Assembly: GCF_053078305.1 (NCBI RefSeq)
Contig: NZ_CP166879.1
Reading direction: 5' to 3' (one strand)
Length of the DNA stretch: 64,000 nt
Numbering within the stretch: the first letter of the stretch is position 1; the number at the start of each line of letters is the position of its first letter. Made by a program: the position numbers and the translations under genes. This document shows positions 1 through 64,000 of this stretch, one piece after another. The notes beneath the pieces were generated by a model. It was not told where the DNA came from and ran no database searches. It saw only the letters and a program-made list of their open reading frames with translations.

Positions 1-126
1 CATTTACGCTAGTTACGCCAATGTGTAATTTGGCCCATTCTCATCGTTATTCGCCCATTTGCCCACATGCACAGTACGGGCTGCACGCTACGCTAATGAC
101 ATCAATACTGTGATGTGGAGCAAATC

Positions 127-903
127 ATGAAAATTACGCAAATTCGTAATGCCACCCAAATTATCCAATACGCTGGCAAAACATTTCTTATCGACCCGTT
201 ACTCGCGCCTAAAGGAAGTTATCCGGGTTTTGCCGGAACGGCACGCGCAGAAATCCGCAATCCAACGGTAGAATTACCGTGCGATTTAACAACGTTACTC
301 AACGTTGACGCCCTAATCGTGACTCATTTACATGAAGATCACTGGGACGAAACAGCCTCCCGCGTCGTCCCTAAAAATAAACTGATTTATGTGCAAAATG
401 AGCAAGATGCTGAATCACTGCATAAACAAGGATTTACACATCTTACCGTACTTACCGATGAGACTAAATTTGGCGATATTACTCTGCATAAAACGACAGG
501 GCAGCACGGCTCCGATCGCACCTATGCAGACCCGGCGATGGCGAAGCGTTTAGGCGCAGCCTGCGGCGTTGTTTTCCAGCACCCGACAGAGAAAACGCTC
601 TATCTGGCTGGCGATACCCTCTGGCGTGACGACGTCGAGGTTACAATGCTAACTTTCCAACCAGAAGTGGTTGTGTTGAATGCCGGATTTGCGCATGTTC
701 TGGGGCATGGCGCGATAATTATGGGAGCAGAAGATATTCTCAAAACACATTTTACCCTGCCAGAAGCGCAAATTGTCGCGACACATATGGAGGCCGTAAA
801 CCACTGTTTGCTGACGCGTGATGCGCTCAAGGAATACGCCAGAGATAATCAAATTATCGAATTTGTGAACGTACCAGAAGATGGTGAAACGTTGACATTC
901 TAA
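127..903 (+). CDS. Metallo-beta-lactamase-fold hydrolase
   Basis: ORF with HLHEDHWDE (HxHxDH) metal-binding motif; GGAG 7 nt upstream of ATG at 127 (track ORF begins at GTG 115). K-12 has mhpR at this position upstream of lacI. Confidence 0.7.
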   Translation: MKITQIRNATQIIQYAGKTFLIDPLLAPKGSYPGFAGTARAEIRNPTVELPCDLTTLLNVDALIVTHLHEDHWDETASRVVPKNKLIYVQNEQDAESLHKQGFTHLTVLTDETKFGDITLHKTTGQHGSDRTYADPAMAKRLGAACGVVFQHPTEKTLYLAGDTLWRDDVEVTMLTFQPEVVVLNAGFAHVLGHGAIIMGAEDILKTHFTLPEAQIVATHMEAVNHCLLTRDALKEYARDNQIIEFVNVPEDGETLTF

Positions 904-922
904 TTCGGAGAAAAAGAGTGTT

Positions 923-1876
923 ATGCGCCCGCTAACTGTTGCCATTATCGCCGTTGCCGGTTTTAGTCCTTTTCACCTTTCCGTACCGTTTATCGTATTT
1001 AGCGAAAAAATGGCGGAGAAAAAACACTTTCACGTAATTATCTGCGCTGAAAAGCCGGGAAACGTGGACTCTGCCGATGGGTTTTCCGTAACCGCCACCC
1101 ATGACTATACCGCAGTCATCCAGGCGGATATTGTGATAATTCCTTACTGGGGAACCATTACACAAAAACCGCCACAAAAACTGCTGGAAGCCTTAACGAC
1201 CGCACGGGATAACGGCGCACAGATTGTCGGGCTTTGCCTGGGCACGTTTGTGCTCGGCTATGCAGGTTTACTGAAAAATAAGCGTGCCGCCACACACTGG
1301 GAGTTCGAGCGTGAATTTCAGGCACGTTTTCCACAAACACATCTGGATATTAACGCGTTGTACGTAGACGATGACGGCATTATTACCTCTGCCGGTACTG
1401 CCGCGGCGCTGGATTGCTGTTTGTATATTGTTCGGCAACATTTTGGCAGCGACTATGCTAACCATATTGCCCGACGGATGGTCGTACCGCCATATCGCAC
1501 CGGCGGTCAGGCGCAGTTTATTGAGCAACCAGTGCCGAAAAATACCCATGATGAACGCATTAATCTCCTGCTGGATTACCTGCGGCAAAACATTGCGCAA
1601 CAGCATGATCTCGACTCGCTGGCGCAGCGAGTAATGATGAGTCGCCGCACATTAACTCGCCATTTTATGAAAGCGACCGGTTCGAGTATCGCCGAATGGC
1701 TTATTACTGAACGCTTACGCCGTAGCCAGGAACTGTTGGGATCCAGTCAATTGCCCGTTGAGCGGATAGCAGCTGAGGTGGGTTTTCTCTCACCTGTGAC
1801 CTGGCGTCAGCATTTTAAATCTCACTTCGGCGTCAGCCCCGCCGAATGGCGCAAAACCTTTCGCGGTATGGCATGA
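923..1876 (+). CDS. GlxA-family transcriptional regulator (DJ-1/PfpI amidotransferase-like domain plus AraC-type HTH)
   Basis: 317 aa ORF; N-terminal DJ-1/PfpI-like region, C-terminal AraC HTH (RRTLTRHF..., PAEWRKTFRG); GGAG RBS upstream of ATG 923. Confidence 0.75.
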   Translation: MRPLTVAIIAVAGFSPFHLSVPFIVFSEKMAEKKHFHVIICAEKPGNVDSADGFSVTATHDYTAVIQADIVIIPYWGTITQKPPQKLLEALTTARDNGAQIVGLCLGTFVLGYAGLLKNKRAATHWEFEREFQARFPQTHLDINALYVDDDGIITSAGTAAALDCCLYIVRQHFGSDYANHIARRMVVPPYRTGGQAQFIEQPVPKNTHDERINLLLDYLRQNIAQQHDLDSLAQRVMMSRRTLTRHFMKATGSSIAEWLITERLRRSQELLGSSQLPVERIAAEVGFLSPVTWRQHFKSHFGVSPAEWRKTFRGMA

Positions 1877-1912
1877 TAGCGCCCGGAAGAGAGTCAATTC
1901 AGGGTGGTGAAT

Positions 1913-2995
1913 GTGAAACCAGTAACGCTATACGATGTCGCAGAGTATGCCGGTGTCTCTTATCAGACCGTTTCCCGCGTGGTGAATCAGGCCAGCCACG
2001 TTTCTGCGAAAACGCGGGAAAAAGTGGAAGCGGCGATGGCGGAGCTGAATTACATTCCCAACCGCGTGGCACAACAACTGGCGGGGAAACAGTCGTTGCT
2101 GATTGGCGTTGCCACCTCCAGTCTGGCCCTGCACGCGCCGTCGCAAATTGTCGCGGCGATTAAATCTCGCGCCGATCAACTGGGTGCCAGCGTGGTGGTG
2201 TCGATGGTAGAACGAAGCGGCGTCGAAGCCTGTAAAGCGGCGGTGCACAATCTTCTCGCGCAACGCGTCAGTGGGCTGATCATTAACTATCCGCTGGATG
2301 ACCAGGATGCCATTGCTGTGGAAGCTGCCTGCGCTAATGTTCCGGCGTTATTTCTTGATGTCTCTGACCAGACTCCCATCAACAGTATTATTTTCTCCCA
2401 TGAAGACGGTACGCGACTGGGCGTGGAGCATCTGGTCGCATTGGGTCACCAGCAAATCGCGCTGTTAGCGGGCCCATTAAGTTCTGTCTCGGCGCGTCTG
2501 CGTCTGGCGGGCTGGCATAAATATCTCACTCGCAATCAAATTCAGCCGATAGCGGAACGGGAGGGCGACTGGAGTGCCATGTCCGGTTTTCAACAAACCA
2601 TGCAAATGCTAAATGAGGGCATCGTTCCCACTGCGATGCTGGTTGCCAACGATCAGATGGCGCTGGGCGCAATGCGCGCCATTACCGAGTCCGGGCTGCG
2701 CGTTGGTGCGGATATCTCGGTAGTGGGATACGACGATACCGAAGACAGCTCGTGTTATATCCCGCCGTTAACCACCATCAAACAGGATTTTCGCCTGCTG
2801 GGGCAAACCAGCGTGGACCGCTTGCTGCAACTCTCTCAGGGCCAGGCGGTGAAGGGCAATCAGCTGTTGCCCGTCTCACTGGTGAAAAGAAACACCACCC
2901 TGGCGCCCAAGACGCAAACCGCTTCTCCCCGCGCGTTGGCCGATTCATTAATGCAGCTGGCACGACAAGTTTCCCGACTGGAAAGCGGGCAGTGA
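1913..2995 (+). CDS. lacI: Lactose operon repressor LacI
   Basis: Protein MKPVTLYDVAEYAGVSYQTVSRVVNQ... ending ...RLESGQ; canonical GTG start at 1913 (track ORF starts 9 nt earlier). Confidence 0.98.
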   Translation: MKPVTLYDVAEYAGVSYQTVSRVVNQASHVSAKTREKVEAAMAELNYIPNRVAQQLAGKQSLLIGVATSSLALHAPSQIVAAIKSRADQLGASVVVSMVERSGVEACKAAVHNLLAQRVSGLIINYPLDDQDAIAVEAACANVPALFLDVSDQTPINSIIFSHEDGTRLGVEHLVALGHQQIALLAGPLSSVSARLRLAGWHKYLTRNQIQPIAEREGDWSAMSGFQQTMQMLNEGIVPTAMLVANDQMALGAMRAITESGLRVGADISVVGYDDTEDSSCYIPPLTTIKQDFRLLGQTSVDRLLQLSQGQAVKGNQLLPVSLVKRNTTLAPKTQTASPRALADSLMQLARQVSRLESGQ

Positions 2996-3008
2996 GCGCA
3001 ACGCAATT
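2983..3008. promoter_or_regulatory. lac operator O3 (auxiliary operator at 3' end of lacI)
   Basis: ggcagtgagcgcaacgcaattaa overlapping the lacI stop, as in K-12. Confidence 0.7.
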
Positions 3009-3010
3009 AA

Positions 3011-3028
3011 TGTGAGTCAGCTCACTCA
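3011..3028 (+). promoter_or_regulatory. CRP (CAP) binding site of lac promoter
   Basis: tgtgagtcagctcactca; K-12 has tgtgagttagctcactca (one substitution). Confidence 0.85.
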
Positions 3029-3043
3029 TTAGGCACCCCAGGC

Positions 3044-3073
3044 TTTACACTCTATGCGTCCGGCTCGTATGTT
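3044..3073 (+). promoter_or_regulatory. lacP promoter (-35 tttaca at 3044-3049, -10 tatgtt at 3068-3073)
   Basis: Matches the K-12 lac promoter hexamers; spacer carries a few substitutions. Confidence 0.85.
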
Positions 3074-3079
3074 GTGTGA

Positions 3080-6192
<3,113 letters not shown>

Positions 6193-6198
6193 TAATAA

Positions 6199-7497
<1,299 letters not shown>

Positions 7498-7562
7498 GCA
7501 ATCAATGTCGGATGCGGCGCGAGCGCCTTATCCGACCAACATATCAGGACGGAATGATCGCA

Positions 7563-8174
7563 ATGAACATGTCGATGACAGAAAGAATAAAAGCAGGCAA
7601 GCTATTTACCGATATGTGCGAAGGCTTACCTGAAAAAAGACTTCGTGGGAAAACATTAATGTATGAGTTTAATCACTCGCATCCATCCGACGTTGAAAAA
7701 AGAGAAAGCCTGATTAAAGAAATGTTTGCCACGGTAGGGGAAAACGCCTGGGTAGAGCCCCCCGTCTATTTCTCTTACGGTTCCAACATCCATATAGGCC
7801 GCAATTTTTATGCAAATTTCAATTTAACCATTGTCGATGACTACACGGTAACGATCGGTGATAACGTACTGATTGCACCCAACGTTACTCTTTCCGTTAC
7901 GGGACACCCTGTACACCATGAATTGAGAAAAAACGGCGAGATGTACTCTTTTCCGATAACGATTGGCAATAATGTCTGGATTGGGAGTCATGTGGTCATT
8001 AATCCAGGCGTCACCATCGGGGATAATTCTGTTATTGGCGCGGGTAGTGTCGTCATAAAAGACATTCCACCAAACGTCGTGGCTGCTGGCGTTCCTTGCC
8101 GGGTTATTCGCGAAATAAACGACCGGGATAAGCAATATTATTTCAGAGATTACAAAGTTGAATCGTCAGTTTAA
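7563..8174 (+). CDS. lacA: Galactoside O-acetyltransferase
   Basis: MNMSMTERIKAGKLFTDMCEGLPEKRL...; the track ORF is extended upstream through a REP element, true start taken as ATG 7563. Confidence 0.95.
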   Translation: MNMSMTERIKAGKLFTDMCEGLPEKRLRGKTLMYEFNHSHPSDVEKRESLIKEMFATVGENAWVEPPVYFSYGSNIHIGRNFYANFNLTIVDDYTVTIGDNVLIAPNVTLSVTGHPVHHELRKNGEMYSFPITIGNNVWIGSHVVINPGVTIGDNSVIGAGSVVIKDIPPNVVAAGVPCRVIREINDRDKQYYFRDYKVESSV

Positions 8175-8276
8175 ATTATAAAAATTGCCTGATGCGCTTC
8201 GCTTATCAGGCCTACAAGTTCAGTGATCTACATTAGCCGCATCCGGCATGAACAAAGCGCAGGAACAAGCGTCGCA

Positions 8277-9458
8277 TCATGCCTCTTTGACCCACAGCTG
8301 CGGAAAACGTGCTGGTGCAAAACGCAGGGTTATGATCATCAGCCCAACGACGCACAGCGCATGAAATGCCCAGTCCATCAGGTAATTGCCGCTGATACTA
8401 CGCAGCACGCCAGAAAACCACGGGGCAAGCCCGGCGATGATAAAACCGATCCCCTGCATAAACGCCACCAGCTTGCCAGCAATAGCCGGTTGCACAGAGT
8501 GATCGAGCGCCAGCAGCAAACAGAGCGGAAATGCGCCGCCCAGACCTAAACCACACACCATCGCCCACAATACCGGCAATTGCAGCGGCAGCCAGATAAA
8601 GCCGCAGAAACCCACCAGTTGTAACGCCAGTGCCAACAGCAAAAGTTTGCGCCGATCCTGATGGCGAGCCATAGCAGGCATCAGCAAAGCTCCTGCGGCT
8701 TGCCCAAGCGTCATCAATGCCAGCAAGGAACCGCTGTACTGCGCGCTGGCACCAATCTCAATATAGAAAGCGGGTAACCAGGCAATCAGGCTGGCGTAAC
8801 CACCGTTAATCAGACCGAAGTATAGGCCCAGCGTCCAGGCGCGGGGAGTAAATACCACGCGAACCGGAGTGGTTGTTGTCTTGTGGGAAGAGGCGACCTC
8901 GCGGGTGCTTTGCCACCACCAGGCAAAGAGCGCAACAACGGCAGGCAGCGCCCACCAGGCGAGTGTTTGATACCAGGTTTCGCTATGTTGAACTAACCAG
9001 GGTGTCAGGGCGGCACCAAGTCCACCGCCGCCCATCAGAGCCGCGGACCACAGCCCCATCACCAGTGGCGTGCGCTGCTGAAACCGCCGTTTAATCACCG
9101 AAGGCATCACCGCCTGAATGATGCCGATCCCCACCCCACCGAGCAGTGCGCTGCTAAGCAGCAGCGCACTTTGGGGGTAAAGCTCACGCATCAATGCACC
9201 GACGGCAATCAGTAACAAACTGATGGCGACGCTGCGACGTTCGCTGACATGCTGATGAAGCCAGCTTCCGGCCAGCGCCAGCCCGCCCATGGTAACCACC
9301 GGCAGAGCGGTCAACAGGGCAGCCACGCTAAAGCTCATTCCGCTTGCCTGGCGCAATTGCGGTAGCAGTGGACCGACGGAGGTGAGCAGTGGTCGCATAT
9401 TAAGACCAATCAGCACCAGAACCAGCAGTATCGTGAACGTCTTTTGATGGTTGCGCAT
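8277..9458 (-). CDS. cynX: Cyanate transporter (MFS)
   Basis: Multi-pass membrane protein immediately downstream of cynS; matches remembered CynX; exact start among N-terminal Met codons uncertain. Confidence 0.9.
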   Translation of the reverse strand: MRNHQKTFTILLVLVLIGLNMRPLLTSVGPLLPQLRQASGMSFSVAALLTALPVVTMGGLALAGSWLHQHVSERRSVAISLLLIAVGALMRELYPQSALLLSSALLGGVGIGIIQAVMPSVIKRRFQQRTPLVMGLWSAALMGGGGLGAALTPWLVQHSETWYQTLAWWALPAVVALFAWWWQSTREVASSHKTTTTPVRVVFTPRAWTLGLYFGLINGGYASLIAWLPAFYIEIGASAQYSGSLLALMTLGQAAGALLMPAMARHQDRRKLLLLALALQLVGFCGFIWLPLQLPVLWAMVCGLGLGGAFPLCLLLALDHSVQPAIAGKLVAFMQGIGFIIAGLAPWFSGVLRSISGNYLMDWAFHALCVVGLMIITLRFAPARFPQLWVKEA

Positions 9459-9463
9459 GGCTG

Positions 9464-9952
<489 letters not shown>

Positions 9953-10624
9953 TTAAAAATAAGGTTGCGCTGCGGTCGGTTGGCGTAGCGGTATGGCACA
10001 AACGCGAGGATTAGCGGCCAGTGGCACAAACTGGCGGGTTGCGCCGTCAAACGCTGCGATGCTGCCGCTTTCAATGTCGTAGACCCAGCCGTGCAGGGCG
10101 ATCCGCCCCTCTTCGAGCGCCAGGCGCACCGATGGATGAGTTTGCAAATTAGCCAACTGAGCAATGACGTTTTCACGTACCATCGCCGCCGCTTTTGACG
10201 GTAAATCGGGATGCGGGCGCGCCTCATTAACGACGCGGGCTGAATCGGCATAACGCAGCCAGTGGGAGACGGCAGGCATATGGTCCATGCACTGACAGCT
10301 GGCAATGGCGGTCATTGCGCCACAGTTGGAATGACCGCAAATCACAATGTCAGATACCCGAAGCGCAGCGACGGCATACTCCACCGAAGCAGAAACGCCA
10401 CCGGGTTCAGGCCCGTAGGAAGGGACGATATTGCCTGCGTTGCGAATAACGAACAGATCGCCAGGCTCACGTTGCGTCACCAGCTCAGGGACCAGACGGC
10501 TGTCGGAGCAGGAGATAAAAAGGGTGCGCGGGCTTTGCTGTGTCGCCAACTGTTTAAATAAGGCTTCCCGCTTCGGAAATGCCTCGCGCTGGAATTTAAG
10601 GAATCCGTCAATAATCTCTTTCAC
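9953..10624 (-). CDS. cynT: Carbonic anhydrase (beta class)
   Basis: [47 protein letters not shown]...; beta-CA motifs CSDSR and HSNCG. Confidence 0.95.
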
Positions 10625-10733
10625 CGTTAACCTCTGTCTGTCTCTGGAATGAGAGGCAGACTACTCGCCCATTGCTATAAGGTAAAAGACTCATTTATGA
10701 TAAGTTCTATTGGATTTACTTATAGGTTGGCGA

Positions 10734-11633
10734 ATGCTCTCTCGACATATCAATTACTTTCTTGCCGTGGCTGAACATGGCAGCTTCACCCGCGCCGCCA
10801 GTGCGTTGCACGTCTCCCAGCCTGCGCTTTCCCAGCAGATTCGCCAGTTAGAGGAGAGTTTAGGCGTGCCGCTGTTTGACCGTAGCGGGCGAACGATTCG
10901 TCTCACTGATGCAGGAGAAGTCTGGCGACAGTACGCCAGCCGGGCGTTACAGGAACTGGGGGCGGGTAAACGGGCGATTCATGATGTTGCCGATCTGACG
11001 CGAGGATCGCTGCGTATCGCCGTCACCCCCACCTTTACGAGCTACTTTATCGGCCCCTTAATGGCGGATTTCTATGCGCGCTATCCCGGCATCACGCTCC
11101 AGCTACAGGAAATGTCGCAGGAGAAAATCGAGGATATGCTTTGCCGCGACGAGTTGGACGTTGGGATTGCCTTCGCGCCTGTGCATTCGCCGGAGCTGGA
11201 GGCAATTCCCTTACTAACAGAAAGTTTAGCGTTAGTCGTGGCGCAACATCATCCGCTGGCCGTCCATGAACAGGTGGCGTTGAGTCGCTTGCATGATGAA
11301 AAACTGGTCCTGCTCAGCGCGGAATTTGCCACCAGAGAGCAAATTGACCACTACTGCGAGAAAGCGGGGCTGCATCCACAGGTGGTCATTGAGGCGAACT
11401 CAATTAGCGCGGTTCTGGAGCTGATTCGCCGCACTTCCCTTTCCACATTGTTACCAGCAGCGATTGCCACACAACATGACGGGCTTAAAGCTATTTCTCT
11501 TGCCCCGCCACTACTGGAGAGAACGGCGGTTTTGTTGCGGCGGAAAAATAGCTGGCAGACTGCCGCCGCGAAGGCATTTTTGCAAATGGCGTTGGATAAA
11601 TGCGCGGTTGTTGGCGGAAATGAATCGCGGTAA
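10734..11633 (+). CDS. cynR: LysR-family regulator of the cyn operon
   Basis: [41 protein letters not shown]...; divergent from cynT; start taken at ATG 10734. Confidence 0.93.
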
Positions 11634-11765
11634 CCACTGACACAATTGCCTGATGCGCTACGCTTATCAGGCCTACGAGTTCAGTGCTCTACGTAGGCCG
11701 GATAAGGCGTTCACGCCGCATCCGGCATAAACTACGCTCGCTTTGTCAACACACTGCCCAGCCGA

Positions 11766-13049
11766 TCACCGTTTGTAATCGATGGCTTCTGGCTGCTCCA
11801 GATATACGGTGGTTTGTGCCGGTTGTGTGCTGGCAATCACCTTGCCGCCACGTACCGAATAACGTACCGGAACCTGACGGCGCAGCGCATCAAATCCATT
11901 TTCAGCCGGCAGGATAATCAGGTTGGCGCTGTTTCCGGCGGCAATGCCGTAATCCTGCAAATTCAACGTTCTGGCACTGTGGTGGGTGATTAAATTCAGG
12001 CCATCGTTAATCTGTCCGTAGCCCATCAGCTGGCAAACATGCAGCCCCATATGCAGCACTTGCAGCATATTCGCCGTTCCCAGCGGATACCACGGATCGA
12101 AGACATCATCGTGACCAAAGCAGACGTTAATGCCGGACTCCAGCATCTCTTTAACGCGCGTGATGCCGCGACGTTTTGGATACGTATCGAATCGTCCTTG
12201 CAGATGAATATTGACCAGCGGGTTGGCGACAAAGTTAATACCGGACATTTTCAGCAAGCGGAACAGGCGTGAGGTATACGCCCCGTTATAGGAGTGCATT
12301 GCCGTGGTGTGACTGGCGGTGACTCGCGCGCCCATGCCTTCACGGTGCGCCAGGGCAGCAACGGTTTCGACAAAGCGCGACTGCTCGTCATCGATCTCAT
12401 CACAGTGAACGTCGATGAGACGGTCGTATTTTTGCGCCAGGGCGAAGGTTTTATGCAGCGACTCCACGCCGTATTCACGGGTAAATTCAAAATGCGGAAT
12501 CGCCCCCACTACATCTGCCCCTAAGCGTAACGCCTCTTCCAGCAACGCTTCACCGTTGGGATACGACAAAATCCCTTCCTGAGGGAAGGCGACGATTTGC
12601 AGATCAATCCACGGCGCGACTTCCTGCTTCACTTCCAGCATTGCTTTCAGCGCAGTTAGCGTTGCATCCGAAACATCGACATGGGTACGCACATGCTGAA
12701 TGCCGTTGGCAATCTGCCATTTCAGCGTTTGCCATGCGCGTTGTTTCACATCGTCATGGGTTAATAACGCTTTGCGCTCGGCCCAGCGTTCAATGCCTTC
12801 AAACAGCGTGCCGGACTGATTCCAGTTCGGTTGTCCGGCGGTTTGCGTGGTGTCCAGGTGAATATGTGGCTCCACAAACGGCGGTATAACTAAACCTTGT
12901 TCGGCATCCAGGCTGTTTTCAGTTATGGGCATCACGCCGGATTGCGCATCAATGGCGCTGATTTTTCCGTCCTGCAGATGAATCTGCCACAGCCCCTCTT
13001 TGCCGGGTAACCGGGCGTTAATAATTGTTTGTAAAGCGTTATTCGACAC
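11766..13049 (-). CDS. codA: Cytosine deaminase
   Basis: (M)[15 protein letters not shown]...HIHLD...; GTG start at 13049 overlapping the codB 3' end. Confidence 0.95.
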
Positions 13050-14298
13050 TGTTAGCCTCCACATGCGTCATTGCTGCTGTCGTTTTACGATTCAAAATCG
13101 GGTTAAGGATCAGATAGCTCAGCGCGCCACCTAATACCGCGTTGACCGGAACAATTCCCGGTAACCAGTGGCCTGCAGCAATCCCCAAGGCGACCGCCAG
13201 AATCGCCACCCAATTGACACTCATCATACGCGTGGTCGCAAAGTGCTCATAGCGGCGACGGTTCATCAGATAGTCGGCAATGATCACGCCACCCACCGGA
13301 GGAATAGCTGCCGAAAGGAAGGTCAACCAGCCGACAAAATTGTTATACAGCCATAATGCGCAGACCGTACCGATAATACCGTTGATTACCGAAAGGGTTT
13401 TGCTCGACATACCGGTAATGTTGGCGAAACCTAAACCCGACGCATAGAGCGCGTTATCGTTGGTGGTCCAGATATTCAGTCCCAGCACCACAATCGCAGG
13501 CAGCAGCAGGCCCTGAGCAATCATCACATCAGAGATATCCGCCATGCCCAGTGCCGCAGCGCCCGCTGCACCGAAAATAAACATCAACGAGTTGCCGAGG
13601 AAAAAGGCCACCATCGCCACCAGTACCGCCAGTTTGGCATTGCGACCAAAGCGGACAAAGTCAGCGGTGAGCGTGCCCGCGCTGATAAATGACCCCACAA
13701 CCAGCGCCAGCGCGACATTGAAATCTAACGGTTGTGCGGGAACGACCGCTTTTAATGCGTCCAGGCCGCCCATGCCGTTAACAGCCAGCCACACGGAATA
13801 ACCGCCAAGGCAGGCGATAGCCGGAACCGCAATCACCGAAAGAACTGTCAGCGCCGAAATGCCAAAGAAGACGGTGACGGTCATCAGTAAACCGGAAACG
13901 GCAATCAGCAAATTAATATCCAGCCCGGTTGCCTTGCCCACCGGAATAGCAAACATCGCCACACCGACGCCAAACCAGCCAACCTGGGTGCCGCCCAGCA
14001 GCAGTGAAGGCAGCCATGAGCCTTTAACACCAAACGAGAAGCGAGCAAGAAGATGAGTGGTCAGGCCGGTTTTTGCGCCAATGTAACCGAGAAATGAAGT
14101 GTAAATACCGAGGAGAAGATTGCCGATGAGAACTGCGAGGAAGAAATCATGATAGCTAAGACCGGTTCCGAGAGTGCCGCCAGTCCACATACTGGCGGAA
14201 AAGAAGGTTAATCCCAGCATGACGAACGTCAATGCCAATACCCCTTTCCGCGCCGACTGCGGGACTGGCCCCTGGCTAAAGTTGTTATCTTGCGACAC
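13039..14298 (-). CDS. codB: Cytosine permease
   Basis: 419 aa membrane protein [33 protein letters not shown]...; upstream of codA in the same operon. Confidence 0.95.
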
Positions 14299-14451
14299 GA
14301 AATTCCCCCTTTTTGCTGTTTGAAACCCAAAAAATCCGCCGCATTCTATTCATCTGAAGATAAAAAGCAATCGTTTTCGTGGGGAAATATATTTTTTATA
14401 TGAATGAGTGCAAAAAGGTGGGGGAAAAATTATCGGTGTAAAAACAGTGGG

Positions 14452-14812
14452 TAGGCCTGATAAGACGCGTCAGCGTCGCATCAGGCAACTGCGCATGGTG
14501 TCGGATGCGGCGCGAGCGCCTTATCCGACCTACGGTTCAGGCCTGTAGGCATGATAAGACGCGTCAGCGTCGCATCAGGCATCTGCGCATGGTGTCGGAT
14601 GCGGCGCGAGCGCCTTATCCGACCTACGGTTCAGGCCTGTAGGCATGATAAGACGCGTCAGCGTCGCATCAGGCATCGGCACACGGTGTCGGATGCGGCG
14701 CGAGCGCCTTATCCGACCCACGGTTCAGGTCCGTAGGCATGATAAGACGCGCCTGCGTCGCATCAGGCATCGGCGCATGGTGCCGGATGCGCCACGCGAC
14801 GCATCCGACAAT
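14452..14812. repeat. Tandem REP/BIME cluster (about 4 units of ~90 bp)
   Basis: Repeated units of ggcctgataagacgcgtcagcgtcgcatcaggc...tgtcggatgcggcgcgagcgccttatccgacctacggttcag between codB and prpE. Confidence 0.9.
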
Positions 14813-14815
14813 ACC

Positions 14816-16702
14816 TTACTCTTCCATCGCCTGGCGGATCTGATCCAACGACGCAGGATCATCAATGGTCGTCAGATCCCCAGGATCGCGTCCTTCGCAA
14901 ATCGCCTGGATCGTGCGGCGCAGCATTTTTCCGGATCGGGTTTTTGGCAATTGCGAGACAAACCAGACGTGCGCCGGGCGGCCAAAGTTGCCAATCTGGC
15001 TGTCCACCAGCGCCATAATCGCCTTCTCTTGCGAATGCGCCACATCACGATCTTCCAGACTGTCGCTCTCTTTCGGAATGACAAACGCCACCGCCACCTG
15101 CCCTTTCAGCGCATCTTTCACCCCAACCACCGCCACTTCGGCAACGCCCGGATGACTGGAGATACTCTCTTCAATCTCGCGCGTCCCCAGCCGATGCCCG
15201 GCAACGTTAATTACATCGTCAGTGCGCCCGAGAATAAAGTGATAACCGTCAGCATCGCGGATGCCCCAGTCAAAGGTGGCGTATACCGGGCGGGAAAACA
15301 GCGACCAGTACGTCTTCACAAAGCGGTCGTCGTCACCCCAGATGGTCTGAATACACCCCGGCGGCAGCGGCCCTTCCACCACCAGCATCCCTTTCTCGTT
15401 GACGCCACACGGTTCGCCGGTGACTTCATTAAGCAACTGCACGTTATAGCCATACATCGGCACGCCGGGGCTTCCCAGACGCGTCGGCCTGTCGTCCAGA
15501 CCGCGAGCAATCGCCATAATCGGCCAGCCGGATTCGGTCTGCCAGTAGTTGTCGATGACCGGCACATCCAGCGTATTGCTCACCCAACTGGCGGTCGGCT
15601 CGTCCAGCGGTTCTCCAGCCAGATAGAGCACTTCCAGCGACGAGAGATCGTGTTTGCGAATTTCAGCGGTAGGGAATTTTTTCAGCACGCGAATGGCGGT
15701 CGGCGCTGAAAACATCCGGCTAACCTGATATTTCTCGACGATTTTCCACCACACGCCGCAGTCCGGCCAGGTCGGTAATCCTTCGTAAACGATAGTCGCC
15801 ATCCCCGCCAGCAGCGGCGCGTAGACGATATACGAATGCCCCACCACCCAGCCGATATCCGAAGCACAAAAGAACACACCGCCCGCTTTGCCGCCAAAAA
15901 TGGTGTCCATCGAGGTCGCCAGCGCCACCGCATATCCGCCGACGTCACGCTGCACGCCTTTAGGTTTGCCGGTCGTGCCGGAGGTGTAGAGAATGCAGGA
16001 GGTTTCGTTGGATTCCAGCCACGCCACCGGTACCCGCGCGCCGATGTGTTGATGGCGCAACGACGCGAAATCGACATCCCGCCCGCTAACGCGCGCCATT
16101 TTCGCCAGCCCACGATCTACCAGCAAAACATGGCGCGGCTGATGCTGCGCCTGACTTATCGCATCGTCGAGCAATTTTTTATAGGGAATGATTTTGCCAC
16201 CGCGCGCTCCGGCATCTGCCGAGACAATCAGCACCGGTTTAGCGTCATCAATTCGCGCCGCCACACTGTGCGAGGCGAATCCCCCAAACACCACCGAGTG
16301 AATAGCGCCAATGCGCGCGCAGGCCAGCAGGGTAATATGCGCTTCGGCAATCATCGGCATATACACCAGCACCCGATCGCCACGCTGCACGCCCAGTGAG
16401 CGCAGCATTGACGCCACCGCGTTCACTTCGTCATGCAGCTGGCGAAAGGTAAAGGTGCGCTCTTCTTCTGTTTCCGAAGAGACGGCAATCAATGCCAGCG
16501 CCTCTGGCTGTTTCTCCAGCCAGCGGTCGATAGCGTTGTGACACAAGTTGGTTCGGCCTTCACAAAACCAACGGGCAAACGGCGGATTGCTGTGATCGAG
16601 CGTTTGCGTAAAGGGCGTCTGCCAGTCAATACGCCGGGCCTGCTCGGCCCAGAACTGCTCCGGTTCGTTAATCGAACGCTGATAAAATTCGCTAAAAGAC
16701 AT
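14816..16702 (-). CDS. prpE: Propionyl-CoA synthetase
   Basis: 628 aa; MSFSEFYQRSINEPEQFWAEQARRIDWQ...; AMP-binding motif YTSGTTGKPKG. Confidence 0.97.
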   Translation of the reverse strand: MSFSEFYQRSINEPEQFWAEQARRIDWQTPFTQTLDHSNPPFARWFCEGRTNLCHNAIDRWLEKQPEALALIAVSSETEEERTFTFRQLHDEVNAVASMLRSLGVQRGDRVLVYMPMIAEAHITLLACARIGAIHSVVFGGFASHSVAARIDDAKPVLIVSADAGARGGKIIPYKKLLDDAISQAQHQPRHVLLVDRGLAKMARVSGRDVDFASLRHQHIGARVPVAWLESNETSCILYTSGTTGKPKGVQRDVGGYAVALATSMDTIFGGKAGGVFFCASDIGWVVGHSYIVYAPLLAGMATIVYEGLPTWPDCGVWWKIVEKYQVSRMFSAPTAIRVLKKFPTAEIRKHDLSSLEVLYLAGEPLDEPTASWVSNTLDVPVIDNYWQTESGWPIMAIARGLDDRPTRLGSPGVPMYGYNVQLLNEVTGEPCGVNEKGMLVVEGPLPPGCIQTIWGDDDRFVKTYWSLFSRPVYATFDWGIRDADGYHFILGRTDDVINVAGHRLGTREIEESISSHPGVAEVAVVGVKDALKGQVAVAFVIPKESDSLEDRDVAHSQEKAIMALVDSQIGNFGRPAHVWFVSQLPKTRSGKMLRRTIQAICEGRDPGDLTTIDDPASLDQIRQAMEE

Positions 16703-16741
16703 AATGCTCTCCTGTTGAACTTACGCCTTACCGCCGTTTAC

Positions 16742-18193
16742 TTAAATGACGTACAGGTCGAGATACTCATTGACCGGCATCTGTTCCAGGCGAGCTCTGT
16801 CGAGAGAAACCTCCAGAATGCGCTGCTGCTGGCGAGTCGGGAACTGGCGCGCGAGATTGATTTTGAATTTATCTACCAGCTTCGGAATGCCATCCTGACG
16901 GCGGCGAGCATGACCAATTGGGTACTCCACCACCACTTCTTCAAAGCGCGTGCCGTCGGTGAACTCAAGGGTTATGGCATTGGCAATAGCGCGTTTTTCC
17001 GGGTCGTGGTAGTCAGCGGTAAATGACGGATCTTCAAAGCAATTGATCTTCTCGCGCAGGGTGTCGATGCGTTTATCTTGCGCAACGTTGTCCTCGTAAT
17101 CTGCCGCCGTTAAGCGCCCGAACAACAGCGGGATCGCCACCATGTATTGAATGCAGTGGTCGCGGTCAGCCGGGTTATTGAGCGGCCCTTTTTTGTCGAT
17201 GATGCGAATACAGGCTTCGTGGGTGCGAATGGTCACTTTTTCGATATCCGCCGCCGTTTTGCCTGCTGCTTGCATCTGTTCATAGAGCGTCATCGCCGCT
17301 TCAACTGCCGTCTGGGAGTGGAACTCCGCCGGGAAGGAGATTTTGAACAGCACATTTTCCATCACGTAAGAACCGTACGGACGCTGGAAGCGGAACGATT
17401 CACCTTTAAAGGAGACGTCGTAGAAGCCCCATACCGGCGCGGTCAGGGCTGACGGGTAACCCATTTCGCCCGTTTTCGCCATCAGTGCCAGACGTACCGC
17501 GCGGGAGGTAGCATCGCCCGCCGCCCAGGATTTACGCGTGCCGGTGTTCGGCGCATGACGATAGGTGCGCAACGACTGACCGTCTACCCACGCCAGCGAA
17601 ACGGCATTGAGGATTTCCTCGCGAGTCAGGCCGAGCATTTCAGCAACCACAGCGGTGGAAGCCACTTTCACTAACAGAACGTGGTCGAGGCCGACGCGGT
17701 TAAAGGAGTTTTCCAGCGCGATGCAGCCCTGAATTTCATGGGCTTTAATCATTCCGGTCAGCACCTGTTTCATGGTCAACGGCGCTTTGCCGCTGGCGAC
17801 CGCGTTGCGCGAAAGCCAGTCCGCCGTTGCCAGAATGCCGCCGAGATTGTCGGAAGGATGGCCCCACTCTGCCGCAAGCCAGGTATCGTTGAAATCGAGC
17901 CAGCGGATCATCGCGCCGATGTTAAATGCCGCCTGGACGGGGTCGAGCTGGAACTGAGTTCCGGGGACGCGCACGCCGTTGGGTACGACGGTGCCCGGAA
18001 CAATTGGCCCCAGCAGTTTTTTACAGGCCGGGTATTCGAGAGCTTCCAGACCGCAGCCGAGCGTGTCGAGCAGGCAGTAATGTGCGGTGTCGTAGGCCAC
18101 TTTAGAGCTGATTTCGTAGTTCATGACGTAATCGACGATATCAACGATTTCACGATCAAATTCCGGGCGGATGTTGTTGATTTGAGCTGACAT
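16742..18193 (-). CDS. prpD: 2-methylcitrate dehydratase
   Basis: 483 aa; MmgE/PrpD family; position in prpBCDE. Confidence 0.97.
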
Positions 18194-18226
18194 TGGGTAC
18201 GTTTCCTTATTGTTATTCGTAGAGGT

Positions 18227-19396
18227 TTACTGGCGCTTATCCAGCGCGACAAACTGGCGGTCTTCCGGTCCAACATAATTGGCGGAAGGACGGATAATTT
18301 TGTTGTCCTGACGTTGTTCGATAATGTGCGCCGCCCAGCCGGTGACGCGGGCGATAACAAACAGTGGTGTGAACATCTCGGTGGGAACGCCCATCATGTT
18401 GTAGGAAACAGCGGAGAACCAGTCGAGATTGGGGAACATCTTTTTGCTCTCCCACATCACCGTTTCCAGACGATCGGCGATGTTGTACATCTTCAGCGAG
18501 CCGCCTTCCTGCGAGAGCTGCTTCGCCACACGTTTGATCACCTGATGACGCGGGTCGGCGATGGTATAAACCGGATGACCAAAACCAATGACCACTTCTT
18601 TGTTTTCCACCCGCTTGCGGATATCGGCTTCGGCTTCGTCTGGCGTTTCGTAGCGTTGCTGGATCTCCAGCGACACTTCATTCGCCCCGCCGTGTTTTGG
18701 CCCGCGTAGTGCGCCAATCGCGCCAATAATCGCGGAATACATATCAGAGCCGGTGCCCGCAATCACCCGACTGGTAAAGGTGGAGGCGTTAAACTCGTGT
18801 TCGGCGTACAGCACCAGCGAAATATGCATCGCCTTTTCCCAGCTTTGCGATGGCTTTTCGCCATGCAGCAGATGCAGGAAGTGACCGCCGATGGAGTCGT
18901 CATCGGTTTCCGGCTGGATACGTTCGCCGTTATGGCTGTAGTGATACCAATAAAGGAGAATCGAGCTAAGTGATGCCAGCAGTTTGTCGGCAATATCCCG
19001 CGCGCCAGAGACGGTATGCCCCTCTTTTTCTGGCAGCGTGCAGCCGAGCGCGGAAACGCCGGTGCGCATAACATCCATCGGGTGTGACGCCGCCGGTAAG
19101 GCTTCCAGCACGGTACGCACGTTAGCCGGTAAACCGCGCAGGGCTTTCAGTTTCGTTTTGTAGGCGGCGAGTTCGTCACGGGTCGGCAGTTTGCCGTGGA
19201 TCAGCAGATGCGCCACTTCTTCAAATTCGCAATGTTCCGCCAGATCAAGAATATCGTAGCCACGGTAATGCAAGTCATTGCCACTTTTACCCACGGTGCA
19301 GAGCGCCGTATTGCCCGCCGGAACGCCAGAAAGCGCCACAGATTTTTTCGGTTTAATGACATGGGTACTGTTTTGCAGGATCGTTGTGTCGCTCAT
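18227..19396 (-). CDS. prpC: 2-methylcitrate synthase
   Basis: 389 aa citrate-synthase family (GFGHPVY, MKQ-type motifs). Confidence 0.97.
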
Positions 19397-19436
19397 ATTG
19401 TCCTCGTCATTGTTATCATTTGTAGGGTCGAGATTG

Positions 19437-19533
19437 TTGTCGGATGCGACGCCATGCGTCTTATCCGACCTACAGTTCAGTACACCCCGTAGGCCTGATA
19501 AGTCGCGTCAGCGGCGCATCAGGCATCGGTTGT
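19437..19533. repeat. REP/BIME element between prpC and prpB
   Basis: gtcggatgcgacgccatgcgtcttatccgacctaca...taggcctgataagtcgcgtcagcggcgcatcaggc. Confidence 0.85.
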
Positions 19534-19556
19534 CGAATACAACCAACGGGCGTTTA

Positions 19557-20447
19557 TTATTTCACCTGGTTACGGGCAAACAGGTCGTCGAGCTTCTCTT
19601 CGTACTGGTAGTAGTTGATGCTTTCGTACAGCTCGTTGCGGGTTTGCATGGTGTCGATGACGCTTTTCTGCGTGCCTTCCTGGCGCAGGACGTTGTAGAC
19701 ATGTTCAGCGGCGCGGTTCATGGCGCGGAACGCTGAAAGCGGGTACAGCGCCATTGCGACATGGGCGCTGCGTAATTCGTCGGTGGTAAACAGCGGCGTG
19801 GCACCAAATTCGGTAATATTGGCGAGGATCGGCACCTGCACCGCATCGGCAAACTGGCGGTACATGGCGAGTTCGGTAATCGCCTCCGGGAACAACATCT
19901 CGGCACCCGCTTCAACATAGGCCTGCGCACGCTCGATCGCCGCATCCAGCCCCTCTACCGCCAGCGCATCGGTGCGCGCCATGATCACAAAATCAGGATC
20001 GGTTTTCGCATCCACCGCCGCGCGGATCCGATCCACCATCTCCTCTTTCGAGACGATCGCTTTATTCGGACGATGACCGCAGCGTTTCGCACCAACCTGA
20101 TCTTCAATATGCAATCCTGCCGCACCAGCTTTAATCATCGATTTCACGGTGCGCGCCACGTTAAAGGCCGAAGAACCAAAACCGATATCCGCATCCACCA
20201 GCAGCGGCAGCGAACAAACGTCGGTGATACGGCGAATGTCGGTCAGCACATCATCAAGGGTAGAAATACCGAGATCGGGCAGCCCCAGCGACCCTGCCGC
20301 CACGCCACCGCCGGAGAGATAAATTGCCTGATATCCGGCACGCTGCGCCAGCAGCGCATGGTTGGCGTTAATGGTGCCAACAATCTGCAATGGATTTTCT
20401 TTAGTCAGTGCAGCGCGAAACACTTTACCTGGGGAGTGTAGAGACAT
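19557..20447 (-). CDS. prpB: 2-methylisocitrate lyase
   Basis: 296 aa; [48 protein letters not shown]... Confidence 0.97.
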
Positions 20448-20492
20448 AGCCCATCCTTTGTTATCAACTTGTTATTTGCGTTGATAAACACA

Positions 20493-20510
20493 AAGCAAGG
20501 GGTGTGCCAC
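20493..20510 (-). promoter_or_regulatory. Sigma-54 promoter of prpBCDE (-24 TGGCAC / -12 TTGC)
   Basis: Plus strand gcaaggggtgtgcca, i.e. TGGCAC-N5-TTGC on the minus strand about 45 bp upstream of prpB; PrpR is a sigma-54 activator. Confidence 0.8.
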
Positions 20511-20685
20511 AATTGCCTTAATAAAATTAAATCTTTAATTTCAATTTGTTAGAGATAAAGTCATGAACTAATCCGCAAATATGCGTTTCAGTTAACGTTT
20601 CAGGCAATGTTTCACCGCGTTTCATTGCAACAATTATGAAACAAGACTAAACCCAATATTCGGTTTCTTAACTTTGCGGTGCGCT

Positions 20686-22272
20686 ATGGCACATCCACCA
20701 CGGCTGAATGACGACAAACCGGTTATCTGGACGGTATCTGTAACGCGCCTGTTCGAGCTGTTTCGCGATATCAGCCTCGAGTTTGATCACCTGGCGAACA
20801 TTACCCCTATTCAGCTTGGCTTTGAAAAAGCAGTGACCTACATCCGCAAGAAACTGGCAAACGAACGCTGTGACGCCATCATCGCTGCTGGCTCTAACGG
20901 CGCGTACCTGAAAAGCCGCCTGTCAGTGCCAGTTATTTTGATTAAACCGAGCGGCTACGATGTGTTACAGGCACTGGCAAAAGCCGGAAAGCTCACCTCT
21001 TCTATCGGCGTTGTCACTTATCAGGAAACTATTCCGGCACTGGTGGCGTTTCAAAAAACCTTTAATTTGCGCCTCGATCAACGTAGCTACATTACCGAGG
21101 AAGACGCACGCGGGCAGATTAACGAGCTAAAAGCTAACGGCACCGAAGCGGTGGTCGGTGCGGGGCTGATTACCGATCTGGCAGAAGAAGCCGGAATGAC
21201 CGGAATTTTTATCTATTCCGCCGCCACCGTGCGCCAGGCGTTCAGCGATGCGCTGGATATGACGCGCATGTCGTTACGCCATAACACTCACGATGCCACC
21301 CGCAACGCCCTGAGAACTCGTTACGTGCTGGGCGATATGCTCGGTCAATCACCACAGATGGAACAAGTACGGCAGACTATTTTGCTGTATGCCCGCTCCA
21401 GTGCAGCGGTGTTGATTGAGGGGGAAACGGGGACGGGCAAAGAGCTGGCGGCCCAGGCAATTCATCGGGAATATTTTGCCCGCCACGATGCGCGACAGGG
21501 CAAAAAGTCGCATCCGTTTGTTGCCGTCAACTGCGGGGCGATTGCCGAATCGCTGCTGGAAGCGGAGCTGTTTGGCTATGAGGAAGGGGCGTTTACCGGC
21601 TCGCGACGCGGAGGTCGTGCCGGGCTGTTTGAAATCGCCCACGGTGGCACGCTGTTTTTGGATGAGATTGGCGAAATGCCGCTACCTTTGCAGACTCGCC
21701 TGTTACGGGTGCTGGAAGAAAAAGAGGTCACCCGCGTCGGCGGGCATCAGCCTGTTCCGGTAGATGTACGGGTCATTAGCGCCACTCACTGCAATCTGGA
21801 AGAAGATATGCAGCAAGGACGTTTTCGCCGTGATCTGTTTTATCGGCTGAGTATTTTGCGTCTGCAATTGCCACCACTCCGCGAGCGGGTGGCGGATATT
21901 CTTCCGCTGGCGGAAAGCTTTTTGAAAGTGTCTCTGGCGGCGCTCTCCGCCCCGTTTTCTGCCGCATTACGCCAGGGATTACAGGCAAGCGAAACCGTGC
22001 TGATGCACTACGACTGGCCGGGCAATATTCGTGAACTGCGCAATATGATGGAGCGACTGGCGCTATTTTTAAGTGTGGAACCGACGCCGGATTTAACGCC
22101 GCAGTTTTTGCAGCTGCTACTGCCGGAACTGGCACGCGAGTCGGCGAAAATTCCCGCTCCACGCTTACTGACACCACAACAGGCACTGGAGAAATTTAAA
22201 GGCGATAAAACAGCAGCGGCGAATTATTTAGGCATCAGCCGGACGACGTTCTGGCGGCGGCTGAAAAACTGA
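20686..22272 (+). CDS. prpR: Sigma-54-dependent propionate catabolism activator
   Basis: [26 protein letters not shown]...; AAA+ sigma-54 interaction domain ([14 protein letters not shown]), C-terminal HTH. Confidence 0.96.
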
Positions 22273-22372
22273 ACTGCCGAATGCAGCGCGAACGCTTTAT
22301 CCGGCATAAATTTCAATAGATGATGATCACCGATAAACTTACGCATCGGGGATGTTTACATAGGGTTCAGAA

Positions 22373-22648
22373 TTACTTCTTCTTATAAATATTTGCCGTG
22401 CCGTGGATCTTATTGTCAGTTTGACCGGAGGTCAGTACCAACACATCAGCCCCTTTTTCATCCGCTTTTTTGATCAAATCCTCTTTCGCATCTGCGGTCG
22501 ACATTTCATTACTGGTTGAAATATCACCTATTTTTTCATATTGCGATTCGACTTTTTCAAATTCCGCTTTAGTCATCAATTCAGCGGCATAGACATTGGT
22601 AACGGCAAACGCTAACGCACCGACTAACATTTTAGAGATTATTTTCAT
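22373..22648 (-). CDS. yahO: Periplasmic DUF1471-family protein
   Basis: 91 aa with signal peptide [21 protein letters not shown]. Confidence 0.9.
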
Positions 22649-22794
22649 ATTACGGCTCCAGAGTTGTTATCACACTATCACCCACCCACATTATTGGGTT
22701 GATTAATAATTAGTTCAGTCAGGGCATAAACGCCAGTAACCGGAAATAAGACACTTTGTGATCTCTCTCGCACCCGATTATTTTTGGTAGAAAT

Positions 22795-23466
22795 ATGATG
22801 CAGTTAGTTCACTTATTTATGGATGAAATCACTATGGATCCTTTGCATGCCGTTTACCTGACCGTAGGACTGTTCGTGATTACTTTTTTTAATCCGGGAG
22901 CCAATCTTTTTGTGGTAGTACAAACCAGCCTGGCTTCCGGTCGACGCGCAGGAGTGCTGACCGGACTGGGCGTGGCGCTGGGCGATGCATTTTATTCCGG
23001 GTTGGGTTTGTTTGGTCTTGCAACGCTAATTACGCAGTGTGAGGAGATTTTTTCGCTTATCAGAATCGTCGGCGGCGCTTATCTCTTATGGTTTGCGTGG
23101 TGCAGCATGCGCCGCCAGTCAACACCGCAAATGAGCACACTACAACAACCGATTAACGCCCCCTGGTATGTCTTTTTTCGCCGCGGATTAATTACCGATC
23201 TCTCTAACCCGCAAACCGTTTTATTTTTTATTAGTATTTTCTCAGTAACATTAAATGCCGAAACACCAACATGGGCACGTTTAATGGCCTGGTCGGGGAT
23301 TGTGCTCGCATCAATTATCTGGCGAGTCTTTCTTAGTCAGGCGTTTTCTTTGCCCGCTGTGCGTCGTGCTTATGGGCGTATGCAACGCGTTGCCAGTCGG
23401 GTTATTGGTGCAATTATTGGTGTATTCGCGCTACGCCTGATTTACGAAGGGGTGACGCAGCGGTGA
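22795..23466 (+). CDS. yahN: LysE/RhtB-family amino acid exporter
   Basis: 223 aa multi-pass membrane protein. Confidence 0.88.
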   Translation: MMQLVHLFMDEITMDPLHAVYLTVGLFVITFFNPGANLFVVVQTSLASGRRAGVLTGLGVALGDAFYSGLGLFGLATLITQCEEIFSLIRIVGGAYLLWFAWCSMRRQSTPQMSTLQQPINAPWYVFFRRGLITDLSNPQTVLFFISIFSVTLNAETPTWARLMAWSGIVLASIIWRVFLSQAFSLPAVRRAYGRMQRVASRVIGAIIGVFALRLIYEGVTQR

Positions 23467-23482
23467 GCAGATAATTTACTCT

Positions 23483-23728
23483 CTACGTAATCAACCTGAT
23501 TTGCCGAATCCCGACCATCGGCGATGATAGCCCCCGTAATGCGTGGTCCTTATTTCCGATAAGTTTACTTGAGTCTTTAGCTTCCCATTTCAGCCCACTC
23601 TCCCCTGTGTGGGCTTTTTTCATTGATCTGACCCGTCCTGAATAGCCAAACAATGGCAATGTTCCACTTTGCAGGGATGATAATAAGGGGATCTGATTCA
23701 GAAGAGTTTTGAAAAGTTGGACCGCCAT
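23483..23728 (-). CDS. yahM: Small protein YahM (uncharacterised)
   Basis: Position between yahN and yahL; an 81-aa product results if the second Met of the 91-aa track ORF is used. Confidence 0.5.
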   Translation of the reverse strand: MAVQLFKTLLNQIPLLSSLQSGTLPLFGYSGRVRSMKKAHTGESGLKWEAKDSSKLIGNKDHALRGLSSPMVGIRQIRLIT

Positions 23729-24140
23729 CGAGGCCTCGAACCCCGTACCATACAACAATCCTGGTTGTCGTCTGCTCTTCCTGATGAGCTAATGGCGGTT
23801 TTTGATATGAGCCTTACAGCATATTTTCTGTCAGGCTTGAGTGCGATGCGTAAGATACAGAAAAGACCCCACACAAACATGATGGAATTATGATTTTTTT
23901 CATATGAATGTCAACCCACACATTCACAAAACATCTGCATGAGATCATTTTTTATACACCGCATGGCTGCGAAACCACTACTGGTGCTTTTTTAAGCGAA
24001 GTGTCGCCGATCACAACAAAATATCGGCGAAAAAAGAGATGGAATGCCAGTTGGCATACAGATATACAGATGAAATGATTACCTGCATTGCGATTCACTC
24101 TCTGGTGGAATAACAACTTGCAGGTGGAACCCTTTCTGAA

Positions 24141-24956
24141 CTAAAGAGTGTAGCGAATTTTAACGTGCTTATTTACAGGATAATATCTGTCACCTAATTC
24201 CTGCACTCTATTAGATATCCATTCATTTAATCGTGCATCATCTCTGTATGTTTTTACGTCCAGAACAGAGAGCAATAACATCACCAGTGATTCAGGAAAA
24301 ACAGGGTAGATATTTTTTAAGTGTAATAATAATCCATGCGCAAGCGCTTGCTTAATGGGCGCGTCTGTCTCCGGAATAGACGACATTTCGCGAAGCCATT
24401 TTTCCACATGCATACACTCTTTCCCTTTAGGGAAAAGTCTCAGCAAAGGCATATGGTGTTCAAGAAGAATACATTTGCAATCTGTTCGCACTGAATTGAT
24501 AAACTGCACTAATTTCTTAAGCCCGGTAAAGCGTCCAGCCTGCACATTTGCTTTAATATCAAGAAACGCATCATCCTGGTCATATACCCAAACTGTCCCT
24601 TTTTGATTTTCAAGTATGCGAAAAACAAACTTAACCGGGTGATCAGGGTAATCCATCCAGTCATAAAATCCAGGGAAATCATTAAACTGCACATTTATGG
24701 TGAGTGCGTTATCGTCTGACCACTCACAGTCTCGTACGGCAGCCATGAGATGAATGAGTTTGTCGTCATCGACTAAATCATCACGACAATCATAAGGATA
24801 ATCATAATATTGTTTAATCAAAACCTTGAATATATCGACACAGGAAACCAGGGAGCTTTTGATATCCTCTGGTAACTGATTGTTTTTAACCGTATTAAGT
24901 ATGCTTTGTTGCGTATATGGCATCAAATTATTGCGCGGAGCTTTTAATGATATCAT
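24141..24956 (-). CDS. yahL: Uncharacterised protein YahL
   Basis: 271 aa ORF in AT-rich DNA; size and position match yahL. Confidence 0.8.
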   Translation of the reverse strand: MISLKAPRNNLMPYTQQSILNTVKNNQLPEDIKSSLVSCVDIFKVLIKQYYDYPYDCRDDLVDDDKLIHLMAAVRDCEWSDDNALTINVQFNDFPGFYDWMDYPDHPVKFVFRILENQKGTVWVYDQDDAFLDIKANVQAGRFTGLKKLVQFINSVRTDCKCILLEHHMPLLRLFPKGKECMHVEKWLREMSSIPETDAPIKQALAHGLLLHLKNIYPVFPESLVMLLLSVLDVKTYRDDARLNEWISNRVQELGDRYYPVNKHVKIRYTL

Positions 24957-25198
24957 CGCGATCTCTCTTAAATAAAAATAAACGTCGCAGATAATAAAGC
25001 TCTAATTAAACCAGGCACTATCAGAAATCGCTCATAACTAACGTGAGAAGTATTGTGTACTGGAGGGAGTTAATTTAACAATTTGAATTTACGTTATAGG
25101 TTTTACTGCTACTTTGATATTATTTCGCTCTCCTTAACTAAAAAGTTAAGTGGAGAGCGAAGTTAATATGTTAAATCACAGGGTATTTATTAATTTTT

Positions 25199-26248
25199 TC
25201 AGTCTGTTAGTGTGCGATTATCGATAACAAAACGATATTTCACATCACCGCGCAGCATTCGCTCATAGGCTTCATTAATTTGATCGGCCCGAATCATCTC
25301 TATATCAGCCACGATGCCATGTTCGGCGCAAAAATCGAGCATCTCCTGAGTTTCTGGAATGCCGCCAATCATAGAACCGGCTATCGCACGGCGTTTCATG
25401 ATCAGGTTGAAAACTTCCGGCGATTTATGCGGTGTCGCAGGCGCACCAACCAGCGTCATGGTGCCATCACGCTTCAGCAAGGTGGTAAAATCGTCGAGAT
25501 TATGTGGCGCAGCTACTGTATTCAAAATGAAATCGAAACTCTTCAGATGAGCCGCCATCTCATCGGCATTGCGTGAGTTAACAACTTCATCGGCCCCCAG
25601 GGCTTTTGCCGCTTCGCGTTTTGCCTCAGAAGTGGTAAATGCCACCACATGTGCCCCCATCGCGTGGGCCAGCTTAATCCCCATATGTCCCAGACCGCCG
25701 ATGCCGACCACGCCCACTTTTTTACCCGGCCCGGCCTGCCAGTGACGTAGCGGCGAGTACGTGGTGATCCCTGCACACAACAAAGGAGCCACCGCCGCCA
25801 GCTGCTCTTGCGGGTGACGAATACGCAGAACATATCGCTCATGAACGACGATCTGTTGTGAGTAGCCGCCCAGCGTATGGCCCGGTTCGTCCGGCGTCGG
25901 CGAGTTATAGGTGCCGGTCATGTGATCACAGTAGTTTTCCAGCCCGTCTTCACACTCTTCGCAATGTTTACAACTGTCGACAATGCAGCCGACACCGACC
26001 AGATCGCCCAGCGCATGTTTTTCTACCTGATCACCAACGGCTACCACACGCCCCACAATTTCATGACCCGGCACGCAGGGGTAAACCGTCCCCGCCCACT
26101 CGGAACGGACCTGGTGGAGATCGGAATGGCAGACGCCACAGTAAGCGATTTCGATTTTGACATCATTCGGTCCCGGTTCACGCCGTGTGATATCCATCGG
26201 TTCAAGTGGTTGTTTAGCGGAATATGCACCAACAGCTTTGATCTTCAT
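25199..26248 (-). CDS. yahK: NADPH-dependent aldehyde reductase (Zn-dependent ADH family)
   Basis: 349 aa; MKIKAVGAYSAKQPLEPMDITRREPGPNDVKIEIAYCGVCHSDLHQ...; Rossmann motif GVVGIGGLGH. Confidence 0.95.
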   Translation of the reverse strand: MKIKAVGAYSAKQPLEPMDITRREPGPNDVKIEIAYCGVCHSDLHQVRSEWAGTVYPCVPGHEIVGRVVAVGDQVEKHALGDLVGVGCIVDSCKHCEECEDGLENYCDHMTGTYNSPTPDEPGHTLGGYSQQIVVHERYVLRIRHPQEQLAAVAPLLCAGITTYSPLRHWQAGPGKKVGVVGIGGLGHMGIKLAHAMGAHVVAFTTSEAKREAAKALGADEVVNSRNADEMAAHLKSFDFILNTVAAPHNLDDFTTLLKRDGTMTLVGAPATPHKSPEVFNLIMKRRAIAGSMIGGIPETQEMLDFCAEHGIVADIEMIRADQINEAYERMLRGDVKYRFVIDNRTLTD

Positions 26249-26334
26249 TGTGTTTACTCCTGATTAGCTATGTGTATTTGGCGACGCCTGATATGTCATC
26301 GCGGCAAAACGCGTCCATTGAATATAGCCAATAT

Positions 26335-27321
26335 TTAAACCACCCGATCCAGCCCCAACATGCCGCGAGCCTGAATGAAACAAAGCAGCAACGTTCCCCA
26401 TAAGGCCATCGTCAGGTAGGGGCTTATACCGAGAATATTGAAGCCGCTTTCAATAATTTGCAGAAGAAACAGCGCCAACACCATACCAATTATCCGCCCG
26501 CTGCCGCCGTCCGGATTAACCCCGCCGAGTACTGCCGCGAGGATTGACACCAGCAAGTACGATTCGCCATAAGAGGCCTTAGCCGAGTTGAGTTTCGACA
26601 TCATCAAAAATGCCGCTACCGCACAAAGCAAGGCGGAAATGACATAAACCCAAATCAGCACCCGACGAGTGTTAATGCCGGAGTAAAGTGTTGCTCGTTC
26701 GTTAGACCCAATCAGGTAAATGGCTTTACCGAGCGGCGTTTTCTCCAGCAATACCCACAGCCCCAGTGCCACTGCGGCAAACAACCACATCGGTAGCGGA
26801 ATACCGAACCATTGCGCATGATTCAACCACAACACCCATGAGGGATAATTGGCAATGGCGCTACCGCCTGTCACCAGAATATTTATCCCTTTGAGCAACG
26901 TCATCATCCCAAGCGTTGCAAGAATTGGCGACACTCGAATACCAGCAATCAATACGCCGTTACATAAACCGATTATCACCGCCGCGCCAGCGCCCGCCAG
27001 TAACGTAGCGACAACCGTAGCAATACCCGGTGGATACTGAGTCGCCACCCACGCCATCACCAGTGAACAGGCGTTAGCAGTGGCTATAATTGACAAGTTA
27101 ATGCCACCGCAAAGCATGGTCACCGCCATAGCCAACGCCAGAATGCCCAGCACGGGCATTTGCGAAGCGACGGACTGGAAATTACTTATCGACCAGAAAA
27201 TCTCCGGCATAGTAATGCTGAACGCGGCAACAGTTAACACCAGCAGGCCGATCAAGTAAAACTCAACGTTATTACGCCACGATTTTTTCATAGCAGACTC
27301 CGGTTCTGATGCTGACTCCAC
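26335..27321 (-). CDS. Sugar ABC transporter permease (CUT2 family)
   Basis: 328 aa multi-pass membrane protein; overlaps the preceding permease gene; absent at this position in K-12. Confidence 0.85.
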   Translation of the reverse strand: MESASEPESAMKKSWRNNVEFYLIGLLVLTVAAFSITMPEIFWSISNFQSVASQMPVLGILALAMAVTMLCGGINLSIIATANACSLVMAWVATQYPPGIATVVATLLAGAGAAVIIGLCNGVLIAGIRVSPILATLGMMTLLKGINILVTGGSAIANYPSWVLWLNHAQWFGIPLPMWLFAAVALGLWVLLEKTPLGKAIYLIGSNERATLYSGINTRRVLIWVYVISALLCAVAAFLMMSKLNSAKASYGESYLLVSILAAVLGGVNPDGGSGRIIGMVLALFLLQIIESGFNILGISPYLTMALWGTLLLCFIQARGMLGLDRVV

Positions 27322-28259
27322 GCCGTGGCACTAATGCTGGCAACGATGATGATGCCGGTGATCAATGTTTGCCAGTAAGACGAGACTCCCAATAAATTTA
27401 GCCCGTTTTGCATCACTGCCAACAACACCACGCCGAGCAAAGTACCGGTTAACGTGCCGCGCCCGCCGAGCAAACTAGTGCCGCCAAGCACCACCGCAGC
27501 CAGTACTGTCAGCTCATAACCCAGAAGAGAATCGGGGGCGACAGTCATCACCGTCCACGACTGCACTACACCCGCAGCGCCAGACATCAATCCCATATAG
27601 CCATAGACGAAAAGTTGCAGTTTCAGCACGCTAAAGCCGATGCGACTGGCTGATTCGCGGTTCCCGCCAAGGGCATAAATTTTGCGCCCTACACTGGTGA
27701 AATTCATGATAAACGCTGTTAGCAGCACCACCGTAATCATGGCGATCAGCGGCAGACCAAGGCCATAGTCATAGCCATCAGCATCGGTGTACTTGAACAA
27801 CATAACCCCCAGCTCAAACCACGGCGGAAAGTCGTACAGCCACACACCTTTACTCAACCATAACAGCAGGCCATAGAAAATATTCAGCGTCGAGATAGTG
27901 ATGATGATAGAAGGCACCCGTAGGCGATTAACCAGTAAGGCGTTAATTAAGCCAAGTAAAATGCCGATGCAGCCTGCCAGTGCAAACGCGACAGCGAAGT
28001 TGCCACCAATTTTTTGCAGCAACAGCACCATGCCGTATTGCGCAATGATGGTCATTGCTGGAAACGAAATATCAATTCCACCGGAAATCAACACCACAAA
28101 CAAACCACAGGCGAGAATAGTCAACATGGCATAGTTATTGGCGAGATCGTACAAATTACCGAATGTCAGAAACTCGTCGCTGCGCCAGGCAAGGCCAACA
28201 AACAGCACCACAATCAGTAATGCCAGCCAGAATTCATGGCGTTTTTTCAGTTCAGCCAT
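27288..28259 (-). CDS. Sugar ABC transporter permease (CUT2 family)
   Basis: 323 aa multi-pass membrane protein; overlaps the ATPase stop. Confidence 0.85.
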   Translation of the reverse strand: MAELKKRHEFWLALLIVVLFVGLAWRSDEFLTFGNLYDLANNYAMLTILACGLFVVLISGGIDISFPAMTIIAQYGMVLLLQKIGGNFAVAFALAGCIGILLGLINALLVNRLRVPSIIITISTLNIFYGLLLWLSKGVWLYDFPPWFELGVMLFKYTDADGYDYGLGLPLIAMITVVLLTAFIMNFTSVGRKIYALGGNRESASRIGFSVLKLQLFVYGYMGLMSGAAGVVQSWTVMTVAPDSLLGYELTVLAAVVLGGTSLLGGRGTLTGTLLGVVLLAVMQNGLNLLGVSSYWQTLITGIIIVASISATAWSQHQNRSLL

Positions 28260-29736
28260 TTACCACCTCCGCAATCCTGGCCTGAGAACTGCTGTCAGGC
28301 AGGAAGCTATGGGTGATCTGACCTTTTTGCATTACCAAAATCCGGTGGCTTTGATACCACGCTTCTTCAATTTCATCGCAGATCATCAATACCGCAATGC
28401 CATGAGCCGCCAGATCGCTGATAATGCCGTATATTCCTGCTTTGTTGGCGATATCAACACCGACTGTCGGGCTATCGAGAATCAACAGTCGTGGCCCAAT
28501 CGCCAGCCATTTGGCGATCGATACTCGCTGCGCGTTACCACCAGAAAGCGTATTCACCGGGAGATGAGGATCAGAGACTTTGATGGTCAATGCCTTGATT
28601 AGCCTGTCCACCAGGTCACGCACTTTAGCTTCACTCAGAAAGCCGAAGCGATCTTTTACCTTGTGAAAAACAGTGCTAATGATGTTGTCTTCAATAGATT
28701 GCGCCATCACCAAACCGCGCGACATGCGATCTTCCGAAACATAACCAATACCGTGGCGGATGGCGTCCTGGTTACTATGCAGTGTAACCGGCTGGCCGTT
28801 GATGAGGATCTCGCCAGCATCCGGTCGGGTCATACCAAAGAGACTCAGACATAATTCCGTGCGCCCCGCACCAAGCAGGCCAACAATCGATACCACTTCG
28901 CCCGCTTCCACCCGCAAGTTAATATTTAGATATTCCCCATGACGACTTAAATTACGCACCTCCAGCACCGGGGTGCTGGATTTTCCCTGCCACAACTCTC
29001 GCACCTGATATTCAAACTCCTGGCCGGTCATCAGGAAACCGAGTTGTTTTGTGGTCATCTCTGCAGCCGGAAAAGTCCCGACCAGCTCACCATCTTTCAG
29101 CACTGAAATACGGTCGGAAACTTCCATCACTTCTTCCAGACGATGACTGACGAAGACCACGCAGATCCCGCGTTCACGCAATTGATGCACCACCTGTAAT
29201 AACCCTTGCACTTCCTGATGGGTCAGCGAAGCGGTTGGTTCATCCATCACGATCAACCGTGCGTCCTGCGCCAGTGCACGGCAAATAGCCACCAGCTGAC
29301 AGCGGGCAATTGAAAGCTCAGAAACGAGTGTATCCAGTGGCAATGTGACGTTAATACTGGTCATTGCCGCCTGCGCCACCTCACGCAGACGACGGCGGTT
29401 AACAAACAGACCGTGGTGATAGTGATTCACGGCGATATTCTCCCAGACACTCAGGTTAGGAAATAAAGAGAGGTCCTGATAAATCACCTGAATCCCCTGC
29501 GCCACCGAAGCGGCGGGTGTCAGCTTTGACCAGTTTTTCCCACCAAGCGTAATTTCCGCTCCCTCATCCGGGCGATAAACACCGGACATAATTTTAATCA
29601 ACGTCGATTTACCACAGCCGTTTTGCCCGGCAAGGCAGTGCACTTCACCCGACATAAAGTCGAGAGAAACATCGCGCAGCGCTCGCGTGGCATGAAACGT
29701 TTTGTTGATATGACGAAGGGAAAGGAAGGTTTCCAT
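28252..29736 (-). CDS. Sugar ABC transporter ATP-binding protein (two fused NBDs)
   Basis: Walker A GQNGCGKST and a second NBD (GLLGAGRTE); LSGGNAQR signature; start taken at ATG 29736 with AGGGGA upstream (track ORF starts at TTG 29751). Confidence 0.88.
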   Translation of the reverse strand: METFLSLRHINKTFHATRALRDVSLDFMSGEVHCLAGQNGCGKSTLIKIMSGVYRPDEGAEITLGGKNWSKLTPAASVAQGIQVIYQDLSLFPNLSVWENIAVNHYHHGLFVNRRRLREVAQAAMTSINVTLPLDTLVSELSIARCQLVAICRALAQDARLIVMDEPTASLTHQEVQGLLQVVHQLRERGICVVFVSHRLEEVMEVSDRISVLKDGELVGTFPAAEMTTKQLGFLMTGQEFEYQVRELWQGKSSTPVLEVRNLSRHGEYLNINLRVEAGEVVSIVGLLGAGRTELCLSLFGMTRPDAGEILINGQPVTLHSNQDAIRHGIGYVSEDRMSRGLVMAQSIEDNIISTVFHKVKDRFGFLSEAKVRDLVDRLIKALTIKVSDPHLPVNTLSGGNAQRVSIAKWLAIGPRLLILDSPTVGVDIANKAGIYGIISDLAAHGIAVLMICDEIEEAWYQSHRILVMQKGQITHSFLPDSSSQARIAEVVNG

Positions 29737-29784
29737 AACATCCCCTGGCAATAAGAATCGGGGCTTTCGCCCCGAAGAAATGGA

Positions 29785-30771
29785 TTAATAAAGTGAGTCG
29801 ATATTGTCTTTGTTGACCAGTAATACCTTATGGAAACGGATAATTCGCTTATCCATATCTACGTCGGCCTTACCCAGATTCTGCATTTCTAATCCAGGTT
29901 TGATCTCTTCACCCTTCAGCAACGTGCTGGCGACGGCTGCGAGTGCGTAACCTGCAGAGGCCGGATCGTAAGTAATCCCTTCGGTGATATCACCACTTTT
30001 AATCAGTGATGCCGCCTGTGAAGGGATCATCATGCCATAGACTGCGACTTTATTTTTCGCCCGTTTCTCTTTCACCGCACGTCCCGCGCCAATCGGACCG
30101 TTTGAACCAAAGGAGACAACCGCTTTCAAGTCAGGATAGGTTTTCATCAGGTCCAGTGTAGTACGACGTGAGTCATTCACACTCTCGGCAACCGGCATGC
30201 GGCGGGTAACTTCATGCATATCCGGGTAATGCTCTTTCTGGTATTTCACCAGCAAGTCAGCCCATAAGTTATGCTGCGGCACGGTCAAACTACCCACGTA
30301 AATCACATAGCCGCCCTTGCCACCCATGCGTTTCGCCATATGCTCAACATATTCAGCGGCAAATTTTTCGTTATCAATGATTTCGATATCCCAGTTAGCA
30401 CTTGGCTGACCGGGGGATTCGTTGGTCAGAACCACAATTCCGGCATCTCGCGCTTTTTTGAATACCGGTTCCAGCACGTTGGCATCGTTTGGCACGATAG
30501 TAATTGCATTAACCTTACGGGCGATTAAATCCTCAATAATTTTAACTTGTTGCGGAGCATCAGTACTTGAAGGCCCCACCTGTGAGGCATTAACACCAAA
30601 GGCTTTACCCGCCTCAACCACACCTTCGCCCATGCGATTAAACCACGGCATACCATCGACTTTAGAAATATTCACCACGACTTTTTCCGCTGCCTGGAGC
30701 GGCGCAGAAATTAGCGCAGCGCCTAATAACAGCGAAGACACCATATTGATAACAAAACGTTTATTCATCAT
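29785..30771 (-). CDS. Periplasmic sugar-binding protein (RbsB/YtfQ-like)
   Basis: 328 aa with signal peptide MMNKRFVINMVSSLLLGAALISAPLQA; periplasmic binding protein type I fold. Confidence 0.85.
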   Translation of the reverse strand: MMNKRFVINMVSSLLLGAALISAPLQAAEKVVVNISKVDGMPWFNRMGEGVVEAGKAFGVNASQVGPSSTDAPQQVKIIEDLIARKVNAITIVPNDANVLEPVFKKARDAGIVVLTNESPGQPSANWDIEIIDNEKFAAEYVEHMAKRMGGKGGYVIYVGSLTVPQHNLWADLLVKYQKEHYPDMHEVTRRMPVAESVNDSRRTTLDLMKTYPDLKAVVSFGSNGPIGAGRAVKEKRAKNKVAVYGMMIPSQAASLIKSGDITEGITYDPASAGYALAAVASTLLKGEEIKPGLEMQNLGKADVDMDKRIIRFHKVLLVNKDNIDSLY

Positions 30772-31021
30772 TTCAGCCTCATTGCAGGGTAGTCAGGAAG
30801 TGTTCGCCCAAATTAGCGCGCTGGAGAGAATGAGAATTTTCGAATATTTTTATGCAGAATAAACAGCTCTATTTCAGGCAGCTATTAAAAATATGGTTAT
30901 AAATATGGACAAAACGGGCAGCAATAATAAGTGTGACATTCATCACGTAAAAAATAGCAAAATAAACAAAATTAGCGATATTTTATGTTTGTGAGCTTAT
31001 TTCGTGTAGATAAATAGTTAT

Positions 31022-31432
31022 CTACACAACGTCAATAAGGGCATATTCTTCAAAGATAACGTCCATTTCTGGTGAATAGCTTCCTTCTGCCTGGAAAAAA
31101 CGACGGTGTTCATTACGCCAATATTCAAGACTGAGGTCACCTTCACCTTCCTTACGGGCAAGCTCCGCGGTGACATCAGAAAAGCGCAGTAAATGCAGGC
31201 CAATCACTCTGATAACACATACAGGCTCACCACGGCTATTTTCTACAATCTTATACTCACCAATCATCGGAAATGCGTTGTCTTCAATACATCCCGCCAG
31301 CGAACCACAGGAAGCTGTTTTAACACCAGTCGCAATCAACGTTGCGAGGTGATCGGCCAACGCGGCTGAATCGCCAAAAGTACAAAAGGAAGCATGGGGA
31401 TATTTTTGTGAGAATTTTTCTTTTATGGTCAT
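31022..31432 (-). CDS. ASCH-domain (PUA-like) protein
   Basis: MTIKEKFSQKYPHASFCTFGDSAALADHLATLIATGVKTASCGS... resembles ASCH/YqfB-type domains; start uncertain (ATG 31432 or TTG 31462). Confidence 0.6.
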   Translation of the reverse strand: MTIKEKFSQKYPHASFCTFGDSAALADHLATLIATGVKTASCGSLAGCIEDNAFPMIGEYKIVENSRGEPVCVIRVIGLHLLRFSDVTAELARKEGEGDLSLEYWRNEHRRFFQAEGSYSPEMDVIFEEYALIDVV

Positions 31433-31730
31433 GGCAATATTTTTGCGATTACGGAAAAACAAATCACATCTTAATTACTGTTGGTAACCATCAGCAAGAG
31501 TATCATTGGTTTTTCGATACTGAATCTTTTTTATCCGAAGCAGGTCACATTTATGGCCTGATAAATACCTTTGTTAAAACTCACTTTTGTGTATTTCTCT
31601 CAAATAATCCCCTGGAAATTATGCCGGGAGATTATAAAGTTCAGGATCATTCATTAGCAAACCATTCCCGCCCCACTCCCTGGGGCTTAAATCTCTTACT
31701 ATTCACCGTTGCAGGCGTTTCAAATGCGCA

Positions 31731-33113
31731 TCAACCTGCCACACTCCCCCACACCAGTTGCCCTTTATGGAACGTTGCGGTTCTCGGCGAGATACGCGCC
31801 ACCGCCTCGGCGGAACAGGAGGCGTCCACCAGCACAAAGCTGGCGTCATCCTGCGCTTTTGGCCATACACGCTCGCCTTTTTCATTCAGCGGCAATACAT
31901 CGCCAGTGGCTAGAAACAGCGAACGGGAGAGGTTCTGTTCGTTAGGACGAATATAGAGCTGCGCGTAGAGATTGGCTTTTTCCAGCATGTCGCCCAGACC
32001 ATAAGGCGACCAGTGGTCGATAACGCTGTCAGTGCCAGTCATCACTTTTACGCCTTTGTCGTGCAACTGTTTGAGCGGCATATGCAGCGTGCCAATCGGC
32101 ACTGTCGAGGCGATAGAAATTTGCTGCACCGCCATCCGGTGCGCCAGTTCATCTACCTGTTGTTCGTTGAGCGTTGCCAGCGCAAAGGCGTGACTGATGG
32201 TCAGCTTGCCCTTCAGCTGTGGCGTTTTCTCTACCGTTTCAACCATATAATTGATGGCCGCCACGCCTGCCGGAGTGGTTTCGTGCAGGTGAATATCGAC
32301 GCCTTTGTCGTAGTCCATCGCAATCTGAAACATGGTGTCGAGGGATTTTTCCATCGCGCCATCAACACTGGTCGGGTCCAGGCCGCCGACATAATGCGCC
32401 CCCGCCTGCATCGCTTCACGCATCAAAGGTTCAGATTTCGACAGTAGCAAACCGTGCTGCGGGAAGGCGACGATTTCACACTCAAAGCCCGCCTGACGTC
32501 GCGCCAGCACCGCCTGCAAATTTTGCAGATTTTTCAGGCCGGAAACCGGTTCGATATTGCAGTGGCTGCGGGCAATGGTGGTGCCTTTCGACTGCAATAA
32601 ATCAATCAGTTTTTCTGCCCGCTCCTGAGTGTACGGTTGCAGCTCCGGCAGCATTTTCTGCTCGAGTTTGATCATGTCCTGGATGGTGGTGCCTGCCGGG
32701 CGATTGAGCGAGCGCCACGGCCCGCCGTAAAAGGTTTTGTCGAGATGAATATGCATGTCGCGGGTGGTGGGCAGCATCAGCTTATCGCCAGCGTCATAGT
32801 GCGGCAGCGTGGCACCCGGGTGCTGCTTATTCTCGCGCAGTGCGACAATTTTGCCGTTCTGAATCTCCACGGTCTGGCGCGCCGTGCGGGTCTGCACCGC
32901 CACGCCATTTTCGTAGTCAAATCCAGTTTCCAGCAGCACGTTGTCGAGATAGTAATGCGGGTCAGTGATTTTCATGGTGTTGTTCGCTTCGCAGTTTGTG
33001 GTGCCAGAGACCGCCGCATGGGCGAGCGGCACAGAGGTACCAAACAGCGCGGCGGCGGTGACCATCTTACCGCTCTGGCTCAGAAATTCACGGCGGCTAT
33101 TGCTTTCTTTCAT
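31731..33113 (-). CDS. yahJ: Amidohydrolase-family deaminase
   Basis: 460 aa with Tat-like signal (SRREFLSQSGKMVTAAALFG); metal-dependent hydrolase motifs (HIHLD). Confidence 0.9.
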   Translation of the reverse strand: MKESNSRREFLSQSGKMVTAAALFGTSVPLAHAAVSGTTNCEANNTMKITDPHYYLDNVLLETGFDYENGVAVQTRTARQTVEIQNGKIVALRENKQHPGATLPHYDAGDKLMLPTTRDMHIHLDKTFYGGPWRSLNRPAGTTIQDMIKLEQKMLPELQPYTQERAEKLIDLLQSKGTTIARSHCNIEPVSGLKNLQNLQAVLARRQAGFECEIVAFPQHGLLLSKSEPLMREAMQAGAHYVGGLDPTSVDGAMEKSLDTMFQIAMDYDKGVDIHLHETTPAGVAAINYMVETVEKTPQLKGKLTISHAFALATLNEQQVDELAHRMAVQQISIASTVPIGTLHMPLKQLHDKGVKVMTGTDSVIDHWSPYGLGDMLEKANLYAQLYIRPNEQNLSRSLFLATGDVLPLNEKGERVWPKAQDDASFVLVDASCSAEAVARISPRTATFHKGQLVWGSVAG

Positions 33114-33122
33114 CTTACGTCC

Positions 33123-34073
33123 TTACGTTTTAATAATATGGGTGCCCGTTTCGCCACGCAGCGCCGCGGGCAGGCATTCCGGCGTGGTGATAATCACTTC
33201 TTTACCGCCCTGTTCCAGGAACGTCAGGCTGGCGATGATTTTTGGCAACATGCTGCCGGGCGGGAAATGTCCTTCCTGCATATAGCGAGTCATGGTGGCA
33301 ATATCCACCCGATCGAGCGCCTGCTGCTCGGGTTTGCCAAAATGAATACACACTTTTTCCACGCCGGTGGTGATCACCAGAATGTCGGCGTGAATTTCAC
33401 GGGCCAGCAGCGCGGTAGAGAGATCTTTGTCGATAACCGCGTCCACGCTTTGGTAATCTCCCGCGTCAGTACGCACCACAGGAATTCCGCCGCCGCCCGC
33501 GCCAATCACCACAAAGCCTTGTTGGATCAGCGCCTTAATGGCAGGTGCTTCGACAATACGTTTCGGTTCCGGCGAGGCGACCACGCGGCGATAGCCCCGT
33601 CCGGCATCTTCAACAAAACGCCAGTCAGGGTTTGCCTTTTGTAGTTCGTCACGCTGGCTGTCACTAAAGAATGCGCCGATGGGCTTGGTGGGATGGGCAA
33701 ATCCCGGATCGTTTTTATCCACTTCCACCTGAGTCACCACGGTGACGGCTTTTTTCTCGCCGTGACGCGCCAGTCGGTTGTTCAGCGCCTGTTGGATCAG
33801 ATAGCCAATGCCGCCTTGCGTATCCGCTACACAGTTCGCCAGCGGCGTTAATGGCAGCCCTTCGCGCTCGTGGGCAATCTCCGCACGGCGTAAATCCAGC
33901 CCGACCTGCGGCCCGTTGCCGTGGGTCAGCACAATGTCGTAATCGGAAGCCAGCATTTCCAGCACCGTATCGGCGACGGCTTTCACCGCCTCCGCCTGAT
34001 GCTCAATCGACTGGCTGGCATTATCTTTGATAATGCTGTTGCCACCAATGGCAACGACCACAAGCTCTTTCAT
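33123..34073 (-). CDS. yahI: Carbamate kinase-like protein
   Basis: 316 aa; MKELVVVAIGGNSI... amino acid kinase fold; GGGIPV motif. Confidence 0.92.
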   Translation of the reverse strand: MKELVVVAIGGNSIIKDNASQSIEHQAEAVKAVADTVLEMLASDYDIVLTHGNGPQVGLDLRRAEIAHEREGLPLTPLANCVADTQGGIGYLIQQALNNRLARHGEKKAVTVVTQVEVDKNDPGFAHPTKPIGAFFSDSQRDELQKANPDWRFVEDAGRGYRRVVASPEPKRIVEAPAIKALIQQGFVVIGAGGGGIPVVRTDAGDYQSVDAVIDKDLSTALLAREIHADILVITTGVEKVCIHFGKPEQQALDRVDIATMTRYMQEGHFPPGSMLPKIIASLTFLEQGGKEVIITTPECLPAALRGETGTHIIKT

Positions 34074-34111
34074 GTTGTTATGTCCGCTACAGAGGGTGAT
34101 GAGGTTATGAC

Positions 34112-34486
34112 CAACGCCAGACTGCCTGATGCGCTACGCTTATCAGGCCTACAATTCTCGCGCCACTCGTAGGCCGGATAAGGCGTCCACGCCGCATCCG
34201 GCAATGGTGACAAATGCCTGATGCGCTACGCTTATCAGGCCTACAAATTCTCGTGCCATTCGTGGGCCGGATAAGGCGTTCACGCCGCATCCGGCAATGG
34301 TGACAAATGCCTGATGCGCTACGCTTATCAGGCCTACAGATTCTTGCGCCATTCGTAGGCCGGATAAGGCATTCACGCCGCATCCGGCAATGGTGACAAA
34401 TGCCTGATGCGCTACGCTTATCAGGCCTACAAATTCTTGCGCCACTTGTAGGCCGGATAAGGCGTTCACGCCGCATCCGGCATGAA
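34112..34486. repeat. Tandem REP/BIME cluster (about 4 units)
   Basis: Repeated gcctgatgcgctacgcttatcaggcctaca...gtaggccggataaggcgttcacgccgcatccggca between yahI and yahG. Confidence 0.9.
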
Positions 34487-34494
34487 CATGTAGG

Positions 34495-35913
34495 TCAGAC
34501 GCCGTAACGTTCGCACCAGCCGAGAATGGCTTTCTCGAAGCAGGCGAATGGTGGATGCACAATGCCCGCGCCAATCATGCCGACGCCCGCATCTTTATGG
34601 GCGATGGCGGTGTTGATCACTGGCAGAATGCCGCTGCTACCCACGCGGGTGATGTCGATTGCCGACGGCACGCCCATAAAACCGAGCAGCGGAATGGTGA
34701 CGTTGGGGTTTTCGCCAAGGGTGATTTCACGCATCTGGCGGGAGAAATCGATAGCCTCTTCCACCGAGCCACCCACCAGCGCGACGATTGCAGGTGCGGT
34801 CGCCATGGCAAACCCGCCAATACCGTAGGTTTCTGTGATGGCGCTGTCGCCGATATCCAGCCCCGAATCTTCCGGCTTATAACCAGCAAACATCGGGCCG
34901 ATCACCTGCTGCGCTGGGCCGGTAAACCAATGCCCCGGCAGGCCGCTGACCCGCAGGCCGAACTCGACGCCGTTACGCGCCATGGTGGTAACGACGGTGC
35001 TGTATTCGATGCCGTGCGCCGCATCCATCGCCGCTTTACACATCGCCATCCACGTCGGGCCGGAGAAGTAGTCGCTGCTGGCGACAAACTCAAACACTTC
35101 GCGCTGTTGCTCGACGGAGTAGCCCGCCTGAATAATCCCCGGCGTCAGCGCCTGAATCAGCAGCGTCGTCCCGGCGTTATTGCGGTTATGGCACTCATCG
35201 CCCATATGCAGCGCCTGCGCCAGCATTAAGCGCAGATCGATCTCGCCGATAATTTTCATCGCGTCGCGCAGTATTGGTCCCTGCACATCACGCATCCAGT
35301 TCAGGCGGTCAATCACGCTCTGGTCGTTAGCGCCCATACGCAAAATCTTCGCCATCTGCTCGCTCATGTTGGTATAAGCGATGTTGCCGTAGGTTTTGTT
35401 TTTTACGATGTGCATAAACATCGAGGCCGAGGTAACACCCGCCATCGATCCCACGCAGTCGTGCTCGTGACACGGCGAGAAGGTGATCTCCCCGGAAGCC
35501 GCCAGTTCAGCCGCCTCGTCGAGATCTTTCGCCAGTCCTTCGAACACCAGCGCTCCGGTGACCGCGCCTTTCATCGCGCCGCACATTTTTTCCCAGGTGA
35601 TCGGCGGCCCGGCGTGAAGAATGGTTTTCGGCGTCATGCCCGGCACCACGTTAATCGCCTGATCAAAACCAATTAGCACCGGATGCGACTGGATAATGCG
35701 TTCCAGCGCCTGCTGGTTAGCGGCGGCGATTTTGTCTGCCAGCGGCGAATCGGCAATGTTATCCAGCGCCTGCACCACCTGCATATTGCCCTGCCCCGGC
35801 GGCGTCCAGTCGAGTTGAGTCACTTCTACATGCTGCTTTTTCAGGTCATCGCTAAACATGGCGATGCCGACGTTAATAACGTTCAATGGTTGGCTAAACA
35901 GTGACTGGCTCAT
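34495..35913 (-). CDS. yahG: DUF1116-family protein (YlbE paralogue)
   Basis: 472 aa; size and position match yahG. Confidence 0.88.
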   Translation of the reverse strand: MSQSLFSQPLNVINVGIAMFSDDLKKQHVEVTQLDWTPPGQGNMQVVQALDNIADSPLADKIAAANQQALERIIQSHPVLIGFDQAINVVPGMTPKTILHAGPPITWEKMCGAMKGAVTGALVFEGLAKDLDEAAELAASGEITFSPCHEHDCVGSMAGVTSASMFMHIVKNKTYGNIAYTNMSEQMAKILRMGANDQSVIDRLNWMRDVQGPILRDAMKIIGEIDLRLMLAQALHMGDECHNRNNAGTTLLIQALTPGIIQAGYSVEQQREVFEFVASSDYFSGPTWMAMCKAAMDAAHGIEYSTVVTTMARNGVEFGLRVSGLPGHWFTGPAQQVIGPMFAGYKPEDSGLDIGDSAITETYGIGGFAMATAPAIVALVGGSVEEAIDFSRQMREITLGENPNVTIPLLGFMGVPSAIDITRVGSSGILPVINTAIAHKDAGVGMIGAGIVHPPFACFEKAILGWCERYGV

Positions 35914-37460
35914 CAGGCTTCCTCCCCTTTGCAGATAAATTCACGCGCCAGCAATCCGGTATTGGTGCTGCTGCTCGCCAGAATCACTCCGGCATCAAGC
36001 AGCATCTGGCTTTGTTGTTCTAACGATGGCGTATCAAGATCGGTACCCAGCACATAGGCGAGAATGATCAACTCGCGTCCTTCGGCAGCGGCGATCGCTT
36101 TCGCTTCTTTGATCGCCTCGATGGTGGAGCCGACCGGATCTTCATGCGATCCAAATCCGAGCACAAAATCCATCACGATCACCGCCACTTCTGGATCGCG
36201 CGCCTCTTCGATCAAGCGACTGATGCGGTTGGTGGGGTCAATCATTGGATGCGGCTTGCCGTTGGTGAAGTCGTCATCGCCAAAGTCGAGGAAGGTGTGT
36301 TTGATGCTGCGGTTGATATCTTTCAGGCGGAATTCCGGATCGGGCTGAATGTTGCTGTAGACATCGCCATGTTTTTCCATCACCGCGAACATGGTTTCGT
36401 CGCACAACGTGCCGCCGCAGAACAGGCCACGAATGTATTTCTGCTGCGGTTGCAGACGCGCACGCACATCCGCAATCAACGGCTGGTTAAGCGTATGCAG
36501 GTCGAGATTTTCCTGTTTCACGCCGGAGAGCATCACCGCTTTTAGCGCCGCTTCTTTGGTGCCGCGAGCAAACTGTAGCCCCTGCTCGTCAACCGGCGTT
36601 TCGCCACGACCGAGGAAGCAGACCACCACCGGCTTGCGGCAGGCGCGGGCGCGTTCCAGCACTTTACGGGCCACCGCAGGCGCGGGAGGTTTTGAAATCA
36701 GCGCGATAATTTCAGTTTGCGGATCGTTTTCCAGCATCCCGATGGCGTCGAGCATCATCAGGCCGCCGATTTTCTCGCTCAGGTCGCGCCCGCCGGTGCC
36801 GATGAGTTGCGAAACGCCGCCACCAAATTCATGAATGCGGACGCTCAGCTCCTGGCTGCCGGTGCCGGATGCGCCAACAATACCGATGTTGCCGCGACGC
36901 ACGGCATTACCAAAACAGAGCGCCGCGCCGTTGATAATCGCCGTGCCACAGTCTGGCCCCATCATCAGCAGCCCTTTTTCGTGGGCCAACTGTTTGAGCG
37001 CCAGTTCATCTTCAACCGAGACGTTATCGGAAAACAGCATCACGTTAAGATCGTTTTGCAGCGCCTGACGCGCTTCGCGCGCGGCAAACAGACCGTTGAC
37101 CGAAATCACCGCCAGGTTACTTTCCGGGATATGCTTTTTGGCGCTGGCAATAGTGGCGTAACGCGCCTCGTGCGAGCCGCTTTGCGCTTTGGTGTTGAAC
37201 AGTTCTTCAATCTCCACCAGCAACTGCTCGTTGTCCGCCCCCGATTTACCATTGATGACAATCATCAGGTCGCCGTTTTTCGCCTGCTCCAGCTCCGGCG
37301 TCAGCAGTCCTAAATTTTTCAGCACACCTTTGTTCATTTCGGTCGCCATCGCCACAAATGCCTGCTCGACGCCGTCGAGTTTATTTGCACGCGTGGAGAT
37401 AGACATCAGCGAGACAGAATCAAAATAGGTATTCGGTTTAATGACTATTTTAACTGACAT
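35913..37460 (-). CDS. yahF: FdrA-like acyl-CoA synthetase (NDP-forming) family protein
   Basis: 515 aa; CoA-ligase/succinyl-CoA synthetase-like fold. Confidence 0.88.
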   Translation of the reverse strand: MSVKIVIKPNTYFDSVSLMSISTRANKLDGVEQAFVAMATEMNKGVLKNLGLLTPELEQAKNGDLMIVINGKSGADNEQLLVEIEELFNTKAQSGSHEARYATIASAKKHIPESNLAVISVNGLFAAREARQALQNDLNVMLFSDNVSVEDELALKQLAHEKGLLMMGPDCGTAIINGAALCFGNAVRRGNIGIVGASGTGSQELSVRIHEFGGGVSQLIGTGGRDLSEKIGGLMMLDAIGMLENDPQTEIIALISKPPAPAVARKVLERARACRKPVVVCFLGRGETPVDEQGLQFARGTKEAALKAVMLSGVKQENLDLHTLNQPLIADVRARLQPQQKYIRGLFCGGTLCDETMFAVMEKHGDVYSNIQPDPEFRLKDINRSIKHTFLDFGDDDFTNGKPHPMIDPTNRISRLIEEARDPEVAVIVMDFVLGFGSHEDPVGSTIEAIKEAKAIAAAEGRELIILAYVLGTDLDTPSLEQQSQMLLDAGVILASSSTNTGLLAREFICKGEEA

Positions 37461-38313
37461 AATTCCCTCCGTAGGTTTGGCTCAGCGCACAACCATCGGC
37501 CATGCCATACAGCATGTCGCAGCCGGAACTGGAGCCAATATGTTTAATTTTTTCTATTGCCTGAGTTGCGTTCCCAGGGATGTCATAAATAATGTTGTGA
37601 ATAAAACGATGAATATTTTCCCGGCAGCGTTGTTGTAATGCGGCTTCCAGCGTTATGGCACTTAATAACGTGGTATTATTTCTGCCGCGTTGCAAGCCGA
37701 GATAAAATTCCTCTTTGTATTTTCCCGCCGGATGCCCGGAAATAAATAAAATAAGTGCCAGACCTGTTAAATAATCATCGGCTGATGGCGTAAGGCCAAT
37801 CCCTAAGCCCATCATACTGGCGACCGCTGAGGCGATATTTTGTTTATCGATTACTGCCTGTATAACTGCCCGTCGTTTAATATGTAATTCTTTATTTAAC
37901 GCCTGATAAAACGGATTATCGCCGCGATAATTAAACAGGGTTTCATTTTCCCCCAGGTGCTGATGAATGATGTCGTGCCACTGTTGCCAGGCGATAAGGC
38001 GAAAATTCACAGCGGTCATTTGCAAGGTTGGGGACAGCCAACGCCGACAACGACTCATCTCTATATGAAGATGTTGACCAACCGTAATACCTTGATCGTC
38101 AAACTGAACCTTATCACCATGCCGGAACAGATCATCAAAGTGAGTGAGTGCCAACCGACAACTGTTTGGCGCATTGTCGTACTCTTCACAAAGCAGCGTC
38201 AGCAACTGCTGGCGAGCCGGGAGTGCGATATTTACCGCTCTGGCAAAGACCTGTTCAACCTGTCCTTGCCCCCGCTGCGCCAGAAAATCCGCATCCGCAG
38301 TTAGCGCCCACAC
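37450..38313 (-). CDS. yahE: DUF2877-family protein (YlbF paralogue)
   Basis: 287 aa; overlaps the yahF start. Confidence 0.85.
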   Translation of the reverse strand: MWALTADADFLAQRGQGQVEQVFARAVNIALPARQQLLTLLCEEYDNAPNSCRLALTHFDDLFRHGDKVQFDDQGITVGQHLHIEMSRCRRWLSPTLQMTAVNFRLIAWQQWHDIIHQHLGENETLFNYRGDNPFYQALNKELHIKRRAVIQAVIDKQNIASAVASMMGLGIGLTPSADDYLTGLALILFISGHPAGKYKEEFYLGLQRGRNNTTLLSAITLEAALQQRCRENIHRFIHNIIYDIPGNATQAIEKIKHIGSSSGCDMLYGMADGCALSQTYGGNYVS

Positions 38314-38352
38314 ACACCGTTTTTCAGGTGTGTTGATAGCAAGCCTCCCGGT

Positions 38353-38958
38353 TTATGCACCTGCGGCAATCAGTAACTGCGCAATCTCTTCAAAGCCCCG
38401 TTCCCGCGCCAGTTCCAGCGGCGTTTTGCCATATTTATCCGTCATGTGCGGGCTGGCCCCGTGTTCCAGCAATAACTGCACAATCGCCTGCTGTTTAATC
38501 CCGCCATCATTAAGCACAATCGCTTCCAGCAGCGGCGTCCAGCCTACATGGTTGGTCTGGTTAACGTTAATTTCCGTATGCGCCAAAAGCTCTTTTACAA
38601 TACTTAAATGGCCTTTTTCACAGGCAGGCGTCAGGCCGACACCGCCAAAACGGGTTACGCAATTAAGATCGGGTTTAGCCGGTAAAATAATTCGTAGTAG
38701 CGTTAAATCATCGTTCAGACAGCTAATTAAAAAAGGATTTAAACAGGTATGATCTTGCTTATTAATATCCGCTCCGGCGTCAATTAATGCCTGAACGCAA
38801 GCATATTGCTGATATAAACTTGCCAGCGTAATTGCCGTTTTCCCCTGACGATCGTAGGTATTAATATCGACACCCAGCGCAAGGCAGGTTTTTACTTTAT
38901 CGATATCACCCTGTTGTGCAGCCAATAAATAGTCGGCAGGTAGATTTTTTATACTCAT
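38353..38958 (-). CDS. yahD: Ankyrin-repeat protein
   Basis: 201 aa with repeated ankyrin motifs (GKTPLELA, GWTPLLEAI, GADINKQD). Confidence 0.9.
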   Translation of the reverse strand: MSIKNLPADYLLAAQQGDIDKVKTCLALGVDINTYDRQGKTAITLASLYQQYACVQALIDAGADINKQDHTCLNPFLISCLNDDLTLLRIILPAKPDLNCVTRFGGVGLTPACEKGHLSIVKELLAHTEINVNQTNHVGWTPLLEAIVLNDGGIKQQAIVQLLLEHGASPHMTDKYGKTPLELARERGFEEIAQLLIAAGA

Positions 38959-39215
38959 TCACATTCCCCTGGTTTTTGTGGCTGTTTTCGATGAATTGAG
39001 AATAGCAACGATAATCTGATAAAAGAACCCGCTTAAATTTAATTCGCCGTATTTCGCCTTTTTGTTGAATGATGTTCAACAATCTTTTCGCAGTGTGCGG
39101 TAGTGCAATATTTGTTTCTTTGACCCGATACCCTTTCACTCAATCAGGTTTTATTTCTCTATAGTCTGCACATGTAAGAGTAGCTTTCGTCCATGTCTAA
39201 CCAGAGGGGAACAAG

Positions 39216-39713
39216 ATGAACGGACTCACGGCAACGGGTGTCACCGTCGGTATTTGTGCAGGGCTTTGGCAGTTAGTGTCTTCACATGTCGGGCTCTCTC
39301 AGGGATGGGAATTATTAGGAACCATTGGCTTCGTCGCCTTTTGCAGTTTTTATGCCGCAGGCGGCGGTAAATCGGGGTTTATCAGAAGTCTGGCGGTTAA
39401 TTATTCCGGGATGGTGTGGGCGTTTTTCGCCGCGCTGGCTGCTGGTTGGCTGGCCTCTGTAAGTGGACTGTCCGCGTTCTGGGCGAGCGTAATTACTACC
39501 GTACCCTTCTCGGCGGTGGTGGTCTGGCAAGGGCGTTTCTGGTTACTGTCATTTATTCCCGGTGGCTTTCTCGGCATGACGCTGTTTTTTGCCAGCGGGA
39601 TGAACTGGACGGTGACATTACTGGGTTTTCTGGCGGGTAACTGCGTGGGGATAATTTCAGAATATGGTGGACAAAAATTAAGCGAAGCGACGACTAAACG
39701 CGACGGGTATTAA
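39216..39713 (+). CDS. yahC: Inner membrane protein
   Basis: 165 aa multi-pass hydrophobic ORF. Confidence 0.85.
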   Translation: MNGLTATGVTVGICAGLWQLVSSHVGLSQGWELLGTIGFVAFCSFYAAGGGKSGFIRSLAVNYSGMVWAFFAALAAGWLASVSGLSAFWASVITTVPFSAVVVWQGRFWLLSFIPGGFLGMTLFFASGMNWTVTLLGFLAGNCVGIISEYGGQKLSEATTKRDGY

Positions 39714-39804
39714 AAGTTATTCAAAAATGATTATCTATCTTTAACCGATACCTCTACAGTCATAGCTGGAGAAATTCATAGTAGATAATGGCGGGAATGG
39801 TTTA

Positions 39805-40737
39805 ATGAACTCAATTTTTACCGAAGAGAATCTGTTGGCATTTACTACCGCTGCGCGTTTTGGCAGTTTCAGTAAAGCCGCAGAAGAGTTGGGTTTAACC
39901 ACTTCCGCCATTAGCTACACCATCAAGCGAATGGAAACAGGGCTGGATGTGGTGCTGTTCACTCGCAGTACCCGAAGCATTGAGTTAACGGAGTCCGGAC
40001 GTTATTTTTTCCGCAAAGCTACCGACCTGCTGAATGATTTTCACGCCATCAAACGTAGCATTGATACTATTTCGCAGGGCATAGAAGCACGGGTTCGCAT
40101 TTGTATTAACCAGCTACTTTATACGCCTAAACACACCGCGCGCTTATTGCAGATACTGAAAAAGCAATTTCCTACCTGCCAGATTACCGTCACCACCGAA
40201 GTGTATAACGGCGTCTGGGATGCGATTATTAATAATCAGGCGAATATCGCTATTGGCGCGCCCGACACGCTGCTGGACGGCGGCGGCATTGATTACACGG
40301 AGATTGGCGCGATTCGCTGGGCCTTTGCCATCGCCCCGGATCACCCATTAGCCTATGTGCCGGAGCCGATCGCCGAAAGCCAGCTGCGTCTCTACCCTAA
40401 TATCATGGTGGAGGACACCGCGCATACGATTAATAAAAAAGTGGGCTGGTTGCTGCATGGGCAGGAGTCAATTCTGGTGCCAGATTTCAACACCAAATGT
40501 CAGTGCCAGATTTTAGGTGAAGGGATTGGTTTTTTGCCGGATTACATGGTCCGTGAGGCGATGACGCAATCCCTGCTGGTTACCCGACAAATTCATAATC
40601 CGCGCCAGGATTCGCGCATGTTACTGGCGACTCAGCATTCTGCTACGGGTCAGGTGACGCAGTGGATTAAAAAACAATTTGCGCCAAATGGCATATTGAC
40701 GGGGATCTATCAGGATTTACTGCATCGGGAGAATTAA
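39805..40737 (+). CDS. yahB: LysR-family transcriptional regulator
   Basis: 310 aa; N-terminal LysR HTH (FTTAARFGSFSKAAEELGLTTSAISYTIKRME). Confidence 0.9.
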   Translation: MNSIFTEENLLAFTTAARFGSFSKAAEELGLTTSAISYTIKRMETGLDVVLFTRSTRSIELTESGRYFFRKATDLLNDFHAIKRSIDTISQGIEARVRICINQLLYTPKHTARLLQILKKQFPTCQITVTTEVYNGVWDAIINNQANIAIGAPDTLLDGGGIDYTEIGAIRWAFAIAPDHPLAYVPEPIAESQLRLYPNIMVEDTAHTINKKVGWLLHGQESILVPDFNTKCQCQILGEGIGFLPDYMVREAMTQSLLVTRQIHNPRQDSRMLLATQHSATGQVTQWIKKQFAPNGILTGIYQDLLHREN

Positions 40738-40778
40738 TCGCTGCCAACCTCCCGATGCGCTGTGAATAGCGGTTTACA

Positions 40779-41876
40779 TCAACCACCTGCTTTCATTACC
40801 CATTCAGAGATAAATTTATTACCCGGTACTGGCGGAGAGTACAAATAGCCCTGCAAAAAGTGAACGCCTTTACCGATCATTAAATCCGCCTGCTCCTGGG
40901 TTTCTACCCCTTCCGCCACGATACTCAGACCAGGCTTACGCGCCAGTTCGACAATATTGTCGACAATATGACCGGATATTTCGTCGACACTCGCCATTTG
41001 CACAAATGACTTATCGATCTTAATAAAATCGACCGGAAACGCCTGCAGATAACGATAGGTCGCATAACCCGTACCAAAGTCATCCAGTGCAAAGGTAATG
41101 TTGTGCTGATGAAGGCTGTCAAATATCGCTCTGGCTTCTGGCGTTACCGGAATAGGGTTACGTTCCGTTAGCTCGAGAACCAGTTTGATTTTATCGTTTC
41201 CTAATTTCTTGACCAGGTTCAGGCATTCTTTTTCAAATCCCGCGGCCAAAAAACAACCCGCCGAGACGTTGATACCAATATGGAAATTATCAGGCAGCAA
41301 ATGTTTTACCGGCATCAGAATATCCGCAGTCTGTTTCATCAGTTGGCGGGTCATTATGACAATAAGACCGGATGACTCCGCCAGAGGAATAAACTGATCC
41401 GGTGGGATAATTCCCGTTTGTGGATGTTCCCAGCGGACAAGCACCTCACAGCCCGTCAGTACCCCAGTCTGCGCGCAGAAAACCGGTTGGATCCACGGTT
41501 TGAATTCGTGGTTTTCCAACGCCAGACTGATGGCTTCAGGCGTGACGATATGGTGACAACGGTTATCAGGGATATAAAAATTATTTTTATTTCCCGTGCC
41601 ACTGATGACTTGCGGATGATATTGAAAAAAGATATCCCGCCAGAAGGTAATATCACTCTGGATGCCTAGTTTTTCATACAGCTGCTTCTTTTGATGTGAA
41701 ATTGTCTTTGCACTGCGATTTCTGTACTGTGAGATTTCTGTAACCGACATTCCCTCCATTAGCAGCTTGAGTAAAAGCCGTTCTTTTTCGGACACGATAC
41801 CAGGCAACGTCAAATTCACCGTTGCCCCGAACTCTTCCAAAAAAACACTCAAATCATGCGAAGCCATTGAACACAC
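40779..41876 (-). CDS. pdeL: c-di-GMP phosphodiesterase PdeL (LuxR-type HTH plus EAL domain)
   Basis: N-terminal LuxR HTH (LLMEGMSVTEISQYRNRSAKTISHQKKQLYEKLG), C-terminal EAL domain (ELTE..., DDFGTGYA); start may be a few codons internal. Confidence 0.92.
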   Translation of the reverse strand: MCSMASHDLSVFLEEFGATVNLTLPGIVSEKERLLLKLLMEGMSVTEISQYRNRSAKTISHQKKQLYEKLGIQSDITFWRDIFFQYHPQVISGTGNKNNFYIPDNRCHHIVTPEAISLALENHEFKPWIQPVFCAQTGVLTGCEVLVRWEHPQTGIIPPDQFIPLAESSGLIVIMTRQLMKQTADILMPVKHLLPDNFHIGINVSAGCFLAAGFEKECLNLVKKLGNDKIKLVLELTERNPIPVTPEARAIFDSLHQHNITFALDDFGTGYATYRYLQAFPVDFIKIDKSFVQMASVDEISGHIVDNIVELARKPGLSIVAEGVETQEQADLMIGKGVHFLQGYLYSPPVPGNKFISEWVMKAGG

Positions 41877-41954
41877 CTTGATTAAATCTTGTGCGCCAGC
41901 TAAATCTGCGAGTCTTCACTCTGACGGATAAAGCTGGCTGCAAGAAAATGACAC

Positions 41955-41986
41955 AGAGAGCCGAATTATCTCCCGTTCGGCTCTCT
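41955..41986 (-). terminator. Stem-loop downstream of the autotransporter gene
   Basis: Perfect 11-bp inverted repeat agagagccgaa / ttcggctctct with 10-nt loop, directly after the ehaA-type stop; flanking runs are only moderately T-rich. Confidence 0.5.
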
Positions 41987-42008
41987 ATCCTTTTACTCAT
42001 TATTCAGA

Positions 42009-45000
42009 TCAGAATTGCCACTTAATGCCAACCATTGCAGAGGTGTCATTATATCCCCTATCGGCAACCTGAACGCCCACATTCCCCCAGACATTCAGGT
42101 TGGCATTTAGCTGTCCTTCCACCCCGGTTTTTATCTCAGCAATATTTCGGGCTCCATCCTGAGTGACGGACACGCCATCCATACTGGTGCTGAAATCCTT
42201 ACTGTTATGCAGCCAGTTCACTTCTACAAACGGCTGGAACTCGCGGGATTTACCGTCATCCATTTTATGGTGGCTCTTCAGCCAGTTTTTTACGCCAAGT
42301 CGGGTTTGAACATTGCCATCACCGTTGCTATGAACGAGGGTTCCGTTGCTTTCGCGGTGCTTATCAGCTTTGACTCCCATCCAGGTAACCTGTGCTTGCG
42401 GCTGAACATACCATTCATTACGCGTTCCCTGGCTGCCATTAAATTCAGCTAATTTGTGTTTGTATCCAGCTTCCAGTGAAGCGGTAAGTCCTTTTGATTT
42501 ATAGGATTCACTTTGTAAGTCATCCCCTTTCACTGTGTTATCAAACCAGCTGTACTGCGCCCAACTGTCGAGATACGCGCCATTACGCGACTCGTCATCG
42601 GCATACCAGGTGGCATAGAGGCCTGTGCTATATCCGTTCACACTCGCTTTTGCACGATAACCGGTTCGCGAGGAAATGGTTTTGCTGTCGCTGTTGCCAT
42701 ATCCCGCCATGACCCCAACATGCCAGCTGTCGCTGCCGTTTTGGCTCCACTGCGCGACATCGCCTCCCAGTTGCAGAACATAGCGATTGCTTTGGGTTTT
42801 CAGCTGGCCGCTGCCATCACGCCATTTATTATGACCACCTTCATGGCGCATCCACATAGTGGTTTGTTTCTGCTCACCCGTCACCATGTCGGTATAGTAC
42901 GTATTACCCAGACGCTCATGCAGACGCGTGGTGAACATGGTATTCGCTGCTGCAAGGTTCGCAATGTAGCTACCCGCCTCCGGTCGCAGGTCATTATCCA
43001 CATTCAGATCCGGACCCGGCGTAGGTGTCGGGTTAGGGTTCGGCTCTGGATTCGGGTTTGGCTCCGGATTCGGCATCGGGTCTGGCTCCGGCTGCAGTTC
43101 AGGAGAATCACTGCCGCTGGTCAGATACCAGTTACCACTATTTGCCCCTTGTCCACGCGCGAGAGTGTAGTCATACGCCCCCGCAACGATACGCCCAGCC
43201 TGAACAAATTCGCCCTCAGACTTACCGTCTACATGGATAAGTTCGATACCGTTAAGGGTTTTCGCACCTGTACCGCCAGCGTTATTCACCGTAACGGCAG
43301 TCGTGCCGCTGGTATCGCCCTCGACAACCAATTTATCGGTTACTGAGTCATCGCCATTCAGTACCGTATTCATTACTAGTTGACCGTTATTACCGTGGTA
43401 GTTCCCCTTCACCACTAACACATTGCCAGCTTGCTGTCCTGACATTCCGGTCATCAGCGTACCGTTGTTGGTCAGATTGCCGCCCAGGGTGTAATTCACA
43501 GACGCAGCCGCTCTTTTTTCAGCGCTATTATTCAACGCCAGGGTACCGTTGTTCTCAACGTTTGCGCTACCCAATCCCTGCGCATGACTTACCAGGACAT
43601 TAGCCGAATTAGCAATGTTCACATTCGCCGTCAGGTTGCTGTTATCGCCCGCGATGTCCAGCGTGCCGCCCTGAATATTCAGCTCTCCGCTCCCCGTTAA
43701 CGAACCGGTTGAAGTGCCCCCGTTGGTAACCGTCAGACTGCCGCCATTTAAGCTCAGCAGTGAATCGGCGCTGCCATTGAGCGTGCCCACGGTCTGGCTG
43801 TGACCATTCATATCCAGTTCAGTCTCTGCCGCCAGACGCAGTTCATGGGTATTACCCAACACGTTATCGTTATTCAACAAAAGCGTCCCACTGCGCAGAT
43901 CGGTAACACCGGTATAGTCGTTGTCTTTGTTAGAAAGCGATACGGTCTGACCCTTCTGGCTGCTGAATGCCAGGTCACCACTGCCGGTAATCTTTGCGCT
44001 GAGATCGGCGGCATTCTCGCTTTTACCGTTAGAGCTCAGCACCAGAGCATCGCTGTCGGTAGCGTGTAAATCAAGCTGGGTCAGGCCGTAACCGATATAC
44101 AGACCGTCATTGTTTACCCCACTCGTCAGACGATAGTCGTAAGTGCCGACGGCCGCTTTTTGCCCATTCTGCTGAATATCACGTTGGGCGCTGCTGGAGA
44201 GGATTTGCCCATTTTTATCCTGCAATTGCAGATTGCCCGCATCGCCCAGAACTTCCGCACCTTGCGCATCAACCAACTTAATGGTGCTGTTACCATCATC
44301 GACTTCAGTGAGCGATAACGCAGAGTCAATATCACGAGATACTGAGCTTACAACGTCACTGTCAGAAACCTGAATCACACCCTCGCCGCGCAAATCCAGC
44401 GTTTTACTAACGTTGACCGTCCCTTCTGTCATCTGTGCACCTGCTGTCAGGGCACCAAAATCAACGGTTCCGCCGGAGAATCCCAAAGTGCTAATAGAAT
44501 GAGCGCCCTTACCCACTGTTACCTGGCTTCCCTGACCCGCAGTGATCCCGCCTCTCTGCAGAAACTCAGCATTCTTTTCCAGGTTAAATGCCGTGTTCTG
44601 GAACGCCAGTGAACCCTGGAACCAGTCTGTATAAGCAAACTCATCGAAGGAGAATTCGTGATTCCCCATGTTTATTTCAACAATGCCTCTACCTTCAAGA
44701 TCGTTATCAAATACCCAATCTTTGTTGGCATTAATTTGCAATTTGCCATCAACATCCAGCTCTGCACGACCGATATTCTTGTCTTCAGAAATAACAGCGA
44801 CAGCACCAGAAGCAACATCAATATATCCGCTGAATGCATAGTTATTGCCGGTCAACTCCACCGTCCCACTGTCGATACTTATTGTACCGTTGCCAGAGAT
44901 CTTATTGGCAAAGGTCATGCTATCGTCAGCCTTCAGGTGTAATTTCCCGCGGTTGGTGATCTCTGCTGTACCTATATTTTGGGTGATCCCTAAAGCGCCA

Positions 45001-45992
45001 TTTTGCTCAATTTTGACTTTACCACTAAAGGCAGAGTTATCCCCGGTTAAGTAAGTCGTGCCATTGAGCGCATTGATATAGCCTAGGCCCTCGCTGCCAC
45101 TGACAATATCCGCGGAAATAGTCGCGTCTTTATCCGTGTGGTTTAAGGTGATTTTCTTATCGGATGTCGAAGCCCACACAAACTCAATTTTTTCGGCATC
45201 AATAATCCCTGCCGCCTTCGCAGCACTTCCTTCCTGTGCACCTAACGCTAACTCAGAGTTGGTGCTTAAACTAATTTTCGGTGCGGATATTTTACCTCCA
45301 TCTGATACGACTAATGTTGTATCAGAACGTTGGTCGTAATAACCCAGGCTAATATGTTCACGAGCATTAACTTCACCACCGTTATTAACCGACAGGAACT
45401 GATTACCGCCATATCCGCCGTAAACGCCCATAAAGAAGGTCCCGGCATTTACCTGACTACCTTCGCCGCTTACATTCCCCTGCGTATAAGTCAGACGACT
45501 GGTGCCCTTAACATGAATTTTGCCGCCGTTGGAGACATTAAAATAGCCTTGATCATGTCTCATGCCTGAGTTTGACTCATACAAATCATCAGCATATAAC
45601 TCGCTGCCAGCATTGGAGACATTCAGGAAGCCCGTACCTTTCAGCAAAAAGTTAAGTGGGCCATTGATTGTTACCTTTCCTCCGGTAATATCCAACCCAC
45701 CACCAGACGCGAGAGTCAGACGCGGACGGGAAGTATCTGTCGCATTGATTACCAGATTGGCATTGTCTGTCACCGTAATACGGTAATCGATGCTCTGGTT
45801 CTCTTTGCCAAAATCAATAGTTTTATCCTGGTTTACGATGACATCATCGGCGAATACCAGAGATGAATATAAACTTATCGCGCTAATTAAAACAGCCCGG
45901 GACTTTTTTCCTTTTACTCTGCTCCCCAGCTCCGAGCAGACGCTCCAACAGTTACGGGACCTGTTCCACTTTAGCCGATATATTTTATTCAT
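42009..45992 (-). CDS. ehaA: AIDA-I-type autotransporter adhesin (EhaA-like)
   Basis: 1327 aa from ATG 45992; extended signal peptide MNKIYRLKWNRSRNCWSVCSELGSRV; Gly/Asn/Thr-rich passenger; proline-rich linker PEPDPMPNPEPNPNPEPNPNPTPTPGP; C-terminal beta-barrel ending ...GIKWQF. No gene lies between pdeL and betT in K-12. Confidence 0.8.
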   Translation of the reverse strand: MNKIYRLKWNRSRNCWSVCSELGSRVKGKKSRAVLISAISLYSSLVFADDVIVNQDKTIDFGKENQSIDYRITVTDNANLVINATDTSRPRLTLASGGGLDITGGKVTINGPLNFLLKGTGFLNVSNAGSELYADDLYESNSGMRHDQGYFNVSNGGKIHVKGTSRLTYTQGNVSGEGSQVNAGTFFMGVYGGYGGNQFLSVNNGGEVNAREHISLGYYDQRSDTTLVVSDGGKISAPKISLSTNSELALGAQEGSAAKAAGIIDAEKIEFVWASTSDKKITLNHTDKDATISADIVSGSEGLGYINALNGTTYLTGDNSAFSGKVKIEQNGALGITQNIGTAEITNRGKLHLKADDSMTFANKISGNGTISIDSGTVELTGNNYAFSGYIDVASGAVAVISEDKNIGRAELDVDGKLQINANKDWVFDNDLEGRGIVEINMGNHEFSFDEFAYTDWFQGSLAFQNTAFNLEKNAEFLQRGGITAGQGSQVTVGKGAHSISTLGFSGGTVDFGALTAGAQMTEGTVNVSKTLDLRGEGVIQVSDSDVVSSVSRDIDSALSLTEVDDGNSTIKLVDAQGAEVLGDAGNLQLQDKNGQILSSSAQRDIQQNGQKAAVGTYDYRLTSGVNNDGLYIGYGLTQLDLHATDSDALVLSSNGKSENAADLSAKITGSGDLAFSSQKGQTVSLSNKDNDYTGVTDLRSGTLLLNNDNVLGNTHELRLAAETELDMNGHSQTVGTLNGSADSLLSLNGGSLTVTNGGTSTGSLTGSGELNIQGGTLDIAGDNSNLTANVNIANSANVLVSHAQGLGSANVENNGTLALNNSAEKRAAASVNYTLGGNLTNNGTLMTGMSGQQAGNVLVVKGNYHGNNGQLVMNTVLNGDDSVTDKLVVEGDTSGTTAVTVNNAGGTGAKTLNGIELIHVDGKSEGEFVQAGRIVAGAYDYTLARGQGANSGNWYLTSGSDSPELQPEPDPMPNPEPNPNPEPNPNPTPTPGPDLNVDNDLRPEAGSYIANLAAANTMFTTRLHERLGNTYYTDMVTGEQKQTTMWMRHEGGHNKWRDGSGQLKTQSNRYVLQLGGDVAQWSQNGSDSWHVGVMAGYGNSDSKTISSRTGYRAKASVNGYSTGLYATWYADDESRNGAYLDSWAQYSWFDNTVKGDDLQSESYKSKGLTASLEAGYKHKLAEFNGSQGTRNEWYVQPQAQVTWMGVKADKHRESNGTLVHSNGDGNVQTRLGVKNWLKSHHKMDDGKSREFQPFVEVNWLHNSKDFSTSMDGVSVTQDGARNIAEIKTGVEGQLNANLNVWGNVGVQVADRGYNDTSAMVGIKWQF

Positions 45993-46523
45993 CACAATCT
46001 CCAGCAATACATCCAAATAAAACCAAGATTGCATAAACAGCAACGCATTAAATGCCATTCCGGTTACTGTTCATCGCATATAAAAATTCAAAAATTTTGC
46101 ATAGCATTGGCAACCACATATCTGAGTATGTAGTTCAGAGGGTAATAAAATAGCAAGTTACTACTGAAAACTTATTTTAAGTTAACACTCTTAACTTTAT
46201 CATTACATTCCCCCCCAGTCTCTAATACCTGCGCATTATATGTATCCGGGAACTCAAATCAACTCAAAATATAAACAAAAGCAGGAGAAATACATTTAAT
46301 ATACAGCCGGTAAAAGTGGTAACTCTTATTAGGTATACAAATATAAGAATCGTCTTATTAATAAATATATAACTCTATAGGACTGAATCCATTCAGCTAA
46401 TACAAAATAAAATCGTTAATTAATAAAATATAAAATCATGAAGTGATACAAGAGGAATTTCAGGATATGACATGACAATCATATATAATATATGCATAAT
46501 TTTTTACAGCGAGTCAATGATTC

Positions 46524-46556
46524 CCGCGCCATATGCAAACATGGCGCGGTTTTATG
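46524..46556 (+). terminator. Rho-independent terminator-like hairpin next to the betT 3' end
   Basis: ccgcgccat-atgcaaac-atggcgcgg (9-bp GC-rich stem) followed by ttttatg. Confidence 0.55.
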
Positions 46557-46565
46557 CAATAACAA

Positions 46566-48599
46566 TCACGCGTCCGGGAACATCACGCTATGGCCCGGCG
46601 CTTCACGATGGAGATGAATAAAGTTAAGGTGCCGCTCGTACTGGTCAAGAATATCGGTGATCACCTGCTCTTTGCTGTAGTCCATCAGGTCGTTGCCCTG
46701 GCTGCCTTCTAACAGGAAAGTTTCCAGCCGGTAGTAAGTCGATTTACCGCTACGTGCGCGGTAGGTAAAGCCCGGCACCGAATATTGCTGCGGCCAAATC
46801 TGATAGACAAAGTTTTGCTCTTCGCCCATATGCACCAACAAATCCAGATGCCCCAACTGTTGTCCCTCTTCCGGCGGCAGGCTTTTTAGCTCCACGTACG
46901 CGCCGCGCAACCGCAACTCCTGCGCCACTTCTTCCATTGCCGGGTAACAGACCGTCTCCATCATCTGTTTAGTGTAACGCGTGCCCGGATAATTCATCAG
47001 GCGCGAGAGACGTTTTTTCCAGCTCAGGCGATCCTGAAGCCCCAGCGGTCGCGGTGCGGTATCGCGGTTGGCACTTTCACGGCGGTAATCTTCTACCTTC
47101 AGAGATTTATACAACCCCGCCATCACGAAGAAGATCACAAAGCTGAACGGCAGCCCCATAATCACCGTGGTGTTTTGCAGCGCGGATATCCCGTTGGTCA
47201 TCAGCATGCCGAGCGTCAGCAGGCCAATCGCCACCGACCAGAAGACGCGCAGCCAGCCGGGGGCGTCGCTGTTGATATCTTTAAGCTGCGAGGTGAAATT
47301 CCCCAGCACCAGCGCCCCGGAGTCCGCCGAGGTCACATAAAACAGCAGGCCAGTAATGGTGGCGACGGAGGCGCTAAAGGTAAACGCCGGATACTGCGCC
47401 AGCAGGCTGTAGAAGCCGCGCTCCGGATGGACCATCGCTTCCTCGGCAAATGCCGCGCCGCCGTGGATGATTTCATACAGCGCGCTATTGCCGAACACCG
47501 AGAGCCATAACAGCGTGAAGGTAAACGGAATAATCAACGTGCCCAGCACGAACTGGCGAATGGTACGCCCACGCGAGATACGCGCCAGGAACAAGCCGAC
47601 AAACGGCGACCATGCCACCCACCATGCCCAGAAGAAGAGCGTCCAGTTATTCATCCACTCAACTGGACGGTCGAAGGCAAAACTGTTGAGCGTCATGCCC
47701 ATAAAGCGATTCACATAGTCGCCAACATTCAGCACCAGTGCATTAAGCAGGAACGAAGTGTCGCCCATAAACAACACGAACAGGATCAATCCCAGCGCCA
47801 GCGCGACATTAAGCTCCGATAACACGCGAATGCCCTTATCGACACCGGATGTCACCGAGATAGTGGCGATTATCACCGACAAGGCGATCAGTGCCGCTTT
47901 TGCCGCCATCGAATCGGGAATATCAAACAGTACGCTCAAGCCATAGTTAAGCTGCACCACACCGATACCGAGCGTAGTGGCAATACCGAAGATAGTGCCG
48001 ATCACCGCTGCAATATCCACTGAGTGACCTATCGGCCCGTTAATCCGTTTACCGAAGATCGGGTACAGCGCCGAGCGGATGGTGAGCGGCAAATTATAAC
48101 GATAGCTAAAGTATCCGAGCGCCATGCCCATCAGCGCATACATCGACCAGCCGGTTAAGCCGTAGTGAAACAGCGTCCAGACCATCGCCTGACGCGCGGC
48201 CTCAATCGTCTGTCCCGCGCCTTCCGGCGGCTGCATATACTGCGTTACCGGTTCGGCTACGGAAAAGAACATCAGATCGATACCGATCCCGGCAGCAAAC
48301 AGCATCGCCGCCCAACTCAGCAGGCTGAATTCCGGTTTGGATTGTTCTGGCCCGAGCTTCACCGAACCAAAACGCGAACAAGCGATACAGACCACAAAGA
48401 CAATATAGAGCGTTGCCGCCAGCAGATAGTACCAACCGAAGGTTTTAGAAACCCAGTCCAGCGTGCGGCCAATCCACAGGGCCGAGAAGTCGCGAAACAG
48501 GATCGTTGTCAGGGAAAACAACAAAATCAGTCCGGCGGAGGTGTAAAACACCACCGGATTGATTTTGTCCTTTTCCCTGCTGTGTGAAAGGTCTGTCAT
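46566..48599 (-). CDS. betT: Choline transporter (BCCT family)
   Basis: 677 aa; MTDLSHSREKDKINPVVFYTSAGLILLFSLTTILF... Confidence 0.97.
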   Translation of the reverse strand: MTDLSHSREKDKINPVVFYTSAGLILLFSLTTILFRDFSALWIGRTLDWVSKTFGWYYLLAATLYIVFVVCIACSRFGSVKLGPEQSKPEFSLLSWAAMLFAAGIGIDLMFFSVAEPVTQYMQPPEGAGQTIEAARQAMVWTLFHYGLTGWSMYALMGMALGYFSYRYNLPLTIRSALYPIFGKRINGPIGHSVDIAAVIGTIFGIATTLGIGVVQLNYGLSVLFDIPDSMAAKAALIALSVIIATISVTSGVDKGIRVLSELNVALALGLILFVLFMGDTSFLLNALVLNVGDYVNRFMGMTLNSFAFDRPVEWMNNWTLFFWAWWVAWSPFVGLFLARISRGRTIRQFVLGTLIIPFTFTLLWLSVFGNSALYEIIHGGAAFAEEAMVHPERGFYSLLAQYPAFTFSASVATITGLLFYVTSADSGALVLGNFTSQLKDINSDAPGWLRVFWSVAIGLLTLGMLMTNGISALQNTTVIMGLPFSFVIFFVMAGLYKSLKVEDYRRESANRDTAPRPLGLQDRLSWKKRLSRLMNYPGTRYTKQMMETVCYPAMEEVAQELRLRGAYVELKSLPPEEGQQLGHLDLLVHMGEEQNFVYQIWPQQYSVPGFTYRARSGKSTYYRLETFLLEGSQGNDLMDYSKEQVITDILDQYERHLNFIHLHREAPGHSVMFPDA

Positions 48600-48727
48600 C
48601 CAGTATCCCCACTGTTATTGTTACCATTTAAAATCAAATTCGTAACAATTAAGACACATTTTATATTGAACGTCCAATCAATAACCGCTTTAATAGATAA
48701 ACAACGCTGATGAATGGAGTGGCGAAA

Positions 48728-49315
48728 ATGCCCAAATTGGGGATGCAGTCGATCCGGCGCAGACAACTGATCGACGCCACACTGGAAGCAATAAATGAAG
48801 TGGGCATGCACGATGCAACGATCGCGCAGATCGCCAGCCGTGCAGGCGTTTCTACGGGGATCATCAGCCACTATTTCAGGGACAAAAATGGTCTGCTGGA
48901 AGCAACCATGCGCGATATCACCAGTCAGCTGCGTGACGCGGTTTTGAATCGATTACATGCACTTCCGCAGGGCAGTGCAGAGCAGCGATTACAGGCGATT
49001 GTTGGCGGAAACTTCGATGAAACGCAGGTGAGCAGTGCGGCGATGAAAGCCTGGCTGGCGTTCTGGGCCAGCAGTATGCATCAGCCGATGCTCTATCGTT
49101 TACAGCAGGTCAGCAGCCGCCGCTTGCTGTCGAATCTGGTGAGCGAGTTTCGCCGCGAATTGCCGCGCCACCAGGCACAGGAAGCGGGCTACGGCCTTGC
49201 CGCGCTGATTGACGGATTATGGCTGCGCGCGGCACTGAGCGGCAAACCGCTGGATAAACCTCTCGCACACTCGCTGACCCGTCACTTTATTACTCAGCAT
49301 TTACCCACCGATTAA
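48728..49315 (+). CDS. betI: TetR-family repressor of bet genes
   Basis: [36 protein letters not shown]...; divergent from betT. Confidence 0.95.
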
Positions 49316-49328
49316 CCGAGGAGACGTG

Positions 49329-50801
49329 ATGTCCCGAATGGCAGAACAGCAGCTTTATATACATGGTGGTTATACCTCCGCCACCAGCGGTCGCACCTTC
49401 GAGACCATTAACCCGGCCAACGGTAACGTGCTGGCGACCGTGCAGGCCGCCGGGCGTGAGGATGTCGATCGCGCCGTGAAGAGTGCCCAACAGGGGCAAA
49501 AAATCTGGGCGGCGATGACCGCGATGGAACGCTCGCGTATTCTGCGTCGGGCCGTTGATATTCTGCGTGAACGCAATGACGAACTCGCAAAACTGGAAAC
49601 CCTCGACACCGGAAAAGCATATTCGGAAACCTCAACCGTCGATATCGTTACCGGTGCGGACGTGCTGGAGTACTACGCCGGGCTGATCCCGGCGCTGGAA
49701 GGCAGCCAGATCCCGTTGCGTGAGACGTCATTTGTTTATACCCGCCGCGAACCGCTGGGCGTGGTGGCGGGGATTGGCGCATGGAACTACCCGATCCAGA
49801 TTGCCCTGTGGAAATCCGCCCCGGCGCTGGCGGCAGGCAACGCAATGATTTTCAAACCGAGCGAAGTCACCCCGCTTACCGCGTTAAAGCTGGCTGAAAT
49901 TTACAGCGAAGCGGGCCTGCCGGACGGCGTATTTAACGTGTTGCCGGGCGTGGGCGCGGAGACCGGGCAATATCTGACCGAGCATCCGGGCATTGCCAAA
50001 GTGTCATTTACCGGCGGTGTCGCCAGCGGCAAAAAAGTGATGGCTAACTCGGCGGCCTCTTCCCTGAAAGAAGTGACCATGGAACTGGGCGGTAAATCAC
50101 CGCTGATCGTTTTCGATGATGCGGATCTCGATCTCGCCGCAGATATCGCCATGATGGCAAACTTCTTCAGCTCCGGTCAGGTGTGTACCAATGGCACCCG
50201 CGTCTTCGTTCCGGCGAAATGCAAAGCCGCATTTGAGCAGAAAATTCTGGCGCGCGTTGAGCGCATTCGCGCGGGCGACGTTTTCGATCCGCAAACTAAC
50301 TTCGGCCCGCTGGTCAGCTTCCCGCATCGCGATAACGTGCTGCGCTATATCGCCAAAGGCAAAGAGGAAGGCGCGCGCGTACTGTGCGGCGGCGATGTAC
50401 TGAAAGGCGATGGCCTCGATAACGGCGCATGGGTCGCGCCGACTGTGTTCACCGATTGCAGCGACGAAATGACCATTGTGCGCGAAGAGATCTTCGGGCC
50501 GGTGATGTCCATTCTGACCTACGAGTCGGAAGAGGAAGTCATTCGCCGCGCTAACGATACCGACTACAGCCTGGCGGCGGGCATCGTGACGGCGGACCTG
50601 AACCGCGCGCATCGCGTCATTCATCAGCTGGAAGCGGGTATTTGCTGGATCAACACCTGGGGCGAATCCCCGGCAGAGATGCCCGTTGGCGGCTACAAAC
50701 ACTCCGGCATTGGTCGCGAGAACGGCGTGATGACGCTCCAGAGTTACACCCAGGTGAAGTCCATCCAGGTTGAGATGGCTAAATTCCAGTCCATATTCTA
50801 A
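49329..50801 (+). CDS. betB: Betaine aldehyde dehydrogenase
   Basis: [32 protein letters not shown]...; ALDH motifs ([18 protein letters not shown]). Confidence 0.97.
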
Positions 50802-50814
50802 CCAGGAGGTTTAT

Positions 50815-52503
50815 TTGCAATTTGACTACATCATTATTGGTGCCGGCTCAGCCGGCAACGTTCTCGCTACCCGTCTGACTGAAGATCCGAATACCTCCGT
50901 GCTGCTGCTTGAAGCGGGCGGCCCGGACTATCGCTTTGACTTCCGCACCCAGATGCCCGCTGCCCTGGCATTCCCGCTACAGGGTAAACGCTACAACTGG
51001 GCTTACGAGACGGAACCTGAACCGTTTATGAATAACCGTCGCATGGAGTGCGGACGCGGTAAAGGCCTGGGTGGATCGTCGCTGATCAACGGCATGTGCT
51101 ACATCCGTGGCAACGCGATGGATCTCGACAACTGGGCAAAAGAACCCGGTCTGGAGAACTGGAGCTATCTCGATTGCCTGCCCTACTACCGCAAGGCCGA
51201 GACCCGCGACGTGGGCGAGAACGACTACCACGGCGGCGACGGCCTGGTGAGCGTCACCACCTCCAAACCCGGCGTCAATCCGCTGTTTGAAGCGATGATT
51301 GAAGCGGGCGTGCAGGCGGGCTACCCGCGCACGGACGATCTCAACGGTTATCAGCAGGAAGGTTTTGGTCCGATGGATCGCACCGTCACGCCGCAGGGCC
51401 GTCGCGCCAGCACCGCGCGTGGCTATCTCGATCAGGCCAAATCGCGTCCTAACCTGACCATTCGTACTCACGCTATGACCGATCACATCATTTTTGACGG
51501 CAAACGCGCGGTGGGCGTCGAGTGGCAGGAAGGCGACAGCACCATTCCAACCCGCGCGACAGCGAATAAAGAGGTGCTGTTATGTGCAGGTGCGATCGCC
51601 TCTCCGCAGATCCTGCAACGTTCCGGCGTGGGTAGCGCTGAACTGCTGGCGGAGTTTGATATTCCGCTGGTGCATGATTTACCCGGCGTCGGCGAAAATC
51701 TTCAGGATCACCTGGAGATGTACCTGCAATATGAGTGCAAAGAACCGGTTTCCCTCTACCCTGCCCTGCAGTGGTGGAATCAGCCGAAAATCGGTGCGGA
51801 GTGGCTGTTTGGCGGCACCGGCGTTGGTGCCAGCAACCACTTTGAAGCAGGCGGATTTATTCGCAGCCGAGAGGAATTTGCGTGGCCGAATATTCAGTAC
51901 CATTTCCTGCCAGTAGCGATTAACTATAACGGCTCGAATGCAGTGAAAGAGCACGGCTTCCAGTGCCACGTCGGATCGATGCGCTCGCCAAGCCGTGGGC
52001 ATGTGCGGATTAAATCCCGCGACCCGCACCAGCATCCGGCGATTCTGTTTAACTACATGTCGCACGAGCAGGACTGGCAGGAGTTCCGCGACGCAATTCG
52101 CATCACCCGCGAGATCATGCATCAACCGGCGCTGGATCAGTATCGTGGCCGCGAAATCAGCCCCGGCACGGAATGTCAGACGGATGAGCAGCTCGATGAG
52201 TTCGTGCGTAATCACGCCGAAACCGCGTTTCATCCGTGCGGTACCTGCAAAATGGGCTACGACGAGATGTCCGTGGTTGACGGCGAAGGCCGCGTGCATG
52301 GGCTGGAAGGCCTGCGCGTGGTGGATGCGTCAATTATACCGCAGATTATCACCGGGAATTTGAACGCCACGACAATTATGATTGGCGAGAAAATAGCGGA
52401 CATGATTCGTGGACAGGAAGCGTTGCCGAGGAGCACGGCGGGATATTTTGTGGCAAATGGGATGCCGGTGAGAGCGAAAAAAATGAGTCGTGATTTGAAC
52501 TGA
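50815..52503 (+). CDS. betA: Choline dehydrogenase (GMC oxidoreductase)
   Basis: ...[23 protein letters not shown]...; AGGAGG at 50804-50809 positions a TTG codon at 50815; the in-frame ATG at 50770 lies inside betB. Confidence 0.93.
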
Positions 52504-53569
52504 CTCAAGAACCGATCAGATTGAGAGTTACCGTTCCAGGTATGGGGACAGAATCGTTATATAAAACATAGGGGTAACTCTCATGCTTCATAGTGACAAC
52601 CTCGCCAGCAAATTCTAAGCGGACTCGTTCAATCTGGCTGATGAAGGTGCTATGAATGCACTGATAAACCGCAGGTGAAATGCCACTCAGCTTAAGAATT
52701 ACGCCGCTAATGTTCCTTGCTATGGTTACCTGTTCATTCCCGCTCACGGTTAGCATGTACGAAAAGGGTTCTTGTAACGAGTACAAAAATAAGTCAGACC
52801 AAAACCACATGGAGCTTTAAACACGGTTCGTATAATTTATTAGCAGCGATTTATTTTTACTCTTCTTTAATTAATCATCATGCTTAAATATTTTTTAGCA
52901 CAAGATTATCGCTTCGCTAACATTTTATTTTACATTCATCATCAATTGATAATAAAAAATTGTTAATAATTTATTGCAAAAAACAAAAAGTGTTGGAATA
53001 CTCTCCATCAAATGAATACATAATAAACAAATTGAGATATACAAAAAGTAAAAACCATTTAAATGAATATTTTTAATTTATGAGCAGAACCCATTAACAA
53101 TGATTTACTAACCACCAGAAAAGTAAAGAACACCTTGCAATAATATGTATTTATAAATTCATATCATTGATATTAAACCAATCTTACTTTCTACCCTCCA
53201 ACTTTATGCATCAAAAAAAACAAAAGTAAAATCAATTAGATACACAACAAGGCAATCTCACAGGAAATGATGTTAAATATCTCAAAACTAATAAAAAATT
53301 ACTAAAATATTAGACGTAACACACATCCCACACGACCTGTCACTCATAGTTTTAATATTTATTTTTTCACATCATAGTAGATAAAAATACGCATTAAAAA
53401 TGACTTGTAGAAAAGCTGCACAATAAATAGTTCATATTTAGTCTGTTGCGTAGAACTACTATTCAAAAAATCTTATTAATGAGATAATGAGATTACATCG
53501 ATAACGTTCTGATGGCAGGCATACTTATCTGGGTGTGCCTCTCTTTTTTACAACTGTACACGGTGGCGT

Positions 53570-54133
53570 ATGACGAGAAAATATCTCACACAGGATGAAG
53601 TCTACAGGCTGATGGATGCAGCCCAGAGCATGTCCTTTCCTGAAAGAAATCGCTGTCTAATTATGATGGCTTTCATTCACGGTTTTAGGGCCAGTGAACT
53701 TCTTGATTTACGTTTATCCGATATTGATGCATCAGGAAAACAACTTAATATTCGGCGTATTAAAAATGGTTTCTCGACGACACATCCTCTTCTTCCTGAT
53801 GAATATAATTTGATCAAGTTGTGGCTTAAGCAGAGGAAGTTAATTGAAAACGGAGTTGAAGGAGACTGGCTTTTTCTCTCCCGGAAACGCCGCCCTATCA
53901 GCAGACAACATTTTTTTTCTATCATTCGTGAGGCTGGAAAACGTGCAGGATTAGCTGTAAAAGCACATCCTCATATGTTACGTCATGCCTGTGGTTTTGC
54001 TCTGGCTGACAATGGTGTCGATACCCGACTACTCCAGGATTATCTGGGTCATCGAAATATCCAGCATACTGTCAGATACACAGCCAGTAATGCTGCTCGA
54101 TTTAAAGGGGTGTGGAAAAAAAAACCTCGTTAA
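53570..54133 (+). CDS. FimB/FimE-family tyrosine site-specific recombinase
   Basis: 187 aa; strong similarity to remembered FimB/FimE blocks (FIHGFRASE, FSTTHPLL, HPHMLRHACGFALADNGVDTRLLQDYLGHRNIQHTVRYTASNAARF); preceded by ~760 bp of AT-rich ORF-free DNA. Possibly ipuA-like. Confidence 0.88.
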   Translation: MTRKYLTQDEVYRLMDAAQSMSFPERNRCLIMMAFIHGFRASELLDLRLSDIDASGKQLNIRRIKNGFSTTHPLLPDEYNLIKLWLKQRKLIENGVEGDWLFLSRKRRPISRQHFFSIIREAGKRAGLAVKAHPHMLRHACGFALADNGVDTRLLQDYLGHRNIQHTVRYTASNAARFKGVWKKKPR

Positions 54134-54145
54134 AACAGTACCTTC

Positions 54146-54423
54146 TGATTCAAAATGTCAGATTCCTACGTTTTCCTCAATTCTTCCATAAAAAAACAGC
54201 CCATTCAATTAAATAAAACACATAACATGTTGATATTTCTCGCTAAAGTAAAATAACCCCATGATTTGAAATGATTAACCACCAAGGTCATACCAGTGAT
54301 TAACTTTCGCTCATATTGTTAAATAACACAAAATTAAAAACAATAAAAATCAAACAAATTAGATTTATATTCCAAGAAAATTAAATATTCAGGCTATTAA
54401 ACCAAACCTGACATTTTGAATCA
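54146..54423. promoter_or_regulatory. Candidate invertible DNA switch (fimS-like) bounded by 16-bp perfect inverted repeats
   Basis: TGATTCAAAATGTCAG at 54146-54161 and its exact reverse complement CTGACATTTTGAATCA at 54408-54423, flanking 246 bp of AT-rich DNA between the recombinase and the LuxR-type regulator. Confidence 0.65.
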
Positions 54424-54462
54424 AAATGTCAGGTTTTGTAGCAATGGCGTGGACGAGTCTGA

Positions 54463-55257
54463 ATGAAGAAGCCTCTGGTTATTATCAGTGCCTGTCAGTT
54501 CACCAGGCTGGCACTGGAGTCTCTCATCCCAGCGGACAGGTATATCGTGCGGGTGTACAGCAACGTCACTACAGAGGTTGAATTCGTTTTAAAAACCTCC
54601 TGTGGCTACCTGTTGGCTGATATCCCTTCGCTTCCTTCGGGGGAGTTAGTTCTTCTGGCTTGTCTTGTCCGCTTGCGGAGTGATGCCGGGCAATGGCAGG
54701 TCTGCCTGACCGGTGACTCCGACTGGTCCGATAATGCTCCTGCTGCAAGTCTGTATAACGGCTTCCCACATATCGGCACCATGCTGACAGCGAGTCGTTA
54801 TCAGAATCAAATTATCCGCTGGTTACTACGTCCTTTACCCGGCGATATGAGTGATTTCTGGCTCCTGACTGCACGGGAGTTAAGCGTGCTTAAGATTCTG
54901 ATGCAGGGCATGAGTTTCAGTGAGATTGCCCGTTATGAACAACGCAGTTCAAAGACCCTGCATGCGATTGCCACACGGGCTTTAATGAAACTTGGACTGG
55001 GAACACTGAGCGATTTCAGGCTGCTCTATACGGGATGCGGTGACAGCAGAGTGAAACGGAATATACGGCTACATGCAAAATATATCGGACAACATTCCGC
55101 TCATCGACTCACTCAGTATGTGCAGAACATGGTATCCGGAATCCTTTATCCAGAGAAAGTTGCCGTTGGTGAATCAATAAATTCTGACGCCATTTCCGGA
55201 AAAGTACTTTCCGGACAAAGAAAAAATATATCTAAAAAAAGACCAGGATTGTTATGA
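54463..55257 (+). CDS. LuxR-type HTH transcriptional regulator
   Basis: 264 aa; HTH LTARELSVLKILMQGMSFSEIARYEQRSSKTLHAIATRALMKLG; starts 40 bp after the right inverted repeat. Possibly ipuR-like. Confidence 0.8.
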   Translation: MKKPLVIISACQFTRLALESLIPADRYIVRVYSNVTTEVEFVLKTSCGYLLADIPSLPSGELVLLACLVRLRSDAGQWQVCLTGDSDWSDNAPAASLYNGFPHIGTMLTASRYQNQIIRWLLRPLPGDMSDFWLLTARELSVLKILMQGMSFSEIARYEQRSSKTLHAIATRALMKLGLGTLSDFRLLYTGCGDSRVKRNIRLHAKYIGQHSAHRLTQYVQNMVSGILYPEKVAVGESINSDAISGKVLSGQRKNISKKRPGLL

Positions 55258-55410
55258 CACAGCAGCGTTGTTACTACCACCCACTGCGGCGCATACGGAC
55301 TCGCTACAGTGTAGGAGCCAAAATATTTCTACTGTTCTGGGCTGCAGGATTGGGAGGCACGCTGTACAGCCTGTACAGCGTGCTGGCGTACTGACATCTG
55401 TGAGGGAAGG

Positions 55411-56172
55411 ATGCGTTTCGTTCTTTTCTGTCCCTCAGGAATTGTACCAGCGCAGTTCGCAGCTCTATCAACCGGTTCTGTCGGCAATGTTACCTGCATC
55501 AGAACAGAAGAGGAGTTACGCAATAAATTGCGGCACAGGCCACAGAATGTCGTGATATCGGCAGGGCGACCTGCCGAATGCGCTGAAATGTGGTTCCGAT
55601 TTTATCGGGATCACTCATTCGTGGTGGTGTTGTGCGTCGCGCCCTTTTTTCTGCCACCGGATGTGAGTATTTCTGGCGTTCTCAAAAACCTGAGGTTACT
55701 GAAACCAGGAATGTCAGTAGAGCATGTCATCAGTATTGCAAATACCTCTGGTGGGTTTTCAGGGCTGAAACATGCAGAAATTTTGCCAGTTATGGACAGT
55801 TACTCTGTCTTTATGAAAGAGGTGAATAACCGCACAAAGACAATCGTCATGTCAGAACGCTTCCCGGAAAAGCAAAAGAAGGTGTTGTCGTTGCTTCTTG
55901 CCGGACACAGCTGGGAATACAGTGCGCAGTTTCTCAAAACGGGGATAAGACAGATATGGCTTGCCGAGCAGTCGCTAAAAAAGCGTTGGGGAATACCGGA
56001 CAGCATGTCATTGCGGGAAGCCCTGCTGCTGAGCAGCAATAAATTTCACGGTGATGGAAATGCATTGGAAAAAACGAATGCCATGACATTGCGTGAAAAC
56101 GGAAATACCAACAGGTATTCCGTGGTGGTAAATGCAGGGACGCAGGTTTTATCTCTGCATAAATATAAATAA
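55411..56172 (+). CDS. Second, divergent LuxR-like regulator
   Basis: 253 aa; degenerate LuxR-type HTH near the C-terminus (EKQKKVLSLLLAGHSWEYSAQFLKTGIRQIWLAEQSLKKRWGIP); no intact response-regulator phosphoacceptor signature recognised. Confidence 0.6.
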   Translation: MRFVLFCPSGIVPAQFAALSTGSVGNVTCIRTEEELRNKLRHRPQNVVISAGRPAECAEMWFRFYRDHSFVVVLCVAPFFLPPDVSISGVLKNLRLLKPGMSVEHVISIANTSGGFSGLKHAEILPVMDSYSVFMKEVNNRTKTIVMSERFPEKQKKVLSLLLAGHSWEYSAQFLKTGIRQIWLAEQSLKKRWGIPDSMSLREALLLSSNKFHGDGNALEKTNAMTLRENGNTNRYSVVVNAGTQVLSLHKYK

Positions 56173-56213
56173 GTGGGAAATTGAAATTAGTTACCAGAAT
56201 GGAGAATTTCTTC

Positions 56214-64000: not shown

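Follow-up and report, generated by a model that had tools for sequence, protein, structure and literature searches.

UUG is one of the three canonical start codons of Escherichia coli, where it initiates approximately 3% of genes, is decoded as methionine by the initiator tRNA, and supports 10-100% of the output obtained with AUG (10.1101/063800). Genes with a UUG start are enriched for strong Shine-Dalgarno (SD) sequences (PMC5622118). The closest described counterpart of the gene analyzed here is betA of E. coli K-12 MG1655 (b0311, NP_414845.1), whose coding sequence occupies positions 325577..327247 of NC_000913.3 on the minus strand and has a TTG codon as its RefSeq start at 327247. In the K-12 strain HMS174, the RefSeq start of betA is likewise TTG. 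The paper by Lamark et al. from 1991 is said to be the original report of the bet sequence. Full-text searches of the literature, in which "betA" is inseparable from "beta", found no published statement that E. coli betA starts at TTG.

Initiation at the K-12 betA start has been mapped by INRI-seq, a cell-free method that locates initiation complexes arrested by retapamulin along a synthetic transcriptome of E. coli K-12 (PMC9825163). The annotated betA start at 327247 was detected in five of five replicates (104.8, 89.4, 84.6, 69.7, and 91.3 CPM; Table S2 in PMC9825163), and the same table gives 0 reads at betA for Ribo-RET in vivo, presumably because betA is silent in the medium used, without choline or osmotic induction. 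No alternative betA start is listed in Table S3 of that study (PMC9825163).

The bet locus and the betA reading frame

We analyzed a 64,000-nt stretch of DNA from RefSeq assembly GCF_053078305.1 (contig NZ_CP166879.1), referred to below as the window, with positions counted from its first letter. The bet genes of the window are colinear with the K-12 bet locus: betT lies on the minus strand and is followed by betI (ATG at 48728), betB (ATG at 49329), and betA. The betaine-aldehyde dehydrogenase gene betB occupies 49329..50801 on the plus strand according to the RefSeq coordinates transferred from K-12, and its TAA stop codon (50799..50801, plus strand) is located 13 nt before the betA start. 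The betI-betB (49313-49331) and betB-betA (50799-50817) junctions are built alike, each consisting of TAA, CC, a 6-nt SD, 5 nt, and the start codon, with a 13-nt gap in both cases; the first of them reads TAA-CC-GAGGAG-ACGTG-ATG. An in-frame GTG directly precedes the annotated betB ATG. For K-12 betB, an alternative in-frame ATG at +9 has been reported by INRI-seq (PMC9825163).

The betA coding sequence extends over 50815..52503 on the plus strand and comprises 562 codons, from a TTG start to a TGA stop at 52501-52503; the RefSeq betA of K-12 maps to window position 50815. The encoded protein matched the NCBIfam equivalog TIGR01810 with 1027.1 bits (cutoff 732.1) over profile positions 1-532 of 532, NF002550 with 997 bits (cutoff 605), and the Pfam domains GMC_oxred_N (PF00732, E = 3e-63) and GMC_oxred_C (PF05199, E = 3.6e-41). 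The betA product is thereby predicted to be the choline dehydrogenase BetA, a GMC oxidoreductase, with a putative choline-oxidizing activity that is taken from the equivalog-level match only.

On its upstream side, the betA frame is closed by an in-frame TGA at 50755..50757 (plus strand), as read from the window sequence. After this stop, the frame contains only two canonical start candidates, TTG at 50770 and TTG at 50815, and direct reading of the open stretch upstream of betA revealed no in-frame ATG or GTG. The initial annotation of the window had placed the betA start at a TTG codon behind AGGAGG (50804-50809) and a 5-nt spacer, followed by Q-F-D-Y, and direct reading bears out both the coordinates and the motif. 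It had also described position 50770 as the only in-frame ATG, which is a misreading: positions 50770-50772 are TTG, in the betA frame and 45 nt upstream of the start. The closest ATG (50775-50777) lies 40 nt upstream of TTG 50815, out of the betA frame, and encodes a Met residue of betB.

The TTG (UUG) initiation codon of betA (50815..50817, plus strand) has the same identity and context as the annotated b0311 start in MG1655. It is preceded by AGGAGG (50804-50809) and the 5-nt spacer tttat (50810-50814) and is followed by the codons CAA TTT GAC TAC ATC ATT ATT GGT GCC GGC, of which the first four encode Q-F-D-Y. The SD sequence AGGAGG(T) (50804..50810, plus strand) begins 2 nt after the betB TAA and has 7 nt complementary to the 3' tail of 16S rRNA. 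Its duplex energy with ACCUCCUUA is -11.0 kcal/mol, which places it at the top of the bet operon (-8.9 for betB and -6.0 for betI), and its GGAGG is invariant in a 12-genus alignment.

The motif AGGAGG-N4-9-TTG was observed twice in the window compared to 1.93 occurrences expected, which is no rarer than chance, and the motif count was therefore dropped as evidence. The weight of the AGGAGG/TTG arrangement comes from its location at the point where the homology to BetA begins, not from the motif itself. Profile position 1 of TIGR01810 aligns three residues past TTG 50815, the match to NF002550 runs from one residue past it, and the N-terminal GxGxxG FAD-binding motif of BetA is present as GAGSAG at residues 9-14 counting from TTG. 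Judged by these profiles and by the orthologue starts described below, the BetA family homology appears to begin at TTG 50815 and not before it.

The betA 3' end and downstream region

At its 3' end (52477-52503), the window betA carries a run of seven A residues (A7), compared to A6 in K-12, MG1655, and PapRG-06-5. The extra A bypasses the K-12 TGA and adds six C-terminal residues, resulting in a protein of 562 aa versus 556 aa. The A7 allele is also present in AR_0085 and in O103:H2 strain 12009, both of which have the longer coding sequence of 1689 nt in their RefSeq annotation, and the 91 nt of the window at the betA 3' end have an exact match in eleven records. The A7 run is a homopolymer length polymorphism of natural origin, not an obvious error.

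A segment of approximately 6 kb directly downstream of betA (52593-58584) is absent from K-12, where betA is followed by ykgH. An open reading frame at 53570-54133 corresponds by position to ipbA (hbiF / fimX), which encodes a tyrosine-type DNA invertase. Further on, hyxR is expected from the synteny with AR_0085 and PapRG-06-5.

The start site in K-12 and the E. coli population

The segment ccatattctaaccaggaggtttatTTGcaatttgactac is identical between the window and the K-12 strains HMS174 and MG1655. Within the wider population of E. coli complete genomes, the locus was present in 5,179 of 5,426 genomes, which yielded 5,183 records. The 60 nt at window positions 50786-50845 showed 100% identity in 5,107 of the 5,183 records. 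A 32-nt core consisting of the SD, the spacer, the TTG, and five codons was found in 5,181 records and was exact in 5,180 of 5,183, so that this start site is nearly fixed in E. coli. Neither the core with ATG in place of TTG nor the core with GTG in that place had a match among the E. coli complete genomes. The closest relative of the window allele was found in strain PapRG-06-5 (99.3%).

The initial annotation had assumed, with some doubt, an ATG start in K-12 and had accordingly suspected a start-codon variant in the window. The comparison contradicts this suspicion, as the SD-TTG sequences of MG1655 and HMS174 are identical to that of the window and have TTG as the annotated start. A sequencing error at 50815, which the initial annotation had raised as an objection to its own call, is excluded by the identity of 5,180 independent records. 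Altogether, the sequence comparisons indicate that the TTG start of betA is ordinary: it is the start already annotated in K-12, and virtually all E. coli genomes have it.

The betA construct used in INRI-seq begins at -30 and matches the window from there through the first codons, so that the upstream TTG at -45 lies outside it. The arrested initiation complex was thus detected on K-12 sequence identical to that of the window, and the experimental support for the TTG start comes entirely from this in vitro system. The searched part of the TRAINSPOTTER N-terminomics supplement contained no entry for betA, b0311, or P17444 and no BetA N-terminal peptide.

Orthologues of betA in other genera

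We further compared the betA start among orthologous loci, using one genome per species and obtaining at least 80 loci; within the genus Escherichia the comparison covered E. coli. Among the 80 loci listed, the codon homologous to 50815 was ATG in 34, TTG in 11, and GTG in 1, and the other 34 loci had their start codon 1-4 codons upstream (33 ATG and 1 TTG). Among the matches listed, TTG was found at the homologous codon in Pseudocitrobacter, several Enterobacter, Klebsiella oxytoca, Citrobacter sp. R56, two metagenome-assembled genomes (MAGs), and one Pseudomonas. ATG was found there in the listed matches from Trabulsiella, Pantoea, Kosakonia, Rahnella, Xenorhabdus, Providencia, and others, and GTG in that from Serratia plymuthica. 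The listed matches from Pseudomonas, Stenotrophomonas, and Burkholderia mostly had ATG 2-4 codons upstream.

The mean SD energy was -10.6 kcal/mol for the TTG-start orthologues versus -7.8 kcal/mol for the ATG-start orthologues, with 11 of the 13 TTG cases belonging to one clade and thus not being phylogenetically independent. This difference is suggestive of stronger SDs in the orthologues that start with TTG.

Several non-ATG betA starts were observed outside the Escherichia-Enterobacter clade, namely TTG in Pseudomonas sp. JUb42 (L030, 2501) and in a Stutzerimonas stutzeri MAG (L079, 2498) and GTG in Serratia plymuthica (L032, 2501). Non-ATG starts appear to have arisen independently outside this clade. 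The start codon of betA seems to be evolutionarily labile, whereas the start position seems to be fixed.

Predicted mRNA structure and alternative explanations

In the minimum-energy fold of positions 50745-50865 (-33.5 kcal/mol, z = -1.70), the GGAGG and UUG of betA are paired with betB codons, among them CCAUCC at 50761-50766. The corresponding hypothetical hairpin spans 50751..50817 (plus strand), and in this predicted fold the last betB codons would pair with the betA SD and start codon. The unpaired probability of the SD-to-start segment is 0.09 in the window compared to 0.41 with the left arm shuffled, and none of 30 shuffles gave a value as low.

Such pairing would be compatible with a tuning device, in which BetA could be synthesized only when betB is translated, owing to the weak TTG codon and to an SD masked by the end of betB; if true, the aldehyde-producing enzyme would never outrun the aldehyde-consuming one. 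The predicted hairpin and the low unpaired probability of the SD-to-start segment are in line with this model, but the z-score of the fold is only -1.70, and no compensatory base-pair changes were found in a 12-sequence alignment (92% identical). Retention of TTG across several genera could likewise point to a tuned start; however, masking of the SD was not predicted in E. cloacae, K. oxytoca, and several other orthologues, including ones that start with TTG, and TTG may persist simply because only two of its nine single-base neighbors are good start codons. The left arm of the hairpin lies within coding sequence, which accounts for its conservation with no need of a structure. The 13-nt gap to betB, repeated with the same geometry at the betI-betB junction, would also fit the model, whereas in the in vitro INRI-seq experiments the signal per transcript was higher at the TTG site devoid of the left arm than at the betB ATG. 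On balance, we consider that a tuning function of this kind is unlikely. We give slightly less credence still to the proposal that UUG and the masked SD form a conserved coupling device, which would tie BetA to betB translation and thereby limit toxic betaine aldehyde; a device of this sort would explain why TTG has been kept across Escherichia, Enterobacter, Klebsiella, and Citrobacter.

Initiation at the upstream in-frame TTG inside betB (50770..50772, plus strand) would produce a BetA protein with 15 extra N-terminal residues and is very improbable. This TTG comes first among the start codons of the mechanical open reading frame and is kept in most close relatives, although it is constrained there anyway as betB coding sequence. 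It is essentially devoid of an SD (-3.8 kcal/mol versus -11.0 kcal/mol at TTG 50815), the 15-residue extension has no match to the BetA or GMC profiles, and RefSeq does not use this codon as a betA start. The orthologues contradict it as well: many of the listed loci have an in-frame stop 3-45 nt upstream of the start, so that no other start is possible. The in-frame stop is located at -15 in Trabulsiella and at -3 to -18 in many other genera. In K. oxytoca (L009) and Enterobacter sp. JUb54 (L012), a 1-nt indel in the SD-start spacer places a TGA in frame at -45, and therefore TTG is the sole possible start in these two genomes. The upstream TTG was consequently rejected as the betA start. A downstream start was rejected separately; the first in-frame GTG is codon 29, its use would delete the FAD-binding motif, and Table S3 of the INRI-seq study includes no such alternative.

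The possibility that TTG 50815 arose in this strain alone by mutation of an ancestral ATG, or reflects a sequencing error, had in its favor an uncertain assumption of ATG in K-12 and the ATG found at this position in some other genera, but it is negligible and is refuted by the identity with K-12 (TTG in both MG1655 and HMS174) and with the population (an exact core in 5,180/5,183 E. coli records, and ATG or GTG in none), with TTG being present also in Enterobacter, Klebsiella, Citrobacter, and Pseudocitrobacter.

Discussion

Based on these results, we concluded with high confidence that betA, the final gene in betIBA, is translated from TTG 50815, an ordinary start that had already been annotated. 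Initiation at this codon, as proposed in the initial annotation, is backed by the RefSeq annotation, the orthologues, the family profiles, and the published in vitro initiation mapping. In the most plausible course of initiation, the 7-nt SD (AGGAGGU), which starts 2 nt past the betB stop, would position the 30S subunit with the UUG codon, 5 nt downstream, in the P site. The initiator fMet-tRNA would then read UUG as a near-cognate codon, giving a protein that starts, three residues ahead of the first FAD-binding strand, with Met-Gln-Phe-Asp-Tyr; fMet is accordingly the residue expected at the BetA N-terminus in vivo. Across the 13-nt gap, which together with an SD close to the betB stop has the layout of a coupled gene pair, ribosomes that finish betB would probably feed betA initiation by translational coupling. 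The strong SD would probably offset the weaker UUG codon.

The betA start of the window was called correctly at TTG, which represents neither a mutation nor an error, and the significance of this result extends little beyond correct annotation. The gene illustrates neatly how a non-ATG start can be fixed in one species and common to several genera, with ATG or GTG found elsewhere at the same position. The combination of TTG with AGGAGG in betA agrees with the known association between UUG starts and strong SDs.

Compared with betA of MG1655, the window has an identical betB end, SD, spacer, TTG, and first codons, the same annotated TTG start, and the same betT / betI-betB-betA order, and its allele is approximately 98% identical over the betB-betA junction region. 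The ATG-start orthologues of Trabulsiella, Pantoea, Kosakonia, Rahnella, Xenorhabdus, and Providencia use the same homologous codon, located two residues before F/Y-D-Y-I-I-I-G and directly after betB, but differ from the window betA in having ATG instead of TTG and SDs that are weaker on average. With the canonical UUG-initiated genes of E. coli, the window betA shares a near-cognate UUG codon read by the initiator tRNA and a strong SD at optimal spacing; its SD, with a 7-nt match, is at the strong end for such genes, and otherwise nothing distinguishes betA from them.

Follow-up and report, generated by a model that had tools for sequence, protein, structure and literature searches.

The AT-rich tract at positions 52810-53570 of the window, by which we mean the whole 64-kb stretch of DNA analysed here, carries no gene and no recombinase relic. 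It is probably the control region of the invertase gene fimX, occupying the 5' end of the E. coli island PAI-X, which is non-coding, and combining a platform for H-NS, a promoter with its leader, and a weakly constrained or unconstrained core. The locus itself is that of the published island, which is also named the 'UpaB cluster' (PMC3789825, PMC4844996) and has the arrangement betA / ipbA-hyxS-hyxR-hyxA-hyxB / ykgH, where ipbA is the gene otherwise called fimX or hbiF. Roughly a third of E. coli carry this segment, located between betA and ykgH. In the best-matching E. coli genomes, RefSeq annotates the gene order betT, betI-betB-betA, gap, ipbA, hyxR, hyxA, hyxB, ykgH. The invertible hyxR promoter, hyxS, has been placed between fimX and hyxR (PMC6083910, PMC6458436). 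Coordinates of these features, and of the parts of the gap described below, are collected in Table 1.

Table 1. Features between betA and hyxR, in window coordinates
Feature	Position	Strand	Basis or remark
Core spacer (K-12-shared) after the betA stop	52504..52592	.	Alignment with RR1 locus L005
Island left end, ~44% GC	52593..52810	-	Minus-strand ORF 52505-52810 (101 aa) crosses the junction
Distal conserved AT-rich block	52810..52950	.	90-100% identity between allele classes (alignment, sliding identity)
Hypervariable AT-rich core	~52950..53370	.	Identity between classes 47-72% at 53085-53270
Proximal conserved block	53370..53569	+	Candidate fimX/ipbA promoter and structured 5' leader, alternatively sRNA
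AU-rich predicted 10-bp hairpin on tandem TAATGAGA repeat	53469..53494	+	Folds
Intrinsic-terminator-like element	53517..53549	+	Terminator scan and folds
ipbA (=fimX=hbiF), tyrosine-type DNA invertase, 187 aa	53570..54133	+	Pfam PF00589; RefSeq annotation of homologous loci
hyxS invertible element	54148..54435		Between ipbA and hyxR
hyxS recombination-site copies	54148-54164, 54405-54421, 54419-54435	+, -, +	

Island setting, composition and coding content

The sequence-only reading had placed the tract in an acquired island, and alignment with the K-12-like RR1 locus bears this out, giving an accessory segment of ~52593-58584 with junctions at 52592/52593 and ~58584/58585. Three base pairs (ATA) are shared at the island junction, and in island-free genomes the match to the query stops at 52592. 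The AT-rich tract belongs entirely to the island, whose first 978 bp are non-coding. Of 5,426 complete E. coli genomes, 1,889 have the tract, in every case between betA and ipbA. Outside E. coli, where 100,044 species genomes were searched with IpbA peptides, the only occurrence is in an Escherichia sp. contig with just 579 bp of upstream DNA. A literature search for papers naming the Sakai locus tags of this locus found none.

The tract has a GC content of 27.6%, compared with 50.75% in the whole window, so that AT reaches 72.4% over more than 700 bp of accessory DNA. It lies in the sole part of the window where any 761-bp stretch falls below 32% GC (0.19th percentile), and its density of TpA steps and count of A/T-tracts are the highest or near-highest in the window. 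An AT-rich stretch free of ORFs, upstream of a recombinase, is what had been described from the letters; the stretch was confirmed, as was its placement directly upstream of a FimB-family recombinase (IpbA matches the Pfam family Phage_integrase at 3.7e-50). The real non-coding interval is longer than claimed, the betA stop (52503) and the ipbA ATG (53570) being separated by a gene-free gap of 1,066 bp. The ORF list contains no ORF of at least 60 aa inside 52810-53570, and the longest fully internal one has 39 aa. At the left edge there is an overlapping ORF of 56 aa, while the 101-aa minus-strand ORF only abuts that edge. Because composition predicts such an absence (an ORF of at least 60 aa occurs in just 17% of composition-matched shuffles), the lack of ORFs is uninformative, and the informative facts are therefore composition and length.

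Apart from trivial ones within invariant DNA, no ORF of at least 12 aa is intact across the allele classes. Two candidate small proteins were considered and rejected: a 28-aa ORF at 52880-52966, in which 7 of the 28 residues are changed where the DNA differs by ~9%, and a 51-aa 'hypothetical protein' annotated in O157-type alleles, which is broken in the class to which the window belongs. As to coding signal, a six-frame Pfam search gives two sub-threshold matches only, both to unrelated families.

The same reading had suggested the remnant of a lost second recombinase gene, pointing to two adjacent recombinases reported near the switch of uropathogenic E. coli. Adjacent pairs of Fim-type recombinases are indeed known at other switches, namely fimB/fimE at fimS and ipuA/ipuB at ipuS (PMC6083910), and the tract is about as long as one Fim-type recombinase gene. 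These tandem pairs, two FimB-family genes beside a switch, match this description, which does not fit fimX at hyxS (PMC6083910, PMC6458436). Unlike them, hyxS is accompanied by just one recombinase in all alleles examined, and the DNA upstream of that gene holds no trace of an integrase. The similarity check against recombinases that had been proposed, carried out here as a six-frame Pfam scan of 52593-53572, returned no Phage_integrase match at E<=10, with IpbA itself serving as the positive control, and each of the six frames contains 19-29 stops per 326 codons. Sensitive blastn (word size 11) found no paralogous DNA in the 5,426 E. coli genomes, in plasmids or in phages; the tract occupies one place per genome in 1,894 genomes, and relatives of it were not found on plasmids or phages. 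Nine annotated loci and one cryptic-clade contig show no extra gene at this place. A decayed FimB-family gene that once stood beside ipbA, as fimB stands beside fimE or ipuA beside ipuB, is thus highly improbable, and this reading of the tract is effectively refuted, which removes a tempting but wrong interpretation of the gap.

Allelic variation across the tract

Seven alleles were compared, those of the window, strain 33F4, ST131, AR_0374, O157:H7, CS18F and the cryptic-clade Escherichia MOD1-EC7003. By both-strand blastn all seven are collinear and on the same strand, with none inverted. An inverted segment was rejected as the source of the core's divergence, all blastn matches between alleles being collinear and plus-strand.

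Conservation is very uneven along the gap. The proximal block shows 95-100% identity across the seven alleles, remains 95-96% identical to that of MOD1-EC7003, whose ipbA has a dS of 0.22, and is at least 92% identical in 1,889 of 1,889 carriers, a pattern which points clearly to purifying selection. The core, in which no ORF is conserved across alleles, has a divergence of p ~0.25-0.5, compared with dS values of 0.008-0.085 for ipbA, 0.04-0.11 for hyxR and ~0.2 for betA. Since the island genes have diverged less than this at synonymous sites, the core is either unconstrained and fast-evolving or consists of old alleles swapped between lineages. To illustrate, ipbA differs between ST131 and AR_0374 by 1 nt in 564, as against 17-41 positions per 100 in the core, a contrast due partly to the recent exchange of a tract of ~1.1 kb that covers the proximal block, ipbA and hyxS. 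Between alleles generally, the dN of ipbA is ~0.

Another view is that most of the tract, namely 52810-53370, is functionless, drifting AT-rich filler left by gene decay, with at most the last 100 bp mattering for fimX. Divergence in the core is faster than at synonymous sites of the adjacent island genes, no ORF, motif or repeat is conserved there, a decayed ORF adjoins the tract, and in other strains IS3 and IS1 elements have inserted inside it while the locus was not lost. Against this, the distal block and a small conserved patch within the core (53279-53318) retain 85-100% identity between classes whose intervening sequence differs by 30-50%. Furthermore, essentially all of the 1,889 carriers keep the tract at full length, whereas a kilobase of neutral DNA would be expected to suffer deletions. 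We therefore consider filler an unlikely account of this interval, albeit one with a real chance of being right. In the control-region reading that we prefer, the central ~400 bp would be weakly constrained or unconstrained, with much more divergence or exchange between lineages than in the flanking genes, and might tune fimX levels by lineage.

For cases in which intergenic alleles are replaced or diverge ahead of conserved genes, Oren et al. reportedly used the term 'horizontal regulatory switching' in 2014. A near-invariant ipbA behind sharply divergent upstream alleles resembles this. Unlike alleles of that kind, those of the tract are homologous, collinear and ~50-80% identical rather than unrelated, and part of the contrast comes from the recent exchange.

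Candidate control elements upstream of fimX

The predicted folding energy of the proximal block on the plus strand is -41.9 kcal/mol, as compared with -30.8 +/- 3.7 for shuffles (z -2.97), whereas the minus strand in the window gives a z of +0.37. The plus-strand z varies among alleles between -1.1 and -3.5, being weak in some, and these scores suggest that the block may form a structured RNA. An extended -10-like TGAGATAAT can be read from the sequence at 53480-53488, where it overlaps the AU-rich hairpin; neither promoter scan picked it up. The hairpin of the terminator-like element (53517-53540) would have 10 pairs, 4 of them G-C, and is followed by CTC and by T6 at 53544-53549. This T-run, which is T8 in some alleles, ends 20 nt ahead of the ipbA ATG, and a Shine-Dalgarno-like GGTGG lies in between at 53562-53566. 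The sole change in the stem among alleles is from U-G to C-G, which keeps the pair. Covariation is nearly absent from the proximal block, one pair only having changes on both sides, because the block hardly varies.

Each of the four PAI-X genes has been reported to form a separate transcription unit, fimX RNA being at about the dnaE level in APEC (PMC4844996), which implies that fimX should have a promoter of its own in the tract. The earlier suggestion that the recombinase promoter lies here is plausible on that ground and from the conservation of the last ~200 bp in all carriers. Its weaker side is the sigma-70 site itself: consensus scanning of the tract found fewer sites than in shuffles, PWM scores reach 7.0 at most, and nothing convincing emerged. 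In the distal block there is a perfect TATAAT (52831-52836), although without a convincing -35 element. Conservation and folding together lead us to place the fimX promoter and a structured 5' leader, probably, within the last ~200 bp, where the terminator-like hairpin and U-run just ahead of the start codon could lower or attenuate expression. A terminator 20 nt ahead of an ATG fits poorly with a simple promoter-to-gene arrangement and remains an awkward feature of this layout.

The proximal block may alternatively encode an sRNA, which had been listed among the earlier suggestions. Stated fully, ~53370-53549 would be an independent sRNA gene ending at the hairpin and U-run, with the fimX promoter elsewhere or fimX transcribed by read-through. 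The predicted structure is strand-specific with a terminator-like 3' end, ~180 nt is a typical sRNA size, and the block, although non-coding, is about as conserved as the ipbA coding sequence. However, Rfam gives no match to a known RNA family in the tract at E<=1, the promoter scans identified no promoter, no RefSeq genome has an RNA annotated here, the z-scores are inconsistent between alleles, and the U-run begins 3 nt past the stem. A promoter with a 5' UTR explains the conservation equally well, and we regard a free-standing sRNA gene as improbable.

H-NS is the other component of the proposed control region. The sequence-only reading had taken the tract for a typical H-NS nucleation site, and its composition does fit the preference of that protein. 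In ChIP-seq of strain CFT073, ipbA has an H-NS IP/input of 15.88 and is classed as 'H-NS bound', with weak RNAP; hyxA (7.21) is bound, hyxR (3.26) is not called bound and betA (0.97) is not bound (PMC9765446 Data set S1A, Hustmyer et al. 2022). The CFT073 allele of the gap is 94.4% identical to that of the window over its full length. The claim is reasonable and has indirect support from binding at the adjacent gene; the values are tabulated per gene, the CFT073 supplement listing no intergenic coordinates, and we infer binding to the gap itself from its composition and from the ChIP signal on ipbA. On these same grounds, the whole AT-rich, TpA-rich tract (72% AT) would act as an H-NS binding platform that keeps fimX weakly transcribed and sets it apart from the GC-rich bet operon. 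The tract resembles regions under xenogeneic silencing by H-NS in its AT content over more than 700 bp, in being accessory DNA, and in adjoining a gene that, in CFT073, is bound by H-NS and has weak RNAP. It differs from them in that no helical phasing of A-tracts was found, hence no phased curvature, and in that matches to the high-affinity H-NS motif are not above shuffle expectation. H-NS-bound DNA is reported to capture transposons (10.1101/2024.02.16.580519), and the IS3 and IS1 insertions inside the tract would fit such capture.

A parallel may be drawn with the nanC-fimB region, ~1.4 kb upstream of fimB, which according to Sohanpal et al. (2004/2007) and Donato et al. (1997) carries distal NanR, NagC and IHF sites, H-NS reportedly repressing fimB. 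In both cases more than 1 kb of AT-rich, gene-free DNA (here the 1,066-bp gap) lies directly upstream of a FimB-family recombinase gene, and low, tunable expression of the recombinase sets phase-switching rates. Unlike the nanC-fimB region, the tract belongs to an accessory island rather than to the core genome, and it has no DNA similarity to that region, as judged by the blastn search at word size 11 in which it occupies one place per genome. Nor do its matches to the NanR, NagC and IHF consensus rise above chance; the same scans with Fur, CRP, PhoB, Lrp, OxyR, FNR, ArcA and Fis also gave nothing above shuffles. The tract contains no GATC sites.

Its position beside an invertase could also suggest an additional phase-variable element within the tract, on which FimX would act. 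Such AT-rich DNA adjoins an invertase, many short AT-rich inverted repeats can be drawn in it, and it shares with fimS, hyxS and ipuS the same neighbourhood and a similar composition, its variable core being of similar size. Unlike those switches, it has no flanking recombinase sites: copies of the hyxS site (<=3 mismatches) are absent from the tract and found only at hyxS. There is no orientation polymorphism either, all alleles being collinear on one strand. In UTI89 and CFT073 overexpressing each Fim recombinase, genome-wide sequencing (SVRE) detected only fimS, hyxS and ipuS (PMC6458436), which makes the tract negative in that screen. A further invertible element is contradicted by these results and can be considered excluded.

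In uropathogenic and meningitis E. coli, FimX (IpbA, HbiF) switches type 1 pili ON, and it also inverts the hyxR promoter, so the amount of FimX sets virulence-relevant switching rates. We found no description of the control of fimX itself in the accessible literature, although a mapped promoter may already be published. There is nothing new in kind about an AT-rich control region belonging to a known island gene, and if the model of H-NS and a leader holds, the tract is one more case of xenogeneic silencing of an island gene, which is useful but not surprising. The additions made here are modest, namely a conserved leader layout with a terminator-like hairpin and a hypervariable core; they narrow the constrained elements to the last ~200 bp, including the hairpin and U-run, and set them behind an upstream core that differs sharply between lineages. 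A bolder proposal can be framed, although we think it rather unlikely: the invariant ~180 nt before fimX would be a structured leader or sRNA whose terminator hairpin attenuates or insulates expression of the recombinase, and the core a swappable, lineage-specific regulatory cassette that sets FimX levels and hence the switching rates of fimS (type 1 pili) and hyxS. If true, this would be an unrecognised layer of control over a virulence phase switch.

The left edge of the island

Between the betA stop and the island junction, the K-12-shared spacer contains a stem-loop, read from the sequence, in which GAGAGTTACC (52523-52532) pairs with GGTAACTCTC (52573-52582). The minus-strand ORF that spans this spacer and the island left end has no family match in Pfam or NCBIfam and is not a recombinase. 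Among 5.8 billion proteins, its matches are ORFs of 57-101 aa only, and every one with a named source is from E. coli. In the CS18F allele it is broken by 96 extra bp and in-frame stops, and its pN/pS is 0.2-0.5, a ratio resting on very few changes. It probably represents a decayed gene and is, at the left edge, the only gene-like relic of the region.

Deletion of the invertible element hyxS

The right end of hyxS, the invertible element between the recombinase gene ipbA and hyxR, is a palindrome made up of two oppositely oriented copies of the recombination site (copies 2 and 3 in the table), so that pairing with the left-end site is possible in either inverted or direct orientation. In CS18F, EC12, 200177 and FDAARGOS_1303, hyxS is removed by an exact 271-bp deletion between the two direct copies of the site, leaving 58 bp between ipbA and hyxR (3824-3881 in the CS18F locus and 8666-8723 in that of FDAARGOS_1303). 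The deletion occurs in approximately 5% of genomes positive for PAI-X, the accessory island between betA and ykgH, a figure based on 94 records with a hit of at least 99% identity to the deletion junction; the three sampled from among them each matched as a single piece. The deletion is found with two different allele classes of the upstream AT-rich tract, the gene-free DNA between betA and ipbA, which suggests repeated excision accompanied by permanent loss of phase variation.

Features of the AT-rich tract, the hyxS region and the island/core junction. Positions are those of the window unless a strain is named.
Feature	Position	Strand	Remarks
hyxS recombination site, copy 1	54148-54164	+	left end
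hyxS recombination site, copy 2	54405-54421	-	right end; palindrome with copy 3
hyxS recombination site, copy 3	54419-54435	+	right end; palindrome with copy 2
Pyrimidine tract	53541-53549		CTC+T6 in the window, 33F4, O157; CTT+T6 in CS18F; CTCTC+T8 in ST131, AR_0374
Near-identical ST131/AR_0374 tract	ST131 6604-7704 (~53400-54500)		compared with the AR_0374 locus
IS3-family element	FDAARGOS_1303 6720-7948 (~53436)		~150 bp upstream of ipbA
IS1	ECNB21-M121 3232-3929 (~52768)		at the point where prophage lysis genes replace the island
Inverted repeat, perfect, 10 bp	52523-52582		GAGAGTTACC ... GGTAACTCTC; 40-nt loop; directly after the betA stop, core side of the junction
ORF, unannotated, 93-101 aa	52505-52810; CS18F 2098-2560	-	spans the island/core junction

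Apparent exchange around ipbA and variation upstream of it

ST131 and AR_0374 are nearly identical, with 0-1 differences per 100 bp, over about 1.1 kb comprising the proximal block of the AT-rich tract, ipbA and hyxS; the flanks, betA on one side and hyxR and hyxA on the other, carry 2-10 differences per 100 bp. From this sequence pattern, it looks like a recent recombinational exchange between the two, limited to the recombinase-switch module. Alleles also differ in the length of the pyrimidine tract 3' of the leader hairpin, a terminator-like structure upstream of ipbA. If the hairpin is indeed a terminator, such variation could alter termination efficiency. In two strains, FDAARGOS_1303 and ECNB21-M121, IS elements have inserted within the AT-rich tract.

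PAI-X is decaying in the O157:H7 lineage (N8B7-2, 6813-11506, and Sakai), where ipbA is frameshifted, hyxR and ykgH each contain an internal stop, and hyxB has lost about 1 kb by truncation. The AT-rich tract is full-length in this lineage despite the decay of the island genes, and a 'hypothetical protein' of 44-51 aa (ECs_0356) is annotated in its variable core.

The betA side of the island

The bet operon (betI-betB-betA, 48700-52503) is a patchwork, with identity to other E. coli ranging from 0.89 to 1.00 in 100-bp windows. Its betA 3' end and the following spacer (52000-52592) share only about 94% identity with K-12-type genomes, and betA has a dS of about 0.2 between lineages of E. coli, which is high for a core gene. 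The inverted repeat in this spacer, possibly a betA 3' structure, is shared with K-12-type genomes.

The minus-strand ORF across the junction received no family assignment from Pfam or NCBIfam, and its matches among 5.8 billion proteins are short ORFs only, every named one from E. coli. Its pN/pS is 0.2-0.5, a value resting on few changes, and the CS18F-type allele has in-frame stops and 96 additional bp. This ORF is possibly what remains of the C-terminal part of an unknown gene; in that case the island would have been deleted from K-12-type genomes, as opposed to PAI-X having been inserted at a clean site.

Follow-up and report, generated by a model that had tools for sequence, protein, structure and literature searches.

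Results

Organization of the betA-ykgH region

A contiguous DNA stretch of 64,000 nucleotides (RefSeq assembly GCF_053078305.1, contig NZ_CP166879.1), termed the window here, was analyzed with a focus on the sequence that follows the choline dehydrogenase gene betA. The window carries the known PAI-X or UpaB cluster in its known gene order, fimX-hyxR-hyxA-hyxB, between the core genes betA and ykgH (Table 1). A candidate invertible switch of the hyxS type was located upstream of hyxR, and its repeats are unrelated in sequence to the inverted repeat behind betA that is described below. A candidate sRNA in the ykgH 3' UTR and a constitutive ykgH promoter lie elsewhere and do not involve this repeat. 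An open reading frame of 101 codons on the minus strand (52505-52810) matched no Pfam or NCBIfam family and runs antisense to the insertion sequence (IS) relic listed in Table 1; it was judged spurious.

Table 1. Features of the window between betA and ykgH (window coordinates).
Feature	Position	Strand	Evidence or remark
betA (choline dehydrogenase), TTG start, 562 codons and TGA	50815..52503	+	ORF list, annotation of homologous loci
IS481-family relic: left end and decayed N-terminal (HTH) part of the transposase	52480..52756	+	Profile, blastn, tblastn, alignment
IS left terminal inverted repeat (relic; live form TGTATTAGTCGCGACTTGATCTGACA)	52480..52505	+	Overlaps the tail and stop codon of betA
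Left (5') arm, TGAGAGTTACC	52522..52532	+	IS nt 43-53
Spacer, 40 nt	52533..52572	+	Degenerate and polymorphic in the relic; inner imperfect stem in live copies (folds)
Right (3') arm, GGTAACTCTCA	52573..52583	+	IS nt 93-103
Relic transposase start, ATG CTT CAT, TAA after 11 codons	52584..52619	+	Live copies likewise begin MLH(T)...
Segment absent from K-12-type strains (PAI-X/UpaB-cluster 'island'), 5,995 bp	52593..58587		Alignments, right-junction sequence
fimX/ipbA/hbiF, tyrosine-type DNA invertase	53570..54133	+	NCBIfam NF007370, 251.6 bits; 33F4 annotation
Candidate hyxS-type invertible switch upstream of hyxR	54132..54437		33-nt imperfect inverted repeats, 240 nt apart
hyxR	54463..55257	+	ORF, 33F4 annotation
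hyxA	55411..56172	+	ORF, 33F4 annotation
hyxB/upaB, autotransporter	56181..58511	+	ORF, 33F4 annotation
ykgH, core gene beyond the deleted segment	58695..59363	+	ORF, annotations

An inverted repeat behind betA

A first-pass annotation of the window had pointed to a 10-bp inverted repeat behind betA. By direct reading, its arms (gagagttacc at 52523-52532 and ggtaactctc at 52573-52582) are exact reverse complements with 40 nucleotides between them, and the first arm begins at the 20th base past the betA stop codon TGA (52501-52503), as had been claimed. A repeat finder added one further pair, so that the arms are 11 nt long, perfect, and consist of TGAGAGTTACC and GGTAACTCTCA. Seven perfect inverted-repeat loci of at least 11 bp with a spacer of 3-60 nt are present in the window, and first-order Markov simulations gave a chance expectation of 0.83 +/- 1.05 such repeats per window. 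Judged by such numbers only, the repeat does not exceed what chance can produce. RNA folding gave -21.8 kcal/mol for the 64-nt hairpin and -16.4 kcal/mol for the 11-bp duplex by itself, and the local RNA fold z-score in the window was weak (-1.4 to -1.7). No Rfam 15 family overlapped positions 52480-52620 at E values up to 10, and a search of 52300-53600 returned chance-level matches away from the repeat. A scan of 52300-53700 for intrinsic terminators found no site at the repeat, where the tail following the stem reads TGCTTCATAG. A Rho-independent terminator of betIBA was ruled out by this empty scan together with the 40-nt loop and the absence of a U-tract.

In 64 kb of sequence, chance would yield roughly 0.8 perfect repeats of 11 bp and close spacing; this expectation and the modest z-score speak in favor of a chance repeat with neither history nor function. 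Such an origin has next to no probability in view of the comparative data presented below: hundreds of IS copies share the same arms, which covary from one IS subgroup to another, and the arms do not differ among E. coli alleles whose neighboring sites differ at 33%. The repeat was judged to be real because its arms are conserved in E. coli and its helix covaries in related copies of a mobile element.

The repeat lies in the left end of an IS481-family relic

The sequence surrounding the repeat was found to be the left end of an IS481-family element. An nhmmer profile built from 27 live left ends matched window positions 52483-52645, equivalent to IS positions 4-165, with 71 bits (E=3.1e-21). 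Blastn against a copy from Erwinia recovered the same interval (E=7e-14) and a second one at 52634-52670. The homology beyond 52670 is weak and at the protein level, as part of a tblastn match of transposase residues 44-89 to 52631-52756 (E=0.008). The relic of the left terminal repeat was defined from the Erwinia pair of left and right repeats (IRL and IRR), the left ends of 70 copies and the profile alignment. IS position 1 corresponds to window position 52480; the first three nucleotides of the IS tip are not preserved (AAA vs TGT in live copies), and the insertion point is fixed to +/-3 nt. What survives of the left end amounts to approximately 275 nt, interrupted by an internal deletion of about 78 nt. 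The RefSeq records that were inspected list 'none' as the features under the match.

What remains of the transposase in the window is MLH and the decayed stretch matching residues 44-89, and the catalytic domain is absent. Searching the window with a right-end profile revealed no IS right end; the top match had E=2 and lay at an unrelated position. A right end upstream of ykgH was also considered by eye, yet the comparison of TATAAATAACCGGTA with TATAAATATCCAGTA at the right junction gave 20 against a mean of 16.3 and a maximum of 24 in shuffles, and this candidate was discarded. The relic thus stands without a matching right terminal repeat or a demonstrable target duplication, as is expected for a truncated relic. 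To judge from its early stop, the internal deletion and the loss of the right end, the transposase gene in the window is dead. A resemblance of the loop sequence GAGGGGGACCGAAT to Enterobacter elements with CCCTCTCCCC and GGGGAGAGGG had been considered as well; it is better explained by the IS homology and was dropped.

The 81 nt around the repeat are multi-copy, with a median of two places and up to nine places per E. coli genome, and with 111 places on plasmids. The second chromosomal copy is situated between mnmH and the pseudogene ylbG, which in K-12 is another relic of the same IS481 subgroup. The plasmid copies, found in Escherichia, Salmonella, Serratia, Klebsiella and Erwinia, lie at the 5' end of genes annotated as 'IS481 family transposase', and a live transposase exceeds the cutoff of NCBIfam NF033577 (287.8 bits, cutoff 224). 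One live copy, on plasmid CP099066.1, has its transposase gene at 12040-13074. With a length of about 1.2 kb, live copies contain one DDE transposase gene between 26-nt terminal inverted repeats that start with TGTATTAGTCG (first bases TGT), flanked by 7-bp target duplications; in the Erwinia copy the repeats map to 2463-2488 (IRL) and 3638-3663 (IRR). The left terminal repeat, the leader and the first codons (MLH...) of the relic all align with these live copies. In contrast to them, the relic consists of the left end alone, its reading frame is closed, its right end is gone and its terminal repeat now serves as the final part of the betA reading frame. The feature is an unannotated relic of a known IS family that carries a known kind of regulatory hairpin.

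A covarying leader hairpin at the transposase start

In all live leaders, the annotated transposase gene starts at the ATG of GAGGTAACTCTCATG. The right arm GGTAACTCTCA abuts the TG of this ATG and takes in the GG of the preceding GAGG in all enterobacterial and Vibrio copies. In a live copy, the 3' arm consequently extends from the second half of the Shine-Dalgarno sequence (the final GG of GAGG) across the entire spacer to the A of the transposase ATG. Across a full interval of 62 nt, an extended hairpin is predicted, with -27 kcal/mol in a live copy. Minimum free energy folds of live leaders pair the right arm with the left one, and their z-scores range from -2.6 to -5.4.

Altogether, 74 distinct leaders were gathered from plasmid records and IMG/VR contigs, and covariation was counted on an alignment of 24 distinct, diverged leaders. 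Subgroups of the element carry compensated arm pairs, namely GAGAGTTACC/GGTAACTCTC, GAAAGTTACC/GGTAACTTTC, GAGAGTTTCC/GGAAACTCTC, GGGGTTAC/GTAACCCC and AAAATTACC/GGTAATTTT. Over the 11-pair stem, 93% of all cells in the 24 leaders are paired, compared with 85.5% in shuffles, and double changes were seen in 6 of the 11 stem pairs. Nineteen compensatory cells were observed where 3.7 were expected, and none of 500 shuffles reached either this count or the covariation score. When the partner strand was slid by 1-3 columns, pairing amounted to at most 48% in every register. RNAalifold independently predicted the same helix. Pairing of the helix is retained in diverged copies by compensatory substitutions. 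Of the 25 pairs of the extended hairpin, 82% are kept and G-U pairs are frequent, and the latter favors a sense RNA as the molecule that folds.

Two arms that change together could in principle also reflect the co-evolution of two DNA sites with a protein that binds both. The arms would then act at the DNA level as inverted sites for the transposase or a host protein, either in a synaptic complex or in promoter autoregulation, and no RNA structure would be involved. The left arm and the adjoining TGAGAGTTACCGGTT are indeed nearly copied inside the right end as AACCGGTAACTGTCA (15 nt, 93% complementary), so that the arm partly belongs to an extended terminal repeat, and GTTACC(C/G)GTTTTGAT is conserved across all subgroups. 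The covarying positions, at which GAGA/TCTC is replaced by GGGG/CCCC or GAAA/TTTC, are nevertheless not part of the stretch that recurs in the right end. In the subgroup with TTTCC/GGAAA arms, moreover, the right IS end has GGGGAC and lacks the corresponding change, which indicates that the arms track each other rather than a shared protein-binding motif. Frequent G-U pairs, which are specific for the sense strand, and the placement of the 3' arm exactly on the interval between the Shine-Dalgarno sequence and the ATG in every copy also speak against DNA sites, and this explanation is considered quite unlikely.

The anatomy of the leader and the covariation of its helix thus point to an RNA hairpin that most likely blocks the start of transposase translation. 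In a live element, a transcript that bears the 5' arm would fold and keep the ribosome off the transposase start. Transcripts affected in this manner would be those reading through from a neighboring gene such as betA, or possibly every transposase mRNA. Synthesis of the transposase would thus remain low, following the same logic as the leader stem-loop of IS200. A scan of a live left end with the sigma-70 consensus found no promoter. By eye, a weak TTGATA-17-TACAAA was noted inside the loop.

The 3' end of betA derives from the IS terminal repeat

The final seven codons of betA (K-M-S-R-D-L-N) and its stop codon fall inside the relic of the IS terminal repeat. A contig scan for the betA flank covered 80 loci outside Escherichia and included no Escherichia species. 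In these approximately 80 Enterobacterales, homology to BetA stops at R191 of a 200-aa query, which corresponds to window positions 52471-52473; their betA genes end 1-8 codons past this point and are followed by unrelated sequence. No homology between the betA 3' flank and other genera was detected past the stop codon. A hairpin is present about 5-60 nt (mostly 6-30 nt) past betA in these other Enterobacterales, often GC-rich and in many cases resembling a terminator. By this comparison, the native betA 3' end is lost in E. coli and appears to have been lost upon insertion of the IS. At the junction, an A6/A7 run is one base shorter in K-12-type alleles, which therefore encounter a stop codon 18 nt earlier, still within the relic; this accounts for the annotation of BetA with 556 amino acids in some and 562 amino acids in other strains.

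The K-12-type allele as a probable deletion that ends within the relic

Among 5,426 complete E. coli genomes, 1,877 match the window through the left part of the island, and most of the others stop at position 52592. In the annotation of a full-length match, ipbA (fimX/hbiF), hyxR, hyxA and hyxB stand between betA and ykgH. According to their annotation, BL21 and K-12 contain ykgH directly after betA. The first-pass annotation had proposed that the repeat might mark the insertion junction of the island. However, K-12 and BL21 lack the island and keep both arms unchanged 3' of betA, as do XDL and AST85; K-12 and BL21 leave the window sequence only after GGTAACTCTCATGCTTCATA. In K-12 (NC_000913.3) the hairpin occupies about 325,557-325,496 on the minus strand. 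Alignment of the betA-ykgH interval with such island-free strains placed the repeat wholly outside the segment that is missing in K-12, and the proposal is refuted, an unchanged repeat in K-12 being the counter-evidence that the first-pass annotation itself had named. K-12, BL21, XDL and AST85 have in common a junction of CATGCTTCATA and TCCAGTATTC, the latter being window sequence from 58588 onward. The right arm ends 9 nt before the breakpoint 52592/52593, the left endpoint of the missing segment, which falls in the fourth codon of the relic transposase gene. The two ends of this segment share a 3-bp microhomology, ATA (52590-52592 and 58585-58587).

A terminal inverted repeat or attachment site that was made or used during insertion of the fimX-hyxRAB island could have explained the distance of just 9 nt between the end of the repeat and the site at which K-12-type and island-bearing alleles part, particularly as the island encodes a tyrosine recombinase. 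This is very improbable. The arms are identical in four island-free strains, and the repeat recurs between mnmH and ylbG, an unrelated locus, as well as on plasmids from several genera, where it always forms part of an IS left end. The junctions have just the 3 bp ATA in common, the arms are unlike the repeats of the candidate hyxS switch (the likely FimX target by position), and the IS homology spans the junction in register. An invertible switch of the Fim type was rejected as well: the spacer measures only 40 nt, the arms show no similarity to the hyxS repeats (54132-54164 and 54405-54437), and the repeat is present without fimX.

The closeness of the repeat to the breakpoint is nonetheless not accidental, since both lie inside one IS481-family relic. 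In all island-bearing alleles, the IS homology continues in register across 52592/52593, and the 'empty site' of K-12 would therefore represent a 5,995-bp deletion with one end inside the relic. Most simply, and on grounds of parsimony, the island-free allele is a deletion and not an unoccupied insertion target. The same junction was found on three left-flank haplotypes, and mosaicism is evident, for example in 33F4; this combination implies local recombination or an old polymorphism. Published accounts have the cluster 'inserted' between betA and ykgH, both of them core genes (PMC12928451, PMC4844996, PMC7545054). In contrast to this published view of PAI-X, the relic lying over the left boundary indicates an origin of the island-free allele by deletion.

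Taken together, we consider it likely that the repeat is the fossil of a start-hiding leader hairpin of an IS481-family element, that this element entered the 3' end of betA and decayed, and that the K-12-type arrangement is a deletion. On this view, an ancestor of E. coli acquired the element at the very 3' terminus of betA, the element decayed thereafter, and the hairpin found today would be a fossil within the betIBA 3' UTR.

Variation of the hairpin in E. coli and its present role

The arms were identical in every E. coli allele examined. In eight strains representing five haplotypes, none of the 22 arm sites varies, whereas the loop and the adjoining part of the relic repeat vary at 26 of 79 sites (one-sided Fisher test, p=5.5e-4); within the 40-nt spacer, 15 sites vary among E. 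coli alleles. The 9 nt past the right arm are likewise conserved. The hairpin is still predicted to form in each of the five haplotypes (-20 to -24 kcal/mol). Two other isolates depart from this pattern: in one from the bloodstream, an IS1 sits in the hairpin loop, and in strain CP53 the entire relic is deleted. The hairpin is therefore dispensable.

These data bear on the suggestion of the first-pass annotation that the repeat is a stem-loop stabilizing the betIBA transcript. A stable hairpin is indeed predicted in the betA 3' UTR, whereas its origin lies in a transposase leader and not in an element of the bet operon. A secondary role of the hairpin as a 3' stem-loop that stabilizes the betIBA transcript is possible. 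The hairpin, whatever its origin, may have been exapted and may now be selected as a 3' stem-loop of betIBA, serving as a shield against 3'-5' exonucleases or in 3'-end formation. This reading is compatible with the IS origin and competes solely over the present function. It would account for invariant arms beside a dead transposase gene and for the retention of the fold in all five haplotypes. The hairpin lies in the betA 3' UTR, 19 nt past the stop codon in this allele, which is the place where approximately 80 other Enterobacterales have a hairpin, and E. coli lost its native 3' end. On the other hand, the 40-nt loop and the missing U-tract are unlike an intrinsic terminator, the isolates with a split or deleted hairpin show that it can be spared, a simple stem-loop role does not explain the conserved 9 nt after the right arm, and the sample comprises five haplotypes only. 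No 3' end in the betA 3' UTR is listed in the text supplements of a K-12 3'-end mapping study, which is weak evidence against such a role as the bet operon was probably little expressed in the media of that study. Overall, a selected host function is possible, although it is regarded as somewhat unlikely.

A broader reading would join two claims: that the dead IS has been domesticated, supplying the betA stop codon in all E. coli and a hairpin that, freed from its transposase, is maintained by selection as the 3' structure of the betIBA mRNA in place of the native terminator displaced by the insertion, and that the hairpin of the live copies represents an undescribed translational control element of the IS481 subgroup. 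The subgroup is meant here as a widespread one, found in Enterobacterales, Vibrio, Burkholderia and Arsenophonus. This combination is viewed as unlikely.

Comparison with known leader hairpins

The leader stem-loop of IS200 sequesters the Shine-Dalgarno sequence, and inhibition of 30S binding was demonstrated for it (PMC4513863). As in IS200, which is a rarely transposing element, the inverted repeat of the IS481 subgroup lies inside the IS left end, with the 3' arm placed over the region of the transposase mRNA to which the ribosome binds. The two elements differ in family and chemistry (HUH/Y1 vs DDE) and have no sequence similarity. The block in IS200 is experimental, whereas that in the IS481 subgroup is deduced from anatomy and covariation only.

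A second precedent is provided by IS10 and IS50, in which sequence from the outer end reportedly folds back to pair with the transposase start. External read-through transcripts thereby remain untranslated, and the native promoter lies between the pairing segments. The IS481 subgroup resembles these elements in that a segment of the outer end pairs with the start, and transcription of betA would read straight into the element at the locus studied here. In a live left end of the IS481 subgroup, the consensus scan placed no such promoter. The terminators and 3' stem-loops downstream of betA in other Enterobacterales occupy the same position relative to the stop codon as the E. coli hairpin. The latter differs from them in its 40-nt loop and the lack of a U-tract, and no homology extends past the stop codon.

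Implications

The repeat itself is ordinary, and the useful side results bear on how PAI-X and the 3' end of betA evolved. The C-terminus and the stop codon of E. coli BetA come from an IS terminal repeat, and an A6/A7 run at the junction toggles the protein between 556 and 562 residues. For the IS481 family, a leader hairpin supported by covariation is documented in one subgroup and may offer a simple system for the study of start-site sequestration in DDE insertion sequences. The K-12 betA-ykgH spacer, by the reasoning given above, would not be an untouched 'empty site'. A single microhomology deletion appears to have removed fimX-hyxRAB from PAI-X-negative E. coli, and the presence or absence of this uropathogen marker would need a different evolutionary reading.

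The betA 3' end and its flank

The run of A residues at the junction of betA with the decayed end of an IS481-family insertion sequence (IS) comprises seven residues in the window and in strains 33F4, A16 and XDL, but six in K-12, BL21 and ST131. This one-base difference shifts the betA reading frame and leads to two BetA C-termini, one ending in ...RAKK directly before the stop (556 aa), the other belonging to a 562-aa form. Both alternative stop codons lie within the relic of the IS terminal repeat. Within E. coli, sequences of the betA 3' region differ to an unusual degree, falling into finely mosaic allele classes that are only ~83-93% identical. An antisense ORF crossing the relic is probably spurious; it matched no entry in Pfam or NCBIfam.

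Features of the betA-ykgH region and their positions in the window
Feature	Position	Strand	Description
Run of A	52477-52483		7 A at betA/IS-relic junction
101-aa ATG ORF	52505-52810	minus	antisense across IS relic and inverted repeat
Terminator-like site	53517-53549		10-bp stem (AGGCATACTT...GGGTGTGCCT), then CTCTTTTTTA
Imperfect inverted repeats, 33 nt	54132-54164 and 54405-54437		between fimX and hyxR
Nested palindrome	54401-54439		right 33-nt repeat
GC-rich hairpin	58550-58578		12-bp perfect (CCTGCAGGCAGC / GCTGCCTGCAGG), past hyxB

Genome contigs were scanned with the BetA C-terminus as query; the top match was Pseudocitrobacter (96% amino-acid identity), and Escherichia species were absent from the 80 best loci. 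Many genera, among them Enterobacter, Klebsiella and Lelliottia, carry palindromic repeat elements of the CCCTCTCCCC...GGGGAGAGGG type directly after betA (comparison loci L006-L030), 6-30 nt past the stop codon, some of them doubled to give arms of 21-23 nt. Pantoea, Erwinia and Cedecea, in contrast, have classic terminators at this place.

Possible origin of the relic hairpin, and hairpins at the deletion endpoints

A distant subgroup of the IS family (IMG/VR loci L157-L171; transposase ~57% identical) has a shorter transposase leader, in which GTTAC directly follows the terminal CTGACA, as it does in the enterobacterial IS at its right end. Given this shorter, abutting arrangement, the left end of the enterobacterial IS looks as though it had gained ~21 nt; the hairpin retained in the relic would have acquired its 5' arm in this way.

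The hairpin past hyxB begins 39 nt after the hyxB stop, is not accompanied by a T-run and ends 9 nt short of the right endpoint of the K-12 deletion. A perfect hairpin is thus found 9 nt upstream of each endpoint (52583 to 52592 and 58578 to 58587). Only one terminator-like site is present between betA and fimX. It precedes the fimX ATG by 20 nt and is ~1 kb away from betA, and read-through from betIBA may therefore extend to this point.

A candidate switch and rearrangements of the locus

The 33-nt repeats are 82% complementary and spaced 240 nt apart; the right one is a near-perfect 19-bp palindrome that precedes the hyxR ATG by 24 nt. By position, the pair fits the hyxS invertible switch, which is said to be flipped by FimX.

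Several E. coli isolates carry further insertions. The bloodstream isolate GN04133 (NZ_CP147561.1; locus L087 2230-3000) has an IS1 within the loop of the relic hairpin, flanked by a target duplication of ~9 bp (CCGAATCC...), which places the hairpin arms ~770 bp apart. CP53 (locus L085 3136-4350) has an IS5 immediately after the betA stop; the sequence missing from this strain includes the relic and ykgH and reaches as far as a truncated fdeC. In A16 (locus L084 4221-5850) the invertase gene ipbA/fimX is split by IS903B. As CP53 and A16 exemplify, the betA-ykgH spot is prone to rearrangement.

Follow-up and report, generated by a model that had tools for sequence, protein, structure and literature searches.

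Is the short, repeat-bounded segment that lies between a recombinase gene and a regulator gene in this DNA an invertible promoter switch, and if so, which switch is it and in which state was it captured? We examined the segment within the window, that is, the entire 64,000-nucleotide stretch that was analysed. We conclude, with a probability of roughly 0.95, that it is hyxS, the switch that is inverted by IpbA/FimX and controls hyxR; it belongs to the pathogenicity island PAI-X, located between betA and ykgH. Because hyxS has been published and experimentally characterised, the element is already known; its recognition at this locus is a correct rediscovery of a described phase-variation switch and provides no new biology. 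The practical value lies in annotation, as the RefSeq records annotate ipbA and hyxR only and not the switch, and the orientation of the switch indicates the likely expression of hyxRAB in a given assembly. To the published picture we make small additions: a census of orientations, a lineage frozen by ISEc8, a promoter-like footprint whose conservation favours an OFF state, and a central GGT-N3-ACCAG motif.

The genes concerned have a varied record. The literature connects hyxRAB with nitrosative stress and macrophage survival (phenotypes summarised in PMC8777976), with UpaB adhesion, and with O-antigen chain length and serum resistance, in which hyxR and hyxA of the fimX and hyxRAB island act (PMC3789825). 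There is also a link with transient phage resistance, inversion at hyxR being among the changes of transiently phage-resistant clones (PMC12361893). Regulation of hyxR through bidirectional inversion is summarised together with the phenotypes in PMC3789825 and PMC8777976.

The repeat pair and its neighbouring genes

The genes and repeats of the locus are as follows.

53570 to 54133, plus strand: ipbA (= fimX = hbiF), tyrosine-type DNA invertase of 187 aa, NF007370
54146 to 54161, plus strand: IRL, left inverted repeat, TGATTCAAAATGTCAG
54162 to 54407, no strand: invertible interior of hyxS, 246 bp, 26.8% GC
54408 to 54423, plus strand: IRR, right inverted repeat, CTGACATTTTGAATCA
54463 to 55257, plus strand: hyxR, encoding a 264-aa regulator of the LuxR type; residues 135-181 match Pfam GerE (E = 3.9e-6)
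55411 to 56172, plus strand: hyxA, product of 253 aa without a known domain; 97-98% identity to the UTI89 and CFT073 proteins
56181 to 58511, plus strand: hyxB (= upaB), autotransporter of 776 aa, TIGR01414 barrel (E = 1.9e-68)

The first-pass annotation of this DNA had described a perfect 16-bp inverted repeat pair around an AT-rich interior of 246 bp, set between a FimB/FimE-like recombinase and a LuxR-type regulator heading a cluster with an autotransporter. Each of these elements was recovered. The right repeat is the exact reverse complement of the left one; the interior has 26.8% GC, compared with 50.8% for the window; and with both repeats counted the element measures 278 bp. Both repeats lie outside coding sequence, with 12 bases between the end of the ipbA stop codon (54133) and the left repeat and 39 bases from the right repeat to the hyxR ATG (54463). 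The ipbA product scored 251.6 bits against the NCBIfam model NF007370 (tyrosine-type DNA invertase), for which the cutoff is 221. The regulator carries a GerE/LuxR helix-turn-helix domain, and the 776-aa protein further downstream has an autotransporter barrel. The ORF ending at 52503 encodes the choline dehydrogenase BetA, and a search of NCBIfam returned no family for HyxR, HyxA or YkgH. This is the architecture of fim-type promoter inversion, in which a small FimB/FimE-family invertase is encoded beside a repeat-bounded segment of ~250-320 bp upstream of the regulated genes, and hyxR is the first gene under control of the switch.

Short repeats are abundant in AT-rich intergenic DNA, and the pair might therefore be static, whether as a product of chance, a regulator palindrome or a long hairpin, with an interior that never inverts. 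Among perfect inverted repeats of at least 14 nt with arms 50-2000 bp apart, the hyxS pair stands alone in the 64-kb window. When the whole window was shuffled, a 16-nt inverted-repeat pair arose anywhere in 9 of 200 shuffles. We also shuffled the intergenic region (329 bp) 1000 times with its dinucleotide composition preserved and looked for perfect inverted repeats whose arms were separated by 100 bp or more; the longest was 13 nt, seen once, and 16 nt was never reached. The 16-bp pair is thus far beyond chance, and on the evidence of the shuffles we rejected a chance repeat.

Some features of the surroundings deserve mention. A scan of 52400-55400 against Rfam at E <= 1 gave no match. The gap of ~760 bp between betA and ipbA (52811-53569) is very AT-rich (25-31% GC) and holds no convincing ORF; it probably contains the promoter of ipbA and marks where the island begins on the left. 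Imperfect A-rich repeats in direct orientation, several in number, are common to this gap and the switch interior, for example 53210-53241 and 54333-54364 (78%). The hyxB ORF opens with a TTG, whereas annotations of other strains place the start ~11-13 codons further downstream, and the true start probably lies ~30-40 nt downstream of this TTG.

Identity with hyxS

Megablast with 53500-55300 matched 1,903 of 5,426 complete E. coli genomes at 95-99% identity. The matches were uniformly annotated as ipbA (tyrosine-type DNA invertase IpbA) and hyxR (LuxR family transcriptional regulator HyxR), and a RefSeq note gives HbiF and FimX as other names of IpbA. The gene order betA-ipbA-hyxR-hyxA-hyxB-ykgH is the same in the window as in the strains SE15, UTI89 and CFT073. 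IpbA of the window is identical to IpbA/FimX of UTI89 and CFT073 over all 187 of 187 residues (100%), and HyxR is 98.5% identical to its counterparts in these two strains. Across the 278-bp element we counted five differences from UTI89 (273/278 identical) and seven from CFT073 (271/278). The window thus shares with the UTI89 and CFT073 assemblies the 16-bp repeats, the junctions, the site between ipbA/fimX and hyxR near betA, and the orientation. It departs from them in the 5-7 point differences, which are all interior, in an ipbA gene that ends in A9 and not A8G, and in a HyxB passenger that is 93% identical.

Two of these departures can be specified further. Of the island's genes, hyxB (upaB) has diverged furthest: its product is 93% identical to HyxB of both UTI89 and CFT073, compared with 97-100% for its neighbours. 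The homopolymer near the 3' end of ipbA (54116-54124) is A9 in this DNA, where most other strains have A8G, and the change is silent. In APEC O18 (ipbA at 1045-1656 of the extract) an extra G just ahead of the A-run shifts the ipbA frame; as annotated, that gene has 612 nt compared with 564 and continues through the left repeat into the switch, and the last residues of its product are altered.

The experimental record attaches directly to this element. hyxS was characterised in UTI89 and CFT073 (Bateman & Seed 2012, Mol Microbiol 83:908, as described in PMC6083910 and PMC6458436). It is a phase-variable element adjoining fimX in both strains, its inversion regulates hyxR, and it can be inverted by FimX only (PMC6083910). 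Whole-genome sequencing of UTI89 and CFT073 detected the inversion of hyxS only under fimX overexpression (PMC6458436). The lengths of the inverted repeats also distinguish related switches, with 16 bp reported for hyxS, whereas those of fimS measure 9 bp and those of ipuS 7 bp (PMC6083910).

A different identity had been proposed at first, namely that the locus resembled the ipuA-ipuS-ipuR-upaE module of CFT073. The two share the type of device and the logic of gene order, as the ipu module likewise combines a recombinase, an invertible segment of ~260-280 bp, a LuxR-type regulator and an autotransporter, and FimX also inverts ipuS (PMC6083910). They have a half-site motif in common as well, ACATTTTGA.TCAAAATGT in hyxS and ACATTTTGACCCAAAATGT in ipuS (general form ACATTTTG...CAAAATGT), with similar cores, TGACCCA in ipuS and TGATTCA in hyxS. 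We located the CFT073 ipu locus from the island coordinates given in PMC7545054; a search for it with a upaE primer of 35 nt had produced no match. Direct comparison with this locus showed that its proteins are only paralogous. The recombinase of the window is 53% identical to IpuA and 47.5% to IpuB, compared with 100% to CFT073 IpbA; HyxR and IpuR are 26% identical over 106 aa, and between UpaE and HyxB no significant similarity was seen. The ipu module has two recombinase genes, ipuA and ipuB, which flank ipuS, and resides on the argW island near dsdCXA, unlike the single recombinase gene near betA in the window. Its 7-bp repeats contrast with the 16-bp, noncoding repeats of the window, and because the distal one lies within ipuA, inversion of ipuS truncates IpuA. 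The interiors of the two switches cannot be aligned, and alignment of the segment with CFT073 ipuS, which had been suggested as a check, yielded common DNA of only ~19 bp, at the half-site. We therefore rejected the identity with ipuS, to which we assign next to no probability, and regard the ipu module as a paralogue at another locus; the window carries fimX/ipbA-hyxS-hyxRAB.

The archetype of such devices, fimS, is likewise a promoter-bearing segment of ~300 bp inverted by adjacently encoded small tyrosine recombinases, FimB and FimE, and FimX/IpbA acts on it too (PMC6083910, PMC6458436). It differs from hyxS in its 9-bp repeats, its length of 314 bp, and its position between fimE and fimA, where it controls fimA (PMC11294581). 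The literature describes fimS and hyxS as poorly similar in sequence, and hyxS is not inverted by FimB or FimE (PMC6083910, PMC6458436).

As to distribution, the island is apparently exclusive to E. coli (PMC3789825). When one representative genome per species was searched for 13-nt repeat cores at the spacing of hyxS, none was found. This result is consistent with a hyxS restricted to a subset of E. coli and is silent on diverged relatives.

Both orientations in finished genomes

If the element is a switch, assemblies might preserve it in either orientation. We searched the 5,426 complete E. coli genomes with an artificial construct in which the interior was inverted between the repeats. Colinear matches were obtained in 16 genomes for the inverted construct and in 1,780 for the window orientation, so that ~99% of the assemblies have the orientation of the window and ~1% the inverted one. 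The two junction types expected after the left repeat are …CAGATTCC… and …CAGGTTTGG…. Three of the 16 inverted genomes were inspected (YF-1, APEC O18 and Eco_24-2013). In all three the interior was exactly reverse-complemented while the flanks and both repeats were unchanged, which places the breakpoints within the 16-bp repeats. Both orientations therefore exist in nature. The earlier claim of a fim-type invertible switch is borne out by finished E. coli assemblies in which precisely the 246 bp between the repeats are inverted. For a static repeat, the 16 finished genomes with exact inversion and junctions inside the repeats, together with the experimental inversion published for elements 97-98% identical to this one (PMC6083910, PMC6458436), leave a probability close to nil.

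A recombinase fragment only is annotated in 6 of the 16 inverted genomes. In both of the fragment genomes that we inspected, ipbA was truncated by an insertion of ISEc8, an element of the IS66 family. This sub-lineage, from dogs and humans and 95-96% identical, retains only the last 114 nt of ipbA; the truncated loci are found in NZ_CM176494.1 (extract 1-1605) and NZ_AP027899.1 (extract 1-2605), where the window has the intact counterpart at 53570-54133. Since ISEc8 truncates ipbA, hyxS of the sub-lineage is presumably frozen in the minority orientation, and hyxRAB may be expressed constitutively there. The census, including the sub-lineage with its destroyed ipbA, may serve others who work on this switch.

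Such natural frozen variants raise the possibility that the switch is present yet immobile in the strain of the window as well. The window has perfect repeats and a full-length ipbA, and the protein that this gene encodes matches FimX of UTI89 and CFT073, which is active in experiments, at 100% identity. We thus consider a frozen switch in this strain very unlikely and a working hyxS the preferred reading.

FimX-dependent bidirectional inversion and control of hyxR have been published for near-identical elements (PMC6083910, PMC6458436, PMC3789825). In the mechanism that we propose for the window, IpbA (FimX/HbiF), the tyrosine recombinase encoded alongside, would bind both recombination sites and exchange strands within the 16-bp inverted repeats, so that the 246-bp interior flips. 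The interior would carry a promoter that in one orientation drives transcription across the right repeat into hyxR and probably further into hyxA and hyxB. In the opposite orientation the promoter would face the 3' end of ipbA, and expression of hyxR would be low. The expected outcome is that a LuxR-type regulator and an autotransporter vary in phase between ON and OFF, heritably and reversibly.

Recombination sites, promoter candidate and probable state

Three further features come from within the element and at its right end.

54180 to 54208, minus strand: candidate switch promoter, -35 TTGAAT (54208-54203), 17-nt spacer, extended -10 TGgAAGAAT (54185-54180)
54286 to 54296, no strand: central motif GGTCATACCAG (GGT-N3-ACCAG), columns conserved across the compared switches
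54421 to 54436, plus strand: outer half-site at the right-hand recombination site, repeating the IRL arm in direct orientation (TCAAAATGTCAGG...)

Two relatives helped in reading these features. A protein search placed the nearest IpbA relatives beyond the island in a few E. coli assemblies, which encode an 80% identical invertase, and in Salmonella, where STM0716 is 71-72% identical. The Salmonella enzyme belongs to the T1-antigen switch, which like hyxS lies just downstream of the recombinase stop, has the same repeat core as hyxS, TGATTCAAAA, and is followed by a HyxA homologue, STM0718 (38%). It differs in its repeats of 9-10 bp, its interior of ~269 bp and the lack of a HyxR homologue, and it controls glycosyltransferase genes for surface polysaccharide, not an autotransporter cluster.

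The invertase with 80% identity belongs to a parallel hyx-like module in GCA_050854415.1, GCA_028909615.1 and GCA_028909715.1 (extracts ~6001-11300), all labelled E. coli. Its switch has 18-bp repeats, TGGTTCAAAATGTCAGAT, and strains differ in it by an insertion/deletion of 41 bp. The genes that follow encode proteins resembling HyxR (52%) and HyxA (45%) and an autotransporter of 900 aa. The module adjoins acetolactate decarboxylase and synthase genes, not betA, and in the literature on these switches we found no name for it. We refer to this diverged relative of hyxS as the sister switch.

From these comparisons we infer the anatomy of the recombination sites. The ipuS repeat TGACCCA aligns with TGATTCA of hyxS, the 10-bp Salmonella repeat TGATTCAAAA is common to hyxS, and the sister switch has TGGTTCAAAATGTCAGAT; on this ground the first 7 nt of IRL, TGATTCA, would be the crossover core and its last 9 nt, AAATGTCAG, the predicted inner recombinase-binding arm. 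Each site would then consist of a 7-bp crossover core between arms of the AAATGTCAG type, a layout that fits a tyrosine recombinase. At the right end a third copy of the half-site, TCAAAATGTCAG at 54421-54432, which had escaped the first-pass annotation, overlaps the right repeat; this end is consequently a near-perfect palindrome (54401-54439, 19-nt arms, 95%). The right site has two good arms; at the left site the outer counterpart (54135-54145) is degenerate. The 19+1+19 palindrome exists at the right site only in the present orientation; upon inversion the extended arm (GGTTTGG) comes to lie at the left site. By analogy with the flanking sequence that matters for FimE at fimS, such an asymmetry might favour one direction of switching.

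In which state, then, is the switch of the window? The first-pass annotation had found the promoter hexamers ambiguous and the orientation impossible to call. A consensus scan of 54050-54550 for promoters and terminators found no site on either strand at a threshold of 9 of 12. A relaxed scan gave a single candidate on the minus strand, which matches 8 of 12 consensus positions, has an extended -10, and points toward ipbA and away from hyxR. In the GC-richer sister switch the only candidate, TTGAAC/17/TGaAAGAAT, has an identical position and strand, and the Salmonella T1 switch has a weaker form there, TTGTGT/17/TGaGAGGAT, likewise on that strand. The interiors support the same alignment of orientations. 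Comparison of hyxS with the sister switch gave z = 5.9 in the same orientation and 2.6 when one was reversed; for Salmonella and the sister switch the values were 4.1 and 0.4. The direct signal between hyxS and Salmonella was weak (z = 1.9 and 0.4), their interiors being weakly alignable in the same orientation, with the promoter-like block and GGT-N3-ACCAG conserved.

The comparative evidence points to OFF. The Salmonella T1 switch is strongly biased in GenBank to one orientation, and this predominant orientation is experimentally OFF (PMC11294581). CFT073 shares the orientation of the window, and its recombinase-null derivatives have been reported as 'hyxS locked OFF' (PMC6083910). Because the conserved candidate points away from hyxR, because the orientation matches that of the OFF Salmonella switch, and because the CFT073 derivatives were reported as OFF, we infer that the window was probably captured in the OFF state, with the candidate promoter directed toward ipbA. 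After inversion this promoter would lie just inside the right repeat and read into hyxR, with a leader of ~65-70 nt.

The opposite assignment has its own candidates. The relaxed scan also found five weak sigma-70-like sites on the plus strand, each matching 8 of 12 positions, in the A-rich right half of the interior (54316-54371), that is, 50-110 bp upstream of the right repeat; if one of them were the functional promoter, it would read straight into hyxR and the window would be ON. Abstract-level accounts speak of 'high' and 'low' HyxR states and leave the orientation of the reference genomes unstated. The plus-strand candidates are, however, of low complexity and unconserved in the sister switches, unlike the minus-strand candidate. 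An ON window would also be at odds with the 99% of assemblies, CFT073 among them, that share its orientation, given the hyxS OFF state of the CFT073 recombinase-null derivatives (PMC6083910), and with the GenBank-predominant Salmonella orientation, experimentally OFF (PMC11294581), that aligns with it. We regard the ON assignment as unlikely and retain OFF as the probable state.

If the window is OFF, its promoter might fire through the left repeat and produce antisense transcription into the 3' end of ipbA. Together with the orientation-specific palindrome, this could feed back on the level of the recombinase or on the affinity of its sites, a speculative and rather unlikely idea. To our knowledge, orientational feedback has not been described at hyxS; at fimS, orientational control of fimE is a known directional bias. 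If true, the feedback would build a directional bias into hyxS and could explain why 99% of the assemblies are found in one orientation.

Finally, the middle of the interior carries a motif of its own. The columns of GGT-N3-ACCAG are common to the switches of the window, UTI89, the variant E. coli and Salmonella, and in two of these the motif is palindromic. It may be a binding site for an accessory protein.

Follow-up and report, generated by a model that had tools for sequence, protein, structure and literature searches.

A Palindromic Site at the hyxS Promoter Switch of Escherichia coli and Its Probable Use in Inversion and Excision

Introduction

The invertible element hyxS lies beside fimX on the Escherichia coli pathogenicity island PAI-X (PMC3789825), is bounded by 16-bp inverted repeats, and controls hyxR (PMC6083910; PMC6458436; PMC8777976). 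A promoter region is inverted at hyxS (PMC3789825, PMC8777976), FimX is the sole inverter of the element (PMC6083910), and an inversion signal appears on FimX overexpression (PMC6458436). The first account of hyxS is credited, in PMC6083910 and PMC6458436, to Bateman and Seed 2012. The regulator hyxR has been linked to tolerance of nitrosative stress, macrophage survival, the chain length of the O antigen, and a transient resistance to phage.

A related switch, ipuS, is invertible by FimX as well, and its half-sites have been described as intermediate between those of fimS and hyxS (PMC6083910). Half-sites for FimB and FimE flank and overlap each repeat (PMC6458436), which leads to the expectation of a second, outer half-site at hyxS. 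How the Fim recombinases recognise dissimilar repeats has been stated as an open question (PMC6458436). The hyxS literature covered here, exclusive of Bateman and Seed 2012 and the 2013 paper of Bateman et al., makes no mention of a palindromic full site, a single-base asymmetry, or a deletion state. The element itself is already known, as the published hyxS; its recurrent excision appears to be unreported.

Here we analyse a perfect palindrome in a stretch of 64,000 nucleotides (the window; contig NZ_CP166879.1 of assembly GCF_053078305.1). We conclude, with a probability of roughly 85%, that this palindrome constitutes, in full, the right-hand site at which hyxS recombines, used by IpbA/FimX in inversion and probably also in a 271-bp excision.

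Results

The Palindrome Is Part of hyxS on PAI-X

The window is E. coli PAI-X, with betA, ipbA (fimX), hyxR, hyxA, and hyxB, and the palindrome is part of hyxS, the already published FimX-inverted promoter switch of this island. The open reading frames around it encode betB, betA, a 187-aa tyrosine recombinase, a 264-aa LuxR-type protein, a 253-aa protein, and a 776-aa autotransporter. When 1.3 kb spanning the palindrome served as a query, 1898 of 5426 complete E. coli genomes matched at 96–99% identity; in matching genomes, RefSeq annotates the recombinase as a tyrosine-type DNA invertase named IpbA, with HbiF and FimX as its other names, and its neighbour as HyxR, a transcriptional regulator of the LuxR family, after which come hyxA and hyxB. 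IpbA scored 251.6 bits against the NCBIfam model NF007370, "tyrosine-type DNA invertase" (cut-off 221). Published hyxS and the locus in the window share the same genes, the 16-bp inverted repeats, and the occurrence of both orientations in nature. The initial annotation of this DNA missed that identity, whereas its suggestion of paired recombinase half-sites has held up, and its interpretation is therefore supported in part. In APEC O18 (locus positions 921-1532), where the switch is inverted, ipbA is annotated as 612 nt rather than 564 nt, and an indel near the 3' end seems to lengthen the reading frame towards the switch.

The palindrome occupies 33 bp at 54404-54436 and reads AAACCTGACATTTTGA-A-TCAAAATGTCAGGTTT, with perfect 16-bp arms mirrored about the A at 54420, just as initially noted. 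Its symmetry reaches 19 bp if one mismatch (position 17) is tolerated; O157:H7 has perfect 19-bp arms, owing to a C>A change at the base corresponding to 54403. An extra direct half-site, TCAAAATGTCAG at 54421-54432, had also been reported and was recovered as a copy of the left repeat at 54150-54161, in the same direction and at a spacing of 271 bp. Two further descriptions needed refinement: the right inverted repeat does lie in the palindrome, but the true 16-bp repeat crosses the palindrome centre, and the T-run said to follow the palindrome is present (TTTT at 54434-54437), but three of its T residues are inside it.

At the local composition, about 6e-5 palindromes with arms of at least 16 bp are expected per 64 kb. 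The longest arm among 500 dinucleotide shuffles of 53000-54460 was 11, and whole-window shuffles (n = 30) gave longest arms of 8–12, with one of 15. Based on this expectation and the shuffles, chance is rejected as the source of the palindrome. A 65-nt probe over the palindrome in the window orientation matched 1783 genomes, with perfect agreement in 1330. Three variant classes with one to three mismatches to the probe were sampled among these genomes; in them, all SNPs fall outside the 33 bp, and the 32 nt flanking the palindrome within the probe hold at least three polymorphic sites. A repeated or mobile element was also considered and rejected: the palindrome occurs once per genome, only at the hyxS locus or in an IS-flanked second copy.

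In O157:H7 strain 644-PT8 (locus positions 744-2850), the island is decaying, with ipbA frameshifted, an internal stop in hyxR, and hyxA cut beside IS1203; the palindrome there is still intact, with the perfect 19-bp arms.

The window holds other palindromes. A second, longer perfect one, TAAATATCCTGGCATTACTAATGCCAGGATATTTA at 59462-59496, has 17-bp arms about one base and lies between the convergent open reading frames 58695-59363 (+) and 59604-60446 (-); it may terminate transcription bidirectionally or serve as a binding site. The hyxR–hyxA spacer contains a 27-bp perfect palindrome, GCACGCTGTACAG-C-CTGTACAGCGTGC (55357-55383), with no T-run after it, and in one genome (L009, 2605-2745) a small open reading frame annotated as a hypothetical protein occupies the equivalent position. 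A G+C-rich palindrome at 58550-58578, CCTGCAGGCAGCAGTATGCTGCCTGCAGG, 39 bp past the hyxB stop codon, is probably the operon terminator.

The Two Sites Share One Plan

The features of the switch are collected in Table 1. The left site as a whole (54133-54165) is a degenerate copy of the entire palindrome, with a nearly identical inner arm. Dyad symmetry of the arms, compared at the sequence level, extends to 10 of 10 positions in the right site and to 4 of 10 in the left. The left and right cores are reverse complements of one another, and each differs from its own reverse complement only at the central base. When the two sites are aligned antiparallel, they match perfectly over 16 bp (positions -3 to +12); in the parallel alignment, 3 matching bp are followed by a central mismatch and another 12 matching bp. 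The antiparallel match predicts inversion, and the parallel match predicts deletion of exactly 271 bp. The inner arms of both sites are identical across the 9 bp adjoining the core, which fits the bidirectional inversion reported for hyxS.

Table 1. Coordinates of hyxS and neighbouring features in the window
Feature	Positions	Strand	Sequence	Basis or remark
ipbA (= fimX = hbiF), Fim-family tyrosine DNA invertase, 187 aa	53570..54133	+		ORF, RefSeq annotation, NCBIfam
Left site (IRL), outer arm, degenerate	54133..54145		AAACAGTACCTTC	Begins at last base of ipbA stop codon; 8/13 positions as in palindrome arm
Left core	54146..54152		TGATTCA	Centre T at 54149; putative crossover (overlap) region
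Left inverted repeat, 16 bp	54146..54161		TGATTCAAAATGTCAG	Length as in PMC6083910
Segment of 271 bp absent from 89 "switch-less" genomes	54150..54420			Ends ambiguous within repeats
Left site, inner arm	54153..54165		AAATGTCAGATTC	
hyxS invertible interior, 246 bp, AT-rich	54162..54407			Reverse-complemented, flanks unchanged, in 16 complete genomes
Best sigma-70-like promoter candidate in hyxS	54180..54208	-	TTGAAT, 17-nt spacer, TG-n-AAGAAT	Relaxed custom scan; prediction
Right site (IRR), inner arm	54404..54416		AAACCTGACATTT	
Right inverted repeat, 16 bp	54408..54423		CTGACATTTTGAATCA	
Right core	54417..54423		TGAATCA	Centre A at 54420, the palindrome's only asymmetric base pair
Right site, outer arm	54424..54436		AAATGTCAGGTTT	"Additional half-site" of the initial annotation; right partner in natural 271-bp deletions (deletion junctions)
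hyxR, LuxR-type regulator, expression under switch control	54463..55257	+		ORF, annotation, literature

Three Natural States of hyxS

A survey of 5426 complete E. coli genomes found 1783 with hyxS in the window orientation and 16 with it inverted; in 89, a precise deletion has removed 271 bp, and these amount to about 5% of carriers (89 of about 1890 carrier genomes). The inverted state was sought with a synthetic sequence in which 54162-54407 was reverse-complemented, and the 16 genomes match this probe end to end, with junctions that read exactly as predicted. Ten inverted alleles occupy the usual locus, and the other six a second copy flanked by IS elements; one inverted and one non-inverted strain have identical flanks.

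The second hyxRAB copy (~96% identical) was seen in six genomes, mostly dog isolates, for example MEI005 (locus positions 3001-6601). It lies between IS66 and IS21 elements, retains only the 3' end of the recombinase gene, and carries the switch inverted, with a G>A change in the outer arm that leaves a palindrome with 15-bp arms. Four of these six genomes show a single probe match, whereas H52 and H54 show three; in the four, the switch may be locked if an intact ipbA is absent.

The deletion alleles first appeared as matches of 81% coverage, with 58 bp between ipbA and hyxR. Their junction, ...ACAGTACCTTCTGA(T or A)TCAAAATGTCAGGTTTTGTAGC..., is the left flank fused to the outer arm of the palindrome, the excision junction itself reading CCTTCTGA(A/T)TCAAAATGTCAGGTTTTGTAGC. 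Junction-specific probes brought the number of deletion genomes to 89, 18 of which match the centre-T probe perfectly and 69 the centre-A probe.

Deletions Have Arisen Repeatedly

Sixteen deletion loci were compared over ~1800 nt of flanks and resolved into seven flank backgrounds, mutually 5–26 substitutions apart, which include ST131-type and ST73-type backgrounds and one common to many poultry isolates. For three of the seven, an intact strain exists with zero flank differences over these ~1800 nt. Intact ST131 strain 2019_APHA pairs with deleted KE54, AVS0223, SA186, and AR_0089; intact Nissle 1917 pairs with deleted clone D i14 and THO-006; and intact GPEC1209 pairs with deleted GPEC1354, 2009C-3133, D10, 13P477T, and KKo009, in a background that also includes the inverted GPEC1035. 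Intact relatives with identical flanks indicate that the deletions are recent losses rather than an ancestral empty site.

The base at the centre of the junction is informative about the exchange. Among sampled intact loci, the left centre is invariably T and the right centre A. A centre-A junction implies exchange inside the 3 bp TGA to the left of the centre; for a centre-T junction, a crossover anywhere in the 12-bp block suffices. Centre-A junctions occur on at least four of the seven backgrounds and centre-T junctions on at least five, and two backgrounds hold both types with otherwise identical flanks. The presence of both junction types is the pattern expected of heteroduplex over a centrally placed overlap. 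A query with A at the left centre gave no perfect match among 1757 intact genomes, a count in which a minor-haplotype allele could hide among one-mismatch matches; an SNP-first origin of the centre-A deletions, from a pre-existing A at the left centre, was rejected on this result.

T at the palindrome centre was found in a single intact genome, that of strain 1002W03 (locus positions 1501-1565). Its left and right cores form 16-bp direct repeats, an arrangement predicted to favour excision over inversion. The cryptic-clade Escherichia sp. MOD1-EC7003 (locus positions 1100-1200) has a switch-less ipbA–hyxR junction with centre A and further substitutions (TCATG, GTTTAG) in the remaining arm; either the deletion is old or the site has always lacked a switch. 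A scan of species-representative genomes with IpbA returned only one relative, from a cryptic-clade Escherichia with a switch-less junction.

An alternative origin of the 89 deletion alleles is replication slippage between direct repeats, independent of the recombinase and aided by the hairpin, in which case the alleles would be uninformative on FimX. Palindromes stimulate replication slippage, which counts in its favour, and direct repeats are available, their length being 12 bp when the switch is oriented as in the window and 16 bp when it is inverted. Neither a circle junction nor a tandem duplication was found in the assembled genomes, which is compatible with slippage, although they are expected under neither model. 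Slippage within a perfect block of 12–16 bp, however, predicts centre-T junctions almost exclusively, whereas centre A is the majority (69 of 89); to give centre A, slippage would have to switch within the 3-bp TGA or realign with a mismatch. The two backgrounds with both junction types also argue against it, as does ipbA, which is annotated as intact in 16 of 16 sampled deletion strains. A weaker point, as O157 is one clone, is that neither the O157-type SNP nor an O157 name occurs among the deletion and inversion alleles listed, ipbA being a pseudogene in O157. Slippage is thus a serious but less probable explanation, and we favour, by inference, FimX as the maker of the deletions.

An RNA Hairpin and a Candidate Promoter

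The promoter candidate listed in Table 1 points towards ipbA as the switch lies in the window and would point towards hyxR only once inverted, in keeping with a window orientation that is the common and probably the OFF state; a stricter consensus scan found no promoter inside hyxS. If the candidate promoter is used, the ON transcript would carry the palindrome hairpin close to its 5' end.

A terminator conferring orientation-dependent control had been suggested for the palindrome. An RNA hairpin is indeed predicted, but it forms in both orientations and cannot alone give such control. More broadly, the palindrome could act in RNA, where it might serve in intrinsic termination or attenuation, or else form a 5' stem-loop that stabilises the hyxR leader; it would block ipbA read-through or tune hyxS promoter output, and such a role could coexist with that of a recombination site. 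The folding energies are consistent with this idea: both strands form a stable hairpin (-20.8 and -22.2 kcal/mol, z -5.3 and -6.8), which is kept after inversion (-17.6 kcal/mol) and has a version with a 13-bp stem followed by UUUUGU, while a paralogous E. coli switch described below folds strongly too (-20.8 kcal/mol). The symmetry is also longer than recombinase arms would need, and the best promoter candidate, once inverted, would initiate ~10–20 nt upstream of the hairpin.

Against it, a terminator scan made no call at the palindrome, and the U-tract is weak, the tail past the full stem being UGUAG and UUUU-G-U following only the 13-bp stem. G-C pairs make up only 5 of 16, and Rfam returned no family matches for 53000-56500. 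No hairpin is predicted in the related Salmonella switch (-4.2 and -4.4 kcal/mol, z about 0), and the T-run is absent from both that switch and the E. coli paralogue. Switch transcripts that reach hyxR must cross the hairpin, and a strong terminator would therefore defeat the ON state. An RNA-level function is therefore an unlikely reading of the palindrome; a terminator or leader-hairpin role is possible as secondary to the recombination site.

Mirrored Arms Recur beside Related Recombinases

Relatives were collected by a protein search and contig look-ups, and the layout of a core between mirrored arms was found, at the sequence level, in five other related switches. An E. coli paralogue combines a recombinase 81% identical to IpbA with a HyxR-like protein (52% identical) and an autotransporter. 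Its left site reads CATTC-TGGTTCA-AAATGTCAGAT and its right site ATCTGACATTT-TGAACCA-TTATGTCAGAT; in the latter, the outer nine bases of both arms are perfectly mirrored, and the core is asymmetric at three positions. This module adjoins acetolactate genes (loci L024-L027, positions 3567-3900) and has its own switch, whose interior in L024 falls 41 bp short of that in L025-L027.

The Salmonella T1-antigen switch (PMC11294581), ~270 bp long, adjoins the recombinase STM0716, 72% identical to IpbA. Its cores equal those of hyxS, TGATTCA on the left and TGAATCA on the right, but its arms carry TTAAC instead of CTGAC. In the right site, TTAACTTTT-TGAATCA-TATTGTTAA, both arms (TTAAC...GTTAA) have changed symmetrically relative to hyxS, although the symmetry is imperfect (6–7 of 10 arm positions). 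The left outer arm shares with hyxS the odd GTAC-NTTC type, and this type (GTAC/GTTC-NTTC) is kept in the paralogue as well. In a Hafnia switch and two fimbrial switches, both sites have a 7-bp core, (T/A)G(A/G)N(T/C)C(A/T), and GWCAWWW arms. The more symmetric site is the one farther from the recombinase gene in five of the six systems. Compared across these sequences, the mirrored-arm layout follows the recombinase.

These comparisons bear on two further explanations. The palindrome could be a neutral by-product of history, such as an inverted duplication at the origin of the switch, with only the inner 16-bp repeat mattering now. Symmetry of 16–19 bp, which exceeds any plausible binding arm, speaks for such an origin, but the 33 bp are unchanged in every variant class sampled beside a polymorphic flank, relatives diverged in sequence still have mirrored outer arms, and the outer arm serves as a natural crossover partner, so that this explanation is very doubtful.

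The proposal that the palindrome is an operator through which HyxR, as a LuxR/GerE-type HTH dimer, autoregulates hyxR is scarcely credible: the dyad is of suitable size and lies 27-59 bp upstream of the hyxR start codon, but the same layout is kept beside the orthologous recombinase at the Salmonella T1 locus, where the first gene past the switch (111 aa) is not HyxR-like (E = 65 against HyxR) and is followed farther on by glycosyltransferase genes, fimbrial switches that lack a LuxR gene have this layout too, the arms vary with the recombinase rather than the regulator, the left site adjoining ipbA bears the same motif, and no HyxR binding motif is known.

Discussion

The palindrome reveals no new system; what it offers is a view of how a known switch may be used. 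Its interpretation as paired recombinase half-sites draws on direct observations, namely the anatomy of the sites, the three natural states, the inversion and deletion junctions that fall within the site, and the mirrored arms conserved in related switches. Based on the symmetry, a simple model would place one IpbA/FimX monomer on each of the two 13-bp arms (consensus ...CTGACATTT, mirrored), which are putative binding sites, and the symmetry together with the junction types would place strand cutting and exchange in the 7 bp TGAATCA between them. The left site, just past the ipbA stop codon, follows the same plan with the core TGATTCA, although there the inner arm alone is a good copy.

Antiparallel pairing of the cores would yield the 16-bp match and invert the 246-bp interior, which corresponds to the published ON/OFF switch of hyxR. 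With the right site symmetric except for its central base pair, the left site could also pair in reverse, over 3 + 12 bp with one mismatch. Exchange in this parallel alignment would release a 271-bp circle, whose junction would read AAACCTGACATTTTGA(A/T)TCAAAATGTCAGATTCC, and leave one hybrid site, an irreversible, "locked" allele. Staggered cuts bracketing the centre would produce an A/A or T/T mismatch in the product, which would segregate into both alleles.

In its full form, the proposal is that hyxS is a three-state element in which the direction of the right site is set by one central base pair; FimX would flip the element or permanently excise it, repeatedly in natural E. coli lineages, and each excision heteroduplex would give rise to centre-A and centre-T daughter lineages. 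The odds on this fuller account appear even to us. If it is true, a change of A to T at 54420 would turn hyxS from an invertible into a self-deleting element. The perfect symmetry of the palindrome (16–19 bp) goes beyond the putative 13-bp arms and beyond what relatives keep, and something else may also act on it, such as an RNA or DNA hairpin or homogenisation by recombination.

Two consequences follow for work on this island. About 5% of carriers are in a third, irreversible state that typing schemes and expression studies limited to ON and OFF would miss. The target of FimX can be given a candidate definition as a 7-bp core, TGAWTCA, flanked by GWCAWWW-type arms.

Among described switches, ipuS of CFT073 has the same module of recombinase (IpuA/IpuB), switch, LuxR-type regulator (ipuR), and autotransporter (upaE) (PMC6083910). 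It differs from hyxS in its 7-bp repeats, one of which lies inside the ipuA coding sequence, so that inversion alters the C-terminus of the recombinase (PMC6083910). The type 1 fimbrial switch fimS (FimB/FimE) resembles hyxS in combining a Fim-family tyrosine invertase with a promoter-bearing segment of ~300 bp. Its K-12 repeat core, TTGGGGCCAA, is a near-palindrome, asymmetric only at the central GG/CC, and is adjoined by GWCAWWW-type arms, for example GAGTCAAAA-TGG; the K-12 sequence also contains the hyxS-like motifs TCAAAATG and AAATGT, in a register that is tentative. In contrast to hyxS, fimS has a 9-bp repeat with two asymmetric central bases, and its sites are not perfect palindromes. 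The directional bias of FimE at fimS comes from unlike inner and outer arms, whereas the hyxS inner arms do not differ over their 9 core-proximal bp. IHF and Lrp are needed at fimS; hyxS inversion was reportedly found by Bateman and Seed to be IHF-independent.

A parallel to the proposed excision lies outside the Fim family. In loxP/Cre, FRT/Flp, and XerCD/dif, mirrored arms of 13 bp (11 bp in dif) surround an overlap of 6–8 bp. The direction of a lox or FRT site is set only by the asymmetry of its overlap, and symmetric-spacer variants give inversion and excision. Cre, Flp, and XerCD are unrelated in sequence to FimX beyond the tyrosine-recombinase fold. By analogy, the near-symmetric crossover core of hyxS would let an invertase also excise, which would make the element a natural counterpart of symmetric-spacer lox and FRT sites; in hyxS the near-symmetry is natural, and excision is inferred from population data.

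Follow-up and report, generated by a model that had tools for sequence, protein, structure and literature searches.

HyxA, encoded by the phase-variable island PAI-X of Escherichia coli, is predicted to combine an aspartate-less receiver-like domain with a divergent but conserved LuxR-type helix-turn-helix

The E. coli gene hyxA is named and annotated, and a serum-resistance and O-antigen phenotype has been published for it. TraDIS in the ST131 strain EC958 identified both hyxA (EC958_0460) and hyxR (EC958_0461) as serum-resistance genes (Phan et al., 2013; PMC3789825). The EC958 hyxA mutant displayed more short and fewer very long O-antigen chains, and its survival in serum was about 3 logs lower. 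The hyxR mutant shifted O-antigen chain length in the same direction, the effect of the hyxA mutation was stronger than that of the hyxR mutation, and the LPS patterns of complemented strains were displayed too (PMC3789825). In the 2013 literature hyxA carried 'no functional prediction', and the Salmonella T1-antigen paper labels hyxA and hyxR as 'putative transcriptional regulators' (PMC11294581). In that paper STM0718 is reported as 39% identical to HyxA, and no role in making the T1 antigen of Salmonella was apparent for either STM0717 or STM0718 (PMC11294581).

Two described systems resemble PAI-X in layout. The first is ipuR-upaE of strain CFT073 with its switch ipuS (PMC6083910), a phase-variable cassette that, like PAI-X, combines a LuxR-type regulator and an autotransporter with an invertible promoter and a Fim-like recombinase. 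However, it occupies another chromosomal locus (ipuA/ipuB) and is a two-gene operon with one regulator. The second comprises the T1-antigen-type loci of Salmonella, which have a FimB/FimX-like recombinase and an invertible switch upstream and, as in PAI-X, the same small ORF before the HyxA homologue; in contrast to PAI-X, they lack HyxR, and their cargo is polysaccharide biosynthesis and ABC-transporter genes instead of an autotransporter. The hyxS switch of PAI-X itself has been described (PMC6083910; PMC11294581).

We analyzed a window of 64,000 nucleotides from contig NZ_CP166879.1 (assembly GCF_053078305.1), in which a first-pass annotation, made from the letters alone, had placed a second, degenerate LuxR-like ORF between a LuxR-type regulator and an autotransporter. 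That ORF is present exactly where it was placed, and it is the known gene hyxA of the pathogenicity island PAI-X (fimX/ipbA, hyxS, hyxR, hyxA, hyxB/upaB; Table 1). The operon to which the first-pass annotation referred, with one regulator plus the autotransporter, is ipuR-upaE (PMC6083910), whereas the window holds fimX-hyxRAB (PMC3789825), where hyxB is called upaB. The product of fimX matched the NCBIfam 'tyrosine-type DNA invertase' model NF007370 with 251.6 bits (cutoff 221), and residues 135-181 of HyxR matched the Pfam GerE/LuxR-type helix-turn-helix (HTH) PF00196 with E = 3.9e-6. A Shine-Dalgarno-like GAGGG motif lies 4 nt 5' of the hyxA ATG. A consensus scan placed a terminator-like site after hyxB and none in the gaps that separate hyxR, the small ORF, hyxA and hyxB from one another, consistent with a single transcription unit. 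hyxA and hyxR are probably co-transcribed, and the position of hyxA suggests that it is part of the unit controlled by hyxS and FimX.

Table 1. Features of the PAI-X region, with positions numbered from the first letter of the window
Feature	Coordinates	Strand	Size	Evidence or remark
betA-fimX spacer	52504..53569		1.07 kb	
fimX / ipbA / hbiF, FimB-like tyrosine DNA invertase	53570..54133	+	187 aa	NCBIfam NF007370; RefSeq orthologue ipbA
hyxS invertible switch region	54149..54432			inverted repeats found and read directly in the sequence
hyxS, left site	54149..54161			TTCAAAATGTCAG
hyxS, inverted copy	54408..54419			CTGACATTTTGA
hyxS, further direct copy	54421..54432			TCAAAATGTCAG
hyxR, LuxR-family regulator	54463..55257	+	264 aa	Pfam GerE PF00196; RefSeq hyxR
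small ORF	55254..55394	+	46 codons	conserved upstream of HyxA homologues
hyxA	55411..56172	+	253 aa	ATG start; TAA stop 56170-56172
hyxB / upaB, outer-membrane autotransporter	56214..58511	+	765-776 aa	TIGR01414 E = 1.9e-68; RefSeq hyxB
terminator-like hairpin and T-run, 3' of hyxB	58589..58617	+		consensus scan only
ykgH	58695..59363			

The identity of the island was evaluated by a megablast search of positions 52400-58700 against 5426 complete E. coli genomes. Full-length matches to the 6.3-kb island reached at most 97.9% identity; in these genomes betA, ipbA, hyxR, hyxA, hyxB and ykgH are annotated, and ipbA carries the RefSeq remark 'also known as HbiF and FimX'. hyxA alone was matched in 1894 of the 5426 genomes at 97-99.6% DNA identity, with at least 80% coverage in 1853 of these carriers (~98%). 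The gene order also agreed, with hyxA following fimX/ipbA and hyxR and preceding hyxB/upaB in the betA-ykgH interval. RefSeq names the product 'protein HyxA' (hyxA) in all sampled genomes, and the exact window protein is public under this name; the suggestion that the ORF might be unannotated therefore fell, and it is instead the already characterised gene that the first-pass annotation had also allowed for. HyxA is 96-99% identical to the proteins P0001, P0002 and P0005, and HyxA of UTI89 and EC958 is the same gene at the same position (96-99.6% identity to the window). A few substitutions, all outside the HTH and none of them material, separate the window allele from that of UTI89.

Several features of the surrounding DNA were also observed. 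The best whole-island identity was 97.9%, yet hyxA alone reached 99.6% in a different strain (FDAARGOS_944), so the island in the window appears to be mosaic. PAI-X is flanked by betA on one side and ykgH on the other; G+C content is 32% in the betA-fimX spacer and 37% in ykgH, against 57% in betA, and the low G+C of the spacer and ykgH appears to mark the borders of a horizontally acquired island. The fimX-hyxR spacer (330 bp) is AT-rich and contains inverted repeats; at the right end of hyxS the left site (TCAAAATGTCAG) recurs twice, once inverted and once in direct orientation. hyxS has the same orientation in the window as in UTI89, EDL933 and HS, and a consensus promoter scan of both of its strands found no convincing sigma-70 promoter. 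Two of the fetched genomes, 19AR0254 and FDAARGOS_944, lack exactly the 271 bp that the direct copies enclose, which leaves fimX 58 nt from hyxR; their junctions lie at L005 1451-1570 and L006 115-234. In an even sample of 60 E. coli genomes, about 3 show this switch-less junction. As read from these junctions, the hyxS switch is excised by precise deletion in some strains.

HyxA was invisible to every sequence-based search for LuxR-like or receiver domains. HyxA and ten family members gave no Pfam match even at E <= 10, PF00196 included, and an NCBIfam scan of HyxA gave none either; a PDB sequence-profile search returned nothing relevant, with a chance match to eS24 (E = 0.46). Since no sequence profile recognises the HyxA HTH, the description of this domain as 'degenerate' holds in that sense. 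The family itself is small. HMMER, run exhaustively over 1.84 billion cluster representatives, yielded only about eight genuine HyxA-family clusters, at 27-54% identity, after exclusion of repeat proteins (P0049, P0051) and frameshifted gene calls (P0029-31, P0040, P0044), and a word-indexed homologue search with the family alignment found no further distant members. A scan of genome contigs recovered only two real loci, in Escherichia sp. MOD1-EC7003 and S. enterica diarizonae; a third match, in a Chloroflexi contig, was spurious. The homologues are equal in length, and their alignment contains 17 invariant positions.

The fold of HyxA was predicted by structure modelling. The AlphaFold model, built from a 10-sequence alignment, has a mean pLDDT of 76, which rises above 90 over residues 131-200. 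Residues 3-116 form five strands alternating with five helices, a (beta/alpha)5 CheY-like arrangement that defines a receiver-like domain (1-116). A low-confidence variable linker, a long helix (131-148) and a four-helix HTH (153-205; helices 153-163, 168-175, 179-193 and 201-205) follow, and the tail (208-253) is unstructured, of low confidence and non-conserved. When the model was compared with the PDB by Foldseek, the top 30 or so matches were almost all full-length NarL/FixJ-type regulators (E 3e-5 to 2e-3, 206-228 columns), including FixJ 5xt2, VraR 4gvp, RcsB 6eo3/5vxn/5w43, StyR 1yio, ChrA, DesR and LiaR. In AFDB50, the nearest matches after HyxA and the STM0718-type Salmonella proteins were uncharacterised enterobacterial proteins, 'HTH luxR-type domain-containing' proteins and SprB. 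The two-domain LuxR/NarL/FixJ-type architecture proposed in the first-pass annotation thus held at the level of the predicted fold, although this assignment rests on one AlphaFold model from ten sequences.

The phosphorylation site of a receiver is missing from this model, in agreement with the first reading of the letters. Strand beta3 (residues 47-51) is followed by A51/G52 at the place of the phosphoacceptor Asp; across eight members of the family, the first of these residues is A, T, H, V, P, I or Y and the second G or E, and Asp never occurs there. The family shares a conserved G-R-P motif at this would-be phosphoacceptor site. After beta1, HyxA has C7-P8-S9, with no conserved acidic residue in the family, so that the acidic pair is absent, and the Thr/Ser position after beta4 is Ala (A77). 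The Lys after beta5 (K98) is kept in seven of the eight members and aligns with K109 of RcsB. The N-terminal domain of HyxA is therefore best described, as modelled, as aspartate-less and receiver-like. Compared with RcsB, FixJ, VraR, StyR and NarL, HyxA is predicted to have the same receiver fold, linker helix, four-helix HTH and Lys after beta5, but it lacks the phosphoacceptor Asp, the acidic pair and the Thr/Ser after beta4, carries an additional non-conserved tail of 46 residues, shares only 8-17% identity with these regulators, and falls below every Pfam and NCBIfam threshold.

The phosphorylation-independent or atypical response regulators HP1043 (2hqr), RitR (5u8k) and VpsT (3kln), together with enterobacterial LuxR-type regulators such as SprB, were also among the structural matches. 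They share with HyxA the concept of a receiver-like scaffold without phosphotransfer, but no sequence relationship, and the output domains of HP1043 and RitR belong to a family other than that of HyxA. No c-di-GMP-like ligand could be inferred for HyxA.

We considered whether the fold prediction is misleading, in which case HyxA would be a cytoplasmic protein other than a transcription factor that acts on LPS indirectly. The uniformly negative sequence-based searches, the AlphaFold alignment of ten sequences only and the inconsistent UniProt names of the Salmonella homologues ('Transport protein', 'Putative cytoplasmic protein') would all suit such a protein. However, the pLDDT of the HTH exceeds 90, and an hhalign comparison of the HyxA family with E. 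coli RcsB, used as a register consistency check only (E = 0.04, probability 1.3%, 108 columns), matched the structural superposition, also at the conserved Lys. In that alignment beta4 lies on beta4 (A77 on T87), LLK98PG on VLK109QG and HyxA residues 150-183 on the RcsB HTH; the identity of the RcsB sequence had been confirmed against PDB 5vxn (456.8 bits). We regard a misleading fold as improbable.

The conservation of HyxA was evaluated within E. coli and across the family. All eight full-length E. coli hyxA alleles fetched were intact, one of them (L005) with a single in-frame codon deletion, so the frameshifts or stops expected of a pseudogene did not appear among them. As a separate observation, disrupted hyxA copies occur in a few genomes, for example through an IS3 insertion in strain C325. 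Pairwise dN/dS was 0.37 for hyxA, compared with 0.24 for hyxR, 0.47 for hyxB and 0.03 for fimX. Codons 140-207, which cover the HTH, contained 6 synonymous and 0 nonsynonymous segregating sites within E. coli, whereas the rest of hyxA contained 12 synonymous and 21 nonsynonymous sites (Fisher p = 0.0057). In the N-terminal domain, 15 polymorphisms were nonsynonymous and 8 synonymous, and so many nonsynonymous changes indicated weak constraint on this domain. Across the family, the mean major-residue fraction was 0.65 in the HTH, 0.49 in the receiver-like domain and 0.19 in the tail. L159, L163, E169, A172, G178, R180, Q181, E186, L189, R192 and P196, all within the HTH, are invariant, and R180, Q181 and W183 of the putative recognition helix lie in the most conserved region of the protein. 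These patterns show that the HTH is under purifying selection and that 'degenerate' is better read as divergent but conserved: the domain escapes sequence profiles, but with its predicted four-helix fold it is the best-conserved part of the family and is not decaying.

These data also bear on the proposal that the ORF is a decaying hyxR duplicate, or a pseudogene still open by chance. Its position beside a LuxR-type gene, the failure of every profile HMM to recognise its product and the relaxed polymorphism of its N-terminal half are what a decaying copy would show. The intact alleles, the coverage of at least 80% in ~98% of carriers, the retention of length and of 17 invariant residues in homologues at 27-54% identity, the dN/dS of 0.37 and the absence of nonsynonymous sites from the HTH argue against decay, as does the published phenotype of a complemented mutant (PMC3789825). 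Similarity to HyxR was moreover undetectable. BLASTP of HyxA against HyxR gave a best E of 0.28, which is not significant, and hhalign of the two families gave E = 0.24 over 17 columns with a probability of ~1%. These columns cover the opening HTH helices of the two proteins (HyxR 141-157 on HyxA 157-173). Therefore, although HyxR and HyxA share an operon and their HTHs align in the same register, HyxA is not a recent duplicate, and the term 'paralogue' has no detectable similarity behind it. The conservation data and the published phenotype refute the decaying-duplicate reading, to which we attach almost no credence. An AlphaFold model of HyxR was poor (five sequences, pLDDT 46) and gave no usable N-terminal fold; at candidate receiver positions, HyxR keeps an invariant Asp (D53) and Thr (T83).

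Our preferred reading, to which we assign a probability of roughly 0.8, is that hyxA encodes a functional protein of NarL/FixJ (LuxR-type) architecture, with an aspartate-less receiver that retains K98 and a divergent, conserved HTH, and that this protein would act as a phosphorylation-independent DNA-binding regulator. The identity, annotation, conservation and selection of hyxA, the predicted fold and the mutant phenotype are documented here or in published work, whereas DNA binding, phosphorylation independence and the targets of HyxA are inferred. The LuxR-type HTH would bind DNA, probably with HyxA either dimerised or paired with another FixJ/NarL-type protein. The abundance of HyxA, governed by which way the hyxS promoter switch points, would set its activity in place of a histidine kinase; a protein partner may also contribute. 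Its known output is O-antigen chain length and serum resistance.

RcsB heterodimerises with receiver-defective partners, namely RcsA, BglJ, MatA/EcpR, DctR and GadE, and contributes to wzz control in Salmonella. Because of these heterodimers and this role, a route from RcsB and HyxA to O-antigen chain length would be plausible by analogy. In an alternative reading, HyxA is an auxiliary or anti-activator subunit that heterodimerises with HyxR or RcsB and alters the activity or specificity of its partner, as the partners named above do with RcsB, without being an autonomous DNA-binding factor. Such a role would suit an aspartate-less receiver-like domain with no obvious signal input, a gene co-encoded and probably co-transcribed with hyxR, the presence of RcsB among the best structural matches, and the finding that hyxA and hyxR mutants shift O-antigen chain length the same way (PMC3789825). 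However, an HTH that is the most conserved part of the protein, with R180, Q181 and W183, is unexpected for a purely sequestering protein, although it would still be compatible with an auxiliary role in which HyxA touches DNA as one half of a heterodimer.

The dependence of HyxA on HyxR was assessed from loci in which hyxR is dead or absent. In EDL933 (E. coli O157:H7, L002, NZ_CP124740.1 1548200-1553961), hyxA and the small ORF are intact amid pseudogenes: ipbA is frameshifted, codon 56 of hyxR is a stop, hyxB is truncated and ykgH is interrupted by a stop. In FDAARGOS_944, IS2 splits hyxR and hyxA is intact, and the Salmonella T1-antigen-type loci (L014, L020) carry a HyxA homologue without HyxR. 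The O157:H7 clone is young, and the intactness of hyxA there may only reflect that, which weakens the pseudogene argument. The retention of hyxA where hyxR is dead or absent, taken with the stronger hyxA phenotype, argues that HyxA needs no HyxR. Both observations count against an auxiliary subunit with HyxR as its obligate partner, but not against one that pairs with RcsB; overall, we consider an auxiliary role unlikely, though more credible than a misleading fold, and retain the DNA-binding regulator as the preferred reading.

The small ORF upstream of hyxA (MTQQRCYYHPLRRIRTRYSVGAKIFLLFWAAGLGGTLYSLYSVLAY) was found to be tightly coupled to it. Its ATG overlaps the hyxR stop codon (ATGA), and 16 nt separate its end from the hyxA ATG; the product is basic at the N-terminus, contains the motif RYSxGAKIF and has a single hydrophobic helix. 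The ORF was intact in 9/9 E. coli loci. Homologues with a basic N-terminus, the motif RYSxGA(K/R)IF and a hydrophobic helix lie 1-20 nt 5' of HyxA homologues at seven further loci (L010, L011, L014, L015, L018, L019 and L020), in Escherichia sp., S. enterica diarizonae and several metagenomic loci, and they are present at HyxR-less loci too; the small ORF is absent from L012 and from L016/L017. In public databases it is a 'hypothetical protein', with RefSeq annotation in some genomes only. Its within-species dN/dS of ~1 comes from very few sites, and we count it as a gene because of its conservation across genera.

The genes that accompany HyxA elsewhere were also compared. STM0718 of the Salmonella T1-antigen locus, P0038 and the proteins of L014 and L020 are true HyxA homologues (~37-40% identity). 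At L014 the homologue is followed by a galactofuranose, glycosyltransferase and ABC-transporter cluster, and L020, an S. enterica diarizonae contig with the small ORF and the HyxA homologue, is too short to show its cargo. Three metagenomic loci (L010, L011, L015) have a recombinase or HyxR-like gene, a HyxA-like gene and then an autotransporter-like gene. A CaiF/GrlA-type regulator gene lies 3' of the HyxA-family gene at L012, and a secreted coiled-coil-like protein follows it at L016. This variety of cargo suggests that HyxA-family genes form a portable regulatory cassette for surface structures.

A bolder proposal, which we offer tentatively and think doubtful, is that the conserved unit is not hyxR-hyxA but the small ORF together with hyxA, a portable two-gene module in which a putative membrane-anchored peptide would replace the histidine kinase as input. 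If this is true, control would run, in one direction or the other, between a small membrane protein and a receiver/LuxR-type factor that lacks the aspartate. Behind Fim-like switches in Escherichia and Salmonella, such a module would couple phase variation to surface structures, namely the autotransporter HyxB, the T1 polysaccharide and the O-antigen with its chain length.

To the published name and phenotype of hyxA, this analysis adds a fold-level assignment of its product, which looks like a LuxR-type HTH, under clear purifying selection, linked to an aspartate-less receiver. It further adds the evolutionary independence of HyxA from HyxR, hyxA being kept where hyxR is dead or absent, and a conserved, rarely annotated small ORF that closely accompanies hyxA in both Escherichia and Salmonella. 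Moreover, it provides hypotheses on how a phase-variable island may change LPS and the resistance to complement of ExPEC lineages, ST131 among them.
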